64,000 nucleotides of DNA from Bacteroidota bacterium (GTDB taxonomy: Bacteria; Bacteroidota; Bacteroidia; Bacteroidales; GCA-2711565), in NCBI GenBank assembly GCA_018816945.1, contig JAHIVC010000069.1, positions 37,339 through 101,338 of the forward strand, read 5' to 3'. This document shows, piece after piece, positions 1-64,000 of this stretch. Under the pieces are notes generated by a model, which saw only the letters and a program-made list of their open reading frames with translations, had not been told where the DNA came from and did not search any database. The stretch's first letter is position 1, and every line of letters begins with the position of its first letter. A program made the translations under genes and the position numbers.

Positions 1-1031
1 GAAATAGCAGCACATGTTTCACAATAGGCCGTCATGTTTGGCAATTCATAATTAGCACCAAATCCTTCTCCTTGTCCCAACGCACCAATTCCTCCTGTGA
101 TGTAGAGTTTTTTAGAAACCACATTTTCCCAAACTTTTTTTGTGGCATCCATCAAGGCCTGATCGTTCATCAGCGAAGCTACGTCTGTGACTCCTGAATA
201 CAAATATCCAAAACGAACTGCATGTCCAACCGCCTCATCCTGTTCAACGATTGGTTTATGATCCTGACTGTATTCACTAAGTTTATGACCATCGGTACCT
301 TTTCCGGTTTCATCAATAAAGAAGCGAGCCAACTTTAGGTATTTTTCATCGTTGGTAACTCGGTAGAGTTTTACCAATGCCATTTCAATAATCGGATGCC
401 CGGATGGTGCTTTTTTCTGTCCTTCATTCGGACCAAAAACGGTATTAACCAAATCGGCATTTTTTAGGGCAATGTTGAGCAAAGTTCTTTTTCCTGTTGC
501 TTGATAATGTGCCACTGCTGCTTCATAAAGATGTCCGAAATTATATAATTCATGACTATTCAATCGATCCCAGCGGCCCTTACCGTACCAGCGTTGCAAA
601 CGCTGACATTGATTGGTCAGACAGGTATATAAATAGCCATCGTCTTCCTGGGCCGCACCAATCATAGTGATAAGGCTGTCGAGATAGTTATCAAGATTTT
701 TGTCATATTGTACTGCAAGCGTATAGGAGGCTCCTTCCAGTATTTTGTAAACATCGGTATCATCAAAAGGATAGTCACCTTGATGTTCGCCTTCTATCAA
801 TCCTCCGGCCAAGGCAAAGTTATCCATGCGTCCGGTTTCCTCGCTTTTCCCGAATGCTGAAGGAATTGAAACTATTCGGTTGATTTCTATTTTTGGTGCC
901 CAGAACTGATCGCTTAAATGAACTGAGGTAAATGGGACAGATATCAATGGTTTAGCTGTTTTTTCTTTTGCCTTATTGCATGAAAATATGAATGAAACAA
1001 CAAAGACGCATAATAATATTTTTTTGATCAT
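1..1031 (-). CDS. Glycoside hydrolase family 127-like (beta-L-arabinofuranosidase/DUF1680), partial; the C-terminus runs off the window
   Basis: Hand translation of the reverse strand from ATG at 1031 gives MIKKILLCVFVVSFIFSCNK (lipoprotein-like signal). It continues with HELYNFGHLYEAAVAHY, LYITGGIGA..GEGFG and YCETCAAIS, which resemble GH127 signatures. The frame stays open to position 1. It is not in the ORF track because it is truncated. Confidence 0.65.
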   Translation of the reverse strand, partial: MIKKILLCVFVVSFIFSCNKAKEKTAKPLISVPFTSVHLSDQFWAPKIEINRIVSIPSAFGKSEETGRMDNFALAGGLIEGEHQGDYPFDDTDVYKILEGASYTLAVQYDKNLDNYLDSLITMIGAAQEDDGYLYTCLTNQCQRLQRWYGKGRWDRLNSHELYNFGHLYEAAVAHYQATGKRTLLNIALKNADLVNTVFGPNEGQKKAPSGHPIIEMALVKLYRVTNDEKYLKLARFFIDETGKGTDGHKLSEYSQDHKPIVEQDEAVGHAVRFGYLYSGVTDVASLMNDQALMDATKKVWENVVSKKLYITGGIGALGQGEGFGANYELPNMTAYCETCAAI

Positions 1032-1183
1032 GAGGTAATGAATTGAATAAATAATTTATTTTTTGAAAGTACTGAAGTGATTAGTTCTCCCTCAATTCAA
1101 AAATACAAAAATAATATTAGCATTGATTGAAGCGAAAGGTGAATTAGTAGAGTTGATAGATGTATAAAAATTGTTTTAAATGA

Positions 1184-2383
1184 TCAAGTTGAAACTGTAT
1201 TAAGCAATTTGTCAGAATCATTGTATTTAACAGATATTGTAAAATATAAAATGACCAAAATAGTTGTAAATCCTGTCACCAGAAAGGTCCAACTCGCACC
1301 AAAAGTAAACCAGATTAATCCGGCCATTGAACTGGCAATCATAGTGCAGATGCTTTGGAACCCGGAAAAAGTGCCTATGGCAGTAGCTGTATCTTTTTTA
1401 TCGGTGATATTACTTATCCAGGCTTTTGAAATTCCTTCGGTAGCTGCTCCATAAACACCATAAAGGAAAAATAAAGCAATGAAAGTATAAATATGAGTAC
1501 TGAAACTCATCCCGAAATACACGATGGCAAACAAGGAAAGTCCGAAAATAAACATCTTTTTCAGTCCGATTTTGTCTGCTATCATCCCAATGGGAAAAGC
1601 AAACAAAGCAAATATCAGATTGTAAAAAATATAAACTCCTATTACTGCGATATCGTCAAGCCCGGCTTGCTTTGCTTTAAGTAAGAGAAAAACATCAGAA
1701 CTGTTAAATAGCGTAAACACAAGAAGCCCGATGACAACTTTGCGATATTTTTTTGGACTGACTTTCCAATATTTCAAAAATGAAAAAAAAGAAATTGGTT
1801 TTTTAGGTTCGGGAATATTTTTTCTTTTAACTTTCAGAAAAGAAGAAGCAAAAATCGAAAACAAACCGGGAATAAAAGCAATATAAAAAAGAGTGATATA
1901 ATCTTCCGGGTAGAAATAAAGATAAAATAATGCCAGCAATGGACCGGTAACTGCTCCAAAGGTGTCCATCGACCGATGGAAGCCAAATATTTTCCCTTTT
2001 GTTTGCGGAGTCGCTTCATCGGATAATATGGCGTCTCTGGCTCCAGTCCTGATTCCTTTTCCAAAGCGGTCAATGGTTCTCACAAAGAAAATCCATATCG
2101 GATAAACAAAAAATGCCATCATCGGTTTTGACAGTGCACTTAAAGCATAACCAATTTGAACAAACGGAACTCTTTTGCCCGAATTGTCCGAAAGTTTTCC
2201 AAAGTATCCTTTACTCAATCCTGCAGTAGCTTCTGCAACTCCTTCTAAAATTCCAATTAGGGCTATTGAAAATCCGATTGATTTTAAATAAATAGGCATA
2301 ATTGGATAAAGCATTTCACTGGCAGTATCGGTGAAAAAGCTTACAATTGATAAAATCCAGACTGTTTTTGTGATGTATTTCAA
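1184..2383 (-). CDS. MFS transporter
   Basis: 399 aa and highly hydrophobic, with about 12 predicted TM segments. An MFS loop-like motif GKLSDNSGKR lies between TM2 and TM3. Confidence 0.8.
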   Translation of the reverse strand: MKYITKTVWILSIVSFFTDTASEMLYPIMPIYLKSIGFSIALIGILEGVAEATAGLSKGYFGKLSDNSGKRVPFVQIGYALSALSKPMMAFFVYPIWIFFVRTIDRFGKGIRTGARDAILSDEATPQTKGKIFGFHRSMDTFGAVTGPLLALFYLYFYPEDYITLFYIAFIPGLFSIFASSFLKVKRKNIPEPKKPISFFSFLKYWKVSPKKYRKVVIGLLVFTLFNSSDVFLLLKAKQAGLDDIAVIGVYIFYNLIFALFAFPIGMIADKIGLKKMFIFGLSLFAIVYFGMSFSTHIYTFIALFFLYGVYGAATEGISKAWISNITDKKDTATAIGTFSGFQSICTMIASSMAGLIWFTFGASWTFLVTGFTTILVILYFTISVKYNDSDKLLNTVST

Positions 2384-2462
2384 TGCAATGAATTTATTAT
2401 CAAGTTAATGGTTAAAACACTGCAAATTCATTACAGCTAATTTAGTTTTTGTAAATTTCTAC

Positions 2463-2580
2463 AAAAATTACAAATTACAAATTATAAATTACATCTGCCC
2501 AGACAGAACAAATTCCACACTTCGACACTTCGGCGATGCTCAGTGTGACGATTCCAATTCCCAATATTATTATAGGTTTT
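2463..2580. repeat. Heptamer tandem repeat (AAATTAC x4) next to a short GC-containing palindrome; weaker relative of the 30.0 kb and 41.3 kb elements
   Basis: aaattac aaattac aaattat aaattac at 2465-2492 is followed by tctgcccagaca. Then come cacacttcgacacttcgg and an inverted cacact/agtgtg pair. Confidence 0.5.
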
Positions 2581-2713
2581 TGTATTGTTTGAATTTGATA
2601 CTTGGTGCATTGAATATTGTATGATATTTGTAATTGTTTTTTTTGTGCTTACTAAATGAATCCTGTTTATAAATCAAACATATGGATTTTAATCCAATAG
2701 TGGTTTAGTCAAT

Positions 2714-3484
2714 TCATTTTAAACCTTCCATAACCCTTGCCCAATCAAAGGCAGGGCCTAAATCCCATTTTCCATTCGGGCGGAAATTGATGTGACTTAA
2801 AATCCCTTTGAACGAATTTGCATCAGAAGTATTTAGAACTTCATATCGCTTATCTTCAGCTAAAAATGTTCGGGGAATATTATATCTGGCCGTTAGGTAC
2901 CTTAGAAGCAGAATAATGCTGTCGTACTGTTCATTGGTGAATGAAGCAAAATAGTTTTGTCCACGGAAACCTGCTTGAATAAGAGTATAATACTCCACAT
3001 CTGATAGATTACAGTAATCATCAGTATTGCTATAAACTGTGACCAAACGATCATCAATTTTTTTTAAGTAGCCAATATTGGAAATCTCAATGGCTATGGT
3101 TTTTTTACTCATATTACTGTTACCTCCAACAGTTCCGGGGCCTAAATGATAGGACCAGTATTTTGAGGACCAAAGATTGAATATTTTGCCGCTCCGTCCA
3201 ATTATAAATGGAACAGAAACATGACTATTTGGACTTGTCATGGTTGAGATATCTCCTTTCAAATAACCTGCCGTAAAATGCAGAACAATCTTTTCCTTTT
3301 TGATTTCGTTTTTGTAGAAAAAAGATTCATCATTATTTTCTAAACGGCATTCGGTGTAGTTCAAGGATAAGTTTTCACCAACTATCGGAATATTGACCGG
3401 CTTTAGAATATGTTTTTTCCCTTGTGAATCTAGTCCTGAGGTTTGAAATGAATTCTCGTGATCTGCGATTGATGATGCTTTCAT
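2714..3484 (-). CDS. N-acetylmuramoyl-L-alanine amidase domain protein (amidase_2/PGRP-like)
   Basis: 256 aa. Motifs HFTAGY, HLGPG and IAIEISNIGYL resemble the AmpD/PGRP-type zinc amidase fold. No obvious signal peptide. Confidence 0.55.
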   Translation of the reverse strand: MKASSIADHENSFQTSGLDSQGKKHILKPVNIPIVGENLSLNYTECRLENNDESFFYKNEIKKEKIVLHFTAGYLKGDISTMTSPNSHVSVPFIIGRSGKIFNLWSSKYWSYHLGPGTVGGNSNMSKKTIAIEISNIGYLKKIDDRLVTVYSNTDDYCNLSDVEYYTLIQAGFRGQNYFASFTNEQYDSIILLLRYLTARYNIPRTFLAEDKRYEVLNTSDANSFKGILSHINFRPNGKWDLGPAFDWARVMEGLK

Positions 3485-3823
3485 GGCTTGAGAGTGTGTG
3501 TTATATTTACTTATTGGTTTTTAATCAATTAATTTTTTTCTACTCGATCAATTTATCATTTTTATTCGTTTTATTGAATATTCTTTCTTGGCTTAAATCA
3601 GGATAGTCATTATTCTCAAATAAAAAGGAATGTTGTTTGCGTTGATTAATAGTAAAAAATTCAATCGTTACTTTTCTTAAAATTTATACCATTATCTTTA
3701 ATTTGTCACATCTCTGAACGATTCATTTGATCAGAATGTTCATTATCCAATTGTAAAAAAACGCCCCAGTATGAAGCAGTTTTGTCAAGAAGAATTTTAG
3801 ATTTAATAATAAAGTTTTAATTT

Positions 3824-6800
3824 CTATTGTTTAATTATTTTCGATGTAATAATTTTCCCTTCTGTCTCAAATTTTAATATGTAAAATCCAGCAGGCAATG
3901 AAGATAAATCAACTTCTTTCTCATTGTAGATGTCTTTTACGAGTTCACCTATACTCGAAAATATTCTTAATCTGAAATATTTTTCAGCATAAATATAAAT
4001 TCGGTCGGATGCAGGATTAGGATAAAAGGTGAAAAGTTTATCTGAAGGTTCATCAATAGCGGTAGTTGTGGATACAACAATATATGCAGTTTTTGTAATA
4101 CTATTATTACCTGCATTGTTTGTACTGGTTAATTTAACCTGATAGGTTCCCGGTGAATTATAAACTACAGAAGGATTTTGTAAACTCGAGGTAGCAGGCG
4201 ATCCACCTGTAAATATCCAACTCCAACCGGTAGGATTATTGATTGATAAATCATAAAATTTAACCGTAAGGGGAGCTGAACCTGTTTTTATATCGGCAGT
4301 AAAATTTGCGACGGGTTCAAGTTTTAAATCTCTTACACCGGTTGCATAAAAAACGGGCCATTTTGCATCTATTGCAATGATACTGGCTGAGCCGCTTCCT
4401 GCTATTTTGCTCGAAGCAAGGTTTATACTTGCAACTACCTGCCTGCTGCTGGTATTCAGTGCCGCAAATGCAATTTTATCGTCATTTTTTGAAAAAGATG
4501 GAAAACCAACCGTTGCATTTGTAGTTATCGTTTCTACATTCCCGGTTAATAAATTTGCCCCCAATATGGCATATTCGTTTGAAAAACCATTTATATAATC
4601 AAATGCGATGATATAGGGTGAGTTTTTTGAAAAAGTAGGATTTCCAATACTTACATCATCGGGTAGCGAACCATAAAGTTTGGTTACTAATCCATTGCCA
4701 AAATCATCAGTTTGATTGTCCCAAACCTTGATAATTCCAATATCCCAGTATGTTATATCTGCCGATAGGGTTGATTTGATGGAGTTGTAAGCATCATAAA
4801 TAACATACTCACCTGTATGATCAAACTCGATGGCATCTGCATACAGAACTCCACCGGCTTTGTCGCCGCTGTTGCTGGTGGTGGGATTATATAACTTGAA
4901 CTTTGCCCAACGTTGTGTGATAAAATCATACACATAAATAGCAGTATCAATTTGGGTTGAAATAGCTGCCAATCTATTACGATCCTTCGATAAAGTTACA
5001 TTGTCCCAAAATGCTTCATTCGAGACAATGTATTCATTGGGTGCATTGGGGTCAGAACTCATGGCCCTGATTTTATGGTCATTCGAAACAAATAAAATTG
5101 TACCGCCATTGTCCGAAACGCAAACTTTACCTTTCATGATTGTGGTTGTGTAAGCCATAAAATTAGTGCCAGTAGTCGAGCTTCTATATAGGGTATTTGC
5201 GTTTAATGTGTCTGTATCGTATGTTAGAAGGTATTCTTGTCCGGGGTTAACCTCATATTCCTGAGCGTAATTTATTTGGCTGTCTTCATAAATTCCAACT
5301 GCATCAAAAGCTTTACCGGCTTCCGTTGCTTCCGAGGAGTTGTTCCCATATAAATCTTTTGCCGATTGCACTACTGCAAGCCGAAAATCAATAAATTTTG
5401 ATTTACTGACCAGATAATTATTCAGGGCCCGGTAAAAAACCTTCTCTGCTTTTGTTTTGCTTACTGCTGTAGCAAAAAGATAATATGCATAATTGCCAAT
5501 TCCGCTGTTAATATGAACACCGGCATTATCCTCCTCACCAACGTACATTTCCGATAAATGTTTGGGTTGCCAGTAATAGTGACTCGAATTACCACCATTA
5601 TGTGGATCGGCCATATTTCTTAATGCACCGGATGGATAATAGGGCGATTTTACGATATCTTCACCAATCAGCCAATCATCACGGTCGACCATTGATCCAA
5701 AAATATCAGCATAGGTTTCATTGATTGCTCCCGGCTGTCCGTAATATTCTAAATTAGCCGTATTTGAAACAACACCATGCCCCATTTCGTGAGCCGTAAC
5801 ATCTAATGCCCCTGCAAGAGGTTTGAAGTATGTACCTCCATTTCCATAAAATACAGCTCGCCCATTCCAAAAAGCATTTTCCATCGAGGTTCCATCATCT
5901 TCAGCAACATTTACAAGTGAGAGAATATCGCCTCCCTGATCATTGATGGAATTGCGGTTAAAAGTATTTTTAAAATATGTGTATGCTTGCTTTGCATTGT
6001 AGTGTGCCGAAACACTGGCACGATTTGTCCATGTATTATTTGTTGATGTAACAAATGAATAGTTTAAATTGGTAGTTGAAGTGTTATTTGCATCTAAAGT
6101 CATGATAATACCCTCTGATTTAGTTGAGTTAAACATAGCTTCGGAGATATTATACAGATAATAGGTTCCGGCTTCGAGATAAGTATTTATCGTACGTAAT
6201 ATTCCGTTCAGATCATAAGCACTTGCGATAGTCGGGCCATCAGAATTTGTATTATTATAGAAATGGATTATTTCTCTGCTGTTTGCATCGACAAAATATT
6301 TCCATTCCTCAATGAAATTGGGGCGATATGAAATTTCGTAAGCCAGTTTACCATCGTAAATAACCAATTCTGATTCCGGTCGATCGTACTTTAATAATTC
6401 TTTTTCTTTTGTTGACAGGTTTTTTAAAATGGTTCGTGCTTTTAGGTCATCACTAACTATATTTATTGCTGTTTGTTTATCGATACCGGGGCTAGATTCA
6501 ATTGCCGGATTCAAAAGTTCAATCCGACCTGTAAATAAATCTTTATCAGCACCTATATGCAAGTATGATTCGGCTCCATACACTTTTACTCCTTTAAAAT
6601 ATTGTTGGGCCTTTACATGGGTTATCCCTAAACTATCAGTCTCCGTTTTGGTAATTATCAATTCATCTTTGGGTTTGAGAAGTTTTGTAGTTGATTTTGT
6701 CGATTCAAAAAACGAATAGAAATGTTCTTCACTTGTTTCAACTTTTGTTGATTTTAAATTACTATTTGTTCTCTCAAAAAAAATGGGGGAACCTCCATCT

Positions 6801-7051
6801 GATACCAAATTTTGCACAGAATCATGATTGCTGATTTTGGGGACTTGCAGTGTTGCCGAAACGGGGAAATTATGATTTGAATTCAGGACACCTGATTTCA
6901 AATTCGGATTATTTGAGATTGTTTTGAATGTGAAACCGCTGGGAGAATTATTCGTCTGTGTTTTGGTACGGCTCTTAAAATTATTTCCCTGTTGAGCAAA
7001 TGAAATAGCTGAAATGAGGAGCGCATACGAAAGAAATATCAGTTTTTTCAT
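3824..7051 (-). CDS. Secreted M4 (thermolysin-like) zinc metalloprotease with beta-propeller-like region, PKD domain and T9SS C-terminal sorting domain
   Basis: Signal peptide MKKLIFLSYALLISAISFAQ. HEXXH site VTAHEMGHGV, plus NETYADIFG and GVHINSGI (M4 signatures). A PKD-like segment (FTADIKTGSAPLTVKFYDLS...GTYQVKLTSTN). C-terminal FYPNPASDRIYIY...GFYILKF is typical of Por_Secre_tail. Confidence 0.85.
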   Translation of the reverse strand: MKKLIFLSYALLISAISFAQQGNNFKSRTKTQTNNSPSGFTFKTISNNPNLKSGVLNSNHNFPVSATLQVPKISNHDSVQNLVSDGGSPIFFERTNSNLKSTKVETSEEHFYSFFESTKSTTKLLKPKDELIITKTETDSLGITHVKAQQYFKGVKVYGAESYLHIGADKDLFTGRIELLNPAIESSPGIDKQTAINIVSDDLKARTILKNLSTKEKELLKYDRPESELVIYDGKLAYEISYRPNFIEEWKYFVDANSREIIHFYNNTNSDGPTIASAYDLNGILRTINTYLEAGTYYLYNISEAMFNSTKSEGIIMTLDANNTSTTNLNYSFVTSTNNTWTNRASVSAHYNAKQAYTYFKNTFNRNSINDQGGDILSLVNVAEDDGTSMENAFWNGRAVFYGNGGTYFKPLAGALDVTAHEMGHGVVSNTANLEYYGQPGAINETYADIFGSMVDRDDWLIGEDIVKSPYYPSGALRNMADPHNGGNSSHYYWQPKHLSEMYVGEEDNAGVHINSGIGNYAYYLFATAVSKTKAEKVFYRALNNYLVSKSKFIDFRLAVVQSAKDLYGNNSSEATEAGKAFDAVGIYEDSQINYAQEYEVNPGQEYLLTYDTDTLNANTLYRSSTTGTNFMAYTTTIMKGKVCVSDNGGTILFVSNDHKIRAMSSDPNAPNEYIVSNEAFWDNVTLSKDRNRLAAISTQIDTAIYVYDFITQRWAKFKLYNPTTSNSGDKAGGVLYADAIEFDHTGEYVIYDAYNSIKSTLSADITYWDIGIIKVWDNQTDDFGNGLVTKLYGSLPDDVSIGNPTFSKNSPYIIAFDYINGFSNEYAILGANLLTGNVETITTNATVGFPSFSKNDDKIAFAALNTSSRQVVASINLASSKIAGSGSASIIAIDAKWPVFYATGVRDLKLEPVANFTADIKTGSAPLTVKFYDLSINNPTGWSWIFTGGSPATSSLQNPSVVYNSPGTYQVKLTSTNNAGNNSITKTAYIVVSTTTAIDEPSDKLFTFYPNPASDRIYIYAEKYFRLRIFSSIGELVKDIYNEKEVDLSSLPAGFYILKFETEGKIITSKIIKQ

Positions 7052-7052
7052 G

Positions 7053-7490
7053 TTAATTGTGTTTTAGTGTATTGACCAATACTTTGTAAAATTCTACAAG
7101 CTCAGGCGATTTTGAACCATCGGTCCAGGTAACTTTGTGGGTGCGGATATTCGATTTTATTTCAATAAAATAAGTCATATTACCTCTTTCGGTAAATTTC
7201 AGATTTTGAAACCCAATTTCTTTAACATAGTTTGTGATTCTTTTAATTTCTTTCCTTGAAATTTTATTTATTTTTTCTGGGATTGTATTTACAATTTTAT
7301 AAACCTCACCGTTATTTTTTAAGAGATAATTGCTGCTTGCCCCTGTAAAACCGCCACCACTTCCAAATGATATTTCGGTAAAAATATTTGCTAATTCGGT
7401 TCGGTTTTTTTCTGTGGCACAACTGATTACCAAAAAAAGAAAACAGATTAGAACCGTAATTTTCAGTTTGCGTGAGGTCATATTATGCAT
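7053..7490 (-). CDS. Hypothetical lipoprotein
   Basis: 145 aa with lipobox-like FLVISC. The stop of this gene abuts the start of the protease gene, with a 1-nt gap. Confidence 0.5.
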   Translation of the reverse strand: MHNMTSRKLKITVLICFLFLVISCATEKNRTELANIFTEISFGSGGGFTGASSNYLLKNNGEVYKIVNTIPEKINKISRKEIKRITNYVKEIGFQNLKFTERGNMTYFIEIKSNIRTHKVTWTDGSKSPELVEFYKVLVNTLKHN

Positions 7491-7789
7491 GAGCTACAAT
7501 TTGTTTAAAAAAATATTAAATACTCCATTCTCTGTAAAGTAAGGAGCAAGACCGTTTTTTATTTATATTTTATCGATTTTTAGGTCGATTGAACACATAA
7601 CAAGATTGTAGTAGAAAATCTTTTATCTGCAATTTGAATCCCCGCGGAAAGATTTTCATCATAAATATATGAAAAATTTATTATGAGTAATATTAAATGA
7701 AAATTATAAGTAGCCTAAGATTAGTAGAGTAAATATTTTATTATTTCACAATTTCATTAAACAAGCATTCAGTACCCTGGAATTATTTT

Positions 7790-9643
7790 TTAGTATTTGC
7801 TATCCTTCATTTGCTTATTGTCAAGTCTTATTTGCATCAAACAATGTTTGCAGTCAAACTTTAACAAGTATTTCCGGTTCTGATCCTCCAGATAAAGTGG
7901 TTCAGGCGGGGTATTTTTCGCATGCTGAAATTTTTCACAAAATCCCAATTCATGTTTGATGCAGTAACGAGTGGTCATCAGCAGTTGAGCTTCTTTCACT
8001 GTGCTGATTTCCAATGCTTCCTCAAGTTTTTCTACCCCATGCTCTTTGTAAAACCGGATTGCTTTCTTGTTCGAGATATTTTCAGAAAACCCAACCTCAG
8101 TGTGAGGTAATTTTGGATTCTTACTTTCTACCTTCGAATCTTTTCGGGCAAAAGTTAAAATGCGAAGCTTTTCGTGTTTCTCAAAAAGGGTTCTGCGAAT
8201 TTCATTCAATTCGGAAATACGAAAGAAATAGGCAGTTTCGTAATTAATTTTCACCTCTTTTATATCGAACATTGAACTTCCTGATTTAGAAAGCTGAGCA
8301 ATAATATTTTTTGTTGCCTGTTCCGAATCTTTTGCTAGTTCGGGTAAAGAATCAAGGATATAAACAGAGCTGATTTGATCCTCGTCGATAAGCTCAAATT
8401 GAAGTTTGGATTCTTTCTCTGCCAAATTAATAGTTGCGGAAATTTTGCGTATGGATTTATCAGCATCAAGTGTTTTATTGAATTCATGATCGTAGTTACG
8501 ATAAAGCTCGGTCCCATGAATAAGATTTGATTTGTTGTTGACATATATTTTATGATCCAGTACTTTCTCAACCCTGATCCCAATCAATTCATTGTTTTTA
8601 ATAAAACAAAGCCCATCTCCATTGTGCAATATTTCATTCGTGGTTATGGTAATAAAATCCGAACCCACCATATCTACGATCCCAAGTCTTTTGCCCATCG
8701 ATTTAGGCGAATATTTGTTGATCAGATTTTTCCCGTGCCCTGATAAAAAATAATTTGTACTTCCCCTGCTGAAGCTCTTTTCCGGATCAGGTTCAAAATT
8801 GATTTGAGTTTTTCCGGATGAGGGTTTTTTATAATCGGATCCCAATGCAAAAATTTCATCCAGTTTTCTTCGGTAATAGCTGACCACATTCTTTACATAA
8901 TTGCTGTCTTTTAACCTTCCTTCAATTTTCAAACTTGTAATTCCTGCATCAATCAATTCTTTCAAATGATTACTTAGATTCAGGTCCTTAAGAGAAAGCA
9001 AATGGCTGTTCAATATAATTTTATTGCCTTCTCCATCAATCAGGTTATAGGGGTGACGGCACATTTGGGCGCACATGCCCCTGTTTGCACTTCGCCCTGT
9101 AACAGCCTGACTGAAATAGCATTGTCCGCTCAAACTTACGCATAAGGAACCGTGAACGAAAAACTCCAGTTCAGTTTTTGTTTGGCTTCTGATATTCCGG
9201 ATTTCGTTGAGCGAGAGTTCACGTGCAAGCACAATGCGTTCGAACCCTAGTTCGTCAAAAAAGCGGATCCGTTCGGGATCATAATTATTGGTTTGCGTAC
9301 TGGCATGGAGTGGGATGGGAGGGAGCTTCATCTGCAAAATCCCCATGTCCTGAATGATCAGTGCATCAGCACCTGCATTATAAATCTGATGGATCAGCTT
9401 TTCGGCTTCTTCCAATTCATGATCGTACAAAATGGTATTCAGCGTGACAAAAACCTTTGCTTTGTATTTATGGGCATATTCAATCAGCGTTTCAATATCT
9501 GCCACCGAATTAGCGGCAGCTGCCCTGGCCCCAAATCGATCAGCTCCAATATAAACGGCATCAGCGCCATAGTTTATGGCAACCTTGCCTGTTTCCTGAT
9601 TTTTTGCGGGTGCTAAAAGTTCAATTGCCTTCATCTCAAACAA
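7790..9643 (-). CDS. Peptidase U32 family protein (collagenase-like/RNA hydroxylation family)
   Basis: 617 aa. The N-terminal ELLAPAKN...AINYGADAVYIG and the central E..HGSLCVSLSGQCYFS motif are typical of U32. Confidence 0.85.
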   Translation of the reverse strand: MFEMKAIELLAPAKNQETGKVAINYGADAVYIGADRFGARAAAANSVADIETLIEYAHKYKAKVFVTLNTILYDHELEEAEKLIHQIYNAGADALIIQDMGILQMKLPPIPLHASTQTNNYDPERIRFFDELGFERIVLARELSLNEIRNIRSQTKTELEFFVHGSLCVSLSGQCYFSQAVTGRSANRGMCAQMCRHPYNLIDGEGNKIILNSHLLSLKDLNLSNHLKELIDAGITSLKIEGRLKDSNYVKNVVSYYRRKLDEIFALGSDYKKPSSGKTQINFEPDPEKSFSRGSTNYFLSGHGKNLINKYSPKSMGKRLGIVDMVGSDFITITTNEILHNGDGLCFIKNNELIGIRVEKVLDHKIYVNNKSNLIHGTELYRNYDHEFNKTLDADKSIRKISATINLAEKESKLQFELIDEDQISSVYILDSLPELAKDSEQATKNIIAQLSKSGSSMFDIKEVKINYETAYFFRISELNEIRRTLFEKHEKLRILTFARKDSKVESKNPKLPHTEVGFSENISNKKAIRFYKEHGVEKLEEALEISTVKEAQLLMTTRYCIKHELGFCEKFQHAKNTPPEPLYLEDQNRKYLLKFDCKHCLMQIRLDNKQMKDSKY

Positions 9644-9783
9644 AAGGGCAAATATACAACGCTTTTCGCTCCATATTCTTTTAGGGTGATGCTTTCGTGA
9701 GGGGGAATTCTTTTGATTAAACCAGCGGTAACTAATCAGTCAACAGCAAGTCAATAAAATTAAGGTATTTGAATGAAATCTTT

Positions 9784-9875
9784 CTTTGCTTTGTGTCTCT
9801 TTGAGCTACTTTGGGTAACTTTGTGTAATAGCTGTGTCACAAAGAACCACAAAGAAGACACTAAGTATCACAAAG
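9784..9875. repeat. Helically phased CTTTG (x5) / CAAAG (x3) motif array in the U32-rluA intergenic region
   Basis: CTTTG begins at 9784, 9789, 9799, 9809 and 9819. The inverted CAAAG begins at 9840, 9850 and 9871. Spacing is about 10 bp. Confidence 0.6.
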
Positions 9876-9894
9876 AAGACATCTTCACAACCGC

Positions 9895-10626
9895 TCATTC
9901 TTGACACTGATTAGTTACAACCAGCGTTTTAAAATAAGCCGGGATTTCGGTTTCAAAACTCATTTCCTTTTTTGTATAGGGATGCAAGATATTCAGCGAA
10001 GCGGCATGCAAGGCCAGTCGTTTGATCCCTTTTTCGGGGATCCCATAAATTTTGTCGCCTAATACAGGATGTCCCTTTTCTGAAAAATGTACACGAATTT
10101 GATTTTTTCGGCCCGTCAACAAGGCGATTTCAAGCAAACTGTATTTCCCTGACGCTTTAATTACCTTATATCCTGTTTGCGATAATTTCCCTTTTTCAGG
10201 ATCATTTACCGAATAAACCCTGTGTGCAGCATTTTCGAGTAAATAGGAGGTGATCATGCCTTCTTTTTCCTGAATCGGGCCATGAACAACCGCAAAATAT
10301 TTTTTACTAAAGCTGTTCCAATTTTCCTGTAAAAAACGTTTAGCATTTTCGTTTTTAGCAAAAACCAGGATTCCTGAAGTGTCTTTGTCGAGGCGATGCA
10401 CGATGAATACACGGTTTTTTGATTTTGGATTTCCTTTCCTTACATAATCATTCAACAAAAAGTAAGCTGTTTTTTCTTTTTCCCTGTCGGTACTAATGGT
10501 TAAGAGGCCATACTCTTTATTAACGACCAAAATATCCATATCTTCATATAGAATGGTGAGCCCCTTGGGTTGGTGTTTTTTGGAAGGGCCCTTAAAAGAT
10601 GGGGTTATTTCTTGCATATACAACAA
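9895..10626 (-). CDS. RluA-family pseudouridine synthase
   Basis: 243 aa with the catalytic motif HRLDKDTSG and a C-terminal GRKNQIRVH motif. Confidence 0.85.
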   Translation of the reverse strand: MLYMQEITPSFKGPSKKHQPKGLTILYEDMDILVVNKEYGLLTISTDREKEKTAYFLLNDYVRKGNPKSKNRVFIVHRLDKDTSGILVFAKNENAKRFLQENWNSFSKKYFAVVHGPIQEKEGMITSYLLENAAHRVYSVNDPEKGKLSQTGYKVIKASGKYSLLEIALLTGRKNQIRVHFSEKGHPVLGDKIYGIPEKGIKRLALHAASLNILHPYTKKEMSFETEIPAYFKTLVVTNQCQE

Positions 10627-10680
10627 ATATATGAAGAAATGTGATGGATTGAAGCTGTGCCTTTGTCTAAAAATTAGTAT

Positions 10681-13600
10681 CTATTTATGAAGTTGTTCAT
10701 TAATTTTAAATAGCAACAATTGTTTGTTAATCGGTTTGCTTATATGATCGGAACAACCACAAGCTAAGGCTTTAATTCTGTCAGCTTCGGTAATGTATGC
10801 TGTTTGGGCAATTATGGGTAATTCAGGCTTAAATTCTCTTATCTGTTTTGTGGCTTCGTAACCATCCATCTCAGGCATTTTAAGATCCATCAACACCAAA
10901 TCAATATGCGGGTTAAATTTACATAACTTAACAGCTTCAAGGCCATTTTCAGCCCTGATAATGTTTATTCCAGAATGCGACAACATTTCTTCCAAAACCA
11001 TAAAATTAGAGTCCTGATCTTCAGCGATCAATAATGTTTTAGTGGTATTAAATCCAAAATTCAATCCCTTGATGGAGGGTATTTCAGGTAATTTTTTCGG
11101 ATTTGTATTTTTGTATGGAATGGTAAAATAGAATACTGAACCTTTACCCAATTCGGAAGTTAACCACATTTTACCGCCAAGCATTTCAACATAGGCTTTT
11201 GAGATAGACAGACCCAATCCAGAACCGCCAAAATTTCGTGTAGCGGTGGTTTCAACCTGACGAAATCGATCAAATATTATTTTTTGCATATCCAAATGAA
11301 TACCTATACCTGAATCTTCCACATAAAATTCCAATTGGCTGTCTTTTACCTTATAGCCGTAGTTGATATAACCATGTTGGGTAAATTTAAGGGCATTGCT
11401 TATAAGATTGGTGAGTATTTGCGTTAGTTTGGTTGCATCGGTAATAATAATTGCCTGATCATCGGTTAATCTGGATTTCAAACTAAGCCTAACATTCTTT
11501 TCACTGGCTTTTGAGGAGAATTGCTCTTTTATAAGGTCACATACTAAATTAATGTTAATTTCATTTTTCTGAATTTTTTCCTGCCCGGCCTCAATAGAGG
11601 AAATTCGAATTATATCATCAATAATGGCAAGCAACTGATCGCTGCTTTGAAGGATGATATCGGTAAATTCCTGGCGTTTTTTTGGTTTCAAGTCAGGGTC
11701 GTTAAGAAATCCTGAAAAGCCCATTATGGCATTCAAGGGAGTTCTGATTTCGTGCGAAACATTATTCAGGAAAGCGGTTTTTAGGCGGTCGCTTTCCTCG
11801 GCTCTTTCCTTGGCTTTGATCAATTCGTTTTCTAATTTTTTTCGTTCTGAAATATCGCGGCAACTGCCGTAAATCCATCCATTGGGAAGCTGAACGGTAT
11901 TCAGGTCTGTGTCTACATAGCTCCCGTCTTTCTTCACAAGTTCTATCTCGGAATAGGAACTGCCGGTTATAAACAATTGCTGAAAGATTTGAAAATACTC
12001 TTCCATTCTGTTTTTGGGTGTTATATCGGCAATTGTAAACTTCAGTAATTCTTCCTTTGAATAACCCAATAAATCAACAGCCTGTTTGTTGACGTATATG
12101 TATTTGCCTTCTTTATCGGTAATGAAAATTGCATCAGCGGAGTTCTCGGTAATTGTCTTGAATTTTTCTTCGCTTTCTTTAAGTTTATTTTCAGAATTTT
12201 TTCGTTCGGTTATATCGGTTGCAACACCAATAAGTCCTAATATTTTATTGTCTTTGTCCTTTACAACGGTTGTTGAAAGGTAAACAGGGAATTCGCTCCC
12301 ATTTTTTCTTTTGTTAAATAGCTCACCATGCCATTCACCTCTAATTGTGGCGGGTAGAATTTCACTAACCTGGTTCTGCTCATTTTTAGTAGAATGCACC
12401 AAACTAATTGGTTTCCCAATCAACTCTTTAAGCTTATAGCCATAATTATCTAAAAACGCTTGGTTCACGAAAATGATTTTATCCTCCAGATCGGTAATGC
12501 TTACACATTCATTTATACTCTTCAACGAATGAGCAAGCATTGCGATTTCTTTTTCTGCCTGTTTTTGCCCAGAGATGTCTCTTGCTATACCCAATACGAT
12601 ACTTTGATCCTGTATTTTTATTGGGTACGTGCTGATTTCAACCGTTATTTCTGAACCATTTTTATTATTTATTACAAATTCATCGGGACCGGTAGCCTTG
12701 CCCAATAAATTTTTACCAAGTAGCACAGATGCTTTTGAGAGTTGAATCGGAGAAATGAGTTTTAACTTAAAAAAACTTTTCCCAATCAGCTCAATTTTAC
12801 TATAGCCCAGCATTTTAACTGCTGCAATATTGCCGTCGATAAATGTACCTTTCAGGTCAGTCAGATAATAAGCATCCGGTGCGTAATCAAATAAAATCTT
12901 AAATCTTTCTTCAGAATTTTTCAATTTCTCCTCTGCCTGCTTCCGTTCGGTAATGTCTCGCCCAATTCCCAGAATACCTAGAACTGTTCCGTCTGAATCG
13001 TATAAAGGGGTTTTGATGGTATCCAGAAAGGCGCGATGTCCATTGTTAGCAAAGGTAACCCACTCTTCGTTGCTGGTCGGTTTACCTGCCTCTATAGCTT
13101 TTTGGTCATTTTCGCGAAAAAAGTCGGCCAATTCCCGGTCAACAAAATCATAATCGGTTTTACCAATGATGTCAGCTTCAATTGCTCCAAAAAAACGTTC
13201 GAACATCGGATTGCACGAGAGGAACACTCCATTCGTATCTTTTAGCCAGATTAAATCGGGGATAGTATTCACAAGTGTGCGGAGGTGAGATTCACTCTTT
13301 CGCAGTGCCAACTCCGATTGCCTTCGATTTGTTATATCCTGTGAAATTGTTGCAATAATATTTTTTCCTTCCTCATCCAGAATACGCGACGAATTCCACA
13401 AAACTGTTTTGATATGATTGTCTTTTGTTAAAATGTCTATTTCATCAATATCTTGTTCATCGTCAAGATGATTTTTTAGCAATTCAAGTGTTGCAGCAAT
13501 TTTTTCTTTTGGAAAAAGAAAATCAATTCTTCTACCGATAACTTCAGTTGAATCATAACCGCTCAGTAATTCAAATTTGTGGTTGAAACGTTTTATTATC

Positions 13601-14562
13601 ATGGAAGTGTCCCATATAATAATTGGTGCATGCATAAGCTCCAAAAGAATGTTTAAAGAACCACTTGTTTCCCTTTGTGTTTCTTGTAAGGTATCTTCTT
13701 TGGCTTTTCGTTCAGTAATGTCCTCAATGGCAAGAAGAATAATCTTTTCTTTTCCATATGCCCTTTTTACCTGACGTGCATTTAAAAGCATTACTCTTTT
13801 ACCGATGGCAGAAAAGGTGTGTTCAACCTCGTAATTATCAAAAAAATTTTTTTCAGGAATGATTTCTTCCAGCAATTCTTTCAGTTTTGGAATATCCCAT
13901 TGGTGATTCCCTAATTCATAGATAAGCTTACCAATTGTTTCTTCAGCGCTTACTTTGAAAAATTTATAAAATGAACTGCTGGCTTTTATTACCCTTAAAT
14001 CTTTGTCAATTGCAAGTAATGGTTCACGTACCGTGTCGATTATATTCTCAGTGAATTCATTTAATTCATCTGCGGATGTTTTAATCTTCGCGAGTTCTTT
14101 TCTGGTTTTTTCGAGAACAGCTTCCGTTTCTTTTCTTTCAGTGATATCGCGTATATTGCATTGAATGACCTTAGTATTGTTTACTAAATAAACATTGCTG
14201 ACAAATTCAACATGGATTTTACGTCCATCCGATGCTTCCAATGGTAAATCTTCATAGCGAACATATTCTTTTTGTTTCAATTCCTGGAATTTATCTATAT
14301 TTTCAATAATATCCTGAAAAGCACCAATTTCCCAGATTGATTTTTCAATAAATTCTTTTTTTGAATAGCCCAGCAAATCAATTAAAAACGGGTTAACGTC
14401 AACAATCTTCCCGGTTTTAGCATCAAGAATCAGAATCCCGTCTTTCGCCGATTCAAACAGCCGACGGTAGCGGGTTTCGGAAGCATATAATTCTATCATA
14501 AATATTGATCCCTTTTTTTTGGATTTTTTCTCATGATTATTTGTAACTATTGACTTTCTCAT
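10681..14562 (-). CDS. Multi-PAS hybrid sensor histidine kinase with C-terminal receiver
   Basis: 1293 aa with roughly seven repeated PAS/PAC units (recurrent RDITERK motifs). HisKA H-box SHEIRTPLNAIMGF, HATPase G-boxes (DSGIGI, GGSGLGLSI) and receiver LIAEDQD...DLVLMDLKMPEMDG. Confidence 0.9.
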   Translation of the reverse strand: MRKSIVTNNHEKKSKKKGSIFMIELYASETRYRRLFESAKDGILILDAKTGKIVDVNPFLIDLLGYSKKEFIEKSIWEIGAFQDIIENIDKFQELKQKEYVRYEDLPLEASDGRKIHVEFVSNVYLVNNTKVIQCNIRDITERKETEAVLEKTRKELAKIKTSADELNEFTENIIDTVREPLLAIDKDLRVIKASSSFYKFFKVSAEETIGKLIYELGNHQWDIPKLKELLEEIIPEKNFFDNYEVEHTFSAIGKRVMLLNARQVKRAYGKEKIILLAIEDITERKAKEDTLQETQRETSGSLNILLELMHAPIIIWDTSMIIKRFNHKFELLSGYDSTEVIGRRIDFLFPKEKIAATLELLKNHLDDEQDIDEIDILTKDNHIKTVLWNSSRILDEEGKNIIATISQDITNRRQSELALRKSESHLRTLVNTIPDLIWLKDTNGVFLSCNPMFERFFGAIEADIIGKTDYDFVDRELADFFRENDQKAIEAGKPTSNEEWVTFANNGHRAFLDTIKTPLYDSDGTVLGILGIGRDITERKQAEEKLKNSEERFKILFDYAPDAYYLTDLKGTFIDGNIAAVKMLGYSKIELIGKSFFKLKLISPIQLSKASVLLGKNLLGKATGPDEFVINNKNGSEITVEISTYPIKIQDQSIVLGIARDISGQKQAEKEIAMLAHSLKSINECVSITDLEDKIIFVNQAFLDNYGYKLKELIGKPISLVHSTKNEQNQVSEILPATIRGEWHGELFNKRKNGSEFPVYLSTTVVKDKDNKILGLIGVATDITERKNSENKLKESEEKFKTITENSADAIFITDKEGKYIYVNKQAVDLLGYSKEELLKFTIADITPKNRMEEYFQIFQQLFITGSSYSEIELVKKDGSYVDTDLNTVQLPNGWIYGSCRDISERKKLENELIKAKERAEESDRLKTAFLNNVSHEIRTPLNAIMGFSGFLNDPDLKPKKRQEFTDIILQSSDQLLAIIDDIIRISSIEAGQEKIQKNEININLVCDLIKEQFSSKASEKNVRLSLKSRLTDDQAIIITDATKLTQILTNLISNALKFTQHGYINYGYKVKDSQLEFYVEDSGIGIHLDMQKIIFDRFRQVETTATRNFGGSGLGLSISKAYVEMLGGKMWLTSELGKGSVFYFTIPYKNTNPKKLPEIPSIKGLNFGFNTTKTLLIAEDQDSNFMVLEEMLSHSGINIIRAENGLEAVKLCKFNPHIDLVLMDLKMPEMDGYEATKQIREFKPELPIIAQTAYITEADRIKALACGCSDHISKPINKQLLLFKINEQLHK

Positions 14563-14737
14563 GATATATAATTGTTAATGCAGCACCAATATGATCAGCA
14601 CTGCAATCTTCTAAAATAACCTTAGTTCACATTTGATCTCATATTCCCTGGCATATTATATTGACAAATACGGCACACAGTCAATGAATCCCAGTTCAGG
14701 TCATTTTTTAATAATTAATTACAAGACATTGAACCCA

Positions 14738-14923
14738 TTAAATATTTATGTTCTGCAAACTGTCCAGAAATCCAAATACTTTCAGCAGCCAAATCACAAG
14801 GATGATTACAACAACTGCATTAAGAATTCCCTTAATTGTGCGTTGCATGGGAATGAAGCTATTGATCAGCCAAAGTATCACCCCAACAACTAAAATGACG
14901 ATAATGATTGTTAATAATGGCAT
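14738..14923 (-). CDS. Small two-TM membrane protein (hypothetical)
   Basis: 61 aa, two hydrophobic helices, and the only coherent ORF in this gap. Overlapping plus-strand ORFs look spurious. Confidence 0.4.
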   Translation of the reverse strand: MPLLTIIIVILVVGVILWLINSFIPMQRTIKGILNAVVVIILVIWLLKVFGFLDSLQNINI

Positions 14924-15110
14924 AATAATAAATTTAAATTGTTACTAAATCGTACTTCACAAAGTTCAGGATCATTCCTTTAAAAAACATTACACAATTC
15001 TGCATAAGAGTTACATTATTCACACAATTTTATGTTTATTCAATTCCGAGAATTAATTGTTTACCATTATCCTCAAATAAGCCATTTTTGAAGGAAATTG
15101 GCATTGAGGA

Positions 15111-15214
15111 TTAGAATTCCGTCTTTCGCCGATTAAAATAAGCGGCGAAAGACGGAATTCAGAAGCATATTATTCTTCTATTAAGATTGATCCCTTTTTT
15201 GAATTTTTTGCCAT
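15111..15214 (-). pseudogene. Decayed duplicate of the 5' end of the PAS kinase gene, containing an 18-bp perfect inverted repeat
   Basis: 15111-15214 aligns by eye with 14431-14535, the start of the kinase gene. Shared strings are ccgtctttcgccgatt, gaagcatat, attgatccctttttt and ttttt..catga. The minus-strand reading MAKNSKKGSILIEE* stops after 14 codons. Confidence 0.55.
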
Positions 15215-15232
15215 GACATTCTGTTTTGCGAC

Positions 15233-16084
15233 TTATTTTTTGGCAAATTTTATCAACTCTGAATTAAACTTGTCGGTTTCCTCCAAAAACATGCTGTGAC
15301 CGCTTTTTTCAAAGGCAACAATGTGTGAATTTTTGATACCGGCTTTCATCTGTTCAGCTAAATCAAAAGAACATATTTTATCTTTTTTGCCATGCATGAT
15401 CAAAGTTGGAATGTTAATTTTCTTCATATCATTTCGTAGGTCGGTATCACGTAAAGCAATTAAACATTGGGCAGTTGCATAAGAAGATGCACTGAGATTA
15501 ATGTTATTTAACCAACTACGTATTCCTTCATTTAATGAAGTTTCGGTTGCAGAGAAAATCTTACCAAAATTGGCCAATAACTGTGGCCTGTCCTTATCGT
15601 TCAATGCAATTAATTCATCAACTGCACTTTTAGGGAGGTTGAATTTGAAATCGTTGCGTTGTGTCCAAATCGGGGCTGCTGCTCCCGCCAATACCAACCT
15701 GGAAACATGAGCTCCATCGTCCACTGAAGCATACCGGATCGCAATAGCACCACCCATCGAAAAACCTACCAAAACAGCGTTTTTTACATCCAGTTTACAT
15801 AAAACCTCTTTAATATCCGAAGCATGTACGTCGTAACCATATTCTCCGTAGGGTTTATCTGATTTGCCGAAACCCCGTAAGGTAATACCTATCGCCCTGA
15901 AGTTATTTTTTATCAAAGTATTGTATTGGTATTCATACATTTCGTCACTTAAGGGCCAACCGTGTATCAAAACAATTGGTCTGCCTTCACCTGCATCTGT
16001 AATATGAAGGCGAACATTAGGTTTAACTTCAATGTATTCTGCTCTGGCCTTACCGGAAATTAAATTTTCAGTTAATTTTTCCAT
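15233..16084 (-). CDS. Alpha/beta hydrolase (non-heme haloperoxidase/esterase-like)
   Basis: 283 aa with HGWPLS, the nucleophile elbow GFSMGG and a C-terminal GH catalytic histidine context. Confidence 0.8.
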   Translation of the reverse strand: MEKLTENLISGKARAEYIEVKPNVRLHITDAGEGRPIVLIHGWPLSDEMYEYQYNTLIKNNFRAIGITLRGFGKSDKPYGEYGYDVHASDIKEVLCKLDVKNAVLVGFSMGGAIAIRYASVDDGAHVSRLVLAGAAAPIWTQRNDFKFNLPKSAVDELIALNDKDRPQLLANFGKIFSATETSLNEGIRSWLNNINLSASSYATAQCLIALRDTDLRNDMKKINIPTLIMHGKKDKICSFDLAEQMKAGIKNSHIVAFEKSGHSMFLEETDKFNSELIKFAKK

Positions 16085-16111
16085 TATGTTGAATATTAAA
16101 TTATTTTGATA

Positions 16112-17599
16112 TTACTTTAAATGATTCAATTTCTTATCGTCAATAGTAACTCCCAATCCTTTTGCTACGGCCATTCCTAACTGACGATCGGCACGAAAGA
16201 AATGAGACAGTTGTCTGTTGATAATTTCATCTTTCTTTTTTCCGGAAATGCCTTTCATTGAACCTACAATATTGCCGACAAGATTTTCCTTGTTCTTTTC
16301 GCACATAACCTTGCTGTACAACAAGCCCGGCTGTGTGAAATGATCATCATCGTTTTCGTTACGGTCAAACCAATCGGCAACAGTCGATTCCATCTGCATA
16401 GGCGGTTCTTTATAACTTTCGTCAACAACAATATCATCAAAACTATTGGGGCGATAATTCGGATTGGCACCTCCATTATCTCCAACCTGCATAAGTCCGT
16501 CACGTTGGTAATTTGAATGTCCGTAAGGACATTGGTTTACAGGAATCTGCTCATAGTTCACCCCTAAGCGATAACGCTGTGCATCGGGATAAGAAAGCAA
16601 TCGTCCTTGCAGCAGTTTATCGGGTGAATAACCAATGCCGTCAACAACATGGGCCGGGTCAAATGCAGCTTGTTCTACATCACGAAAATAATTTTCCGGA
16701 ATTTTATTCAATTCCATGATACCCACGTCAATCAATGGAAATTCTTTGTGGAACCATACTTTTGTGATATCAAACGGATTCCATTTAAACGTTTTAGCCT
16801 GTTCGTCGGTCATTACCTGAATTTTTAATGCCCATTTCGGAAAATCATTTTTGGCAATGGCTTCCACCATATCCCGTTGTGCCTGATCAAGGTCAATTCC
16901 TTTCATTTCATCGGCTTCTTTTGCAGTGAAATTTTTCACCCCCTGTAAGGTTACAAAATGAAATTTTACCCAAATCCGCTCATTGTTTTTGTTGAAAAGA
17001 GAAAAGGTATGGCTACCAAAACCATGCATGTGCCGATAGGAAAACGGAGTTCCTCTGTCGCTCATCAGGATGATTACCTGATGCAAACTTTCGGGATTCA
17101 AACTAAAATAATCCCACATCATGGTAGGGCTCTTACAATTTGTCTTGGGATCCCGCTTTTGCGTGTGTATGAAGTGAGAGAATTTTTTCGGGTCCTTTAT
17201 AAAAAATACCGGTGTATTATTGCCCGCTAAATCCCAGTTGCCGTCTTCGGTATAAAACTTCACCGCAAAACCACGAGGGTCACGTTCACTGTCAGCACCA
17301 CCTTTTTCACCACCAACAATTGAAAAGCGGACAAATAATTTTGTTTGCTTGCCTATTTTTGAAAATATTTTCGCCTTAGTGTATCGGGTGATGTCATGGG
17401 TTACGATAAAGGTGCCGAATGCACCTGTCCCTTTTGCGTGAACTACTCTTTCAGGAATACGTTCCCGATTGAAATGCGCCATATCTTCGTGAAGAAAATA
17501 ATCCTGTAACAAAATGGGTCCGCGGTTGCCAACAGACTGCGAATTATCAAACTCAGTGTAAGGCCTGCCGCTTGCTGTTGATAATTTTTTCTTTTCCAT
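16112..17599 (-). CDS. Monofunctional heme catalase
   Basis: 495 aa with FNRERIPERVVHAKGTGAFG, RFSIVGGEKGGADSERDPRGFAVKFY and RLLSYPDAQRYRLG, all classic catalase signatures. Confidence 0.95.
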   Translation of the reverse strand: MEKKKLSTASGRPYTEFDNSQSVGNRGPILLQDYFLHEDMAHFNRERIPERVVHAKGTGAFGTFIVTHDITRYTKAKIFSKIGKQTKLFVRFSIVGGEKGGADSERDPRGFAVKFYTEDGNWDLAGNNTPVFFIKDPKKFSHFIHTQKRDPKTNCKSPTMMWDYFSLNPESLHQVIILMSDRGTPFSYRHMHGFGSHTFSLFNKNNERIWVKFHFVTLQGVKNFTAKEADEMKGIDLDQAQRDMVEAIAKNDFPKWALKIQVMTDEQAKTFKWNPFDITKVWFHKEFPLIDVGIMELNKIPENYFRDVEQAAFDPAHVVDGIGYSPDKLLQGRLLSYPDAQRYRLGVNYEQIPVNQCPYGHSNYQRDGLMQVGDNGGANPNYRPNSFDDIVVDESYKEPPMQMESTVADWFDRNENDDDHFTQPGLLYSKVMCEKNKENLVGNIVGSMKGISGKKKDEIINRQLSHFFRADRQLGMAVAKGLGVTIDDKKLNHLK

Positions 17600-17600
17600 T

Positions 17601-17915
17601 TTAATAATTTTTTAAACGTCCGGTTATTTTTTCCAAAGAAGTTTTCAATTTGTCTATTGCGCCAAAAATAGCCTGCTCATGGGTGTTTGCATGGTCGGTA
17701 ACTGCGATTGGTTTCATACCTGCAAGTCGGGCTTCCATCATGCAGCGTTTATCGTTTAACCCGTCTTTATTGCCATCCTCATCCGAGAGATGAACTTCTA
17801 CCCTTGTTATGTGTTGACTGAACCTGCTTAGTTCTTCCGATATTAAGGAATTTGACGAAGCAATAAGTTCTTCATTCCCGGTTACATTTTTATCTGTATT
17901 AAATTGTATTTTCAT
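17601..17915 (-). CDS. HPF/RaiA-family (S30AE-like) ribosome-associated protein, short form
   Basis: 104 aa. The pattern 'I.F..D.....EL........I...L.RF...I.RVEVHL.D..G' and the gene size fit the sigma54-modulation/HPF family. The stop lies 1 nt from the catalase start. Confidence 0.55.
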   Translation of the reverse strand: MKIQFNTDKNVTGNEELIASSNSLISEELSRFSQHITRVEVHLSDEDGNKDGLNDKRCMMEARLAGMKPIAVTDHANTHEQAIFGAIDKLKTSLEKITGRLKNY

Positions 17916-17929
17916 TTCTTTTCATTTAA

Positions 17930-19084
17930 TTAATAACGAAATATTGCTGCCAGCCCTGTCTCAGAAGGCATTTTTTCGGGTGGAAGTACCATTACTTGCC
18001 CCCCCATCTTTATTACAAGTTCTCCCATATCATCAAGCAGATCATCTACTTTAGGATTTTTCATATCTTTTTTCTGTGTATTTCCTGTCACCAGATTTGT
18101 TACCCTGACAGCAATAATCCGGTCGGCTTCAACAATTAGTGTATCAACCCGTCCCTCAACTGCCGCCACAGCAACTTCCTTGTAGTTATCACTACCTTTG
18201 CCATTTGCTCTAGCCTGCTCAAACCGCTCGACCAGGGTGTCAAGTTTCAGGCTATACTCCGGTTCCATTATTTCCCAGGCCATTTTTGCAAGTTTATCCG
18301 GTGAAACTGATGAAGGATTTATTGCAATTCCTTTGGATAACAACAAAGGATTTTTATTTACCTTTTGAAAAAGGTTATGGTGTTCGGGTAAAGCAGCAAG
18401 AATAAGTGGCCAGCCTGAAGGTTTCGAATGATGTTCGTAAATAGCGCTCGCAGCCACACGAAAAAATCTTTCAGCGTCTTTTTCAGTTTCTTCTTTTTTG
18501 CCACCTTGACCGTGGTGCATTGGCGTACTTTCACCTCCGATGCCGCCATACGATTCAACTGTCGAATGTTTTTCGGTCAATTCACCACCAAGTGCTTCTG
18601 TTATGGTTTTTGGAGTATCCGAAGTGAGTTCAACTTCAGTAAGTGAGTGACGGTTACCTTCAAAAAGACGAATATCATGAAGGGTTAAACCCAAAACGTG
18701 GAAATGATCAAGCGATTGCAAATATTGCCGGAGCGGTTTGGTATGGAAGCTATCGGCCACAATTGCCAATTCTTCAACCGATTTATGCAATCCTATAACT
18801 TTAAACATTCCTTTTGCACTAAAAACAGCCAGTCCATCTTTAGTATAATTCCAAATATTATTGTCGTTAACAAGAGATTCCAAAGGCTCCAGGTATCTCT
18901 CTACCTCATTGACTGAATACTTTTGGAGCAACGATTCCTCCATTTGACTGACCAGGTTTTTAAACCTGATAGGATTCTTAAGGTTTTCAGGATGGGTTTT
19001 GTCCGTTGACATATATAGCGAAAGACAGGGCGACCGATCTACTGAAAGGAGCTCCTGAATCAATTCTTTTGTAAGCAATTCCAT
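17930..19084 (-). CDS. baeRF-like (bacterial eRF1-related) domain protein
   Basis: 384 aa. N-terminal SPCLSLYMSTDKTHPENLKNPIRFKNL and C-terminal GLAAIFRY resemble baeRF-family proteins as I remember them. No HMM confirmation. Confidence 0.45.
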   Translation of the reverse strand: MELLTKELIQELLSVDRSPCLSLYMSTDKTHPENLKNPIRFKNLVSQMEESLLQKYSVNEVERYLEPLESLVNDNNIWNYTKDGLAVFSAKGMFKVIGLHKSVEELAIVADSFHTKPLRQYLQSLDHFHVLGLTLHDIRLFEGNRHSLTEVELTSDTPKTITEALGGELTEKHSTVESYGGIGGESTPMHHGQGGKKEETEKDAERFFRVAASAIYEHHSKPSGWPLILAALPEHHNLFQKVNKNPLLLSKGIAINPSSVSPDKLAKMAWEIMEPEYSLKLDTLVERFEQARANGKGSDNYKEVAVAAVEGRVDTLIVEADRIIAVRVTNLVTGNTQKKDMKNPKVDDLLDDMGELVIKMGGQVMVLPPEKMPSETGLAAIFRY

Positions 19085-19092
19085 AGTTTATA

Positions 19093-19905
19093 TTATTTTT
19101 TTAAAAATTTCTTTAATTGTTCATTGAATTGGTTCGGATTTTCCATATTGCTTAAATGCCCGGCATGTTCAATAATATGAATGGTGGAACCTTTTATTTT
19201 TTCATGCATCGACAAGGCTATATCAGGAGGCGTAATTTCATCTTCTTTTCCCACCATAATAAGTGCCGGCACCTTTATTTGATGCAGTTTAGAGCAGGTT
19301 TCTTTACGTTCCGCTAAAGCATACAAGGTTTTGTAGAGTGATTGTTTTGATGTTTTCATGATCATTTCCCTCACAATAGCTATTTCTTCTATATGTTTTG
19401 AAAATGATATTGGAGCAAAAAGTTTTTTCAGACTTTCTTCCGTATATTGTTCCAATCCTTGTTCCTTGATACTTTCAATGGCCTTCATCCGTTTTTCTTT
19501 TGCTTCGGGCTTATCTTCTGTGCAATTTGTATCACATAAAAGAAGCGCAATAAAACGCTCGGGATGGTTTTCAATGGCGTTTAACGCAATGTATCCGCCC
19601 ATGGAAAAGCCACAGAGTATGGTTTTATCAATCTTCAGGGCATCCATCAAACTGAGCAGATCAATTACAAAAAGCTCAATAGAGAAATCCTCATCACCTG
19701 CATCGGAATTTCCATGCCCACGAATGTCATAGGTAATTACACGGTAATTTTCCTTTAATTCTCCGACCTGCTTGTTCCACATCGCTTTATTCAGTGGAAA
19801 GCCATGAATAAAAATAATAACAGGGTTATTGTCCGATCCTTCGTCTGTGTAGCTGACAATGATATTGTTTGCTATAATTTTCATATTTTTACCCGAGCTA
19901 CGCAT
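19093..19905 (-). CDS. Alpha/beta hydrolase
   Basis: 270 aa with HGFPLN, the nucleophile elbow GFSMGG and a C-terminal HAGHLSN. Confidence 0.8.
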   Translation of the reverse strand: MRSSGKNMKIIANNIIVSYTDEGSDNNPVIIFIHGFPLNKAMWNKQVGELKENYRVITYDIRGHGNSDAGDEDFSIELFVIDLLSLMDALKIDKTILCGFSMGGYIALNAIENHPERFIALLLCDTNCTEDKPEAKEKRMKAIESIKEQGLEQYTEESLKKLFAPISFSKHIEEIAIVREMIMKTSKQSLYKTLYALAERKETCSKLHQIKVPALIMVGKEDEITPPDIALSMHEKIKGSTIHIIEHAGHLSNMENPNQFNEQLKKFLKK

Positions 19906-19922
19906 ACGCTTTTTGCTTTCAT

Positions 19923-20450
19923 TTATTCCACATCTCTCTTATGAAATGAATTTCTGAACTCTTCGCGGTCGTAAAATCCATCAACAGTATTCGAACTATG
20001 AATAGTGTGATCTCCCCTGTAATGGCGAATTACATTTAATTCGTACCCAAAATCAATAACATCTCCTTTTTTGAACCGTTTGGTTTTAGCAAAAGTTGAA
20101 CCATCAATCTGCTTGGTATTCACTAATTTATTTTTCTTATCAATAACTGCCATGCCGATGGGAATAATCAGGTGATTTTCCCCATCCTTGTTTAAAAACT
20201 CGTGTACACCGTCGCTTACGCGATCTTGATACGTGTTAAATCCCTCTTCTATTAATGTTTCATCAACTTCAACATCGAGATAAACCACACGTTCGGCGAT
20301 CTTATTTACAAGTAAATGATCCACTTTTCCAATGGTGCGGTTATTTGCATCTTGTACATCCCAGCCTCTTACATCACTATAATTTTCGGCCACTTTATAA
20401 CCGGATAATTCGGCCAGGTTAAAAAGATTTTTGTTTGTATCTGTCATCAT
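19923..20450 (-). CDS. PRC-barrel domain protein
   Basis: 175 aa. VRGWDVQDANNRTIGKVDHLLVN...VVYLDVEV is typical of PRC-barrel stress proteins. Confidence 0.6.
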   Translation of the reverse strand: MMTDTNKNLFNLAELSGYKVAENYSDVRGWDVQDANNRTIGKVDHLLVNKIAERVVYLDVEVDETLIEEGFNTYQDRVSDGVHEFLNKDGENHLIIPIGMAVIDKKNKLVNTKQIDGSTFAKTKRFKKGDVIDFGYELNVIRHYRGDHTIHSSNTVDGFYDREEFRNSFHKRDVE

Positions 20451-20470
20451 TCTAATTTTTTAAAGATTAT

Positions 20471-21073
20471 TCAATTCATTTTTTGAAGAAGGTCAGAAGC
20501 CTTTGCAAAGTAATTCTTAACTGCATCCTTTTGATCAAGCGTAAGTACTTCCGGTTTTATTGATTCTGATGCACTTTTTAATTCATCAACTTCATCTGCC
20601 AAACCTGGATATTTTGCCTTTTGGATATTTTGCAATACATTGGTTAAAATATCAACCGCATTTCTAATGTTATCCGCATGAGTTGTTTCAAAAGGATCTA
20701 TTGTAATCATATTTGCATATTCCTTTACCTTTTCTAAATCTGCCCGAACTTCATATCCAACCTCATTGGCCATAGCATTTGTAGCATCAATTAGTTTTAA
20801 TAGCGCTTCATTTGTATATGCATGGTCCAGACTCATCTTTTCCTTACTGTTTTCTGCAAAATTTATATATGCCGCAACAGTGCCGTTATTTTCTTTTACC
20901 CCTAAGAGGTCGGTTTCACTCGTATTGGTGATATGATCTGCTTCAGTTACTGCCTCTGTATTTTTGCCGTCATCACTAAATACCAGGAAATATGCAAGCA
21001 ATGCAACTATGACAAGGCCTACGATCATCCATGGCCATGCCTGTTTTTTCTGTTCAATTTTAATTTCTGCCAT
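20471..21073 (-). CDS. Membrane-anchored hypothetical protein
   Basis: 200 aa with a single N-terminal TM (WPWMIVGLVIVALLAYFLVF) and a helical acidic C-terminal region. It is the first gene of the minus-strand stress cluster. Confidence 0.4.
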   Translation of the reverse strand: MAEIKIEQKKQAWPWMIVGLVIVALLAYFLVFSDDGKNTEAVTEADHITNTSETDLLGVKENNGTVAAYINFAENSKEKMSLDHAYTNEALLKLIDATNAMANEVGYEVRADLEKVKEYANMITIDPFETTHADNIRNAVDILTNVLQNIQKAKYPGLADEVDELKSASESIKPEVLTLDQKDAVKNYFAKASDLLQKMN

Positions 21074-21483
21074 AATAATTTTCTTTAAGTGAAATTCTAT
21101 TTGTGAATAATTAGGTTAAAGGTCAGCACATATAAACTGAAAAGTGTTACACAACTATTGTAAAATTTTACAACATTCACACATTATCCACACCCAAACT
21201 AATAGCTTTCATTTACTTTTATATAGGTACTCAAAAAAAGAAATATTTTGTTTTTCCTGTCACTTTTTTTCATTCATTTTCAAATTTATTGTCTTTGTCG
21301 AGTTTGAAATTTGCTTTTCAACCCTGTAAGTTTCCCTTTTTTAAGACAATTTTTAAATGATAAGTTGGAAAGACTATTAGGCAAGGAAAATAAGGCTCGC
21401 AGGGGTGACGAAATAATTATTTGTTTCCCCCGACCAAAATATTCGGCATCTTATTGCTTTTTCTGAATCTTTAGGAAATTATA

Positions 21484-21923
21484 TTATTGAGGTTTATATT
21501 CGTAGGGCAGCCAATCTGCAATCCGCTGATTTGCCATTTCACCTTTGTGGGCATATGTGCCTACGTATCTGCCTGATTTTGAAATTAACCCGATTGCATC
21601 AATAGTTTCAATCCACTTTCTCGGTGTCAAATTGATACTGTTTAATCCGGCTTGTTTTCTAAAGGTGCCGAATTCGACAGGTTTAAAATTCGGGTTATTC
21701 AAAGCTCCCATAATCCAATGAATTCTACCGTATTGCGATTCCTCATCCAATTGCGAATATGGTTCGTCTCTTCTTCATCTCTAACCATATCTGTCAGGCA
21801 GATATAATCTTGCTCGTCTTGTTTAACTATCGAAATAAGCTTATTTTCAACTTCTATCTGAGTTTTATTGGTTATATTGTCAGATCGTTTTTCAATTTGT
21901 ACAAATATACAATTCTTATCCAA
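21484..21923 (-). pseudogene. KilA-N domain protein, frameshifted
   Basis: Two overlapping minus-strand ORFs in different frames together resemble one KilA-N protein. They are 21699-21923 (ending NWMRNRNTVEFIGLWEL) and 21484-21750 (NNPNFKPVEFGTFRKQAGLNSINLTPRKWIE...SGRYVGTYAHK). Confidence 0.6.
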
Positions 21924-22098
21924 TTTATCTTGCTGGCACTACGGCACTTACAATGTATGATAAAGGTTGCGGCATAGATGCGTGCGGGTTTTTCGTGTTG
22001 CTTTCCAGTCCGCCGTTGATAATGTATAAAAGTAGTACAAAGGCTTGAGATTTTCTTCACCCCGCATGCCCTTTTGAGCCGCTGTTGGCATGTCGTTT

Positions 22099-22647
22099 TT
22101 ATCTCTTCATTAATTCTTTAAAGTCATTCCTGCTGTATATTCCAGGACTTGCATGCGAACCATAATTCATTTCAATATTCACATATTTAATTGAATTATT
22201 TTCTGTCAATGTAAAAACTGTTTCACCAAGAAAACAAAATGCACCCGTAGAACCCATTTGTTCACCTAAATATTCGTCTTCTATTATTCGAATTCTAATT
22301 GTGTCTGACGATTGGTCAATATATTCTAATTTGCTTTTTGCTGTCCTTCTATTTAGTATTTCAATTAATTCACTAGGTGTCTTTGAAACTGAGTCTAAAA
22401 GTTTGCCTTTTTCCAAGAATTCATAATTTCTATTTGTGTCAAATTCAGTATGCCAATAAAAGTCTGTAATTATCACAGAATTGAAGTCATAATAATTTTC
22501 ACACTTATTCAATTCATAATTCCAGCTTCCACCACTGTCAAGACACGAATCAATCGCAAGAAACTTTCTTGTCCATATAGTTCCAAAAATTGAAATGATT
22601 ATGATTACAAGAATTAATGTTCCAATAAGTACTTTTTTATTCATCAC
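22099..22647 (-). CDS. Hypothetical membrane-anchored/secreted protein
   Basis: 182 aa with an N-terminal hydrophobic anchor. No motifs recognised. Confidence 0.4.
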   Translation of the reverse strand: MMNKKVLIGTLILVIIIISIFGTIWTRKFLAIDSCLDSGGSWNYELNKCENYYDFNSVIITDFYWHTEFDTNRNYEFLEKGKLLDSVSKTPSELIEILNRRTAKSKLEYIDQSSDTIRIRIIEDEYLGEQMGSTGAFCFLGETVFTLTENNSIKYVNIEMNYGSHASPGIYSRNDFKELMKR

Positions 22648-23133
22648 AGTTCAGTTTATAAAAATGCACGCCAACTCTGTTAAATGTTCACCTTTCTTCC
22701 ACAAAAACATCCAAATTTGCAAGTATTGTTTACTTTTTGTGGTTTTATATCTATCATAAATTCTTCAATCATCTTCATGATTTTAATTTTTAAACGGGGA
22801 GAAAATCAAATATACATAAAAGATCAATATTTCAACTTAATAGTTTAAAAAATACTGATTTAACAGGATCATAAGTCCTAATCCTTAGTTGATAAGGTCT
22901 CCGGTAAACACAAAACCATAAGCCCGCCGAATAAGATTAGCCCGTAATTTTACGCAAAACCCTTCCTTTTTTTACTGGTTTTTAATTGAAAAACCTGCTG
23001 CTTTGTCGCTGATTAAAACGGTACGTTGCGCCCTGTTTCGGCCACCGTATCCGAAATACCTTTACACCATAAAATTTAATTAATCTAACGAATAAAAAAA
23101 ACCTGCAATTAATAACAATAAAAAAGAAGAGTC

Positions 23134-23634
23134 ATGAAAACTAACAAAAAGATTTTAATCGTTGACGACGACGTTGATGTAATCACGGTAGCCCAAACCA
23201 TCCTGACAAAAGAAGGATATACCGTAATTTCCGCATCCGGAAAAGAAGAAGGACTTGAACTGCTTCGAACCGAAAAACCCGATATGGCCATATTGGACGT
23301 AATGATGACAACTCATTACGAAGGATTTGAATTGGCAAATGAAATGCTGAACAATCCTGATCTTAAAAATGTCCCATTCCTTATCCAAACATCTATTGAT
23401 GTTCTGACCACAACTAAGGCCAGTGTTCAGGATATGGCCCGCGAGTTTCGTCGCGATTCAAATTTTAAAGATTTAAATGTACTGCTGGTTAAAAATGTTA
23501 CCGATGGCAGCGCAGGTATCGATTATAAAACCGATGACGGAACTTCAGTGTTTTTCCCTGTTGGCGGATTCCTTACCAAACCTATTGATGGAACTAAATT
23601 GGTAAGTGAAGTAAATAAATTAATGAAAAAATAA
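23134..23634 (+). CDS. Stand-alone response regulator receiver protein
   Basis: 166 aa with KILIVDDD and the phospho-acceptor context DMAILDVMM. No output domain. Confidence 0.85.
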   Translation: MKTNKKILIVDDDVDVITVAQTILTKEGYTVISASGKEEGLELLRTEKPDMAILDVMMTTHYEGFELANEMLNNPDLKNVPFLIQTSIDVLTTTKASVQDMAREFRRDSNFKDLNVLLVKNVTDGSAGIDYKTDDGTSVFFPVGGFLTKPIDGTKLVSEVNKLMKK

Positions 23635-23812
23635 GGGGATTTATTTTCATGATGAAAGTTTGAATAAAAGCAAATGATGAATTGGTAAAAGGGCGCGGTC
23701 GAAATAGAGTTTCGGCTTCCTGCCTGACGGTTTACCTGCCGAAGGAATGGCAGGCAGGCGCTCAAAATCCTTCAAAAACTTTCAATCATTAATAAAACTT
23801 AATGCAGATAAG

Positions 23813-24271
23813 ATGAGTAGGAAAGATATATTTTCAAAATATCAGGAATCAGGGAGAGAAAATCTTATTCCTGTTTTACAGGACATCCAAAACGAAGAGG
23901 GATTTTTATCAGAAGATTCAATTATTGAGGTAGGCAAGTATCTTCATTTGCCAACGAGTAAAATATATGGCGTAGCTACCTTTTATAACCAATTCAGGTT
24001 TAATGCTACTGGCAAATATCATATTCAAATATGCAGGGGAACGGCTTGTCACGTTTTGGGTTCTGCATCTGTTCTGGAAATTCTGGAAAAAACATTAAAA
24101 ACAAAAGCCGGAGAAACCACAAAAGATGGAGTGTTCAGTATAGAAGTGGTGGCATGTATCGGTGCTTGCGGATTGGCTCCGGTAATCTGCATCAATGGAA
24201 ATTTTCATGCAAAAGTCACAAATCAGTCAATTGTTGAAATTATTGATAATTATAGGAATTTAAGCGAATAA
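23813..24271 (+). CDS. hydC: [FeFe]-hydrogenase NuoE-like [2Fe-2S] subunit (HydC/HndA-type)
   Basis: Cys pattern CRGTAC...CIGACGLAP, typical of thioredoxin-like 2Fe-2S NuoE. The ORF opens at 23747, but the in-frame ATG at 23813 (MSRKDIFSKYQ) fits family length. It also avoids the GC hairpin at 23719-23758. Confidence 0.8.
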   Translation: MSRKDIFSKYQESGRENLIPVLQDIQNEEGFLSEDSIIEVGKYLHLPTSKIYGVATFYNQFRFNATGKYHIQICRGTACHVLGSASVLEILEKTLKTKAGETTKDGVFSIEVVACIGACGLAPVICINGNFHAKVTNQSIVEIIDNYRNLSE

Positions 24272-24274
24272 ATC

Positions 24275-26224
24275 ATGGAAGGCACTGAAAATACAGTTAA
24301 GGAATTTTTCATAAATGAAGTTTTACGGGATTATTCCAATAATTCGAAAGATAAGGAAACGCTTAAAAAGTTGTCGTTTTACAAAAATGAAACTATTGAT
24401 AAACCAATCATCTATATTGGTGCCGGAACTTGCGGTTTAGGAGCAGGTGCCGATAAAACCATCCATAAAACAAGACAATATTTAGCAGATAAAAACATTG
24501 AGGCGCGTATCGTTAAAACCGGTTGTATTGGTTTATGTTCATCAGAACCTATTATGGATGTTCAATTACCGGGGCATAACCGTATATCTTTCGAAGCGAT
24601 TACCGAGGATAAAGTTGATGCATTACTTGATGCCATTTTTAAACTCGAACTTCCCGGTGAAAAGCCAATTGGTCAGTTTATACTACCGGATAGCAGAATC
24701 TGGGAAGGTGTAGTTGATATTAACAAACATCCATTTTTTGCGAACCAGCAAAGATTGGTTTTGAAGAATTGCGGAATTATTGATCCGGTCAGCATCGAAG
24801 AGTATATCGCCAAAGGCGGATATAAAAGTTTTGTAAAAACCATCAGCATATATAATCCGGCAGAAGTGTGCCAACTTATTCTCGACAGCGGTTTGCGAGG
24901 CAGAGGAGGAGGGGGATTTCCTTCGGGAATGAAATGGAAATTTGCTAATAAAGAAATCAGTGATCAAAAATATTTGATCTGCAATGCAGATGAAGGTGAT
25001 CCGGGCGCATTTATGGATCGCGCAGTTATCGAAGGGGATCCGCATAAATTAATTGAAGGAATGGCCATTGCAGCTTTCGGAATTGGAGCTACAAAGGCAT
25101 ACATCTATATCAGGGCCGAATACCCATTGGCTATTGAGCGATTGTATCTGGCCATTCAGCAAGCCAAAGATTATGGTTTGGTTGGAAAAAATATTTTTGG
25201 CACGGGTGTAGATTTTGAAATTAAGGTTAAAATGGGTGCAGGGGCATTTGTTTGTGGAGAAGAAACTGCCCTAATGCAGAGTATTGAAGGTAAAAGAGGA
25301 ATGCCAAAGCCTCGGCCCCCATTCCCGACCACCAGTGGATTATTTGGTAAACCAACTGTTATTAATAATGTTGAAACGCTTTCGAATGTCCCTGAAATAA
25401 TTGAAAAAGGCAAAGAATGGTTTGCTTCGATTGGAACCGAAAAAAGTAAAGGAACAAAAGTTTTTGCACTCTCCGGAAAAATCACGTTGACCGGTTTGAT
25501 CGAAGTGCCAATGGGAACTACCATTCGTGATATTTTATTCAAAATTGCCGGAGGCATTAAAGATGGTAAGAAATTCAAAGCCGTTCAAATCGGAGGTCCA
25601 TCAGGGGGATGTATTACTGAGCAGAATCTGGATATTCAAATAGATTACGATTCATTATTAGCTGTGGGTGCTATGATGGGTTCAGGCGGACTTGTTGTAA
25701 TGGATGAAGATACCTGTATGGTTGATGTGGCTAAATTCTTTATGGATTTTATTCAACGTGAAAGTTGTGGAAAGTGCATCCCATGCAGGGAAGGAACCAA
25801 ACGTATGCTTGAGATTCTTGAAAGTATCACCAATAAGCCCCATAGCCAAACCAATAATGAGGCACTCGAACGATTTAAAGGGATCATGCAGCTTGAAAAA
25901 TTGGCAAGGGTCATTAAAGATACTTCCTTATGTGGATTGGGACAATCAGCTCCAAATCCGGTATTGAGCACACTCCTTTGGTTTCGGGACGAATATGATG
26001 CACATATTTATGATCGAAAATGCCCGGCCGGGATTTGTACTAATCTGAGGACTTTCAAAATTGATGTAGATGTTTGTACGGGATGTACTGTTTGTTCGAA
26101 GAAATGCCCTACAGGAGCCATTATCGGAGCCAAAAAAACACCGCATTTTATCGTTGAAGATAAATGTATTGGATGTGGATCATGTGAAGAGGTTTGTAAG
26201 TTTAATGCGATTAGCGTCGTTTAA
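24275..26224 (+). CDS. hydB: [FeFe]-hydrogenase NuoF-like NAD(P)H/FMN subunit (HydB/HndC-type)
   Basis: 649 aa with GRGGGGFPSGMKWKF (FMN/NADH site), ESCGKCIPCREG (N3 cluster) and a C-terminal 2x[4Fe-4S] domain (CTGCTVCSKKCP, CIGCGSCEEVC). Confidence 0.9.
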   Translation: MEGTENTVKEFFINEVLRDYSNNSKDKETLKKLSFYKNETIDKPIIYIGAGTCGLGAGADKTIHKTRQYLADKNIEARIVKTGCIGLCSSEPIMDVQLPGHNRISFEAITEDKVDALLDAIFKLELPGEKPIGQFILPDSRIWEGVVDINKHPFFANQQRLVLKNCGIIDPVSIEEYIAKGGYKSFVKTISIYNPAEVCQLILDSGLRGRGGGGFPSGMKWKFANKEISDQKYLICNADEGDPGAFMDRAVIEGDPHKLIEGMAIAAFGIGATKAYIYIRAEYPLAIERLYLAIQQAKDYGLVGKNIFGTGVDFEIKVKMGAGAFVCGEETALMQSIEGKRGMPKPRPPFPTTSGLFGKPTVINNVETLSNVPEIIEKGKEWFASIGTEKSKGTKVFALSGKITLTGLIEVPMGTTIRDILFKIAGGIKDGKKFKAVQIGGPSGGCITEQNLDIQIDYDSLLAVGAMMGSGGLVVMDEDTCMVDVAKFFMDFIQRESCGKCIPCREGTKRMLEILESITNKPHSQTNNEALERFKGIMQLEKLARVIKDTSLCGLGQSAPNPVLSTLLWFRDEYDAHIYDRKCPAGICTNLRTFKIDVDVCTGCTVCSKKCPTGAIIGAKKTPHFIVEDKCIGCGSCEEVCKFNAISVV

Positions 26225-26241
26225 TTTTTAATACTAAGGAG

Positions 26242-27966
26242 ATGAGTTTCTTAATAGAAGTAAATAATAAAATGCTGGAGGCACAAGAGGGAGAACTGCT
26301 TTTGGAAACATTAAACAGAAATGGTATTAAGGTTCCAACATTGTGCCATCTGAAAAATTCAATGCCATCCGGTGCTTGCCGAATGTGTGTAGTTGAAAAC
26401 AAAAAGTCGGGTAAATTAATCACTGCTTGTTCTCATCCTTCCGAACAGGGAATGAATATATTAACGCATTCGCCAAGGGTAATTGAATCGCGTAAAACTA
26501 TCGTTGAATTGTTGCTTTCAAATCATCCCGACGATTGTTTGTATTGCGTTCGAAACAGGAATTGTGAACTCCAAACTTTGGCCGACGAACTTCAGGTTCG
26601 CGAACGAAAAATCAGAGGTAAAAAAAATAATTATAATATCGATCGCTCAAGCGCCAGTATTGTTAGGGATCCGGATAAATGTATTTTATGTGGCAGATGT
26701 GTCAGGGTTTGCCAGGATATGATGGGCGTTACAGCAATTGACTTTATTAACAGAGGAAGTCGCTCCGTAATCGGAACCAGTTTTAACCGTGGGTTGAATA
26801 CCTCAAGTTGTGTGAATTGTGGTCAGTGTATTTTGGTTTGCCCAACGGGTGCATTATCCGAAAAAAATCACTTTGGTGAAATTCAGGATGCACTTGCAAA
26901 CCCTGAAAAAACGGTGGTTATTCAATATGCACCTGCTATTTCAGTATCTATTGCCGAGGAATTTAATATGGAAGCAGGCAAAGATTTGAACGGGATTTTA
27001 AATTCGGCTTTACGAAAAATCGGTTTCGATCGCGTTTTTGATACCACCTTTTCAGCCGATTTAACCATCATGGAAGAATCTGCCGAATTGATTGATCGGA
27101 TTACTACCGGTGGCGTAATGCCAATGATAACAAGCTGTTGCCCTGCCTGGATCAAATATGCCGAAGAGTTTTATCCTGAACTGATACCGAATATCTCTTC
27201 GTGTAAATCGCCACAGCAAATGTTAGGAGCGGTTATCAAATCATATTGGGCAGAAAGCGAAGGAATTAAACCTGAAAATATTTACTCTGTTTCAATCATG
27301 CCGTGTACTGCCAAAAAGTTTGAAGCACAGAGAGAAGAAATGACCCAGCATGGAATAACCGATGTGGATGCCGTAATTACTACCCGTGAGTTAGGCGATT
27401 TTATTCGAATGATGGGTGTTGATGTGCATAATATTGAGCCTGAACAAGCCGATTCACCTCATGGTTTCATGAGTTCGGCCGGAAAACTGTTTGGCGCATC
27501 GGGAGGGGTAATGGAAGCAGCAATCCGAACAGCTTATTTTAAAATCACCGGTAAAGAATTAGCCGATCTTAAAATACCTGAAATAAGAGGACTTAAAGGT
27601 CGTAAAGAAGCAAAAATAAAGATTGGTGAACTTGAGATTGGTGTAGCCGTGGTGAATGGATTGGCAAATGCAGCCAAACTTCTTGATGAAATTAAAGCAG
27701 GAAAAAATGACATTCATTTTATTGAAGTGATGGCTTGCCCAGGAGGTTGCATCAATGGAGGAGGTCAACATATTGGCGCCTCTGAAGAAGCAATCAGGGC
27801 AAGAATGCAATCTATTTACTCGATTGATAATGATGCAATGATAAGGGTATCTCATAAAAACCCTGAAGTGATTGCTTTGTACGAAAACTATTTGGAAGAG
27901 CCATTGGGAAATAAAAGTCACCATCTCTTACATACTAAGTACACTAAAAGAAATGTGTTAAAATAA
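26242..27966 (+). CDS. hydA: [FeFe]-hydrogenase catalytic subunit, group A3-like
   Basis: The N-terminus has 2Fe-2S and NuoG-like clusters plus two ferredoxin motifs (CILCGRCVRVC, CVNCGQCILVCP). H-cluster motifs are L1 TSCCPAW, L2 MPCTAKKFE and L3 EVMACPGGCINGGGQ. Confidence 0.95.
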   Translation: MSFLIEVNNKMLEAQEGELLLETLNRNGIKVPTLCHLKNSMPSGACRMCVVENKKSGKLITACSHPSEQGMNILTHSPRVIESRKTIVELLLSNHPDDCLYCVRNRNCELQTLADELQVRERKIRGKKNNYNIDRSSASIVRDPDKCILCGRCVRVCQDMMGVTAIDFINRGSRSVIGTSFNRGLNTSSCVNCGQCILVCPTGALSEKNHFGEIQDALANPEKTVVIQYAPAISVSIAEEFNMEAGKDLNGILNSALRKIGFDRVFDTTFSADLTIMEESAELIDRITTGGVMPMITSCCPAWIKYAEEFYPELIPNISSCKSPQQMLGAVIKSYWAESEGIKPENIYSVSIMPCTAKKFEAQREEMTQHGITDVDAVITTRELGDFIRMMGVDVHNIEPEQADSPHGFMSSAGKLFGASGGVMEAAIRTAYFKITGKELADLKIPEIRGLKGRKEAKIKIGELEIGVAVVNGLANAAKLLDEIKAGKNDIHFIEVMACPGGCINGGGQHIGASEEAIRARMQSIYSIDNDAMIRVSHKNPEVIALYENYLEEPLGNKSHHLLHTKYTKRNVLK

Positions 27967-29957
27967 TGACAGTCAATATGGGACACGCAGAACGAAATAA
28001 GCTGGTTATCACGGTAAAAGACAAATGCCGTGTGTGCTATACCTGCGTGCGTGAATGCCCGGTTAAGGCAATAAAGATTAATAATGGGCAGGCAGAAGTA
28101 ATAAATGAAAGGTGCATCGGGTGTGGCAATTGTGTGAAGGTGTGCAGTCAGGGAGCGAAAGTTTTTCTTGACTCAAAAAGCGAGGTTGAACAATTGCTTA
28201 ATTCCGATGAAAGGGTCATCGCATGTATAGCTCCAAGCTTTCCGGCCGAGTTTTCTGATATTAAGGATTATCAGTGTTTGGTTAGAATGATTAAAAGATT
28301 GGGTTTTTTAAAAGTCGTGGAAGTTGCTTTTGGAGCCGATTTGATTGCATGTGAATATCGTCAGATGATAGAAAGCGATGACCCTACACCCTACATTTCC
28401 TCTGACTGTCCATCTATTGTTTATTATATTGAACATTATCATCCCGATTTGGTCAAAAATCTATCGCCGATAGCATCGCCAATGGTTGCAATAACAAGGG
28501 TGATTCATGAAGAATATGGAAAAGATGTGAAGGTTGTTTTTATCGGGCCCTGCATCGCCAAAAAAGCAGAATCAAATGAGGTTGATGAAGCCATCACGTT
28601 TAAAGAGCTTAGGGAATTATTTGAGAAATATCAAATCGTGCCGCAAAAAACCGATCGTTGCGATTTTGATCCGCCCAGAGCTTCCAGAGGAGCTGTATTT
28701 CCTGTTTCCAGGGGTTTAATTCAATCTATTGATAAAAGTGATGATTTGGTGAATGGAAAAATTATTACTGCTTCAGGTAAGGATAACTTCAAGGAAATTA
28801 TCAAAGAATTTGAAAGTGGGGAAATTGATTGTAAATACATGGAATTGCTATGCTGCAAAGGATGCATCATGGGCCCGGGTATGACCAATAAGGATAAGCG
28901 ATATTTCAAAAGAAGCCAAATCAGCAATTATGTAAAACAAAAGCTGGAAGTGTTTGATCAGGAAGAGTGGGAGGGCTATATTAAAAAGTACAGCCATCTC
29001 GACTTGTCACAAAATTTCACTTCAAACGATCGAAGAGTAGCCAGACCCGATCAGAAATCTATCGAGAAAGTGCTATTAAGCATGGGTAAGAGAAAGGCTT
29101 CTGATTATCTGAATTGCGGAACCTGTGGATATGATACGTGCATAGAACACGCGGTAGCTATTGTTCAGGGATATGCCGAAACTGAAATGTGTTTGCCATA
29201 TAGCATTGAAAAATTGCATAAATCAATCGAAGATTTAAATATTTCGAACGAAAATCTTGACAATGCGCGTATAGCACTTAAACAATCGGAAAAACTTGCG
29301 CATATGGGCCAATTGTCGGCCGGTATTGCCCACGAATTGAACAATCCTTTGGGGGTCATTACCATGTACAGCAATATCCTGAAGGAAGAAACAACTCCTG
29401 ATAATCCAATGTTTAAGGATTTGGAATTGATTGTTGACCAAACAGAGCGATGCAAAAAAATAGTAGGCGGCTTGTTGAATTTTGCCCGCAAAAGCCAGGT
29501 TAAAAAGGTTGAAACAAATCTCGAAAAATTTGTAATTCACAGCACTGAATCTATTGTTTTACCATCAAATATTGAATTGGAAGTAAAAACAAATCTGACT
29601 GATTCACTGGTAATGATCGATCAGGATCAGATGATGCAGGTTTTAACCAATCTGGAGAAAAATGCCATAGAAGCCATGCCAAACGGAGGTATTCTAAGCA
29701 TCGATATTACTGATACCGAGTCAAATTTTAAAATTATAATTTCCGATACGGGGGTTGGTATTCCGCAGGAGAACATGGATAAACTTTATACTCCGTTTTT
29801 TACAACAAAAGCATTGGGGAAAGGCACCGGACTAGGATTACCGTTGGTATATGGAATTGTTAAAATGCATAGGGGCCAAATTAATGTGGTGTCAAATACG
29901 GATAAGAGTAAAGGACAAACGGGTACTTCATTTATAATAGATGTTCCTAAATTTTAG
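27966..29957 (+). CDS. [FeFe]-hydrogenase-like (H-cluster domain) sensor histidine kinase
   Basis: 663 aa. N-terminal 2x[4Fe-4S] (CRVCYTCVRECP, CIGCGNCVKVC). Hydrogenase large-domain homology with variant motifs SSDCPS (L1), IGPCIAKKAE (L2) and ELLCCKGCIMGPG (L3). A CGTCGYDTC Fe-S-like segment, the HisKA H-box AHELNNPLG, and HATPase (DTGVGI, GTGLGL). ATG overlaps the hydA stop (TAATG). Confidence 0.85.
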   Translation: MTVNMGHAERNKLVITVKDKCRVCYTCVRECPVKAIKINNGQAEVINERCIGCGNCVKVCSQGAKVFLDSKSEVEQLLNSDERVIACIAPSFPAEFSDIKDYQCLVRMIKRLGFLKVVEVAFGADLIACEYRQMIESDDPTPYISSDCPSIVYYIEHYHPDLVKNLSPIASPMVAITRVIHEEYGKDVKVVFIGPCIAKKAESNEVDEAITFKELRELFEKYQIVPQKTDRCDFDPPRASRGAVFPVSRGLIQSIDKSDDLVNGKIITASGKDNFKEIIKEFESGEIDCKYMELLCCKGCIMGPGMTNKDKRYFKRSQISNYVKQKLEVFDQEEWEGYIKKYSHLDLSQNFTSNDRRVARPDQKSIEKVLLSMGKRKASDYLNCGTCGYDTCIEHAVAIVQGYAETEMCLPYSIEKLHKSIEDLNISNENLDNARIALKQSEKLAHMGQLSAGIAHELNNPLGVITMYSNILKEETTPDNPMFKDLELIVDQTERCKKIVGGLLNFARKSQVKKVETNLEKFVIHSTESIVLPSNIELEVKTNLTDSLVMIDQDQMMQVLTNLEKNAIEAMPNGGILSIDITDTESNFKIIISDTGVGIPQENMDKLYTPFFTTKALGKGTGLGLPLVYGIVKMHRGQINVVSNTDKSKGQTGTSFIIDVPKF

Positions 29958-29968
29958 GGTTTTAATCA

Positions 29969-30105
29969 AGAAGACAGAATACAGAAGACACAAGTAATAA
30001 GTAATAAGTAATAAGTAACAACCTGCCTGCCGCAGGCAGGGTAACAAGTATCAAGTAACCAGTAACCAGCAACCAGTAACCAGCAACCAGTAACCAGCAA
30101 ACTAA
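29969..30105. repeat. Intergenic element: 7-nt periodic tandem repeats flanking the GC-rich palindrome CCTGCCTGCCGCAGGCAGG
   Basis: agaagac/agaatac/.../ataagta x3 on the left, and the palindrome at 30022-30040. On the right, accagta/accagca alternate about six times. Confidence 0.85.
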
Positions 30106-30145
30106 AATCTGAATCTTGAATCGAACAACTTAAAAAAATAAAAAA

Positions 30146-30544
30146 ATGAAAAGCGACATACGAAAAACAATATTAGTAGTTGATGATGATAGCGATTATC
30201 TGTTTCAGATGAAACTCCAGATTGAAAAGTTTGGATTTAATGTTATAACCGCTGAAGGTCAAAATCAAGGAATTAAAGTTCTTGAAACTACTAAGCCTGA
30301 TATGGCAATTATTGATTTAATGATGGAGAATATGGATAGCGGATTTATTCTTGGTCATAAAATAAAACAAAAATACCCCGATGTACCTGTTATTATTGCA
30401 AGTGCCGTTACTGCTGAAACAGGGATGATCTTTGGTCTGGAATCGAAAGAGGATAAAACCTGGATTAAAGCTGATCTTTATCTTGAAAAAGGATTAAGAT
30501 TGGATCAACTTCACAGGGAAATTAATAAACTTCTAAAGCTCTAA
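30146..30544 (+). CDS. Single-domain response regulator (CheY-like)
   Basis: 132 aa with ILVVDDD and DMAIIDLMM. Confidence 0.85.
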   Translation: MKSDIRKTILVVDDDSDYLFQMKLQIEKFGFNVITAEGQNQGIKVLETTKPDMAIIDLMMENMDSGFILGHKIKQKYPDVPVIIASAVTAETGMIFGLESKEDKTWIKADLYLEKGLRLDQLHREINKLLKL

Positions 30545-30546
30545 AA

Positions 30547-31668
30547 ATGGAAATTTTAAAGGTATTGGTAGTTGACGACGAACCCGGAATTCGTTCAGGA
30601 ATCGGGAGGATCATGCGCAATTTCACGGTCAGTTATCCTTTCATGGAAGAAGATTTCGCATTTGAATTAATCGATGCCGAGACAGGTGAAATGGCGATTG
30701 AGATTATTGAATCGCAAAATATCGATATCATTTTACTCGATAATCAGCTTCCGGGTATTAACGGTATTGAAGTGTTGGAGTATATCCGCAAAATTCAGTA
30801 CGATGCATTGGTAATGATGATCACCAGCTATGCTTCACTCGATTTGGCCGTTAAAGCAACAAATATCGGAGCATACAATTTCGTACCAAAACCTTTTACA
30901 CCCCAGGAACTTAAAACTGCTATCGAAAGCATAACCAAGCAACTGTATTTAAAGCGGATGACCCGGAAAATGAATAAGGAGGGAAAACAAATCCGCTTTC
31001 AGTTTCTTTCGGTGCTTTCACACGAATTAAAATCGCCTATTAATGCCATCGAAGGTTATTTGAAAATAATGCAGGAAAAGCAAGTAGGAGATAATATTGA
31101 TGATTATGCCATTATGATTGATCGTTCGATTGAACGACTAAAAGGAATGCGGACGCTAATCCTTGATTTACTTGATTTGACTAAGCTTGAGTCAGGGAAA
31201 AAATCCAGGACCATCAATCAGGTTGATATTTATGAAGTCGCTAAAATGGCGATGGATACCATTGAACCTCTTGCAATTCAAAAGCAGGTAAAGGTTTATT
31301 TGAATGCAGAGGAGAATATGTACATATCATCTGATAAAGATGAGTTGGAAATAATATTGAATAACCTTTTATCGAATGCAATAAAATATAATAAAGACGA
31401 AGGGAAGGTTTTTTTAAATATTTTAAAAGATGAGAAGAGCGTTAAGATAATCATTGAAGATACCGGAATAGGTATGAGTTCGGAGGATATGGAAAAACTG
31501 TTTCAGGAGTTTGTGAGAATTAAAAACTCAAAAACCAAAAATGTGACCGGAAGTGGATTGGGACTCTCAATAACTAAAAAAATGGTGGAACTAAATGGAG
31601 GTACCATTAATGTCGATAGTACTCCCGATGTGGGAAGTAAATTCACGGTAGTCTTACCGCTTAAATAA
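30547..31668 (+). CDS. Receiver-histidine kinase hybrid (N-terminal REC, HisKA, HATPase)
   Basis: 373 aa with VLVVDDEP...ILLDNQLPG, the H-box LSHELKSPINAIEG, then EDTGIGM and GSGLGLSI. It starts 3 nt after the preceding receiver gene. Confidence 0.85.
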   Translation: MEILKVLVVDDEPGIRSGIGRIMRNFTVSYPFMEEDFAFELIDAETGEMAIEIIESQNIDIILLDNQLPGINGIEVLEYIRKIQYDALVMMITSYASLDLAVKATNIGAYNFVPKPFTPQELKTAIESITKQLYLKRMTRKMNKEGKQIRFQFLSVLSHELKSPINAIEGYLKIMQEKQVGDNIDDYAIMIDRSIERLKGMRTLILDLLDLTKLESGKKSRTINQVDIYEVAKMAMDTIEPLAIQKQVKVYLNAEENMYISSDKDELEIILNNLLSNAIKYNKDEGKVFLNILKDEKSVKIIIEDTGIGMSSEDMEKLFQEFVRIKNSKTKNVTGSGLGLSITKKMVELNGGTINVDSTPDVGSKFTVVLPLK

Positions 31669-31679
31669 AGACTAATAAG

Positions 31680-33107
31680 ATGATCTTTAAGCCACAAAAA
31701 TATAACATCAAGGATGAATCAATGGTTGATTTCATTGATCCCGAAGAAATAAATGATTATTTAGATCGGGCCAAACCAACAACTGAAATGGTTAGGCAAG
31801 TGATTTTAAAGTCATTAAACAAAGAGCGATTAAATTTAGAGGAAGTTGCCTTGCTGGTAAAAGCTACAGATCCTGAACAAATTGAAATGATTAAGGAAGG
31901 GGCGAAGACCCTTAAACGCAATGTTTATGGAAACCGGATTGTTTTATTTGCACCTCTTTATGTCGGTAATCTTTGCAATAATAATTGTAAATATTGTGGA
32001 TTTAGGGCATCGAACAGCAATGCTGAACGAAAAACCCTTAATGATCAGGAATTGCACGAAAATGTAGTTGCTTTAGAACAAAATGGTCAAAAACGACTCA
32101 TTTTGGTTTTTGGTGAACATCAAAAATATAATGCACAATACATTGCCGATACCGTTCGAAAGGTATATGCCATACGATCAGGAAATGGTGAAATCCGCAG
32201 GGTGAATATCAATGCTGCACCTATGGAAATTGAAGATTTTAAAACAGTCAAAGAATCAGGAATCGGAACTTATCAGATTTTTCAGGAAACTTATCATCCT
32301 GAAGCATATAAAAAATATCATCTATCCGGAAAAAAAGCAGATTTTAACTATCGGATCACATCCCTAGATCGTGCCATGGAAGCCGGAATTGATGATGTTG
32401 GGATTGGTGTTTTATTTGGTTTGTATGATTGGAAATATGAGGTTTTGGCTTTGGTTAGGCACACCAATCATCTGGAAGCCTGTTATAATATTGGGCCACA
32501 TACGCTCTCCTTTCCCCGTTTGCAAAAAGCGCTAAATCTTGATGTCGATGATCGGTATTTAGTAAGTGATGAGGAATTTACCCGGATCATTGCCATTCTC
32601 CGATTGGCAGTTCCTTATACAGGAATGATTTTAACAGCCAGGGAAACGGCCGAAATTAGAAGAGAAGTATTGCAATATGGTTGTTCGCAAATTGATGCAG
32701 GAACAAAAATTGAAATTGGAGCCTATGCTGAAAAATTTCAGAAGAACCAGGAACTTAAGAAGGAGCAGTTTCAAATTAACGACAATCGTTCGTTAAATGA
32801 CGTTATCGAAGAATTAATTGATCAGGATTACCTGCCTTCATTCTGCACGGCATGTTACCGATTGGGTAGAACAGGAGAGCATTTTATGGAGTTTTCGGTA
32901 CCCGGTTTTATCAAAAGGTATTGTTCATCGAATGCTTTACTAACCCTGGCAGAATACCTGATGGACTATGCACCTCCTAAAACTGCTGAGAGAGGATGGA
33001 CGCTTATAGAAAAAAGCATGCTTGATTTGGAAGGGTTTCAGGACATCGACGAAGTACATGCTCGTTTACAGAGAATAAAAAACGGGGAACGCGATTTATA
33101 TTTTTAG
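31680..33107 (+). CDS. hydG: [FeFe]-hydrogenase maturase HydG (radical SAM tyrosine lyase)
   Basis: Radical SAM motif CNNNCKYCGF. The C-terminal CTACYRLGRTGEHFMEFSVPGFIKRYC matches the HydG CX2CX22C motif exactly by my count. Confidence 0.9.
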   Translation: MIFKPQKYNIKDESMVDFIDPEEINDYLDRAKPTTEMVRQVILKSLNKERLNLEEVALLVKATDPEQIEMIKEGAKTLKRNVYGNRIVLFAPLYVGNLCNNNCKYCGFRASNSNAERKTLNDQELHENVVALEQNGQKRLILVFGEHQKYNAQYIADTVRKVYAIRSGNGEIRRVNINAAPMEIEDFKTVKESGIGTYQIFQETYHPEAYKKYHLSGKKADFNYRITSLDRAMEAGIDDVGIGVLFGLYDWKYEVLALVRHTNHLEACYNIGPHTLSFPRLQKALNLDVDDRYLVSDEEFTRIIAILRLAVPYTGMILTARETAEIRREVLQYGCSQIDAGTKIEIGAYAEKFQKNQELKKEQFQINDNRSLNDVIEELIDQDYLPSFCTACYRLGRTGEHFMEFSVPGFIKRYCSSNALLTLAEYLMDYAPPKTAERGWTLIEKSMLDLEGFQDIDEVHARLQRIKNGERDLYF

Positions 33108-33118
33108 CTTATAAAGCC

Positions 33119-34327
33119 ATGAGCAAAGGAACAGATTTAAAACCGCATATAGGTATTTTTGGAAGAAGGAACAATGGGAAAAGTTCATTTATAAATGCTA
33201 TTATTGGTCAGGAAGTAGCGATTGTTTCGGATCAGTCAGGTACAACCACTGATCCTGTAAAAAAATCGGTTGAGATTTTTGGAGTTGGTCCTGTTGTAAT
33301 GATCGATACGGCCGGAATTGACGATACAGGCGAATTGGGCTCAAAAAGGGTAGCGAAAACACGGGAGGTGATTAAAACCATCGATCTGGCCATTTTAATC
33401 ATTGCAAAAAACACTTTTGGTGATGACGAAGTTGAACTGTTGAATGAATTTAAAGCGTTTAATATCCCGGCCATCATTATTCATAATAAAGCTGATATTG
33501 AGGAACTTGATTTTGATACGCTTGATCGGATTAAATTCTTCTTAAACTCTGAAGTGCTTGATTTTAGCGCCATTGATAAGGAGAATAAGGAAAAAGTAAT
33601 TGAAGCCATCAAAAGAAATATTCCAAAAACGGCATACCAAAAACCTTCTTTATTCAAAGGAATCCTAAAACCAAAAGACGTGGTGCTTTTGGTAACACCA
33701 ATCGACTCGGAAGCTCCTGATGGCAGAATGATTTTACCTCAGGTGATGGCCTGGCGCGATGTGCTCGACAAGGATTGTATCTGCATGTCGGTGAAAGAAA
33801 CAGAACTGGAATATTTTATGAAACTTGGAATTAAACCTGCGTTGGCGGTTACCGATAGTCAGGTTTTCGATTATGTAAATTCAGTTCTTCCTGCAGAAAT
33901 CCCATTAACAAGTTTTAGTATTCTTTTTGCCCGATTAAAGGGCGATCTGGATGTTTACATCAAAGGAACTAATCAAATCGATAAATTACAAAATGAGGAT
34001 AAAATATTGATCCTGGAATCATGCACCCATCAGTTAAGTTGTGAAGATATCGGAAGGTTTAAAATACCCGTTTGGTTGGAGAAGCATACCGGTAAAAAAT
34101 TACATTACGAATTCCGATCTGGATTAAATGCCTCATTAGAAGATCTGACTGAATATGCTTTGGTTATTCAATGTGGTGGCTGTGTTGCAACCCGCAAGCA
34201 AGTCCTGAACAGGTTGCAAATCGTATCGGGGAAAAATATTCCAATTACTAATTATGGGATGCTGATTGCTTATGTGAATGGTATTTTTGAGAGAGTTATT
34301 CAACCTTTTTATCAAGATGAAACATAA
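33119..34327 (+). CDS. hydF: [FeFe]-hydrogenase maturase GTPase HydF
   Basis: P-loop GRRNNGKSS, DTAG, NKAD, and C-terminal Cys/His motifs (SCTH...QCGGC). Confidence 0.9.
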   Translation: MSKGTDLKPHIGIFGRRNNGKSSFINAIIGQEVAIVSDQSGTTTDPVKKSVEIFGVGPVVMIDTAGIDDTGELGSKRVAKTREVIKTIDLAILIIAKNTFGDDEVELLNEFKAFNIPAIIIHNKADIEELDFDTLDRIKFFLNSEVLDFSAIDKENKEKVIEAIKRNIPKTAYQKPSLFKGILKPKDVVLLVTPIDSEAPDGRMILPQVMAWRDVLDKDCICMSVKETELEYFMKLGIKPALAVTDSQVFDYVNSVLPAEIPLTSFSILFARLKGDLDVYIKGTNQIDKLQNEDKILILESCTHQLSCEDIGRFKIPVWLEKHTGKKLHYEFRSGLNASLEDLTEYALVIQCGGCVATRKQVLNRLQIVSGKNIPITNYGMLIAYVNGIFERVIQPFYQDET

Positions 34328-35399
34328 TCGTTTAAAGGAAATCCTTCAAAAATCTTTTCTTGAGAAAGAAGACATTCTTATGCTTCTCAACACTTACGGG
34401 GCGGAAAAGGAATTGTTATTTGAATATGCCTCGATGGTCAAAAATCAAAATGTCGGAAACAAGGTTTATTTGAGAGGGTTGATCGAGTATTCAAATATTT
34501 GTAAAAAGGATTGTTATTATTGCGGTATCCGATCGTCAAACCATTATTTTTGCCGTTATGAAGTTACTCCGCAGGAGATAGCTGAGGCATGTAATTTTGC
34601 TGTTCAAAATCGATTGGGTTCAATGGTCGTGCAAAGTGGCGAATTACAATCAGATGCATTTACCGATAAAATATTGGAGCTTATCAAAATAATTAAATCC
34701 CGTTCCAACGGAAAAATGCGCATCACTTTATCTTGTGGAGAACAAAAACCCGAAGTTTATCAAAAATGGTTCGATGCAGGTGCCGAGCGTTATTTGTTGA
34801 GGATTGAAACTTCCAATCAGGAATTGTATAAAAAAATTCACCCCGACAATGGTATTCATAATTATCAGAATAGAATTGATGCTTTAAATAACCTGAAAAA
34901 GATAGGGTTTCAAACAGGCACGGGAGTAATGATAGGTCTTCCCTACCAAACCATTGAAGATTTGGCCGATGATATAATTTTTATGCGCGATATTGATATC
35001 GACATGTGCGGAATGGGGCCATTTATTGAACATGAAAACACCCCATTATACAGCCATAGACAATCTTTACTTCCATTACAGGCACGTTATCAATTAGGAC
35101 TTAAAATGATTGCTGTTTTACGCATTGTTATGAAAGATATCAATATTGCATCAACAACTGCTTTGCAGGCCATTGACCCTCGTGGTAAACGCAGTGGTTT
35201 AGAAGTTGGAGCTAATGTAATCATGCCAAATATCACCCCGGTGAAATATAAATCCAATTATCATCTGTATAAAGACAAACCAGGATCAGGCTTAAGTATT
35301 GAAGATGAGTTAAATTATTCGGTTCAAACCATTGAAAAAGCAAATTGTGTTGTTGCTTATGAAGAGTCCGGTGATTCGCTGCGTTTTGTAAACAGATAA
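34317..35399 (+). CDS. hydE: [FeFe]-hydrogenase maturase HydE (radical SAM)
   Basis: Radical SAM motif CKKDCYYCGIR with BioB-like architecture. The ORF opens at 34278. I prefer the ATG at 34317 (MKHNRLKEIL), which overlaps the hydF stop (ATGAAACATAA). The start is uncertain. Confidence 0.85.
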   Translation: MKHNRLKEILQKSFLEKEDILMLLNTYGAEKELLFEYASMVKNQNVGNKVYLRGLIEYSNICKKDCYYCGIRSSNHYFCRYEVTPQEIAEACNFAVQNRLGSMVVQSGELQSDAFTDKILELIKIIKSRSNGKMRITLSCGEQKPEVYQKWFDAGAERYLLRIETSNQELYKKIHPDNGIHNYQNRIDALNNLKKIGFQTGTGVMIGLPYQTIEDLADDIIFMRDIDIDMCGMGPFIEHENTPLYSHRQSLLPLQARYQLGLKMIAVLRIVMKDINIASTTALQAIDPRGKRSGLEVGANVIMPNITPVKYKSNYHLYKDKPGSGLSIEDELNYSVQTIEKANCVVAYEESGDSLRFVNR

Positions 35400-35442
35400 A
35401 TTCGTAAATTTGAGGTATGTTTCCTGAACAAAAATTATTAAA

Positions 35443-37536
35443 ATGGGAAGGTTCAAATCAATTATACCTCTTAAGTTAAGGCTTTTCTTTCCAATTGCTT
35501 TCATTATCATATTTATTATCGCAGTGGCTACTTTGCTATTCATCAATAGCTCAATCAAAACATTCAATCTGCAAATTGAAAACAATTTAGAATTGGAAGT
35601 GAAAACCATTACTAAAATGTTTGAACGGGAAAGGCAATTAAAGCTGGAAAAGGTAAAAACCAATTTAAAAGTGGCGCATAGCCTTTTTTATAATGAAACC
35701 TTTAAAATTACCGGTGATAAGATAAGTGTTCATGCAATAAATCAGGAAAACGGTTCAGTGCATAATGCACTTATTAATAAGTGGTTATTGAATGGAGAAT
35801 TGCTCAATAATAATTTTGTATTTGTTGATAGCATTAAAAATTTACTCGGAGGCACGGCGACTATCTTTCAAAAAATCGATAGTGGTTATATCAGGGTATC
35901 TACCAATGTTCAAAATGCAGATGGTGTCAGAGCTGTAAATTCTTATATCCCTAATTCATCGCCTGTGGTTCAGGCAATAGAAAAAGGCGAGACCTATTTT
36001 GGTCGTGCTTTTGTGGTTAATGATTGGTATATTACTGCCTATGAACCGATTGTTATAAAAAATCAAATAGTTGGGATTTTATATGTTGGCGACAGGGAAA
36101 AAGATCTGCCAAAATTAAGAGAAATCCTTTATAGTTTGAAAATTGGAAAAACAGGCTATCCATTTGTTTTTGACAGGAGTGGATTGATGTTGATACATCC
36201 ATCTATTGAAGGTGAGAATTGGAAGGATAGTACGTTGTTCGTTAAAAGTCAGGATCCCAATCAAAAAATTATCCGATACAACTTTCTGGGAAAAGAAAAG
36301 ATTGCCGCTAAAAATTATTATGAAGATTTTGAGATTTATATTTTAGCCTCAATCGAAGCTGAAAGGGAAAACGGGAATTTTATCCGTAATACCATCCTCA
36401 CCTCTTCGCTTATAGCAATCATAATCATCATCATTTTGCTGTCGTTTTTATATTTTCTTACGGCTGATCGTATTTATAAATACTTTGTTCAATTAGATAT
36501 TTCCAATAAAAAGCTTATTTATGCCAGGGAAGCATTAAAGCAGTCGGAGGATCGGTTTCAAAAGTTGTTTAATAGTACCGGAGACGATATTTTTGTGACC
36601 GACACGAATGAAAATATTGTTGAAGTAAATCAGGCAAGTTGCAATACATTAGGATATACCCGTGAAGAATTACTTTCTAAAAAAATGAGTGAGATCAAAT
36701 CTCAAAAGTATGCAACATTGGTATCAGAAAACCGAAAAAAGATATATGAACTTGGAACATATACCTTTGAGTCGGAACATATGGCAAAGGATGGTAAGAT
36801 CATTCCTGTTGAGGCGACTTCAAGGGTTTTAGATTATAACAATGAAAAATTGATTTTGAGTGTAGTCCGAAATATTGGAACTCGAAAAGAAACCGAAAGG
36901 GAAATATTAAGTACGGTTATCCGAACTGAGGAACGGGAGCGGGAAAGATTTGCAAAGGACATGCACGATAGTGTCGGACCGCTTTTATCAACCATAAAAT
37001 TGTACGTAAATGAATTAAAATCACCAAACCTCGAAACTGAAGAACGTACTGATTTTGTTAATCAAACCAATGAGATTCTGGATGAAGCGATCATTTCAAT
37101 TCGCACCATATCCAATAACCTTATGCCTCGGGTAATTCATAAATATGGGTTGATTAAGGCACTCGAGTCTTTTTGTGATAAAGTAAATAAAACGAATAAA
37201 ATCAATATTCAATTAGAGTCAAAACACATTTCCGATCGATTAGATCAAAATTTAGAACTTATCTTATTTAGGGTAATTACAGAACTTATTACCAATACAC
37301 TAAAGCATGCAAATGCTAAAAATATCAATATTGAATTGGAGAAAAGCCGTAATAAAATTATCATGAGTTTTAAAGATGACGGGATTGGTTTTGATATTGA
37401 TAAAATTATGAATTCGGAACATTTAGGAATGGGACTCAAAAATATTATCAGCCGCATTAAATCGATCAATGGCGACTATCATTTTATAAGCTTTCCGGAT
37501 AATGGATTTCAAATTAGGGTTAATATAGATTTATAA
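35443..37536 (+). CDS. Cache-domain sensor histidine kinase (PAS, HisKA_3/NarX-LiaS type)
   Basis: 697 aa. TM1, then a periplasmic Cache-like region (ATIFQKIDSGYIRVSTNV...GILYVGD; GKTGYPFVFDRSGLMLIHP) and TM2. Then PAS, the HisKA_3 H-box DMHDSVGPLLS and HATPase. Confidence 0.85.
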   Translation: MGRFKSIIPLKLRLFFPIAFIIIFIIAVATLLFINSSIKTFNLQIENNLELEVKTITKMFERERQLKLEKVKTNLKVAHSLFYNETFKITGDKISVHAINQENGSVHNALINKWLLNGELLNNNFVFVDSIKNLLGGTATIFQKIDSGYIRVSTNVQNADGVRAVNSYIPNSSPVVQAIEKGETYFGRAFVVNDWYITAYEPIVIKNQIVGILYVGDREKDLPKLREILYSLKIGKTGYPFVFDRSGLMLIHPSIEGENWKDSTLFVKSQDPNQKIIRYNFLGKEKIAAKNYYEDFEIYILASIEAERENGNFIRNTILTSSLIAIIIIIILLSFLYFLTADRIYKYFVQLDISNKKLIYAREALKQSEDRFQKLFNSTGDDIFVTDTNENIVEVNQASCNTLGYTREELLSKKMSEIKSQKYATLVSENRKKIYELGTYTFESEHMAKDGKIIPVEATSRVLDYNNEKLILSVVRNIGTRKETEREILSTVIRTEERERERFAKDMHDSVGPLLSTIKLYVNELKSPNLETEERTDFVNQTNEILDEAIISIRTISNNLMPRVIHKYGLIKALESFCDKVNKTNKINIQLESKHISDRLDQNLELILFRVITELITNTLKHANAKNINIELEKSRNKIIMSFKDDGIGFDIDKIMNSEHLGMGLKNIISRIKSINGDYHFISFPDNGFQIRVNIDL

Positions 37537-37538
37537 TT

Positions 37539-38186
37539 ATGAATGAAACTGTTAAAGTATTTGTAGTTGACGATCACGAAATTTTTCGGAACGGATTAAA
37601 AATGGTGCTTGGCAAACTGAAGTATACCAAGGTGATTGCCGAAGCTTCGAATGGTGCAGATTTTCTGAACTTGCTTAAAGAAAATGAGCCGGATATCGTT
37701 TTAATGGACATCGAAATGCCTATCATGAATGGCATTGATGCAACAATTAATGCATTGAAAATTAAGCCTGATTTGAAAATTATTGCACTTACCATGTTTA
37801 ATGAAGATGAATACATCCAAAGTATGATCGATGCTGGTGTTAAAGGTTTTTTGATTAAAAACATCAATAAGGAAACCCTTGATAAGGCCATACAAACAGT
37901 GTTAAATGGTGGGAACTATTACTCCGAAGAATTGTTTGATTTCTTTACTAAACAAATTGTAAAAGACGATAAGCCAAAATCTGATGTTGTTAAACTTACC
38001 CGTCGCGAAAAAGAAATATTACAATTGGTTTGTGAGGGTTTGAGCAATCAGGAAATTGCTGATATTTTATTTGTGAGTGAACGTACCATCGTTGGACATA
38101 AATCAAACCTGCTTTCAAAAATGGGCTGTAAAAACACGATTGGCATGATGTCGTACGCTATAAAAAATAAGCTGGTCGTACTATAA
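37539..38186 (+). CDS. NarL/LuxR-family response regulator
   Basis: 215 aa with VFVVDDH...VLMDIEMP and a C-terminal LuxR HTH (LTRREKEILQLVCEGLSNQEIADILFVSERTI). Confidence 0.9.
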   Translation: MNETVKVFVVDDHEIFRNGLKMVLGKLKYTKVIAEASNGADFLNLLKENEPDIVLMDIEMPIMNGIDATINALKIKPDLKIIALTMFNEDEYIQSMIDAGVKGFLIKNINKETLDKAIQTVLNGGNYYSEELFDFFTKQIVKDDKPKSDVVKLTRREKEILQLVCEGLSNQEIADILFVSERTIVGHKSNLLSKMGCKNTIGMMSYAIKNKLVVL

Positions 38187-38285
38187 TTTGCACCTTGAAA
38201 AACCGCTTTGTTTGTTTTTTCGTAATGGGCTCTCATTGCGTATTAAAAAACCATTACTTTTATACTCTCTACTAAAAAACTAAAA

Positions 38286-40250
38286 ATGACTGTAATTCTC
38301 AGAAGATCAGAGATAAATGATCTTGATTTACTTGATAATATCGAAAAAGCCTGTTTTAAAAAGTTTCAACAAAGCTCCCGACGAAATCTTCACCATAGTT
38401 TGACCAGTCCGTTTCAGGAAGTATGGATAGCTGAGATAAAAAATGGAAAAGGTAATAATGAAGTAGGGGCATTGATACTTCATTTGCGTTCACATACATT
38501 AAGAATATACTCGCTTGCAGTTCTTCCTGCTTTTCAAGGAAAGGGAATAGGTCGGAAATTATTGACCCATGCCTGCAATATTGCACTGGCAAAGGGTTGT
38601 GTCAAGGTTTCTTTAGAAGCTCATTCTAAAGACGAAAGGCTGATTGGATGGTACAAACGTTTTGGTTTTAAACCTAAAGATATTCAGAAAGATTACTATT
38701 CGAAAGGCGAGGATGCAGTTCGAATGATTTTTACTTTGTCAAGACCTAAAGTTCGATCTACAATTTCAAATTTAATTGTTGTTGATAGAACTTCCGATTG
38801 GAAGCTAAAACTTGATGGCGTAAGGATCGTGTCTTCAAAGAGTTATATTGCCGACCCTGAATTTCAAACGAACATGAAATTAAGGGTATTCAATCTTAGC
38901 AATTCATATCGCTATCAAAGCCTCGGGTATTATGTTTCACTACTTGCTTCGGCCCGCGATCATAGGGCTATTCCCAGTGTTACTACAATGCGCGATTTTA
39001 AGAATCTATCGGTTATACGATCCATAGCAAATGATATTGATGAAATAGTACAGGCAGCTTTAGCAAAAGTAAATGAGAAAGAGTTTAGCTTAAAAATCTA
39101 TTTTGGACAAACTACTGAATCTGCTTTTAAAATATTAGGGTATAAATTGTATCAGTTATTTGAGTCACCAATTTTGGAAGTGAGTTTTGTTAAAACTGAT
39201 AAGTGGTTGATTAAAAAAATATCCCCTTTAAGTCTGGAAAAAATAAAAGATGTTGAACATGAACAAATTCAATCTTTTGCGAATACATACTTCTCAAAAA
39301 AAAGATTTCAAAAACCCCGGTTGAAACATTATAAATATGATTTGGCCATTCTTATCAATCCGAATGAACCGAATCCTCCATCATGTCCATTAGCTTTGAA
39401 ATCGTTTAAAGAAGCTGCCAATAAAATCGGTTTTTATGTCGATTTTATTACAAAGGATGATTATCATGATATTTGTGAATATGATGCACTTTTTATTCGT
39501 GAAACTACAAGCGTAAATGATCATACTTATCAGTTTTCACGCCGTGCATATGCTGAAGGATTGGTTGTGATCGACGATCCATGGTCAATATTACGCTGTG
39601 CCAATAAGGTATACTTGAATGAAAGGATGAAGCAGAATAAAATTGCCACTCCTCGAACAGAAATGTTAACAAAAGGAGTTTTTAATTTGGCAAATGCCGA
39701 ATTATTTACTTTCCCTTTGGTACTGAAACAGCCTGATAGTGCATTTTCACTGGGAGTTACCAAAGTAACCAATGCGGCAGAGATGGTTGAATCTGTGCAA
39801 AAATTATTTCAGAAGTCGGATTTAATTATAGCACAAGAATTCCTTTATTCTGAATTCGATTGGCGAATCGGCATTTTAGATCAAGTGCCATTGTTCGCCT
39901 GTAAATATTTTATGGCCAAAGATCATTGGCAGATCTATAATTGGAAAGCATCAAAAGATGAGGGTACAGGAGAAGCCGAAACTGTCTCAATTTCAATGGT
40001 ACCTGAAAACGTATTGAAGGTTGCTTTAAAGGCAGCCGCCTTAATGGGCGATGGATTGTATGGGGTTGACTTGAAGGAAGTAGGGGATAAGGTTTATGTC
40101 ATCGAAGTAAATGATAATCCAAATATAGATGCAGATATTGAAGACTTTGTTTTAAAAGATGAACTCTACACAAAAGTAATGCAAACTATTTTTAATCGAA
40201 TAGAAGATTCGAGAAATACCAAGCGACTCGTAGCTGTTGAGTTAACATAA
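38286..40250 (+). CDS. GNAT acetyltransferase fused to a RimK-like ATP-grasp ligase
   Basis: 654 aa. The N-terminal GNAT has motif A LAVLPAFQGKGIGRKLL. The C-terminal ATP-grasp has FPLVLKQPDSAFSLGV, IAQEF, DWRIGIL and VIEVNDNPNID. Confidence 0.75.
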   Translation: MTVILRRSEINDLDLLDNIEKACFKKFQQSSRRNLHHSLTSPFQEVWIAEIKNGKGNNEVGALILHLRSHTLRIYSLAVLPAFQGKGIGRKLLTHACNIALAKGCVKVSLEAHSKDERLIGWYKRFGFKPKDIQKDYYSKGEDAVRMIFTLSRPKVRSTISNLIVVDRTSDWKLKLDGVRIVSSKSYIADPEFQTNMKLRVFNLSNSYRYQSLGYYVSLLASARDHRAIPSVTTMRDFKNLSVIRSIANDIDEIVQAALAKVNEKEFSLKIYFGQTTESAFKILGYKLYQLFESPILEVSFVKTDKWLIKKISPLSLEKIKDVEHEQIQSFANTYFSKKRFQKPRLKHYKYDLAILINPNEPNPPSCPLALKSFKEAANKIGFYVDFITKDDYHDICEYDALFIRETTSVNDHTYQFSRRAYAEGLVVIDDPWSILRCANKVYLNERMKQNKIATPRTEMLTKGVFNLANAELFTFPLVLKQPDSAFSLGVTKVTNAAEMVESVQKLFQKSDLIIAQEFLYSEFDWRIGILDQVPLFACKYFMAKDHWQIYNWKASKDEGTGEAETVSISMVPENVLKVALKAAALMGDGLYGVDLKEVGDKVYVIEVNDNPNIDADIEDFVLKDELYTKVMQTIFNRIEDSRNTKRLVAVELT

Positions 40251-40345
40251 ATAAAAATAGTCATTGTGAAATCTTTCAAAATAATCACGTATATCTAATT
40301 TTTATATTGGGCATATGCTTATATTTGTAAAATAATATAAATCTT

Positions 40346-40633
40346 ATGCCCAGAACAAAGTGCAAGCGATACATTGAAACTGAGCCATTTGTTACTTATT
40401 ACAAACCGACAGGGATACCTTTACGAACAATCACTGAAGTTACTCTCGAGCTTGATGAATTGGAAGCCATTCGATTAGCAGATTTGGAAGGTTTATATCA
40501 GGATAAAGCAGCTGAAAAAATGATGGTGAGCCGACAAACATTTGGACGAATAATTAGCGGTGCCCATCAAAAAATTGCAGAAGCACTAATTCATGGAAAG
40601 GCTATTAAAATTAATCATCAAAACAATACTTAA
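40346..40633 (+). CDS. DUF134 (UPF0251) putative DNA-binding protein
   Basis: 95 aa. MPRTKCKRYIE..P....YKP.GIP plus a sigma70-r4-like HTH (QDKAAEKMMVSRQTFGRII). Confidence 0.8.
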   Translation: MPRTKCKRYIETEPFVTYYKPTGIPLRTITEVTLELDELEAIRLADLEGLYQDKAAEKMMVSRQTFGRIISGAHQKIAEALIHGKAIKINHQNNT

Positions 40634-40634
40634 A

Positions 40635-40823
40635 ATGGCACATCTGGATCATAAGGGCCCTGAAAATAAAGGTCCTAAAACAGGAAGAAAACTTGGGAAA
40701 TGTAAAAAGGATGAAGAAAACGAATTTGAATTTGGTGTTGGTAAGGGAATGAAAAGAAAAGCAGAAGATAATAGTGAAGGAAAAGGGAAAAGACTGAAAA
40801 GTGGAAAAATGTTTAACAAATAA
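40635..40823 (+). CDS. DUF5320-like small basic protein
   Basis: N-terminal KGPENKGPKTGRKLGKC fits the GP..GP.TGR..G.C pattern I recall for DUF5320. I chose the ATG at 40635, just after the DUF134 stop, rather than the overlapping 40593 start. Confidence 0.5.
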   Translation: MAHLDHKGPENKGPKTGRKLGKCKKDEENEFEFGVGKGMKRKAEDNSEGKGKRLKSGKMFNK

Positions 40824-40835
40824 AAGGCTTTAAAA

Positions 40836-41219
40836 ATGAAAAAAATTGCAGTTCCAACCAGAAATGACATTGTTGATGCACACTTTGGTCATTGTGAGTA
40901 TTATTCAATTTTCACAGTAAATGAAAAAAGCGAAATTATTGATAAAGAATTATATGCCGCTCCACAGGGTTGTGGATGTAAATCGAATATTGCACCTTTA
41001 CTTGCAGAAAAAGGAGTATATTTAATGTTGGCCGGTAATATGGGGGTGGGGGCAGTTAATGTGCTTCAATCATCTAATATAGAGGTATTAAGAGGTTGTG
41101 AAGGGAAAGTGGATGAAGTTGTAAGTAGTTATTTGAGTGGTATGCTTAGCGATAGTGGCAAAAGTTGTGCGCATCATGCACATCATGGATCGGACGATCA
41201 TCAGTGTGAACATCACTAA
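40836..41219 (+). CDS. NifB/NifX-family (dinitrogenase FeMo-cofactor-binding fold) protein with a His-rich C-terminal tail
   Basis: 127 aa with HFGHC and a LAGNMG-type motif typical of the family. The tail is CAHHAHHGSDDHQCEHH. Confidence 0.8.
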   Translation: MKKIAVPTRNDIVDAHFGHCEYYSIFTVNEKSEIIDKELYAAPQGCGCKSNIAPLLAEKGVYLMLAGNMGVGAVNVLQSSNIEVLRGCEGKVDEVVSSYLSGMLSDSGKSCAHHAHHGSDDHQCEHH

Positions 41220-41225
41220 AATAAA

Positions 41226-41335
41226 TAGAATGTAGAATGCAGAATGTAGAATGTAGAAACCAGCAACCACCTGCCTGCCGCAGGCAGGGCAACCAGAAAC
41301 CAGAAACCAGAAACCAGAAACCAGAAACCAGAAAC
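41226..41335. repeat. Second copy of the heptamer-repeat / CCTGCCTGCCGCAGGCAGG palindrome element
   Basis: tagaatg-type heptamers x4-5 on the left, and a palindrome at 41270-41288 identical to that at 30022-40. On the right, ccagaaa x5. Confidence 0.85.
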
Positions 41336-41365
41336 AATACCTAATAACCTATAAAAATATATCAA

Positions 41366-41806
41366 ATGAAAGTTGGCATTATTATTTGCGATCGCTACCA
41401 GACATGTGGGGGCGGTAAATGTTTTAGATCAGTACAAAACCGAGAAGGTGCATTTTCAATCTATTCAAAGGATGAGCCATTGGAAGTGGTCGGATATTCG
41501 ACATGTGGCGGTTGTCCGGGCGGTAATGTGGAATATGTTCCCGAAGAAATGATCAAAAATGGGGCTGATGCTATCCATCTTGCAACCGGTTTGGTTGTTG
41601 GATATCCACCTTGTCCTTATATCAACGATTTCAAACATTTTATTGAGGTAAAATATAAAACAAAAGTTGTACTTGGCACCCATCCAATTCCTTTGAAATA
41701 TAAAAATGTTCATGAAAAGCTTGAAATGTGGGGGAATTGCAATATGTCGGAATGTGCAGGACATTTATTGTCGGAAAGTGAGGAAATGATGGAGTCCTAT
41801 AATTAG
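41366..41806 (+). CDS. CGGC domain protein
   Basis: 146 aa with CDRYQTCGGGKC and STCGGCPG motifs. Confidence 0.75.
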   Translation: MKVGIIICDRYQTCGGGKCFRSVQNREGAFSIYSKDEPLEVVGYSTCGGCPGGNVEYVPEEMIKNGADAIHLATGLVVGYPPCPYINDFKHFIEVKYKTKVVLGTHPIPLKYKNVHEKLEMWGNCNMSECAGHLLSESEEMMESYN

Positions 41807-41932
41807 TTTTTTAAATAAGAATATTTTACCAGGATTAAGGCAGACATCCATGCTTAATCTTTGTTAATACTTTTTTGTAATATGTTAAAGCTGGTTGTAA
41901 AATAGTTAATTTTATCGACCTTATTTTCGACT

Positions 41933-42856
41933 ATGCCCATAAAACCCCAACTTAAGGGATATGCCTTTGCATTACTAGCTACCATTGGTGGTTCAACTGT
42001 TTACATATTTAGCAAAGCAGCTTTTAATCAAATCAGTTTGGCTCAATTTGGCGTTTACTGGTTTGCAATGGCCATTGTTTGGAATACCTTATTTACCCTT
42101 CGCTCAGCCGAGCACCGTCAGTTTCATATACTTACACCTAAAACGATCAAGGTACTGATCCTGATAGGCTTTATTGAAATTATTGCAACCGGTACATTTT
42201 ATGCAGCAATCTCAGTCTCTGTAAATCCCGCAATTCCATCATTCCTCCGGAATATGGAGTATATTTTTGTCACCCTTATGGGGGTCATTCTATTAAAAGA
42301 ACGATTTACATTTATCGAAGTGTTGGGTATTTTGCTTACAATAATTGGAGTACTGGTCATCAGTTATCATAAAGACGTTTCGGTTGAGTCGTATTTTAAA
42401 AGTAGCGCAGGGTTAATGCTCATTTCAACAATTTTTTATGGGGTACGAACCATTACAGTAAAACTGCATATTCAAAATATTACACCTACCATTTTAGCCA
42501 TAAGCCGTGCCATTTTTTTATTAATTGCAGCCCTGATCATGTTGGAAATTTTAGGACAGGGCTTTGCGATACCAACTAAAGCATTGATTAATATAACGAT
42601 TGGATCTTTCCTCGGACCATTCCTAACTTCTTTAAGCCAATATAATGCCCTCAAATATCTTGAGGCTTCTCGATCAGCAATAATACAAAGTACTACAGCA
42701 CTTTTTGTCCTTATAGGTGCTTATTTATTCTTTGGAAGATTTCCAATGGGGTATCAACTGGTAGGTGGCGCCATTGCCATTGCAGGCCCTATGATCTTGA
42801 TTATGGGTAAGAAAATCAACTTCAACCGGAATCACATACAAAGAGTTAGAACATAG
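41933..42856 (+). CDS. EamA/DMT-family transporter
   Basis: 307 aa with about 10 TM helices in two repeated halves. Confidence 0.8.
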   Translation: MPIKPQLKGYAFALLATIGGSTVYIFSKAAFNQISLAQFGVYWFAMAIVWNTLFTLRSAEHRQFHILTPKTIKVLILIGFIEIIATGTFYAAISVSVNPAIPSFLRNMEYIFVTLMGVILLKERFTFIEVLGILLTIIGVLVISYHKDVSVESYFKSSAGLMLISTIFYGVRTITVKLHIQNITPTILAISRAIFLLIAALIMLEILGQGFAIPTKALINITIGSFLGPFLTSLSQYNALKYLEASRSAIIQSTTALFVLIGAYLFFGRFPMGYQLVGGAIAIAGPMILIMGKKINFNRNHIQRVRT

Positions 42857-43068
42857 CATAGAACGAGATTCAGCGTTCTTCTACTTTCCATTTTTTTATC
42901 AAAAAAGCTTTTCAACTATTGATTGAATTCATTTCATCATGCAAACTACATCATGAAATCAAATATTTTTATAGCGCATATTGATTAGAGGAGGCATCAT
43001 CAGATAAGAAGATGTTGGAAGGAGATTGATAATTATATCAAGTAGAGTAGATTCTCAAGATTGCGTTC

Positions 43069-45690
43069 TTAAATACCTATTCTATAGCTAAATTTCACCA
43101 AAAATATGTTGTGTGGTTTCCCAGCAAACAAATCATGGAAACTATTATTGAAGTTTGAATCGGAATTATCATTATAGCCTGATCGTGTTTGATTCCAAAC
43201 CAGATAAACCGAAGAACCCGGATTATATTCCCATCGGATAACCAGATTTGATAAAAATTCCTGTACATTAAAATCAGGTTTTTTAATTGTATAATCAACA
43301 ACACCATCAGCCGATTCATCAATTTCATATGTGTCATTGATAAGGCCACTGATTTGATTGGAATTAAAGACATGGAACCTATTGCTGTAGTTCGAATTCA
43401 TTGGATCTGTGATCACTTTGTAATCTTTGTATTTTCCGTTGGCAAAAAATGGCTGACCCCAATACTGTAAGGTTAAATCGGGAGTCAAATTGTAACTTAA
43501 GCGAATTGATGCACTGATGGTAGTTTGATTTAAACCCGCAAAAATATATCGATCGTTATTGTTATATGTCAAATGATCAATATATTGTAATTCCCTATAT
43601 GATTTAGAATACGAAGGATTCACGGAAACGGTTAAATTATTTATCGGTTTATAGGTTAGCCCGGTTTCGAATGAAAAACCATTTGAACTCAGCTCAAATC
43701 CATTTGAAAGTCTGGAATAAAGATGAACAGATAATTTTTTTCGTTCATCAGAATTTACACTAATCTGAACCTGAAAATCACCTTGAGAGCGCATCCTGGG
43801 ACCACCACGTAAAACTGTATTTGAAATTCCATTAGTATTTATATTCATATGACCCCAAACATTCCAGAAGTTTTTTAGGTTCATGTTGGCATTCAATTCA
43901 AATCCATGTCCTAATAAATTTCCTCCAAAATCCCATATATTATAAAGATCTGAACTGATATTCCAATTGCGGTAAATTCCTTTTGGTTCCCAAACGCGAT
44001 ATTGCCCCCAGTACATCGCGAATAACTGATCTGCCTGACGGAGATAACCCATATCGTTCAATTCAAAGCCCGGTGTTTTCCACAGAACAACTGCCAAATG
44101 CGACCAATGTCCTTTTTGTCTGAATACTTGTATTCGTCCGCCGGAGCCCATTAAAGAGGTTTTGTCGGGATCATAATTGGTGTAATTATTATCAGATCTT
44201 TGATAGTATCTGGCTGATGATTCCTGTGTGGTAGTGATCGCTTCTTTGGTTCCGTTTACCTGGCTAATAGCTGCACTAATATTGAACATCCAACTTTTAT
44301 TTTTATAATATTTTGTAAAATCAATGCCACCGGTAAGCGCTGATTTATGATAATTTTCTTCTGTTATCTCATCCAATTCCCTTATTGTACTTGTTACCAT
44401 TCCGCCAATAATAGTGTTTCCATTGTCCGAATCCTTTTGAATTCTGCCGAGAAAATAATTTGTTAAGGGCTCTACTTTTTCAAATCTTCTAAAACCATTG
44501 TTATCAATCTCAGCTCTAACTTCGGCAGTAACACTTTCTATTACCCCAATAGATAATCCATTACTGGTTTTACCAGTTAGTTTTGCTGCACTGATAATCG
44601 GTGTGAAAAGCGGTACTTTGGCGTATTCATTGTCATTTATATCAGGATAAAGCCTAGGTCTTCGGCCAATTCGCCTGGAATAAAAAAGGTTATCGTTACC
44701 TACACCTCCGTCTCCTATACCAATTCCGAAGGAGGTAATGTTGGCACCTTCAATAAAGAAGGGTCTTTTTTCACTAAAATAAGTTTCATAAGCACTTAAG
44801 TTTACTTCTGAAGGATCTGCTTCGACTTGTCCAAAATCAGGGTTAATGGTTAGGTCCAGTGTTAGATTATTTGTGACCCCGATTTTGGCATCAATACCCC
44901 CGTTAGCGTCTCCGCCTTTGCCATCTGCAAAAGGGTTTTCTGAATCGGCTTCATAGCTTTCCAGCTTTGCAACTCCGTATGGGGTGATATCAAATATTTT
45001 ACGTGGTTTGATGGTTTCCAGGCCACCGAGCTCTCCAAACAGATGCACCAATCCATTAGCATCTTTAGGAACATGCTGCCAGAAATCGAGTTCATAGTGA
45101 CGATAGGTTTGTCGAAAAACCTGCAGACCCCATACCCCGTCTGACTCTTTCTCAAATCGTAATTGACTAAAAGGAATTTTAAATTCAGCGATCCAACCGT
45201 CTTCAACTAAATTGACTTTAACCCACCAATTTGCATTCCATGATTCATCTTCATTATCTCCATCTTCTGTCAGCATTTGATCAAATTTAACACCACTTGC
45301 TGTGACTGCAAACATAAAAGCAGTACGCAAATCATGATAACTATCGAAAGCAATTCCCATAAAATCACCGTCAGGATTATCACGTCGTGTAAGTCGTTGG
45401 ACAATGCTGTCAGGGCTCGTGTCGAAGGCTTTCATCCCCAAATATAAATTGTCCTTGTCGAATAATATTTTGAATTCTGTTTTTTGAGTTGCCGGCTCAG
45501 CATTGTATGGTTCATGTTGTGTAAAATCATCGAGCCACACTCCAAGTTTCCATGCTTCATCGTTTAATATCCCGTCTATTACCGGAGGATTTTGTATGAA
45601 TGTAGCATTGTACTTCTTTTTGATTAAATCTTGCCCAAATGTTACATAGCTTATTAAAGCGAATACAATTAAAAAAAATGCCTTTCTCAT
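43069..45690 (-). CDS. DUF5916/CBM9-like outer-membrane-associated protein
   Basis: 873 aa with a signal peptide. The N-terminal PPVIDGILNDEAW...F.Q..P is typical of CBM9/DOMON-like modules. A long beta-rich C-terminal region ends in an aromatic-rich strand. Confidence 0.65.
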   Translation of the reverse strand: MRKAFFLIVFALISYVTFGQDLIKKKYNATFIQNPPVIDGILNDEAWKLGVWLDDFTQHEPYNAEPATQKTEFKILFDKDNLYLGMKAFDTSPDSIVQRLTRRDNPDGDFMGIAFDSYHDLRTAFMFAVTASGVKFDQMLTEDGDNEDESWNANWWVKVNLVEDGWIAEFKIPFSQLRFEKESDGVWGLQVFRQTYRHYELDFWQHVPKDANGLVHLFGELGGLETIKPRKIFDITPYGVAKLESYEADSENPFADGKGGDANGGIDAKIGVTNNLTLDLTINPDFGQVEADPSEVNLSAYETYFSEKRPFFIEGANITSFGIGIGDGGVGNDNLFYSRRIGRRPRLYPDINDNEYAKVPLFTPIISAAKLTGKTSNGLSIGVIESVTAEVRAEIDNNGFRRFEKVEPLTNYFLGRIQKDSDNGNTIIGGMVTSTIRELDEITEENYHKSALTGGIDFTKYYKNKSWMFNISAAISQVNGTKEAITTTQESSARYYQRSDNNYTNYDPDKTSLMGSGGRIQVFRQKGHWSHLAVVLWKTPGFELNDMGYLRQADQLFAMYWGQYRVWEPKGIYRNWNISSDLYNIWDFGGNLLGHGFELNANMNLKNFWNVWGHMNINTNGISNTVLRGGPRMRSQGDFQVQISVNSDERKKLSVHLYSRLSNGFELSSNGFSFETGLTYKPINNLTVSVNPSYSKSYRELQYIDHLTYNNNDRYIFAGLNQTTISASIRLSYNLTPDLTLQYWGQPFFANGKYKDYKVITDPMNSNYSNRFHVFNSNQISGLINDTYEIDESADGVVDYTIKKPDFNVQEFLSNLVIRWEYNPGSSVYLVWNQTRSGYNDNSDSNFNNSFHDLFAGKPHNIFLVKFSYRIGI

Positions 45691-46038
45691 AATCTTCAGT
45701 CAAATCAATTGTTAGTTTTATTCTGTTTGTAAGACTCCTTTTTATGATTTTTGTTACAATATATTGTTTAAATATTTTTTCTAGAGCAAGAATTACAGTT
45801 CATATTCTGAGTTTTGAATTTTTAACCTATCCCAATAAAATATAAAAAATTTAATATCGTTGAATATATCAACACGTGTATGTAATTTCAACACGCATGC
45901 TAACGTGCAGATTAATAGTGCTATGGATGATAATACCATATGCGGTGTTGAATAATGCAATATTATTTTGTGAGATGAATAAATAAGGTGTTGTTGTAAT
46001 GTGCAGATAATCAATTCTATAGGATTAAAAATTTGCTT

Positions 46039-46054
46039 TGGCACTATAATTGAC
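46039..46054 (+). promoter_or_regulatory. Candidate sigma54 (-24/-12) promoter
   Basis: TGGCAC-TATAA-TTGAC versus the consensus TGGCAC-N5-TTGC. GG/TTG spacing is correct and there is one mismatch in the -12 GC. It lies 86 nt upstream of the ATG at 46140, and a sigma54 activator gene sits at 52473. Confidence 0.35.
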
Positions 46055-46139
46055 TTCCCAAATTCATAAATAATAACATAATGATAATATAGAAAAGTTA
46101 TGTTCCTTTTTTGAAGAATTTATTTAAAAAATCAAAGCA

Positions 46140-47816
46140 ATGAAAAAGTTAATCTATTTATTTATCGGATTATTGATGCTAATAAGTATTTGTCCGAGCA
46201 GCAATGGAACTGAAATCAATAATGAAATTTCTAAGGAAGGATCTATGACCGTTTTATGCTCACCTGATTTATTTAATTTAACGAACAGATGGGTTGAAGA
46301 ATATGGCAAATTGAATCAGGATTTAAAAATCAAAGTACTTAAAATTGACCATAATTCTGTTGACAAAGCTTACAGCTCAGGTTTTAATGTGAGTTTGGTT
46401 TCGGAAAGTTCTTTATACTTACTTAAGAAGCCAACGAATTTATCGCTTGTTGTTGGTAGAGATATTTTAGTTCCTATCATGAATGCGAATAATCCTTTAA
46501 AAACTGAAATTTTAACTCAAGGGATTTCTTCAGGAAAACTTGCCGGGTTTTTTAAAAGCCAAGGGGATCATAATTGGGGTTCGCTTTTGAATATTGAATC
46601 AAATTTTCCTATCCATTATTATAAATCAGATAATGATGAGCTTAGTTCTGCCGTTGAAGAATTTTTAAAAATGAATGGGATAGCCATTGAAGGAATAATT
46701 GTCGCTAATAATCAGGAAGTAATTACGTCAGTTCAGAAAGATATTTATTCCATTGCATTTTGCAGGATCACAGATGTTATAAATCCTATGAATAATGAGA
46801 TGCTTGAAAATATCACCTTACTGCCAATAGATAAGAATGGGAATGGTAAAATGGACTCTTTTGAACAGATTTATAATGATTTGAATGCATTTTCAAGAGG
46901 TGTTTGGATTGGGAAGTATTCAAAGGAATTGGTCACAAATATTTATGCTGTTTCTAACCAAAATGTTGATAATGGTAAAGAAAAAGAATTCATCAAATGG
47001 ATGCTTACCGATGGACAACAATTTTTAAGCACCGATGGATATTCTGAATTGATGCTTAGCGAGCGACAATCTAAATTAGATGTATTATATAATGATAAGA
47101 TAATTCTTAACGCAATCGAAAACCTGAACTATAGTCGTCAAAGAGTTGGTCTTTTCATTTTAATAATTGCAACCATTATAGGTTTAATAGTCGGTTCAAC
47201 TTTTTATTTCAAAAGACAAAAAAGTACAGAAAAACCGACTTTAATTTCAAAACCGATTGGGTATTTTGATGCAAAATCAATAAGTGTTCCTAATGGATTA
47301 TTTTTCGATAAAACCCACACCTGGGTATATATGGAAATGGATGGTGTTCTAAGAATAGGAATAAATGATTTTATTACCAGAATTACAGGTGACCTCACAG
47401 GTATTAAGATGAAGAATCCAGGGGAAGAAATAAGGAAAGGAGATACTATAATCACACTTATTCAAAATGGGAAACAATTAAACATCAAGTCACCGGTTTC
47501 TGGTATTATTAGTCAACAAAACGAAAAACTAAACGCAAATGCCGCTATTATTAAAGAATGTCCGTATTCTGAAGGCTGGGTTTATGTAATTGAGCCGACC
47601 AATTGGTTTCGTGAGATTCAGTTTTTATTCATGTCTGAAAAATTCAAAAAATGGTTAATCTCCGAATTTACCCGACTCAAAGATTTTCTTTCTCAAACCC
47701 AAAATATGCCTTTAGTGCTTCAAGAAGGAGGTGAACTTAAAGAAGCTATACTTGCAGATTCTCGACCTGAAGTATGGGAAGATTTTCAATCCAATTTTAT
47801 AGATACCGCTTTATAA
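46140..47816 (+). CDS. Bitopic protein: periplasmic PstS/PBP-like domain, one TM, cytoplasmic GcvH-like domain
   Basis: 558 aa. Signal peptide, a substrate-binding-protein-like region, and a TM (VGLFILIIATIIGLIVGSTFYF followed by KRQK). The C-terminus resembles glycine-cleavage H (HTWVYME..GVLRIGINDF...SPVSGII...PYSEGWVYVIEP). Confidence 0.6.
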   Translation: MKKLIYLFIGLLMLISICPSSNGTEINNEISKEGSMTVLCSPDLFNLTNRWVEEYGKLNQDLKIKVLKIDHNSVDKAYSSGFNVSLVSESSLYLLKKPTNLSLVVGRDILVPIMNANNPLKTEILTQGISSGKLAGFFKSQGDHNWGSLLNIESNFPIHYYKSDNDELSSAVEEFLKMNGIAIEGIIVANNQEVITSVQKDIYSIAFCRITDVINPMNNEMLENITLLPIDKNGNGKMDSFEQIYNDLNAFSRGVWIGKYSKELVTNIYAVSNQNVDNGKEKEFIKWMLTDGQQFLSTDGYSELMLSERQSKLDVLYNDKIILNAIENLNYSRQRVGLFILIIATIIGLIVGSTFYFKRQKSTEKPTLISKPIGYFDAKSISVPNGLFFDKTHTWVYMEMDGVLRIGINDFITRITGDLTGIKMKNPGEEIRKGDTIITLIQNGKQLNIKSPVSGIISQQNEKLNANAAIIKECPYSEGWVYVIEPTNWFREIQFLFMSEKFKKWLISEFTRLKDFLSQTQNMPLVLQEGGELKEAILADSRPEVWEDFQSNFIDTAL

Positions 47817-47861
47817 AGAAAAGCTTATTGAAATTTTTAATTCATAATAATATTTAAAACC

Positions 47862-48725
47862 ATGAGTATTAATCGAAGAAATTTTTTTAAGTTCCTTAGC
47901 CTAACAGGACTAACTCTAGCTGTTGGAAAGGAATCTGTTGCCCAATCTGATAAGAGCCAGGAAGTAGATTTCTTAAGCATCCTATACGATTCAACCCGCT
48001 GTGTAGGATGTCAAAGTTGTGAATTTGCCTGTGCCGAAGCGCATGATTTACCTGAGCCTGTGGGTTCACCTGAACCCGGTATAATCCGTAAACTTGATGA
48101 GACCAATCGGTGTGTGATTAATTGTTACAACACTTCGAAAGGGGAGATATATGTAAAACAACAATGCATGCATTGCAACGAGCCGGCTTGTTCTTCAGCT
48201 TGCCTCACAAATGCCATGCATAAAACAAAGGAAGGCCCGGTGATCTGGAGAGACAATAAGTGTATGGGATGCCGGTATTGCATGATATCCTGTCCATTTG
48301 ATATTCCTAAATTTGAATTCTATAGCGTAAATCCAAAAATCCAGAAATGCAATATGTGTTTCGACAGGCTCGAAGAAGCTAAAATACCGGCCTGTGTCGA
48401 AAATTGTCCTGCTGAAGCGTTAGTTTTTGGAACGAGAAGAGAATTGATAAAGGAAGCCAGAAAAAGAATAGTTGAAGATCCGGATACATATGTAGATCAA
48501 ATTTATGGCGAACATGAAGCCGGTGGCACTGGCAGCCTGTATTTATCATCTGTGCCATTTAACGAACTGGGATTTAGAACGAACCTTCACAAAACCTCTT
48601 ACCCTGAATTGTCCAAGGGATTTCTTTATAGTGTACCAACCATATTTGTCCTTTGGCCCGCACTATTATTAGGAATAAATGAAGCCACTAAAAATAATCA
48701 CGTAAAAGAAGACGAAAATGAGTAA
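47862..48725 (+). CDS. Tat-exported 4x[4Fe-4S] ferredoxin-like subunit (HybA/PsrB/DsrO-like) with a C-terminal TM anchor
   Basis: Twin-arginine signal NRRNFFKF. Four Cys clusters: CVGCQSCEFAC, CMHCNEPAC, CMGCRYCMISCP and CNMC...CVENCP. A hydrophobic C-terminal helix. Confidence 0.8.
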   Translation: MSINRRNFFKFLSLTGLTLAVGKESVAQSDKSQEVDFLSILYDSTRCVGCQSCEFACAEAHDLPEPVGSPEPGIIRKLDETNRCVINCYNTSKGEIYVKQQCMHCNEPACSSACLTNAMHKTKEGPVIWRDNKCMGCRYCMISCPFDIPKFEFYSVNPKIQKCNMCFDRLEEAKIPACVENCPAEALVFGTRRELIKEARKRIVEDPDTYVDQIYGEHEAGGTGSLYLSSVPFNELGFRTNLHKTSYPELSKGFLYSVPTIFVLWPALLLGINEATKNNHVKEDENE

Positions 48726-49947
48726 TACGAAGTATGCCATTGCAAAGGATAATGATGGTAAAAATATGCTGAAATTTTTATTAGGTGAATTGAAACCAAA
48801 AGGTAAAATAATCACGCCTTTTAATATTATATCCGTACCGGTAATTCTGGTCGGAACAGTAATTATTGTCTATCGGTTTATCCACGGATTGGGTTCGGTT
48901 TCAAACATTTCGCAAGAAATTCCATGGGGGCTTTGGAAAGGTTTTAATGTGGTAACCGGAGTTGCCTTTGCCGGTGGTGCTTATGTTCTTACATTTATTG
49001 TTTACATTCTCAATGTCAAGAAGTTTCACTCGTTGGTTAGGATTACGGTTCTCAACGGTTTTCTTGCCTACATGTTTTATGCCGGGGCTCTGGTTCTCGA
49101 CTTAGGAAAACCCTGGAATATTATCAACCCGATTATCGGTAACAGCTTTGGTGCCAGCTCGGTTCTGTTTTTGGTAGCCTGGCATTTCTTACTCTACATG
49201 ATTGCCCAACTGATCGAATTTTCACCGGCAATTGCAGAATGGTTGGGTGCCAGACGGGCTCATAAAATTCTTTCCGGGATGACGCTGGCTGCTGTTATTT
49301 TTGGTATTACTTTGTCAACGCTGCATCAGTCTGGTCTGGGAGCCATGTATTTAATGGCCAAAGAAAAAATACACCCTCTCTGGTATTCTGAGTTTATCCC
49401 GGTCATGTTCTTCGTTTCCAGTATTTTTGCAGGGCTTTCACTGGTTATTTTTGAAGGCTCCATAAGTAAAAAAGTATTTTCTGATCAGATAAGTGATAAA
49501 AACCACAAGGCACACCACGGAATAGTCATCAGCTTTGCAAAAGTTTGTGCCGTTACCATGTTTGCTTACTTTTTTCTTCAGATTCTGGTTTTTGTACACG
49601 GTCAACATTGGGATTTATTAAATACATCGATGGGTTATTGGTACCTGACCGAAATGTTGGGATTTGTACTTTTTCCAATGTTGCTTTTCTTCTATGGTTA
49701 CCGAAGAGATAACTCGTTGTTGGTTAAGATCGCCGCCATCATCACTATGCTAGGGATTATAATTAACCGATTGAATGTGACGATTATAGGTTTTCGATGG
49801 GATGCGGTTCCTCGTTATTATCCATCATGGATGGAAATTGTTGTTTCACTGGCTATAATCTTTACCGAAATTTGGATATTCCGATGGATTATTAATCGCA
49901 TGCCAGTTTTAAGGGAATCTCCCATCTGGGCGAAAAATCAAAAATAA
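48718..49947 (+). CDS. NrfD/PsrC/HybB-family integral membrane quinone-interacting subunit
   Basis: 409 aa with about 10 TM helices. It overlaps the FeS subunit gene by 8 nt. Family assignment rests on size, topology and pairing with a HybA-like gene. Confidence 0.75.
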   Translation: MSNTKYAIAKDNDGKNMLKFLLGELKPKGKIITPFNIISVPVILVGTVIIVYRFIHGLGSVSNISQEIPWGLWKGFNVVTGVAFAGGAYVLTFIVYILNVKKFHSLVRITVLNGFLAYMFYAGALVLDLGKPWNIINPIIGNSFGASSVLFLVAWHFLLYMIAQLIEFSPAIAEWLGARRAHKILSGMTLAAVIFGITLSTLHQSGLGAMYLMAKEKIHPLWYSEFIPVMFFVSSIFAGLSLVIFEGSISKKVFSDQISDKNHKAHHGIVISFAKVCAVTMFAYFFLQILVFVHGQHWDLLNTSMGYWYLTEMLGFVLFPMLLFFYGYRRDNSLLVKIAAIITMLGIIINRLNVTIIGFRWDAVPRYYPSWMEIVVSLAIIFTEIWIFRWIINRMPVLRESPIWAKNQK

Positions 49948-49990
49948 ATTAACCTGTATTCTTTTTTTGAATACCTAAAAAATAAAAGCA

Positions 49991-50710
49991 ATGGACGGAT
50001 TTACTTATCATGATATCTTCCAAACAAAAGGAATAGAATATCTTGTAATTATTGCATTTCTGATTATCCTTATTCCTTTCTGGATCATTATTAATCGAAA
50101 AGACATAATCATTCGGAAAATAAAGGAAACATTTGGAATTCTCACATCAGACATTTTAAAAATCCCTAAAGGGGTATTTTTTAGTAATCATCATACCTGG
50201 GCTCATCTTGAAAAATCAGGAGTCGCTGAGGTTGGTCTGGATGATTGGTTACTCCATTTAGCCGGAGAAGTCGAGTTTGGTCAGATCAAGGAAAAAGGAG
50301 CTGAGATAAAGAAAGGTGAAATACTTACTCAAATAGTTAGTAAAGGTAGGTTCTTGAATATCATTTCACCCATATCCGGGGTGGTTATAGATACCAATCC
50401 CATGCTTCGTGAAGATGCTTCAATAATTGGGCAAGATCCATATAAGAAGGGTTGGATCTGTAAAATAGAACCTTCAAGTTGGAAATCCGAAACTTCTTCC
50501 TTTTATGTTGGTGAGGAAGCTAAGCAATGGCTTAAGATAGAATTGGAACGGTTTAAAGATTTTATTTCCATTTCGTTGGCTAAAAACCATCCTGAAAGCT
50601 CCTTGATTATAATGCAGGAAGGTGGAGAACTTCGCGATCATCCACTTTATGATTTACCTAAGGATGTTTGGCAGGATTTTCAAAAAATATTTTTAGATAG
50701 TGAGGTATAA
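49991..50710 (+). CDS. Membrane-anchored GcvH-like protein (paralog of the C-terminus of 46140-47816)
   Basis: 239 aa. N-terminal TM followed by RKDIIIRKIK, then HTWAHLEKSGVAEVGLDDW...SPISGVV...PYKKGWICKIEP. The tail MQEGGELRD...VWQDFQKIFLD matches LQEGGELKE...VWEDFQSNFID in the larger protein. Confidence 0.6.
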   Translation: MDGFTYHDIFQTKGIEYLVIIAFLIILIPFWIIINRKDIIIRKIKETFGILTSDILKIPKGVFFSNHHTWAHLEKSGVAEVGLDDWLLHLAGEVEFGQIKEKGAEIKKGEILTQIVSKGRFLNIISPISGVVIDTNPMLREDASIIGQDPYKKGWICKIEPSSWKSETSSFYVGEEAKQWLKIELERFKDFISISLAKNHPESSLIIMQEGGELRDHPLYDLPKDVWQDFQKIFLDSEV

Positions 50711-50718
50711 AAGATTGT

Positions 50719-50750
50719 ACAAAACTGGTGATTTATCACCAGTTTTTTGT
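50719..50750 (+). terminator. Rho-independent terminator
   Basis: Stem AAAACTGGTGA / TCACCAGTTTT with loop TTTA, followed by a T-run. Confidence 0.7.
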
Positions 50751-50800
50751 ACTTTGTAGGCTATATTTAAATCTCTGGCATCTTGTAATCATTTCGTGAT

Positions 50801-52468
50801 ATGAATTTATTCAGGCAAAAAAGTAAGATTGGTTTCGAAAATTCATTTATGCACAAATATTTGAGGTTTCATTCTTCGATTTATGGCAGGGTTGTTTATA
50901 TCATTACTATACTTTCAGTAATCCTTTTTCTTTCATTCGGTATCATTTTCAGATCAGTTTATCGGGAATATTTAAATACGGTAATTCGCCAAAGCGGAAA
51001 CAATGTCGGGTCGGTAGTAGAAGGTGCTTTATATTATTCCATGCTTACGAACGACAAGGGCAGCCTCCAAAGTACGATGGATATTATCAATACCATGAAT
51101 GGAATCGATGAAGTAAATATGTACGATAGCAAAGACAGCTTGGCTTATTCTTCCTTTTTTTCTGATTCTATTAATTCAGGCAACCCCAATTGTGTTGCCT
51201 GTCATGATGATTTAAACGAAATGTTTGTCTGGAATGAGAAATCGTATAAAATTATAGATATAAAAAGTGCCTGTAGTATGAATAAGACCGAAAAAGGTCA
51301 CAGGCAACTTCTGATCCGAACCCCGATCATGAATGAAAAATCATGCTATCTCAGTTCATGCCATGCGCATAATGAAAGTGATGAACTTCTTGGTTCGCTG
51401 ATTATTAAAATTCCATTAAATGATCTTGATACCGCTATTCAAAAATCTTCTGCCGAATTTTTTATTCTAGCCATATTAACCACAATTCTTTTAGTGTCCT
51501 TTTTGATTTTATTTACCAGTGATAAAATTAAAAAACCGTTGAATGCCATTATCCAAGCAAGTGAATCTGTTGCCAGAGGTGATAAAAGCACAAGATTGGA
51601 AATTAAACCCAATCTGCTGGATGATATGAGATTGGTGTCACAGGCCTTCAATAATATGCTGGATAATTTGAATGCGGCCAATATTGAGCTCGAAAACTGG
51701 TCGCATCAGCTTGAATACAAGGTACAAAAGAAAACCGTGGAACTTTCAGAAATTCAGCAGGAGTTAATACATATTGAACGGATTGCTTCACTTGGGAAAT
51801 TGTCATCATCAGTTGCACATGAAATAAACAATCCGCTATCAGGTGTATTAACTTATACAAAGCTGGTTCATAAGCAACTTGAAAAATTGGAAATGGATTC
51901 AAAATCAAAGGAATCGATGTTGAAATATTTGAAGGTGATAGAGGCTGAAACAAAACGTTGTGGGGACATTGTAAAGAGTCTTTTGGATTTTTCGAGGAAA
52001 GATGAAGTAAATTTTGAAAATAAATCACTTCACAAGATTTTAAAAGATGCCTACGATTTGATGGCACATCAAATGAAAATATTGAATATCAATTTTTATG
52101 TTGATTTTACAGCCTCGAATGACTTGATAAGTTGTCGTGAAAACCAAATAAAGCAAGCTAGCATTGCAGGTTTAGTGAATGCCTCCGAAGCGGTATCACA
52201 AAATGGTGAAATAGTGATGAAAACTTCTAATCCTGATAAGGATCACATAAAGCTTGAAATTATTGATAATGGCGTAGGAATTACCCCTGATGATATACCA
52301 CATATTTTTGAACCATTCTTTTCTGCCAAACAAAAAGTAAGTGGGATTGGTTTAGGACTAGCAATTGTTCACGGTATAGTTCAAAATCATAAAGGTAAGA
52401 TTGAAGTGGATTCAGAACTGGGTAAAAGAACTACCATTTCCATTATTTTACCATTAGTAAAAATTTAA
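50801..52468 (+). CDS. Sensor histidine kinase with a periplasmic heme-c-motif domain, HAMP, HisKA and HATPase
   Basis: 555 aa. Between TM1 and TM2 lie CVACH (CXXCH) and CYLSSCH (CX4CH). Then a HAMP-like segment, the H-box AHEINNPLSG, and DNGVGI / GIGLGLAI. Confidence 0.85.
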   Translation: MNLFRQKSKIGFENSFMHKYLRFHSSIYGRVVYIITILSVILFLSFGIIFRSVYREYLNTVIRQSGNNVGSVVEGALYYSMLTNDKGSLQSTMDIINTMNGIDEVNMYDSKDSLAYSSFFSDSINSGNPNCVACHDDLNEMFVWNEKSYKIIDIKSACSMNKTEKGHRQLLIRTPIMNEKSCYLSSCHAHNESDELLGSLIIKIPLNDLDTAIQKSSAEFFILAILTTILLVSFLILFTSDKIKKPLNAIIQASESVARGDKSTRLEIKPNLLDDMRLVSQAFNNMLDNLNAANIELENWSHQLEYKVQKKTVELSEIQQELIHIERIASLGKLSSSVAHEINNPLSGVLTYTKLVHKQLEKLEMDSKSKESMLKYLKVIEAETKRCGDIVKSLLDFSRKDEVNFENKSLHKILKDAYDLMAHQMKILNINFYVDFTASNDLISCRENQIKQASIAGLVNASEAVSQNGEIVMKTSNPDKDHIKLEIIDNGVGITPDDIPHIFEPFFSAKQKVSGIGLGLAIVHGIVQNHKGKIEVDSELGKRTTISIILPLVKI

Positions 52469-52472
52469 CGGA

Positions 52473-53822
52473 TTGATTATGTCAAAAAATATTTCAATAC
52501 TAATCGTTGATGATGAAGAATCTGTAAGGGATTCATTATACAACTGGTTTATCGAAGATGGTTATCGTGTCGAATGCGCCGGTAATGCTAAAGAGGCATT
52601 GTCTATTATCGAATCCAGAGAATTTGATATCGTACTAGCGGATATTAAAATGCCCGGCATGGATGGATTGGAAATGCATCGTAGAATAAAAGCGCAAAAT
52701 AAAGAAACCATCGTCATAGTTATGACTGCATTTGCATCGGTTGATACAGCTGTTCAGGCCTTAAAAGATGGTGCCTACGATTACATAACCAAGCCATTTG
52801 ATCCTGACGATCTTTCACATCTGGTTAGAAATGCTGCCAAACAAATTACTTTAAAAGCAGAAAATGAAGCCTTAAGGAACAAAATGAATGAGCTTGAAAA
52901 TGTCGAAGACATTATCGGGAAAAGTGAAGGTATGCTGAAAGTGCTCAAGGAAGTTAAGAGTGTGGCGCAATCTAATTCTTCCGTTATCATTACCGGAGAA
53001 AGTGGTACAGGAAAAGAACTTATTGCCAGGGCCATTCATTTTAATTCTTCCCGCAGGTATTTCCCTTTGGTAAGTGTTCATTGTGGAGCTTTGACGGAAA
53101 GTTTGCTGGAGAGTGAATTGTTTGGTCATGAAAAAGGAGCATTTACAGGTGCCATGTATAACCGAAAAGGCAGGTTCGAAATGGCCGATGGCGGAACGAT
53201 ATTTCTTGATGAAATAGCTACAATTTCTTCAAAAACACAAGTAGAATTGCTACGTGTGCTGGAATCGAAGAGTTTTATGCGGGTAGGGGGTAATAAAGAA
53301 ATCAGTTCCGATTTCAGGGTGATTTGTGCAACCAATAAAGATTTGAAAAAGATGGTGGAGAACGGAACATTCAGAGAGGATTTATTTTATCGGTTGAATG
53401 TGGTTAATATCAATATCCCACCGCTTCGCGATAGGGTAGAGGACATTCCAATGCTGATGAATCATTTTATAATTAAGTATTGTACTGCGATGAGCAGGGA
53501 TATGGTCACAATTGAACCGGCAGCCTTAAAACGCCTGGAGGAATTTGAATTTCCGGGTAACGTACGTGAACTCGAAAATATGATCGAACGTGCCATTGTA
53601 ATCGGGAATGGGAAAGAAATCCGTTTGGCAGATCTTCCGATGGGGAAAGACATCATTTACAGTTCAGTTGAAAGTTTGGATGATCTTGAAAAAAAATACA
53701 TACTGCAAATTCTAAACAAGTATGATTGGAATATTACCCGTTCCGCTAAAGCCCTAAAAGTTGACAGGGTAACCCTTTACAATAAAATCAAAAAATACGA
53801 TTTGAACGCAAGCAAGACATAA
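52473..53822 (+). CDS. Sigma54-dependent response regulator (NtrC/AtoC family)
   Basis: Receiver (ILIVDDE...VLADIKMPGMDG). AAA+ domain with GESGTGKE, the GAFTGA motif (EKGAFTGA) and ESELFGHE. C-terminal Fis-type HTH. Confidence 0.9.
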   Translation: MIMSKNISILIVDDEESVRDSLYNWFIEDGYRVECAGNAKEALSIIESREFDIVLADIKMPGMDGLEMHRRIKAQNKETIVIVMTAFASVDTAVQALKDGAYDYITKPFDPDDLSHLVRNAAKQITLKAENEALRNKMNELENVEDIIGKSEGMLKVLKEVKSVAQSNSSVIITGESGTGKELIARAIHFNSSRRYFPLVSVHCGALTESLLESELFGHEKGAFTGAMYNRKGRFEMADGGTIFLDEIATISSKTQVELLRVLESKSFMRVGGNKEISSDFRVICATNKDLKKMVENGTFREDLFYRLNVVNINIPPLRDRVEDIPMLMNHFIIKYCTAMSRDMVTIEPAALKRLEEFEFPGNVRELENMIERAIVIGNGKEIRLADLPMGKDIIYSSVESLDDLEKKYILQILNKYDWNITRSAKALKVDRVTLYNKIKKYDLNASKT

Positions 53823-53917
53823 AAACTTAAATTTAAGATGGGCTTGTAACCGGATGAAAAGACTGTCACCCGACTAAATATTAACTGTTTTAAAATAACT
53901 AACCTTTCGTTTATAAA

Positions 53918-54451
53918 TTGGATAAGCATAACATCATATTGATTGCTCATGGACAATTCGAAACCAGCTTTCTGAGAGAAATAGCTGAAGAAGTAGCATT
54001 TGAGTATAATTGTTCCGTAGCTGTTCAAGAGAGTCAACTCGATTTGACGAATTTTTATGATCCTACACGCCGGCAATATGATGGGTATAAGTTACTTAAG
54101 GAAATCGAAGGAATGAATATTGCCGGTTATAATAAAAAGATTGGGTTATTTCGGGTCGATTTGTTTATCCCTATTCTCACCTATATTTTCGGTCAGGCTT
54201 TCTTTAAAGGTAATTCAGGAATTGCTTCACTTTACCGACTCAAAAATGAGCAATACGGAATGAAGACCGATCAGAATTTGCTTTTTTATCGTTTCAGAAA
54301 AGTCATCATTCATGAAATTGGTCATACTTTCGGATTGATTCATTGCCATGTTCCAAACTGTGTCATGCGATCAAGTACCTACGTGGAGGATATTGATCAG
54401 AAGAGGAATCATTTGTGCAATAACTGCAGGGAAGAGATGATGAAACACTGA
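53918..54451 (+). CDS. Archaemetzincin-like (M54) zinc metallopeptidase
   Basis: HEIGHTFGLIHC...CVM...CNNC fits the HEXXHXXGX3CX4CXM...CXXC archaemetzincin signature. Confidence 0.75.
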   Translation: MDKHNIILIAHGQFETSFLREIAEEVAFEYNCSVAVQESQLDLTNFYDPTRRQYDGYKLLKEIEGMNIAGYNKKIGLFRVDLFIPILTYIFGQAFFKGNSGIASLYRLKNEQYGMKTDQNLLFYRFRKVIIHEIGHTFGLIHCHVPNCVMRSSTYVEDIDQKRNHLCNNCREEMMKH

Positions 54452-54660
54452 TCTTTTATTTTATTGCTGATTTGACGATATTTTTAAATTCCCCTTCGGG
54501 TGGAATTCTGACTGCTGTGTCAGGCATGTTGCGATGTCGTCGAATTAAATGGTTGAACCTGATTGCTGCAGTCAAGTTTGTAATTAAATACTACAACTTT
54601 TATTAATATTTTTTTCTATAATTGAAAAGGAATTCAAAAATGTATAACGCCGTCTTTTGG

Positions 54661-54897
54661 TTATTCTTTGCAGCTCTTATCGCAAATCGGCGGGGTGGAT
54701 GTTTTCTTACACATGCACCACATTACTTCTTGGTTTTTTTCAAAGGTAACGGCACAAGGTTTTTTACTTGTTCCTCTATGTGATCCATCGCAAAATGGTT
54801 GGGTAGAACTATTTCCGCAGGCACACCAGTGATATTCACCGGCCTCCATACTCATTAATTTAGATTGTACATCCTTTTCTTCTGGTTTATTTTTCAT
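54661..54897 (-). CDS. CDGSH-type iron-sulfur domain protein
   Basis: 78 aa with one canonical CACGNSSTQPFCDGSH motif and a second degenerate one, CMCKKTSTPPICDKSC. Confidence 0.8.
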   Translation of the reverse strand: MKNKPEEKDVQSKLMSMEAGEYHWCACGNSSTQPFCDGSHRGTSKKPCAVTFEKNQEVMWCMCKKTSTPPICDKSCKE

Positions 54898-55211
54898 AAC
54901 TAGCTGATGGTAAATTAATATTAAATTTCATTTGTATATGTTTCTGAAGTCATAGAAAAAGATTTTATTATTATATACAATTGACCTCTAAAAATCTCAA
55001 AAAGTTCTATAAAGCGAATATCGGAAAACTTAGGCCTTTTTCATAATAAAAAAACTTATATTTTATAAGATTTATTAATCCCTTTTTCCATGCTTGCCGA
55101 TCTAAAAAACTAAAAGTAAGTTGTGATTTAAATATGAATAAATTGTTGGTGATTTTGTTTATAAATTTTAAAAGCACTTGCTACAGAATGGTTTCAAGTG
55201 GCTGATTATAA

Positions 55212-55290
55212 GTGTCATGGGTAGTAATCCCGAATCATCGGGAGAACTTACGACCTTCCCGACTTCTAGTCGGGACGCGCTAACCAGATT
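55212..55290 (-). repeat. tRNA-like element, 3'-type copy 1 (pseudo-tRNA with hairpin insertion)
   Basis: The minus strand reads TGGTTAGCGCG-TCCCGACTAGAAGTCGGGA-AGGTCGTAAGTTC-[TCCCGATGATTCGGGA]-TTACTACCCATGACAC. No 5' acceptor strand. Followed by a hairpin. Confidence 0.6.
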
Positions 55291-55330
55291 TTATAAAAAA
55301 AAGAGTCTTAGCATGTTGCTAAAACTCTTA

Positions 55331-55408
55331 GTGTCATGGTGTTAATCCCGAATCTCCGGGAGAACTAACGACCTTCCCGACTTCCAGTCGGGACGCGCTA
55401 ACCAGATT
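55331..55408 (-). repeat. tRNA-like element, 3'-type copy 2
   Basis: Same architecture, with anticodon-like loop CTGGAAG and T-stem GTTA/TAAC (copy 1 has GTAA/TTAC). Followed by a hairpin plus T8. Confidence 0.6.
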
Positions 55409-55452
55409 GTATCAAAAAAAAGAGCTTCATCATCGTGTTGAAACTCTCAGTG

Positions 55453-55527
55453 TCGGGGTAGTAAGATTCGAACTTACGACCTCCTGCTCCCAAAGCAGGC
55501 GCGCTAACCGGACTACGCTATACCCCG
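55453..55527 (-). tRNA. tRNA-Pro (anticodon TGG)
   Basis: Hand-folded 75-nt cloverleaf. Acceptor CGGGGTA/TACCCCG+A, anticodon arm CCTGC-TTTGGGA-GCAGG, and T arm GTAAG-TTCGAAT-CTTAC. Followed by a hairpin plus T8 terminator. Confidence 0.9.
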
Positions 55528-55570
55528 TTTATTTTTATTTAATAAGTATTTTAAAGAACAATTTTATTTT

Positions 55571-55652
55571 CCAATCCTACGACCTTCCCGACTTCCAGTC
55601 GGGATGCGCTAACCTGATGGAGTTTATCCCGAAGATTCGGGACTATACCCCG
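55571..55652 (-). repeat. tRNA-like element, 5'-type copy A
   Basis: The minus strand reads CGGGGTATAG-[TCCCGAATCTTCGGGA]-TAAACTCCATCAGGTTAGCGCA-TCCCGACTGGAAGTCGGGA-AGGTCGTAGGATTGG. It has a 5' acceptor strand but no complete T arm or 3' acceptor. Confidence 0.6.
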
Positions 55653-55694
55653 TATATTTTTATTAATAAGTATTTTAAAGAACAATTTTATTTT

Positions 55695-55777
55695 CCAATC
55701 CTATGACCTTCCCGACTTCCAGTCGGGACGCGCTAACCGAATGGAGTTTATCCCGAAGATTCGGGACTTATACCCCG
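55695..55777 (-). repeat. tRNA-like element, 5'-type copy B
   Basis: Near-identical to copy A, and preceded by the same AT-rich spacer (ATTGTTCTTT(T)AAA..ATTATTAA..) that also precedes tRNA-Pro. Confidence 0.6.
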
Positions 55778-55826
55778 TATTTTTTTATTTTAATAATTAT
55801 TTAAAAGAACAATTCTCCTTTTGTTT

Positions 55827-55916
<90 letters not shown>

Positions 55917-56056
55917 AATAGAGGACTGCAAAAGTATAAAAAGCTTTTGTATTCACAAATGTTTTTTCCACTTTTATTCTAATTATTTTAATGTTCTTTT
56001 TAAAGTAGACATATTAAATTCTTTACGAAATTTGCATAAAATACCTGATAGAAACT

Positions 56057-56575
56057 ATGAATGATTCAAAAAATATTGAGATCAAGGCTCGTTGCATAGA
56101 TTTAGAACGCATCCGAAAAATTCTTCTTGATAAAAAGGCTGAATTTATTGGTGTCGATCATCAAGTTGACACTTATTTTAAGGTTAATTCAGGTAGATTA
56201 AAATTACGGGAAGGTAATATTGAAAATAATTTGATTCATTATCAACGACCAGATCAGCTTGGACCGAAACAAAGTGATTTTACGTTATTTAAAACAGAAA
56301 GTGGTTGTGAATTAAAAAAAATACTCAACAAAGCACTTGGCATTATGGTAATTGTTGATAAAATACGTGAAATTTATTTTATTGATAATGTTAAATTTCA
56401 TCTCGATCAGGTGAAAGATTTAGGTAGTTTTATAGAAATTGAGGTTATTGATAAGCAAGGAGTATTAAATGAAAATGATATGCTAATGACTTGTCAGTTT
56501 TATTTGAAATTGTTTTTAATTAAGAAAAATCAATTGATTGAGAATTCATATAGTGATATGATTTTAAAGATGTAA
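56057..56575 (+). CDS. CYTH-domain protein (class IV adenylate cyclase/CyaB-like)
   Basis: 172 aa with an N-terminal IEIKAR (EXEXK-like) motif and LKLREG. Confidence 0.65.
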   Translation: MNDSKNIEIKARCIDLERIRKILLDKKAEFIGVDHQVDTYFKVNSGRLKLREGNIENNLIHYQRPDQLGPKQSDFTLFKTESGCELKKILNKALGIMVIVDKIREIYFIDNVKFHLDQVKDLGSFIEIEVIDKQGVLNENDMLMTCQFYLKLFLIKKNQLIENSYSDMILKM

Positions 56576-56675
56576 ACCTCTCGTTTTAAGTAAGAATTTT
56601 AATTTACTTAACATCAGTTATTTGATTTTTTGCCTCCAGATTTTTCTGAGTCGTAGTGAAATTTGTTTGAATATT

Positions 56676-58283
56676 TTATTTAATTGTCAGAATGATAGGG
56701 GATAGAGACCTTTCATCATTAAAAGGCCCTACTGCAACAATATTATCAAATAATAAATTTTGCCCTCGGTTTGTAATTTCAATTTGTGCAATCATTTCCT
56801 CAGTTAATAATCCATTGTTAGAAATATATTGATATATATTAAATCCTTTTTGAATTGTTAATTTAAATGATTTTATTTCAAAAGTTAGATCAAAACTAAA
56901 ATCGGACGGCATTTTTGGAACAATGGCACCAGCTGCAAGCAGAATCTCTCGATTTATAAAACCTTCCTTAATATTTGCAATTGTTGCTATTGGATCAGGT
57001 AGCCGTTTAATCCTAAAATTTTGTGAACCCATTTCTTTTTTAATTCCGTTGATGATTGCCGAAATCGTTATTACGGTATACCTTTCATCGGGAGGAACCG
57101 TTACAGTCCATTTATCAGATGAAAGACCGGCAGTTATGGTCCCTTTCGAAATTACCGGATGGAGATTTTCCTTAGAAATCCCTGAAACTGAAATGGAAAC
57201 TGTATTCTCAACACCGATATATAATACATTCATTTCTGCCACTGAGATAGTAACTGAAGGTTCTGCTACTACATATTGATTAGAAAAATGATAATAATTT
57301 GTTTCACCGGATGAAGTTTTTACTCCAATAACCCCGGCATATTTATTTATACCTGTCTTCCGTGCAGGTAGACGGATATCAGATTTTCCATCAATACTAC
57401 TAATCAGTTCTGCTTTGCTTAGTTCACTAATTGGAAGTGAATCCACATCTCTCATTAAATATATTTCAGGGCTCTGGCTTGTGTCATAAGCTGCAACAAT
57501 CACTTCTGCCTTATATTCATCTCCAACAAAAATGTAATTATTATCCGGTAGAACTTTTGCATCAATTTTATCATAGCTAAAATCTTCGGCATTTATTTCA
57601 TCCATTAACTTATTTACAATTTCAAATTCCGCATCATATACTTCGGTAATAATTTTATTTAAAATCGTGATATCTGCAGCCAGTATTGTGTTGTAAAAAT
57701 GATGAGCTTCCCAATTCTGTCTTTGTCCATCAGCATTAAAGTAAGTACTATCAGTAATGAGTCCAAGCTTTAAGTCATTTCTATCTTTGGGATTTATCAG
57801 CTCAATCATTTTTTGACGATGTTCGATAATCTTTTCCTTTAAGTATCTTGATTTTCCTTGTGAACCATCATGGGAATCACCCATAAGATAGGCTGTTGTT
57901 AAACTATAATTATCTTTACTTTTTAAGTTTCTAATTTCAATTGTTTTTGCTGAATCTATTGATATTTTTTCAGTTACTGAAATCAACTCATATCGAAGGT
58001 TACTGATAAATTCAATCATTTTTCCAGAAAGGGATTTTGCTTCCCTGGCTTTATCCCAATAAGGCTTAACCTCATGCTGATTTAACTGGTACATTTTTTC
58101 AAAAGTGCCATAAGTGCTTTGAAGCCTCTGTGAAAATTTCTCGTTTGTTAATACTATACTTTCATTTACAACCAAAAACGCATCAATCACTTCTTTAGAA
58201 ACATTAATTGCTAATAAGGCCGTAAGCACAAGGTACATCATAGCAATCATGCGTTGTCTGGGTGTTTCTTTTGCTCCTGCCAT
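56676..58283 (-). CDS. gldM: GldM/PorM homolog (T9SS/gliding motor periplasmic shaft protein family)
   Basis: 535 aa. The N-terminus MAGAKETPRQRMIAMMYLVLTALLAINVSKEVIDAF closely parallels the canonical GldM N-terminus and TM helix. C-terminal FRIKRLPDPIATI is like GldM FRIKGIPGP. No gldL, gldK or gldN is adjacent. Confidence 0.85.
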   Translation of the reverse strand: MAGAKETPRQRMIAMMYLVLTALLAINVSKEVIDAFLVVNESIVLTNEKFSQRLQSTYGTFEKMYQLNQHEVKPYWDKAREAKSLSGKMIEFISNLRYELISVTEKISIDSAKTIEIRNLKSKDNYSLTTAYLMGDSHDGSQGKSRYLKEKIIEHRQKMIELINPKDRNDLKLGLITDSTYFNADGQRQNWEAHHFYNTILAADITILNKIITEVYDAEFEIVNKLMDEINAEDFSYDKIDAKVLPDNNYIFVGDEYKAEVIVAAYDTSQSPEIYLMRDVDSLPISELSKAELISSIDGKSDIRLPARKTGINKYAGVIGVKTSSGETNYYHFSNQYVVAEPSVTISVAEMNVLYIGVENTVSISVSGISKENLHPVISKGTITAGLSSDKWTVTVPPDERYTVITISAIINGIKKEMGSQNFRIKRLPDPIATIANIKEGFINREILLAAGAIVPKMPSDFSFDLTFEIKSFKLTIQKGFNIYQYISNNGLLTEEMIAQIEITNRGQNLLFDNIVAVGPFNDERSLSPIILTIK

Positions 58284-58288
58284 TTGTG

Positions 58289-58795
58289 TTATTGGGTTAT
58301 TGTATAATCGACATATATGGTGCTAATTCCTGGTTGAATTTTAGCATAATCTGTAATTTTAAAAGAAAATATAAGTTGATGACCTTCATTTCTTCCTGAA
58401 CCTGTATAGCTGGTTCCTATATTATCAATTAACGTCTTAGGAATATGCGATAATTGCACATTCCCGACCGGTTTACCTATTTTTCCATTACTAAATCCTC
58501 GGTATCTTTTTGCTTCTATGTATAACTCCAAACCTTCTGGTACACTTCCTGAAGATATATTTACTGATATAGAGGCAGTAGGATCAGATGCTCCAATCAA
58601 TAAGGTATAATTTAACCATTGAGAATCATCAACAATTATCTGCCCTCGGCTACCTGCATTGTTTATTATCGCTAAATCTAAAAAAATAGGTGTCTTTTTT
58701 GAAATAGACAATTTATTCTGAGCAGACATATAATTTATACTCATGACCATGAATGCGCAAATTATGATTCTTAAATTTCTCATCTTTTTTATCAA
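58289..58795 (-). CDS. Small secreted beta-rich protein, paralog of 63385-63948
   Basis: 168 aa with a signal peptide ending MSAQ. It shares TLIDNIGTSYTGSGRNEGHQL with TLVSNIGSCYSGTAADDGYRM of the 187-aa protein. It lies 5 nt upstream of gldM-like and 24 nt downstream of the 1017-aa gene. Confidence 0.5.
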   Translation of the reverse strand: MIKKMRNLRIIICAFMVMSINYMSAQNKLSISKKTPIFLDLAIINNAGSRGQIIVDDSQWLNYTLLIGASDPTASISVNISSGSVPEGLELYIEAKRYRGFSNGKIGKPVGNVQLSHIPKTLIDNIGTSYTGSGRNEGHQLIFSFKITDYAKIQPGISTIYVDYTITQ

Positions 58796-58819
58796 ATTTT
58801 TATAAGGAACATACTTGAA

Positions 58820-61800
58820 TTAAATTATTTTCTGAAATTTTATTTTACGCACTTCTTTTTTAATAAGTACTTCGACTATTTTTACTTCTCCTGATGAAAG
58901 TTCAACTTTAAGTTCTTTGGTAACCAGCTGATAACCTGAAGGAATACCTTTATCATAGACTTTTAATTGCCAGACTCCAGTTCTGAGATCTTCAAAATTA
59001 AAATACCCAGTTTTATTTGAAAAAACCCTATAAACTTCATTTCCTTTACTGATTTCTATAATAAGGTTTCCTAATTGCTCCTTAACAGGAATATATTCTC
59101 GGCTGTTGATGTTAGAATCTTCCTGAATAATTATTTTACCAGTTATTCTGCTTGATTTTGTGAGTACTATTTCAAAAACTTTAGTCTCTCCCGGCAGGAT
59201 TTCAATCTTATAAGGTCCGGGTGTTTCAGCAATTGTATTTAGACCTGTGATTGCATCGTTCATTAAAAGGTAATATATACCAGTTTTAACAATAGGAAAT
59301 TCAAAGAATCCATTTTTATCTGTGTGAGCAATATTTCCGGACAGGGTGAATATAATTCCTTCAATATTTTCCACCCCTTTGTTAATCACTCGGCCTTTAA
59401 GGCTGCAAATATCTTTCTTTTTCGCAACCGGAACGTTTATGATGTAATTATAGCTTAAAGCAACGCTTAATTCTTTATTATTAAGTGTATTTCTGGTAAG
59501 ATTGTAATTGGCAGAAAGTCCAAACTCATGTTTATTGTTCATTGCTAAACTAATTCTGGAAGAAATTAAACTCCGATCTTTATAATATTCCTCCATCTCA
59601 TAATTATTTTGATATTCAAAAACGATACTGAGTTTTTTCCAGAATATTGCATCAAGTGAAGCACCATAATATATTGATTTTAAATCGCGGGTTTTATAAT
59701 ACTGACCTCCTTGGTAATTCGCAAATACATCGAGTGAAAAGCTATTACTTACTTTGTAATCCATTGACAAATAAGATTTGTACACAGTTGTAAGTTCACC
59801 TTCTTTATATACCAGTAGATTATTAATCTTTCCCATTTCTCCGTAAAAATTGAGTGCAAATCTTTTTATTCTATTTTGAAAAGTAATCCTCCCTGTGTAT
59901 TCTTCATAATTAAAGAGTTTTTGTTCGAATCTGTCTTCTCGTTTTCGCTTGTACACAGCAAATCCTAAACTGTTCACTTTTTTGATCCTAAACATAGCCA
60001 AGAAACTGATATTTGTACTTAAAGGTGCATTTGAATATATCGTATCTAGGGCACTATTGATATGATTAAGCTCGTAACTGGCCGAAATATTTGATTTGGG
60101 AATAATGGACGTGCTAATTCCCGCTGAAAGATATTTTGAATTTGAAAAATATCCTGGAAAATCCTTATCTGCCATGGTATAGTTAAAATAGGTCCTGATT
60201 TTCGACCCACTCAACTTCAAACTTCCTTTATATGCCGAAGATGTTTTATCATTTTCCATGCCATTAGCGTATTCAAAATCTAATAAAGCCCATTTGGTAA
60301 GATTGGTCGTACCTGATACTGTTAAAAGCTCTACAATAGAATTTGTGATAAAAGTTTTATTTAGGTATCCTAAATTAATTTTGAAATTTTTAGTAGGAAA
60401 ATAACTGCTGTAAACAGAATATACCTGGGTGACGTTAGGATAATACTTGGGATAATTCAAAAAAGCTCCAAGCATTAATTTTTTAAAAATGTTCTCAACA
60501 CCTACTCCTTGCCCATGACGTGATGACTCAGTTAGGTCAGTCAATCTGTAATTATGATCACCCACCACTATATTTAAATGATTTGATGAATATTTTGCAA
60601 AGTATTCTCTATTTAATCCGAACACAGGATTTCCTTCCTTATCAGGTAAACGCACACGAAACTCTACCATTCTTTTTTTATTTGGAGAGATCATTCCTTT
60701 TGCGCTTATATCAAACATATAACCAAATCTTTTTTCTCCATTTCTTTCATCTGAAATGGCCAAACTTCTTATACTAATAGGAATACGATCATAAGCATCA
60801 AACTTTTGTGTTATTGACGGAATAACATCGAAAGAAAACGAATTTGTAACTGAAACTTCTGGCTTTCCAACTATAGTTGCTGTCAGGTGCACACTTTTTC
60901 TTGTATAAATAAGAATGTCTTTTTTTGTTGAAAATGGGATCCTCATGTTCGCATAGGAATCAGGTTTGATGGAGAGCATTTTATCCTCGACTGATGTTTC
61001 GGTGGTGACCTTTGTATTAATATCAATTTCTAAGTTTGACAAATTACGAACCCGGAAATGTACAATTAATGAATCTCCTGCGAACACATAATCCTGAGTT
61101 GGCAATGTCTCAATTGCAATCTCATATCTGGGCTTTATTAAAACAGGTATTTTTAATAATTTAACCATTTTGCTATTCATTTTATTGAATACTTCAACCT
61201 TTATAGTATCAGTTCCAACCAACGTCGATTCTTGAATATAAAAACTCAAAACTTTAATTTTCTTGCTATTCTTTCCAACCATCACTGATGAATAATCATT
61301 TAGTAAACTCCAGGCTTCTGGAGCTGTAATTTTCAAATGAAATTCCTTTGCTGTTTTGCTGTTATTCGTGAGCATGATTACTAAATTTATGCTGGAACCA
61401 GGTATTATTTCTTTGACCCCATTTTCGATTAAAGAAGCATCCAATAGCTCCATATCTGTATTATTCTCAGTTTCGATAATTTGATGATCTTTATCAACTA
61501 TTAATATCTTATCACCATTTGGCTCACGTTCGTTTATTGGTTTATTTGAAGTTCTTTTTAACAGATTGTCAGATTCATCATTTATTTCAACCTCTTTATT
61601 AGAAATGAGAGAAGTATTATCAGCAAAATTACCTGGTAGAAAATATTTCTGACCAACAATTAGTTCATCATTGTTTTTGAGAAATGCTTGATTTATCTTT
61701 TTAAATTCTGCCAGATTTTTGTCAGGATTTAAACCATTTCGTCGTAGCAATGCATAAATACCTTCCCCCTTTTCTGCAATAGTTGATTTAAGGTTTTCTT

Positions 61801-61873
61801 GAGCCATTCCAAAAAAACAGAAACCAAATATAAAGAACCATATGAGTGTTAGTTTTCTCATGTTTTTTAGCAA
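58820..61873 (-). CDS. Large outer-membrane protein: LysM-like, two CARDB/NEW3-like Ig domains, putative beta-barrel, two CarboxypepD_reg-like domains
   Basis: 1017 aa with a signal peptide. LysM-like GEGIYALLRRNGLNP...LIVGQKYFLPG. An alternating aromatic/polar beta-strand region spans roughly residues 340-790. C-terminal LKGRVINKG...TDKNGFFEF and ITGKIII...SNKTGYFNFEDL. Confidence 0.55.
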   Translation of the reverse strand: MLKNMRKLTLIWFFIFGFCFFGMAQENLKSTIAEKGEGIYALLRRNGLNPDKNLAEFKKINQAFLKNNDELIVGQKYFLPGNFADNTSLISNKEVEINDESDNLLKRTSNKPINEREPNGDKILIVDKDHQIIETENNTDMELLDASLIENGVKEIIPGSSINLVIMLTNNSKTAKEFHLKITAPEAWSLLNDYSSVMVGKNSKKIKVLSFYIQESTLVGTDTIKVEVFNKMNSKMVKLLKIPVLIKPRYEIAIETLPTQDYVFAGDSLIVHFRVRNLSNLEIDINTKVTTETSVEDKMLSIKPDSYANMRIPFSTKKDILIYTRKSVHLTATIVGKPEVSVTNSFSFDVIPSITQKFDAYDRIPISIRSLAISDERNGEKRFGYMFDISAKGMISPNKKRMVEFRVRLPDKEGNPVFGLNREYFAKYSSNHLNIVVGDHNYRLTDLTESSRHGQGVGVENIFKKLMLGAFLNYPKYYPNVTQVYSVYSSYFPTKNFKINLGYLNKTFITNSIVELLTVSGTTNLTKWALLDFEYANGMENDKTSSAYKGSLKLSGSKIRTYFNYTMADKDFPGYFSNSKYLSAGISTSIIPKSNISASYELNHINSALDTIYSNAPLSTNISFLAMFRIKKVNSLGFAVYKRKREDRFEQKLFNYEEYTGRITFQNRIKRFALNFYGEMGKINNLLVYKEGELTTVYKSYLSMDYKVSNSFSLDVFANYQGGQYYKTRDLKSIYYGASLDAIFWKKLSIVFEYQNNYEMEEYYKDRSLISSRISLAMNNKHEFGLSANYNLTRNTLNNKELSVALSYNYIINVPVAKKKDICSLKGRVINKGVENIEGIIFTLSGNIAHTDKNGFFEFPIVKTGIYYLLMNDAITGLNTIAETPGPYKIEILPGETKVFEIVLTKSSRITGKIIIQEDSNINSREYIPVKEQLGNLIIEISKGNEVYRVFSNKTGYFNFEDLRTGVWQLKVYDKGIPSGYQLVTKELKVELSSGEVKIVEVLIKKEVRKIKFQKII

Positions 61874-62117
61874 GTTATGCGTCAGAAAAATCCAAAAAAG
61901 TCTTGATGTTTCAAGTGATTATTTTCTGGCACTGCTATGCTATAAACCATCTCCAAAAAGCCATATGCAATTGAAAAAGATCAGTACTATACAAAACATA
62001 GCATTTGTTGAAGATTTTCTCATGCCAATCTACTCTAAATTAAAAATACTGGCTGGTTTCTTCTTAAACTATAAAGAGGTTCATTCGGGTTGAATTTATT
62101 TTTATAAATTCTTGACT

Positions 62118-62909
62118 TTAGAAATAAAGGACATAGTCAATACCGAACACATCTTCTTCTTTTCCGTCTGCAATAATTAAACATTGGTATGTTTTTTTAC
62201 TCTCCACACCTTTTAAATTTAAACGGAATCTGACAGAAGTCTTTGGGTATATCCCTTTCTTAGATGAGGTAATAACTTTTACGGATTTACCAGTTTCATC
62301 GAAAAGCTCCATCGAAAGTTCGGGAGCGATATAGTGTTGGCCTGTATTGACTATATCGACTGCTAAATACAAATTGTCGCCTTCTGTAATTAGTGTTGGG
62401 TTTAAAAAAGTTAATGCACCCATTCCTTTATTTTCTATTTCGGTAACCATTTGTATCGCGTAACGCGTTACAGTATTTATGTTCAGTTCTCCTTTTTGTT
62501 CAGGATCAATCGGGTTCACCCCTTCAATCATTATTATGCTCCAAAAAGTTCCGCTCAATGTATCGGTTTTTGGAATAACAATTTCGTATTGAATGAAACG
62601 ATTTTCTTTCCCCTTTACAATTAAAGTTTTAGGACTGTAATTAATCCACGATGCGTTTGATCTTTCATGCGTAACAGGTTCATCATAAAAAGTGTAATCT
62701 TCATAATTATAGAGTAAATCTGTCTGATAGATTCTCACTTCCTGATCCATTTCTTCACTATTGTGTAATTTGATTTCTCCTCTAATAGTATCTCCCCCTA
62801 TACCACTATGTAGATGTTTTAGGCTACCTAAAACCTCTATTGATGCCAATGATAATAAAGGCAGCATGCCAATAAAAATCAATGCAAGACAATATTTTAT
62901 TTTTTTCAT
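62118..62909 (-). CDS. Secreted two-domain Ig-like protein (chaperone-like / DUF916-DUF3324-like)
   Basis: 263 aa with a signal peptide. Two beta-sandwich-like halves (GEIKLHNSEEMDQEVRIYQ...; LYLAVDIVNTGQHYIAPELSMELFDETGK). The family assignment is from memory only. Confidence 0.4.
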   Translation of the reverse strand: MKKIKYCLALIFIGMLPLLSLASIEVLGSLKHLHSGIGGDTIRGEIKLHNSEEMDQEVRIYQTDLLYNYEDYTFYDEPVTHERSNASWINYSPKTLIVKGKENRFIQYEIVIPKTDTLSGTFWSIIMIEGVNPIDPEQKGELNINTVTRYAIQMVTEIENKGMGALTFLNPTLITEGDNLYLAVDIVNTGQHYIAPELSMELFDETGKSVKVITSSKKGIYPKTSVRFRLNLKGVESKKTYQCLIIADGKEEDVFGIDYVLYF

Positions 62910-63245
62910 AATTTTAAATTTTATTTTTTAATTATCATATGCCTGCCTATCGGCAGACAGAAAATGCCCTATAATCATCTCTGTTGTATAAATTTATTTT
63001 ATGGGCATTTCATCTATTTCTTTATTAAATTGAATTATTAATTCCTTCCGGTGTAATGGTTTGCATAAGATAACTCTTCCATTTATTAAATTTTAGCATC
63101 TGTTTAAATGATTAAAATGAGGTAATTCACGCTTTGAAAATTCAACAGTTTTGATTTTAAAGAAGAATTACTTCAATACAGGATCAGAACCTGAATAACT
63201 TAAATAGAGGATTTGTAAAATGAAAGATCACTTTCGATGCGAATA

Positions 63246-63273
63246 AAATGCGGCAGATAAATCCGCCGCATTT
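63246..63273 (-). terminator. Probable intrinsic terminator/attenuator downstream of the 187-aa gene
   Basis: Minus-strand hairpin AAATGCGGCGGA-TTTA-TCTGCCGCATTT with one mismatch, followed by TATT. It lies about 112 nt after the stop at 63385. Confidence 0.5.
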
Positions 63274-63384
63274 CAACCATTCTTCGGCAAAACTTTAATA
63301 ACATTAGTTTAAAGGTCATGCACGAAGGTTTATTTCACACACGGAAATAAATCTTAAAAAATAACACGCTCTAAAGAGCTTGTT

Positions 63385-63948
63385 TTACAATGCCGCTGTA
63401 AGTGTTAAGGTTACGATAAGGCTGGCTGACGCAGTAGCACGGATGTCTGCATAATTTGCTGATGGATTATCAAGGCCCCATGTGTATTTCATTCTGTATC
63501 CATCATCAGCTGCTGTTCCCGAATAACAACTTCCGATATTGCTAACTAGTGTTGCATCGCTGGTTGTTAATGTCACATCTGTTGCGACAGGTGTTCCAAC
63601 GGTACCTACTGCATTGGCATTAGGATTTAAAACTCTTGCTGTCAGAGTTGTTCCTCCAGGTAAGGTTCCGGTAAACTTGGCGCTAAGGGTGCGTGGTGCT
63701 GCATCAGAAATTACAGATGAAAATTGCACATACGCACTTGAATCAGAAATACTACTTTGAACGGCCTCCCCAGCAACAGTTGCTGCACTCAGGGTTAAAT
63801 TTACACCTCCGCTTGTTGTGGCAAGCAAAGCTACCTCCGGCAATCCCATTGTAATATTGTGAGAGGTTACATTATCTTGGGTGTGTGCTTTTGTAACAGA
63901 TAAAAAACATCCCCCAATAATTCCAATTACAATAATTAATTTTTTCAT
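63385..63948 (-). CDS. Small secreted Ala/Thr/Gly-rich beta protein (candidate fibre/pilin-like subunit)
   Basis: 187 aa with a signal peptide. The composition resembles surface-fibre subunits and is noticeably more GC-rich than the surroundings. Paralogous to 58289-58795. Confidence 0.5.
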   Translation of the reverse strand: MKKLIIVIGIIGGCFLSVTKAHTQDNVTSHNITMGLPEVALLATTSGGVNLTLSAATVAGEAVQSSISDSSAYVQFSSVISDAAPRTLSAKFTGTLPGGTTLTARVLNPNANAVGTVGTPVATDVTLTTSDATLVSNIGSCYSGTAADDGYRMKYTWGLDNPSANYADIRATASASLIVTLTLTAAL

Positions 63949-64000
63949 TTTCGTGTGTTTTATGGTTTATTAATTTTTAATTTGAATACATTCTGTTTTT

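Follow-up and report, generated by a model that had tools for sequence, protein, structure and literature searches.

A conserved Bacteroidota gene cluster with a possible chaperone-usher-like or WxL-like route to a surface fibre

Do small secreted paralogs, encoded in Bacteroidota beside a two-domain Ig-like protein and a large outer-membrane-like protein, build a surface fibre, and by what route? The question arose from a stretch of DNA of 64,000 nucleotides (hereafter the window), near the end of which the gene of a 187-aa secreted protein is followed by a stem-loop and a long untranslated gap. A preliminary description regarded this protein and a 168-aa protein encoded further along as the major and minor subunits of a polymer or surface layer, laid out as in pilus operons. 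Our analysis suggests, with moderate confidence, that the most likely product of the locus is a surface fibre, assembled in a chaperone-usher-like manner from Sec-exported subunits (S1 to S4) that are predicted to be single-domain beta-sandwiches.

Gene order and distribution of the locus

Both open reading frames are present at the coordinates that had been described, on the minus strand (Table 1). The window truncates the locus, and its upstream part, consisting of two more paralogs and a two-component system, was read from contigs that do not differ from the window where the two align (window positions 62900-64000). The full gene order is HK-RR, S1-S2-S3 (187 aa), hairpin, C (263 aa), U (1017 aa), S4 (168 aa) and a GldM paralog; the HK-RR pair is a HisKA_3 kinase with a NarL/GerE-type regulator, and S1 and S2 (190 and 191 aa) lie just past the window end. 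The supposed subunit pair therefore consists of true paralogs but represents two members of a set of four, and because S1 and S2 precede it on the identical contigs, the 187-aa gene does not come first but closes an upstream series of three subunit genes.

Table 1. Positions of the features of the locus in the window
Feature	Position	Strand	Description	Basis
S3	63385..63948	-	187-aa secreted, predicted single-domain beta-sandwich subunit, 'pre1' class	ORF, AF2 model, homologs
Hairpin	63244..63275	-	14-bp stem, 4-nt loop, UUUUAUU tract	folding
Spacer, S3 to C	62910..63384	-	475 nt, untranslated	length, ORF scan
C	62118..62909	-	263-aa secreted, two predicted beta-sandwich domains, WxLIP-like and PapD-like	AF2, Foldseek
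U	58820..61873	-	1017-aa secreted; from N to C, LysM-like, two Ig-like, barrel-like (~400 aa) and two transthyretin/CarboxypepD_reg-like domains	Pfam, inspection
S4	58289..58795	-	168-aa secreted paralog, 'post' class, directly after U	ORF, paralogy
GldM/PorM paralog	56676..58283	-	535 aa, starts 5 nt after S4	TIGR03517, Pfam

When the GTDB species were scanned, each by one representative genome, 221 matching stretches were found, from which 80 loci were kept, each from a different contig. The order S(n)-C-U-S was constant across 82 non-redundant loci from two phyla, and it is the order of subunit(s), chaperone, usher and terminal subunit that marks a chaperone-usher operon. Each subunit position has its own ortholog class: the class right after U (post) is positionally orthologous in 59/60 loci and the class immediately upstream of C (pre1) in 64/71, with values of 49/55 and 27/44 for further positions. 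The downstream genes are packed in an operon-like manner, with median gaps of 28 nt (C-to-U), 16 nt (U-to-S) and 14 nt (S-to-M). The subunit family comprises about 1,320 clusters at 50% identity, and the C family, with 225 clusters, is highly conserved (the 120 clusters listed are all at least 57% identical). The hosts are mainly environmental Bacteroidota, together with Desulfobacterota MAGs, and the cultured carriers Draconibacterium sediminis and Tangfeifania diversioriginum possess a version of the locus without the motor gene.

S, C and U could not be assigned to any sequence family of Pfam, NCBIfam or the PDB. Sequence and profile searches of the PDB with these proteins returned noise only (for example, antibodies and cohesins), the profile search with C being empty, and Pfam and NCBIfam had no match for any S class, S3 included, or for two further small neighbouring families. 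An exact copy of the Bacteroidetes -7 promoter motif TAnnTTTG is missing from all the intergenic regions of the locus.

The subunits and the junction downstream of S3

By inspection, the 187-aa and 168-aa proteins both carry a signal peptide with a basic n-region, a hydrophobic core and an AXA-like site (between TKA and HTQ, and between MSA and QNK, respectively), as had been described. Their suspected paralogy was borne out by BLASTP (E 8e-10, 26% identity over 121 aa), by a profile of 187-aa orthologs alone, which matches the 168-aa protein (E 4.8e-19), and by a profile-profile alignment of the two ortholog classes (probability 99.95%, E 5.7e-38, 166 columns); at the level of sequence, a relationship far beyond chance is confirmed. 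The 187-aa gene is GC-rich (GC 0.43-0.45 against about 0.32 in its neighbours) and its product is rich in Ala, Thr and Gly (Ala, Gly, Thr and Ser make up 47% of the residues), again in agreement with the preliminary description. The GC excess is confined to codon positions 1 and 2 (GC2 0.54) and the GC3 of 0.27 equals that of the neighbours, so that the excess reflects amino-acid composition; horizontal transfer or foreign origin and codon bias were rejected as its source for the same reason. Homologs of S3 form 87 clusters at 90% identity, all of which derive from metagenomes, MAGs or a single-cell genome, and the few clusters with a source name are labelled Bacteroidota/Bacteroidetes.

The AF2 model of S3 (pLDDT 86) is all-beta. 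Its best Foldseek matches in the PDB are CfaB, in a structure of the CfaB-chaperone complex, FimG, PapA and the CS17/CS20 pilins, and 13 of the top 14 matches are chaperone-usher pilins, the exception being FimD at rank 6; these matches are weak (E 3e-3 to 0.1, TM 0.3-0.47). The mature N-terminus of S3 (residues 22-38) is a coil in the monomer model. The profile-profile alignment showed that a segment of ~15 residues directly after the signal peptide ('nt..h.ltlgIPEVaLl'), present in the other classes, is missing from the post class, and the conserved Cys of the subunits is replaced in S4. A single W-G-L motif occurs in the pre1 class only, and the corresponding residues of the 168-aa paralog are F-K-I. 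Two other possible features of the N-terminal region were rejected, namely, a lipoprotein signal, since the family does not conserve the signal-peptide Cys, and an N-terminal His brace, since the His with which the mature 187-aa protein begins is not conserved either. A paper on signal strapping had no bearing on the subunit family. We consider S3 a candidate for the bulk subunit and S4 a candidate for the tip or initiator subunit.

The spacer downstream of S3 has exactly the length that had been given and contains no ORF longer than 39 aa. The stem-loop previously placed at 63246-63273 is real and lies inside the longer stem listed in Table 1. This hairpin, which begins ~110 nt past the S3 stop codon, has a centroid energy of -20.5 kcal/mol (z = -3.7; 0/200 shuffles fold as well), and its U tract starts in the 3' arm and extends past it. 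The standard terminator scan missed the hairpin because its stem/tail rule puts the U run inside the stem, and a custom scan with folding recovered it as the only strong hairpin with a U tract among all the intergenic regions of the locus. The spacer as a whole also folds better than shuffles (z -5.4), and an Rfam search with it gave chance-level matches only and no family.

A long gap is present here but is not universal. The S-to-C gap of the relatives mostly ranges from 11 to ~480 nt (median 158), with a maximum of ~1.2 kb in three distant loci, and in about ten related loci, where the gap is 11-25 nt, both the long gap and the hairpin are absent. A hairpin with a U tract was found at 32/71 S-to-C and 17/126 S-to-S junctions, and at none of the C-to-U (0/82), U-to-S (0/60) and S-to-GldM (0/40) junctions. 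The S-to-C hairpins of the relatives are GC-rich and non-homologous and occupy the same junction. The earlier suggestion that a partial terminator sets the stoichiometry gains comparative support from the 32/71 S-to-C hairpins against none downstream of C. The placement of a hairpin after the subunit genes and before the assembly genes resembles chaperone-usher operons; in the record of E. coli MG1655, the sRNA FimR2 is annotated directly after fimA.

The chaperone-like protein, the outer-membrane-like protein and the GldM paralog

The AF2 model of C (pLDDT 88) has two all-beta domains, and its best Foldseek match in the PDB is the Enterococcus WxLIP 9i1y_B (E 4.6e-11, TM 0.56); a second WxLIP entry, 9i25_C, was also matched, and the TM of the two entries is 0.56-0.58 across both domains. 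Among the best 50 structural matches, which were those considered (E 5e-11 to about 1e-7), the WxLIP entries are followed by CfaA, FimC, CsuC, Caf1M, YadV and EcpB (E 3e-10 to about 3e-8); with DraB and SafB included, the chaperone matches extend to 2e-7, all with probability 1.0. As modelled, C has the two Ig-like domains and the boomerang shape of the chaperone fold. Sub-threshold Pfam matches to WxLIP_PGBD were seen in 22/47 members of the C family (best 4.6e-4), and a distant ortholog gave a weak WxLIP_HBD match; the C of the window has no Pfam match at E<=1, and PapD families were matched by 0/47 members. Neither the sequence nor the model of C, which ends in a beta-strand, shows a membrane helix at the C-terminus. 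The pilus-operon reading of the locus is partly supported: the product of the gene that follows the gap is a two-domain Ig-like protein whose model matches WxLIP and all the classes of pilus chaperones, the next gene encodes a large protein whose sequence resembles an outer-membrane barrel, and the model of the subunit best matches pilins, but by sequence no component belongs to the families of the chaperone-usher pathway. The preliminary description mentioned neither the GldM paralog and the two-component system nor the likeness to WxL clusters. We regard C as a candidate periplasmic chaperone.

U gave Pfam matches to SpaA and CarboxypepD_reg at residues 826-870 and 934-998. Its family adds matches to NPCBM_assoc and FixG_C and weak ones to WxLIP_PGBD in the N-terminal region, DUF2490 and DUF7840 in the middle, and LysM in 4 members. 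An amphipathic beta pattern at about residues 384-815 was recognised by inspection and a noisy heuristic; counting barrel strands by the alternation of hydrophobic residues was dropped, as it was too noisy. The predicted layout of signal peptide, N-terminal beta-sandwich domains, barrel-like middle and two C-terminal beta-sandwich domains is analogous to that of an usher, although U has no Pfam match to the Usher family. Judged from its domains, U is a candidate outer-membrane assembly platform.

The 535-aa protein exceeds the threshold of the NCBIfam equivalog TIGR03517 (295 bits against a cutoff of 180) and contains all four GldM Pfam domains, which identifies it as a GldM/PorM protein. It matches the PorM structure 7cmg with E 1.8e-46, and its match to P. 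gingivalis PorM reaches 162 bits only. The proton-coupling residues R9 and Y17, which are named in 10.1101/2020.05.11.089193, are retained in its sequence. GldM lies directly downstream of the cluster in 39/43 loci of the near clade and in 0/20 distant loci, the S-to-GldM gap being about 5-35 nt across loci. A GldL paralog that keeps the GldL_N domain is linked in 13/40 loci and is placed after GldM, and in two loci (L039 and L048) S(post)-GldM(-GldL) is a separate divergent unit. The equivalog match, the two retained residues and the kept GldL_N domain are shared with the GldLM (PorLM) of type IX secretion and gliding, but the order M-then-L is the reverse of that in gldKLMN. No gldL homolog occurs in the 64-kb window, neither gldK nor gldN appears among the annotations of the loci with Pfam-labelled gene calls, and no type IX C-terminal sorting domain was detected on the 187-aa and 168-aa subunits of the window (NCBIfam) or on 42 S proteins (Pfam); the gene set gldK-gldL-gldM-gldN with sorting-domain cargo is therefore not found in those Pfam-labelled loci. 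The literature that we searched contained nothing relevant on a GldM paralog with a chaperone-usher-like cluster, or on WxL proteins with a donor strand.

Assembly model, rival explanations and meaning

The gene logic of S(n)-C-U-S is that of both archaic (sigma, Csu-type, csuA/B-A-B-C-D-E) and classical (fimAICDFGH) chaperone-usher systems, namely, small secreted paralogs, a two-Ig chaperone-like protein, a large outer-membrane protein and a specialised last subunit. Tip adhesins of the chaperone-usher pathway have no donor strand, and the last subunit S4 similarly has no N-terminal segment. The differences are equally plain: the proteins of the locus have no Pfam matches to PapD_N/C, Usher, Fimbrial or SCPU, and hhalign against FimA, FimC and FimD of E. 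coli MG1655 gave probabilities below 1% each (0.2% for C with FimC and 0.5% for U with FimD). Unlike an usher, U has LysM, NPCBM_assoc/FixG_C-like Ig and transthyretin-like C-terminal domains, no recognisable plug, and a predicted barrel region of only ~400 aa, and S4 has a single domain and no separate lectin domain. No chaperone-usher system is known to be linked to a GldM/GldL paralog, and since the chaperone-usher pathway requires no energy source, the motor link is unexplained.

Type V pilins start out as lipoprotein precursors (about 350-550 aa), which a protease matures, and no chaperone or usher gene accompanies them. Type V pili (FimA/Mfa1) resemble the present system in their occurrence in Bacteroidota and in their beta-sandwich fibre subunits, which are thought to join by strand exchange, but the S proteins are about 165-190 aa long with no conserved signal-peptide Cys, and no FimA/Mfa Pfam domain was found in those of the window or in 42 family members.

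The structural neighbours of C direct attention to the WxL clusters of Gram-positive bacteria. The WxLIP of these clusters, which also encode small and large WxL proteins (PMC10599100, PMC9772566), consists of DUF916 (PGBD) and DUF3324 (HBD) and is predicted by AlphaFold2 to insert a strand into the WxL protein. C is structurally closest to WxLIP (9i1y and 9i25), and in both cases a two-Ig protein is encoded beside small secreted beta-rich paralogs. C differs from WxLIP in having no membrane-anchoring helix and in its Pfam matches, which remain below threshold, so that it does not qualify as a WxLIP; similarly, the Pfam WxL domain was found in 0/42 subunit sequences at E<=1, and the two Trp-x-Leu motifs expected of a WxL protein are not both present. 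Moreover, the host is a diderm, the locus adds an outer-membrane barrel-like protein, and it has neither the LPXTG protein nor the large multidomain WxL protein of WxL clusters.

Considering these likenesses and differences together, the locus is best read as a new chaperone-usher-like or WxL-like assembly system, for which we infer polymerisation, subunit abundance and motor coupling. The two-component system would probably turn the locus on. S1-S2-S3 are probably co-transcribed, and the hairpin after S3 may stop most transcripts, so that the subunit message would exceed that of the assembly genes. C, as a soluble periplasmic protein, would capture each subunit by inserting a beta-strand, by analogy with WxLIP and WxL proteins and with PapD-like chaperones and pilins, and U, as an outer-membrane barrel with periplasmic Ig-like and transthyretin-like flanks, would serve as the platform for assembly and export. 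The N-terminal segment of the classes other than post is a candidate donor strand; without it, S4 could accept a strand and could not donate one, as would suit the distal tip and the first unit to be assembled. S3 would then be the bulk unit, with S1 and S2 as adaptors. The GldM paralog, together with the GldL paralog in some genomes, may couple the proton gradient of the inner membrane to the outer-membrane platform. Several observations count against this model: the match of the modelled S3 to the pilin fold is weak (E 3e-3 at best), no component reaches a chaperone-usher family in sequence searches, the best structural match of the modelled C is WxLIP, the distant clade has no GldM, and about ten loci have neither the long gap nor the hairpin. 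The partners of WxLIP are not known to polymerise.

An alternative that we regard as unlikely is a non-polymerising Gram-negative counterpart of WxL clusters, in which C, like WxLIP, binds single S proteins by strand insertion and presents monomers or small complexes at the surface, U is an outer-membrane anchor or exporter, and the four S classes, instead of being ordered units of a fibre, are modules displayed in place of one another. The two E. faecium WxLIP entries that best match C, one of them bound to a WxL protein, are consistent with such a display system, as are the sub-threshold WxLIP_PGBD and WxLIP_HBD matches in C and the weak WxLIP_PGBD match at the N-terminus of U. The motif Y...YTWGL of pre1 recalls the distal WxL motif. 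WxL clusters, too, encode two or more small secreted paralogs alongside a single WxLIP (PMC10599100). These points have to be set against the missing C-terminal membrane helix that defines WxLIP, the absence of the WxL domain from all 42 S proteins, and the structural matches of S, the best 50 of which include pilins and not the WxL chain of 9i25. Strict positional orthology, a truncated class after U and a terminator after pre1 also fit an ordered polymer better.

That S, C and U belong as accessories to an envelope machine powered by GldLM, which could be a type IX secretion or gliding variant or else a new motor-driven device, and act as its periplasmic or outer-membrane track, stator partner or cargo instead of a pilus, seems improbable to us. 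The position of GldM directly downstream in 39/43 near-clade loci, with GldL in 13/40, the short S4-to-GldM gap, the retained motor residues and the two loci with a separate S(post)-GldM(-GldL) unit speak for it, but S-C-U-S persists without GldM in the distant clade and in the Desulfobacterota loci (0/20), and therefore the core works without GldM; the lack of annotated gldK/gldN in the Pfam-labelled loci and of a detected sorting domain on the two S proteins of the window and 42 family members also argues against it, and the folds predicted for C and S point to a chaperone and a pilin. We consider it very improbable that the S proteins are unrelated small secreted proteins beside an outer-membrane protein that share no assembly pathway, with the hairpin as an ordinary operon-end terminator and the downstream genes as a separate unit. 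The hairpin does resemble a full intrinsic terminator and the 475-nt gap could hold a separate promoter, but gene order and positional orthology are kept in 82 loci of two phyla, about ten of the loci have an S-to-C gap of just 11-25 nt, and the fourth paralog sits within the downstream unit; conservation already disfavours this explanation.

A wider form of the chaperone-usher-like or WxL-like reading, which we put forward only tentatively, is that the locus represents an unrecognised fibre-assembly pathway that is a diderm relative of the Gram-positive WxL clusters and whose platform is driven, in one large clade, by its own GldLM-type proton motor. If this is true, WxLIP and PapD-like chaperones would be joined in one evolutionary lineage, the pilus would be chaperone-usher-like but energised, with secretion, rotation or retraction as possible movements, and the GldLM motor would for the first time have a use other than type IX secretion or gliding. 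Chaperone-usher pili count as well catalogued, and the surface structures of Bacteroidota are attributed to type V pili and type IX secretion; the locus would add an assembly route with a chaperone-like fold and pilin-like subunits that escapes every sequence model. It would also be the first diderm counterpart of the WxL clusters of Gram-positive bacteria, which are poorly understood, suggesting that strand-complementing chaperones are older and more widespread than has been assumed. The tight linkage to GldM with its proton-coupling residues kept raises the question of whether GldLM has jobs beyond type IX secretion and gliding, and Draconibacterium sediminis and Tangfeifania diversioriginum give experimental access to the motor-less version of the system.

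Paralogous subunits and gene order

The open reading frames of 187 and 168 aa (S3 and S4) were recovered where the preliminary description had placed them (see table), and both proteins carry, by inspection, a Sec signal of typical form. The proposed relationship between them was borne out by pairwise alignment (BLASTP, E 8e-10 over 121 residues), which identifies them as paralogs; a profile made solely from orthologs of the 187-aa protein scored the 168-aa protein at E 4.8e-19, and when the ortholog classes of both proteins were compared profile against profile, the probability was 99.95% (E 5.7e-38). The notion of a pair had to be extended. The window cuts the locus, and in the Logan contigs L001 and L002, which are identical to the window across the aligned overlap, paralogs of 190 and 191 aa (together S1 and S2) lie upstream, making four subunits rather than two. 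Further upstream are a REC-PAS-HisKA_3 kinase and a REC-GerE regulator, so that the whole order is kinase and regulator, S1, S2, S3, a hairpin, a 263-aa chaperone-like protein (C), a 1017-aa outer-membrane-barrel-like protein (U), S4 and a 535-aa GldM paralog. The genes downstream (53918-56575) appear unrelated to the locus.

The motif (G/N)IGSCY(S/T)G...G(Y/H).L.Y is common to all four subunits, as is the C-terminal strand (V/I)T.T(L/I)T. At 50% identity their superfamily falls into 1,320 clusters (E<=1e-3), of which the best 150 listed are all small (127-245 aa, mostly ~180-200 aa), and none of S, C and U reaches any family in Pfam, NCBIfam or PDB sequences. The 187-aa gene is indeed locally GC-rich (0.43-0.45 versus ~0.32 in its neighbours), with the excess in codon positions 1 and 2; since GC3 is unchanged, this reflects 47% Ala+Gly+Thr+Ser, and a foreign origin was ruled out. 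In each of the three pre-C classes, the mature subunits contain just one Cys, which is near-invariant and lies within the loop (G/N)IGSCY(S/T)G; the post-U class has Ser or Thr at this site. A lone conserved Cys is unusual in an exported protein, and this one could be an inter-subunit or cofactor site.

Coordinates of features in the window and in related loci (L-numbered contigs)
Feature	Position	Strand	Remark
S3	63948-63385	minus	187 aa
Cys141 of S3	63526-63528	minus	same Cys in subunits at L001 4302-5631
Hairpin	63275-63244	minus	14-bp stem
S3-to-C spacer	62910-63384		475 nt
C	62118-62909	minus	263 aa
C-to-U gap	61874-62117		244 nt
83-aa ORF	61842-62093	opposite to U	probably spurious
U	58820-61873	minus	1017 aa
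N-terminus of U, with LysM-like segment	61500-61873	minus	~120 aa
S4	58795-58289	minus	168 aa
GldM paralog	56676-58283	minus	535 aa
CYTH-domain protein	56057-56575
tRNA-Ser	55827-55916	minus
tRNA-Pro	55452-55527	minus
CDGSH iron-sulfur protein	54661-54897	minus
Peptidase M54 (archaemetzincin-like) protein	53918-54451
GldM paralog followed by GldL paralog	L003 14594-17017; L039 3249-6369
Second C-like gene	L031 3820-4701	opposite	293 aa
Further small secreted families	L083 14403-14912; L005 6715-7254; L069 3019-3519; L042 13516-14007

Scanning a single representative genome for each GTDB species turned up 221 stretches that encode a relative of C. Eighty loci were kept, most of them in MAGs with the label Bacteroidales/Bacteroidia or unclassified Bacteroidota; Prolixibacteraceae (Draconibacterium, Tangfeifania, Mariniphaga), Paludibacter, Lentimicrobiaceae and Saprospiraceae are present too. 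Carriers include two cultured species, Draconibacterium sediminis and Tangfeifania diversioriginum, and some MAGs of Desulfobacterota, Syntrophales and Zixibacteria. It also occurs in MAGs labelled Gammaproteobacteria, 'Ca. Marithrix' (L013) and 'Ca. Thiodiazotropha' (L069); the former contig is probably a fragment of Bacteroidota DNA that was mis-binned, because its C is 63% identical to that of the window and a GldM paralog is included.

The order S(n)-C-U-S does not vary among 82 non-redundant loci, which were annotated with profiles built for this analysis, and 46 loci have the two-component system upstream. Each subunit position (pre1 to pre3 counted upstream from C, post-U directly after U) is its own ortholog class: the best match outside the own locus fell at the same position for 59/60 post-U, 64/71 pre1, 49/55 pre2 and 27/44 pre3 subunits. 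The post-U class specifically lacks ~15 residues straight after the signal peptide, the conserved 'ltlgIPEVaLl' of the other classes. More small secreted families, without Pfam matches, adjoin the cluster in distant loci; a ~169-aa family follows the post-U subunit in 23 loci and a Thr/Ala-rich ~166-aa family lies upstream of C in Desulfobacterota loci. These neighbours may be very divergent subunits.

The spacer and its hairpin

The long gap and the hairpin after the 187-aa gene were both confirmed. A UUUUAUU tract starts inside the 3' arm of the hairpin and continues beyond it (centroid energy -20.5 kcal/mol, z -3.7). The gap has no ORF above 39 aa, no match to an Rfam family and no conservation past close relatives. 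The entire spacer folds far better than shuffles (z -5.4), and it holds two further hairpins: immediately 3' of the S3 stop codon, a short one of GCUC/GAGC with U6, and ~40 nt ahead of the start of C, one of CUGCC-GAUA-GGCAG.

Strong hairpins (U tract present, -11 kcal/mol or better) are concentrated at the junction from pre1 to C (32 of 71 loci), with 17/126 between subunits and none from C to U (0/82), U to S (0/60) or S to GldM (0/40). The pre1-to-C stems of different loci are not homologous to each other, which argues for selection on function, not shared descent. The S-to-C gap is just 11-25 nt in ~10 loci; a long gap is thus frequent without being obligatory.

Predicted folds and the GldM link

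The AF2 model of C (pLDDT 88) predicts two beta-sandwich domains. Its best PDB matches are Enterococcus faecium WxLIP (9i1y and 9i25; E 4.6e-11, TM 0.56-0.58), and the next are nearly all solved pilus chaperones (CfaA, FimC, CsuC, Caf1M, YadV, EcpB, DraB, SafB). Sub-threshold WxLIP_PGBD matches were found in 22 of 47 C family members, and a weak WxLIP_HBD match in a distant ortholog. In one locus (L031) the main cluster is preceded, at a distance of ~4 kb, by a second C-like gene on the opposite strand. The S3 model (pLDDT 86) is all-beta, with residues 22-38 as coil, and chaperone-usher pilins make up 13 of its top 14 PDB matches (CfaB, FimG, PapA, CS17, CS20), at weak scores (E 3e-3, TM up to 0.47).

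In U the signal peptide is followed by a LysM-like segment (clear LysM matches in relatives), then by two Ig-like domains and ~400 residues that read, from sequence, like an outer-membrane barrel, and the protein ends with two transthyretin/CarboxypepD_reg-like domains. Relatives have DUF2490 and DUF7840 matches in the barrel-like region; U has no similarity to FimD. The LysM-like segment is extra in this lineage, the C-to-U gap is longer than in relatives (median 28 nt), and gene callers place the start of U differently (995, 1013 or 1017 aa, with the signal peptide only in the longer forms).

The 535-aa protein scores above the NCBIfam GldM equivalog threshold, aligns at full length to PorM and keeps R9 and Y17, which matter for motor function (10.1101/2020.05.11.089193). 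In the near clade (C at least ~52% identical), the GldM gene lies ~5-35 nt after S4 in 39 of 43 loci and a GldL paralog then follows in 13 of 40, the reverse of the order in gldKLMN; neither gldK nor gldN is annotated in loci whose gene calls have Pfam labels. The link occurs in 0 of 20 distant-clade loci, and no description of such linkage was found in the literature searched. L039 and L048 have a post-type subunit and GldM (plus GldL in L039) as a separate divergent unit, and L036 and L038 have two tandem GldM genes.

Assembly or surface display

The best-supported interpretation is a chaperone-usher-like assembly system. In the periplasm, C would use strand complementation to capture the subunits, with U as the outer-membrane platform, possibly with a pore function; polymerisation, donor-strand exchange and read-through of the hairpin would belong to this scheme. 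S3 would serve as the bulk unit, produced in excess owing to the terminator, and S4, being without the candidate donor segment, would be the tip or initiator. The last place of S4 among the subunits mirrors csuE, fimH and papG, which stand last in their chaperone-usher operons. The chief alternative is a WxL-like complex for surface display that does not polymerise, as suggested by WxLIP being the single best match of C. Under either reading, the system does not belong by sequence to the families of chaperone-usher, WxL, type V pilus or type IX secretion systems. The dedicated motor paralog, whose putative role is unexplained, is a second ground for interest in the locus, which may join WxL clusters with chaperone-usher pili.
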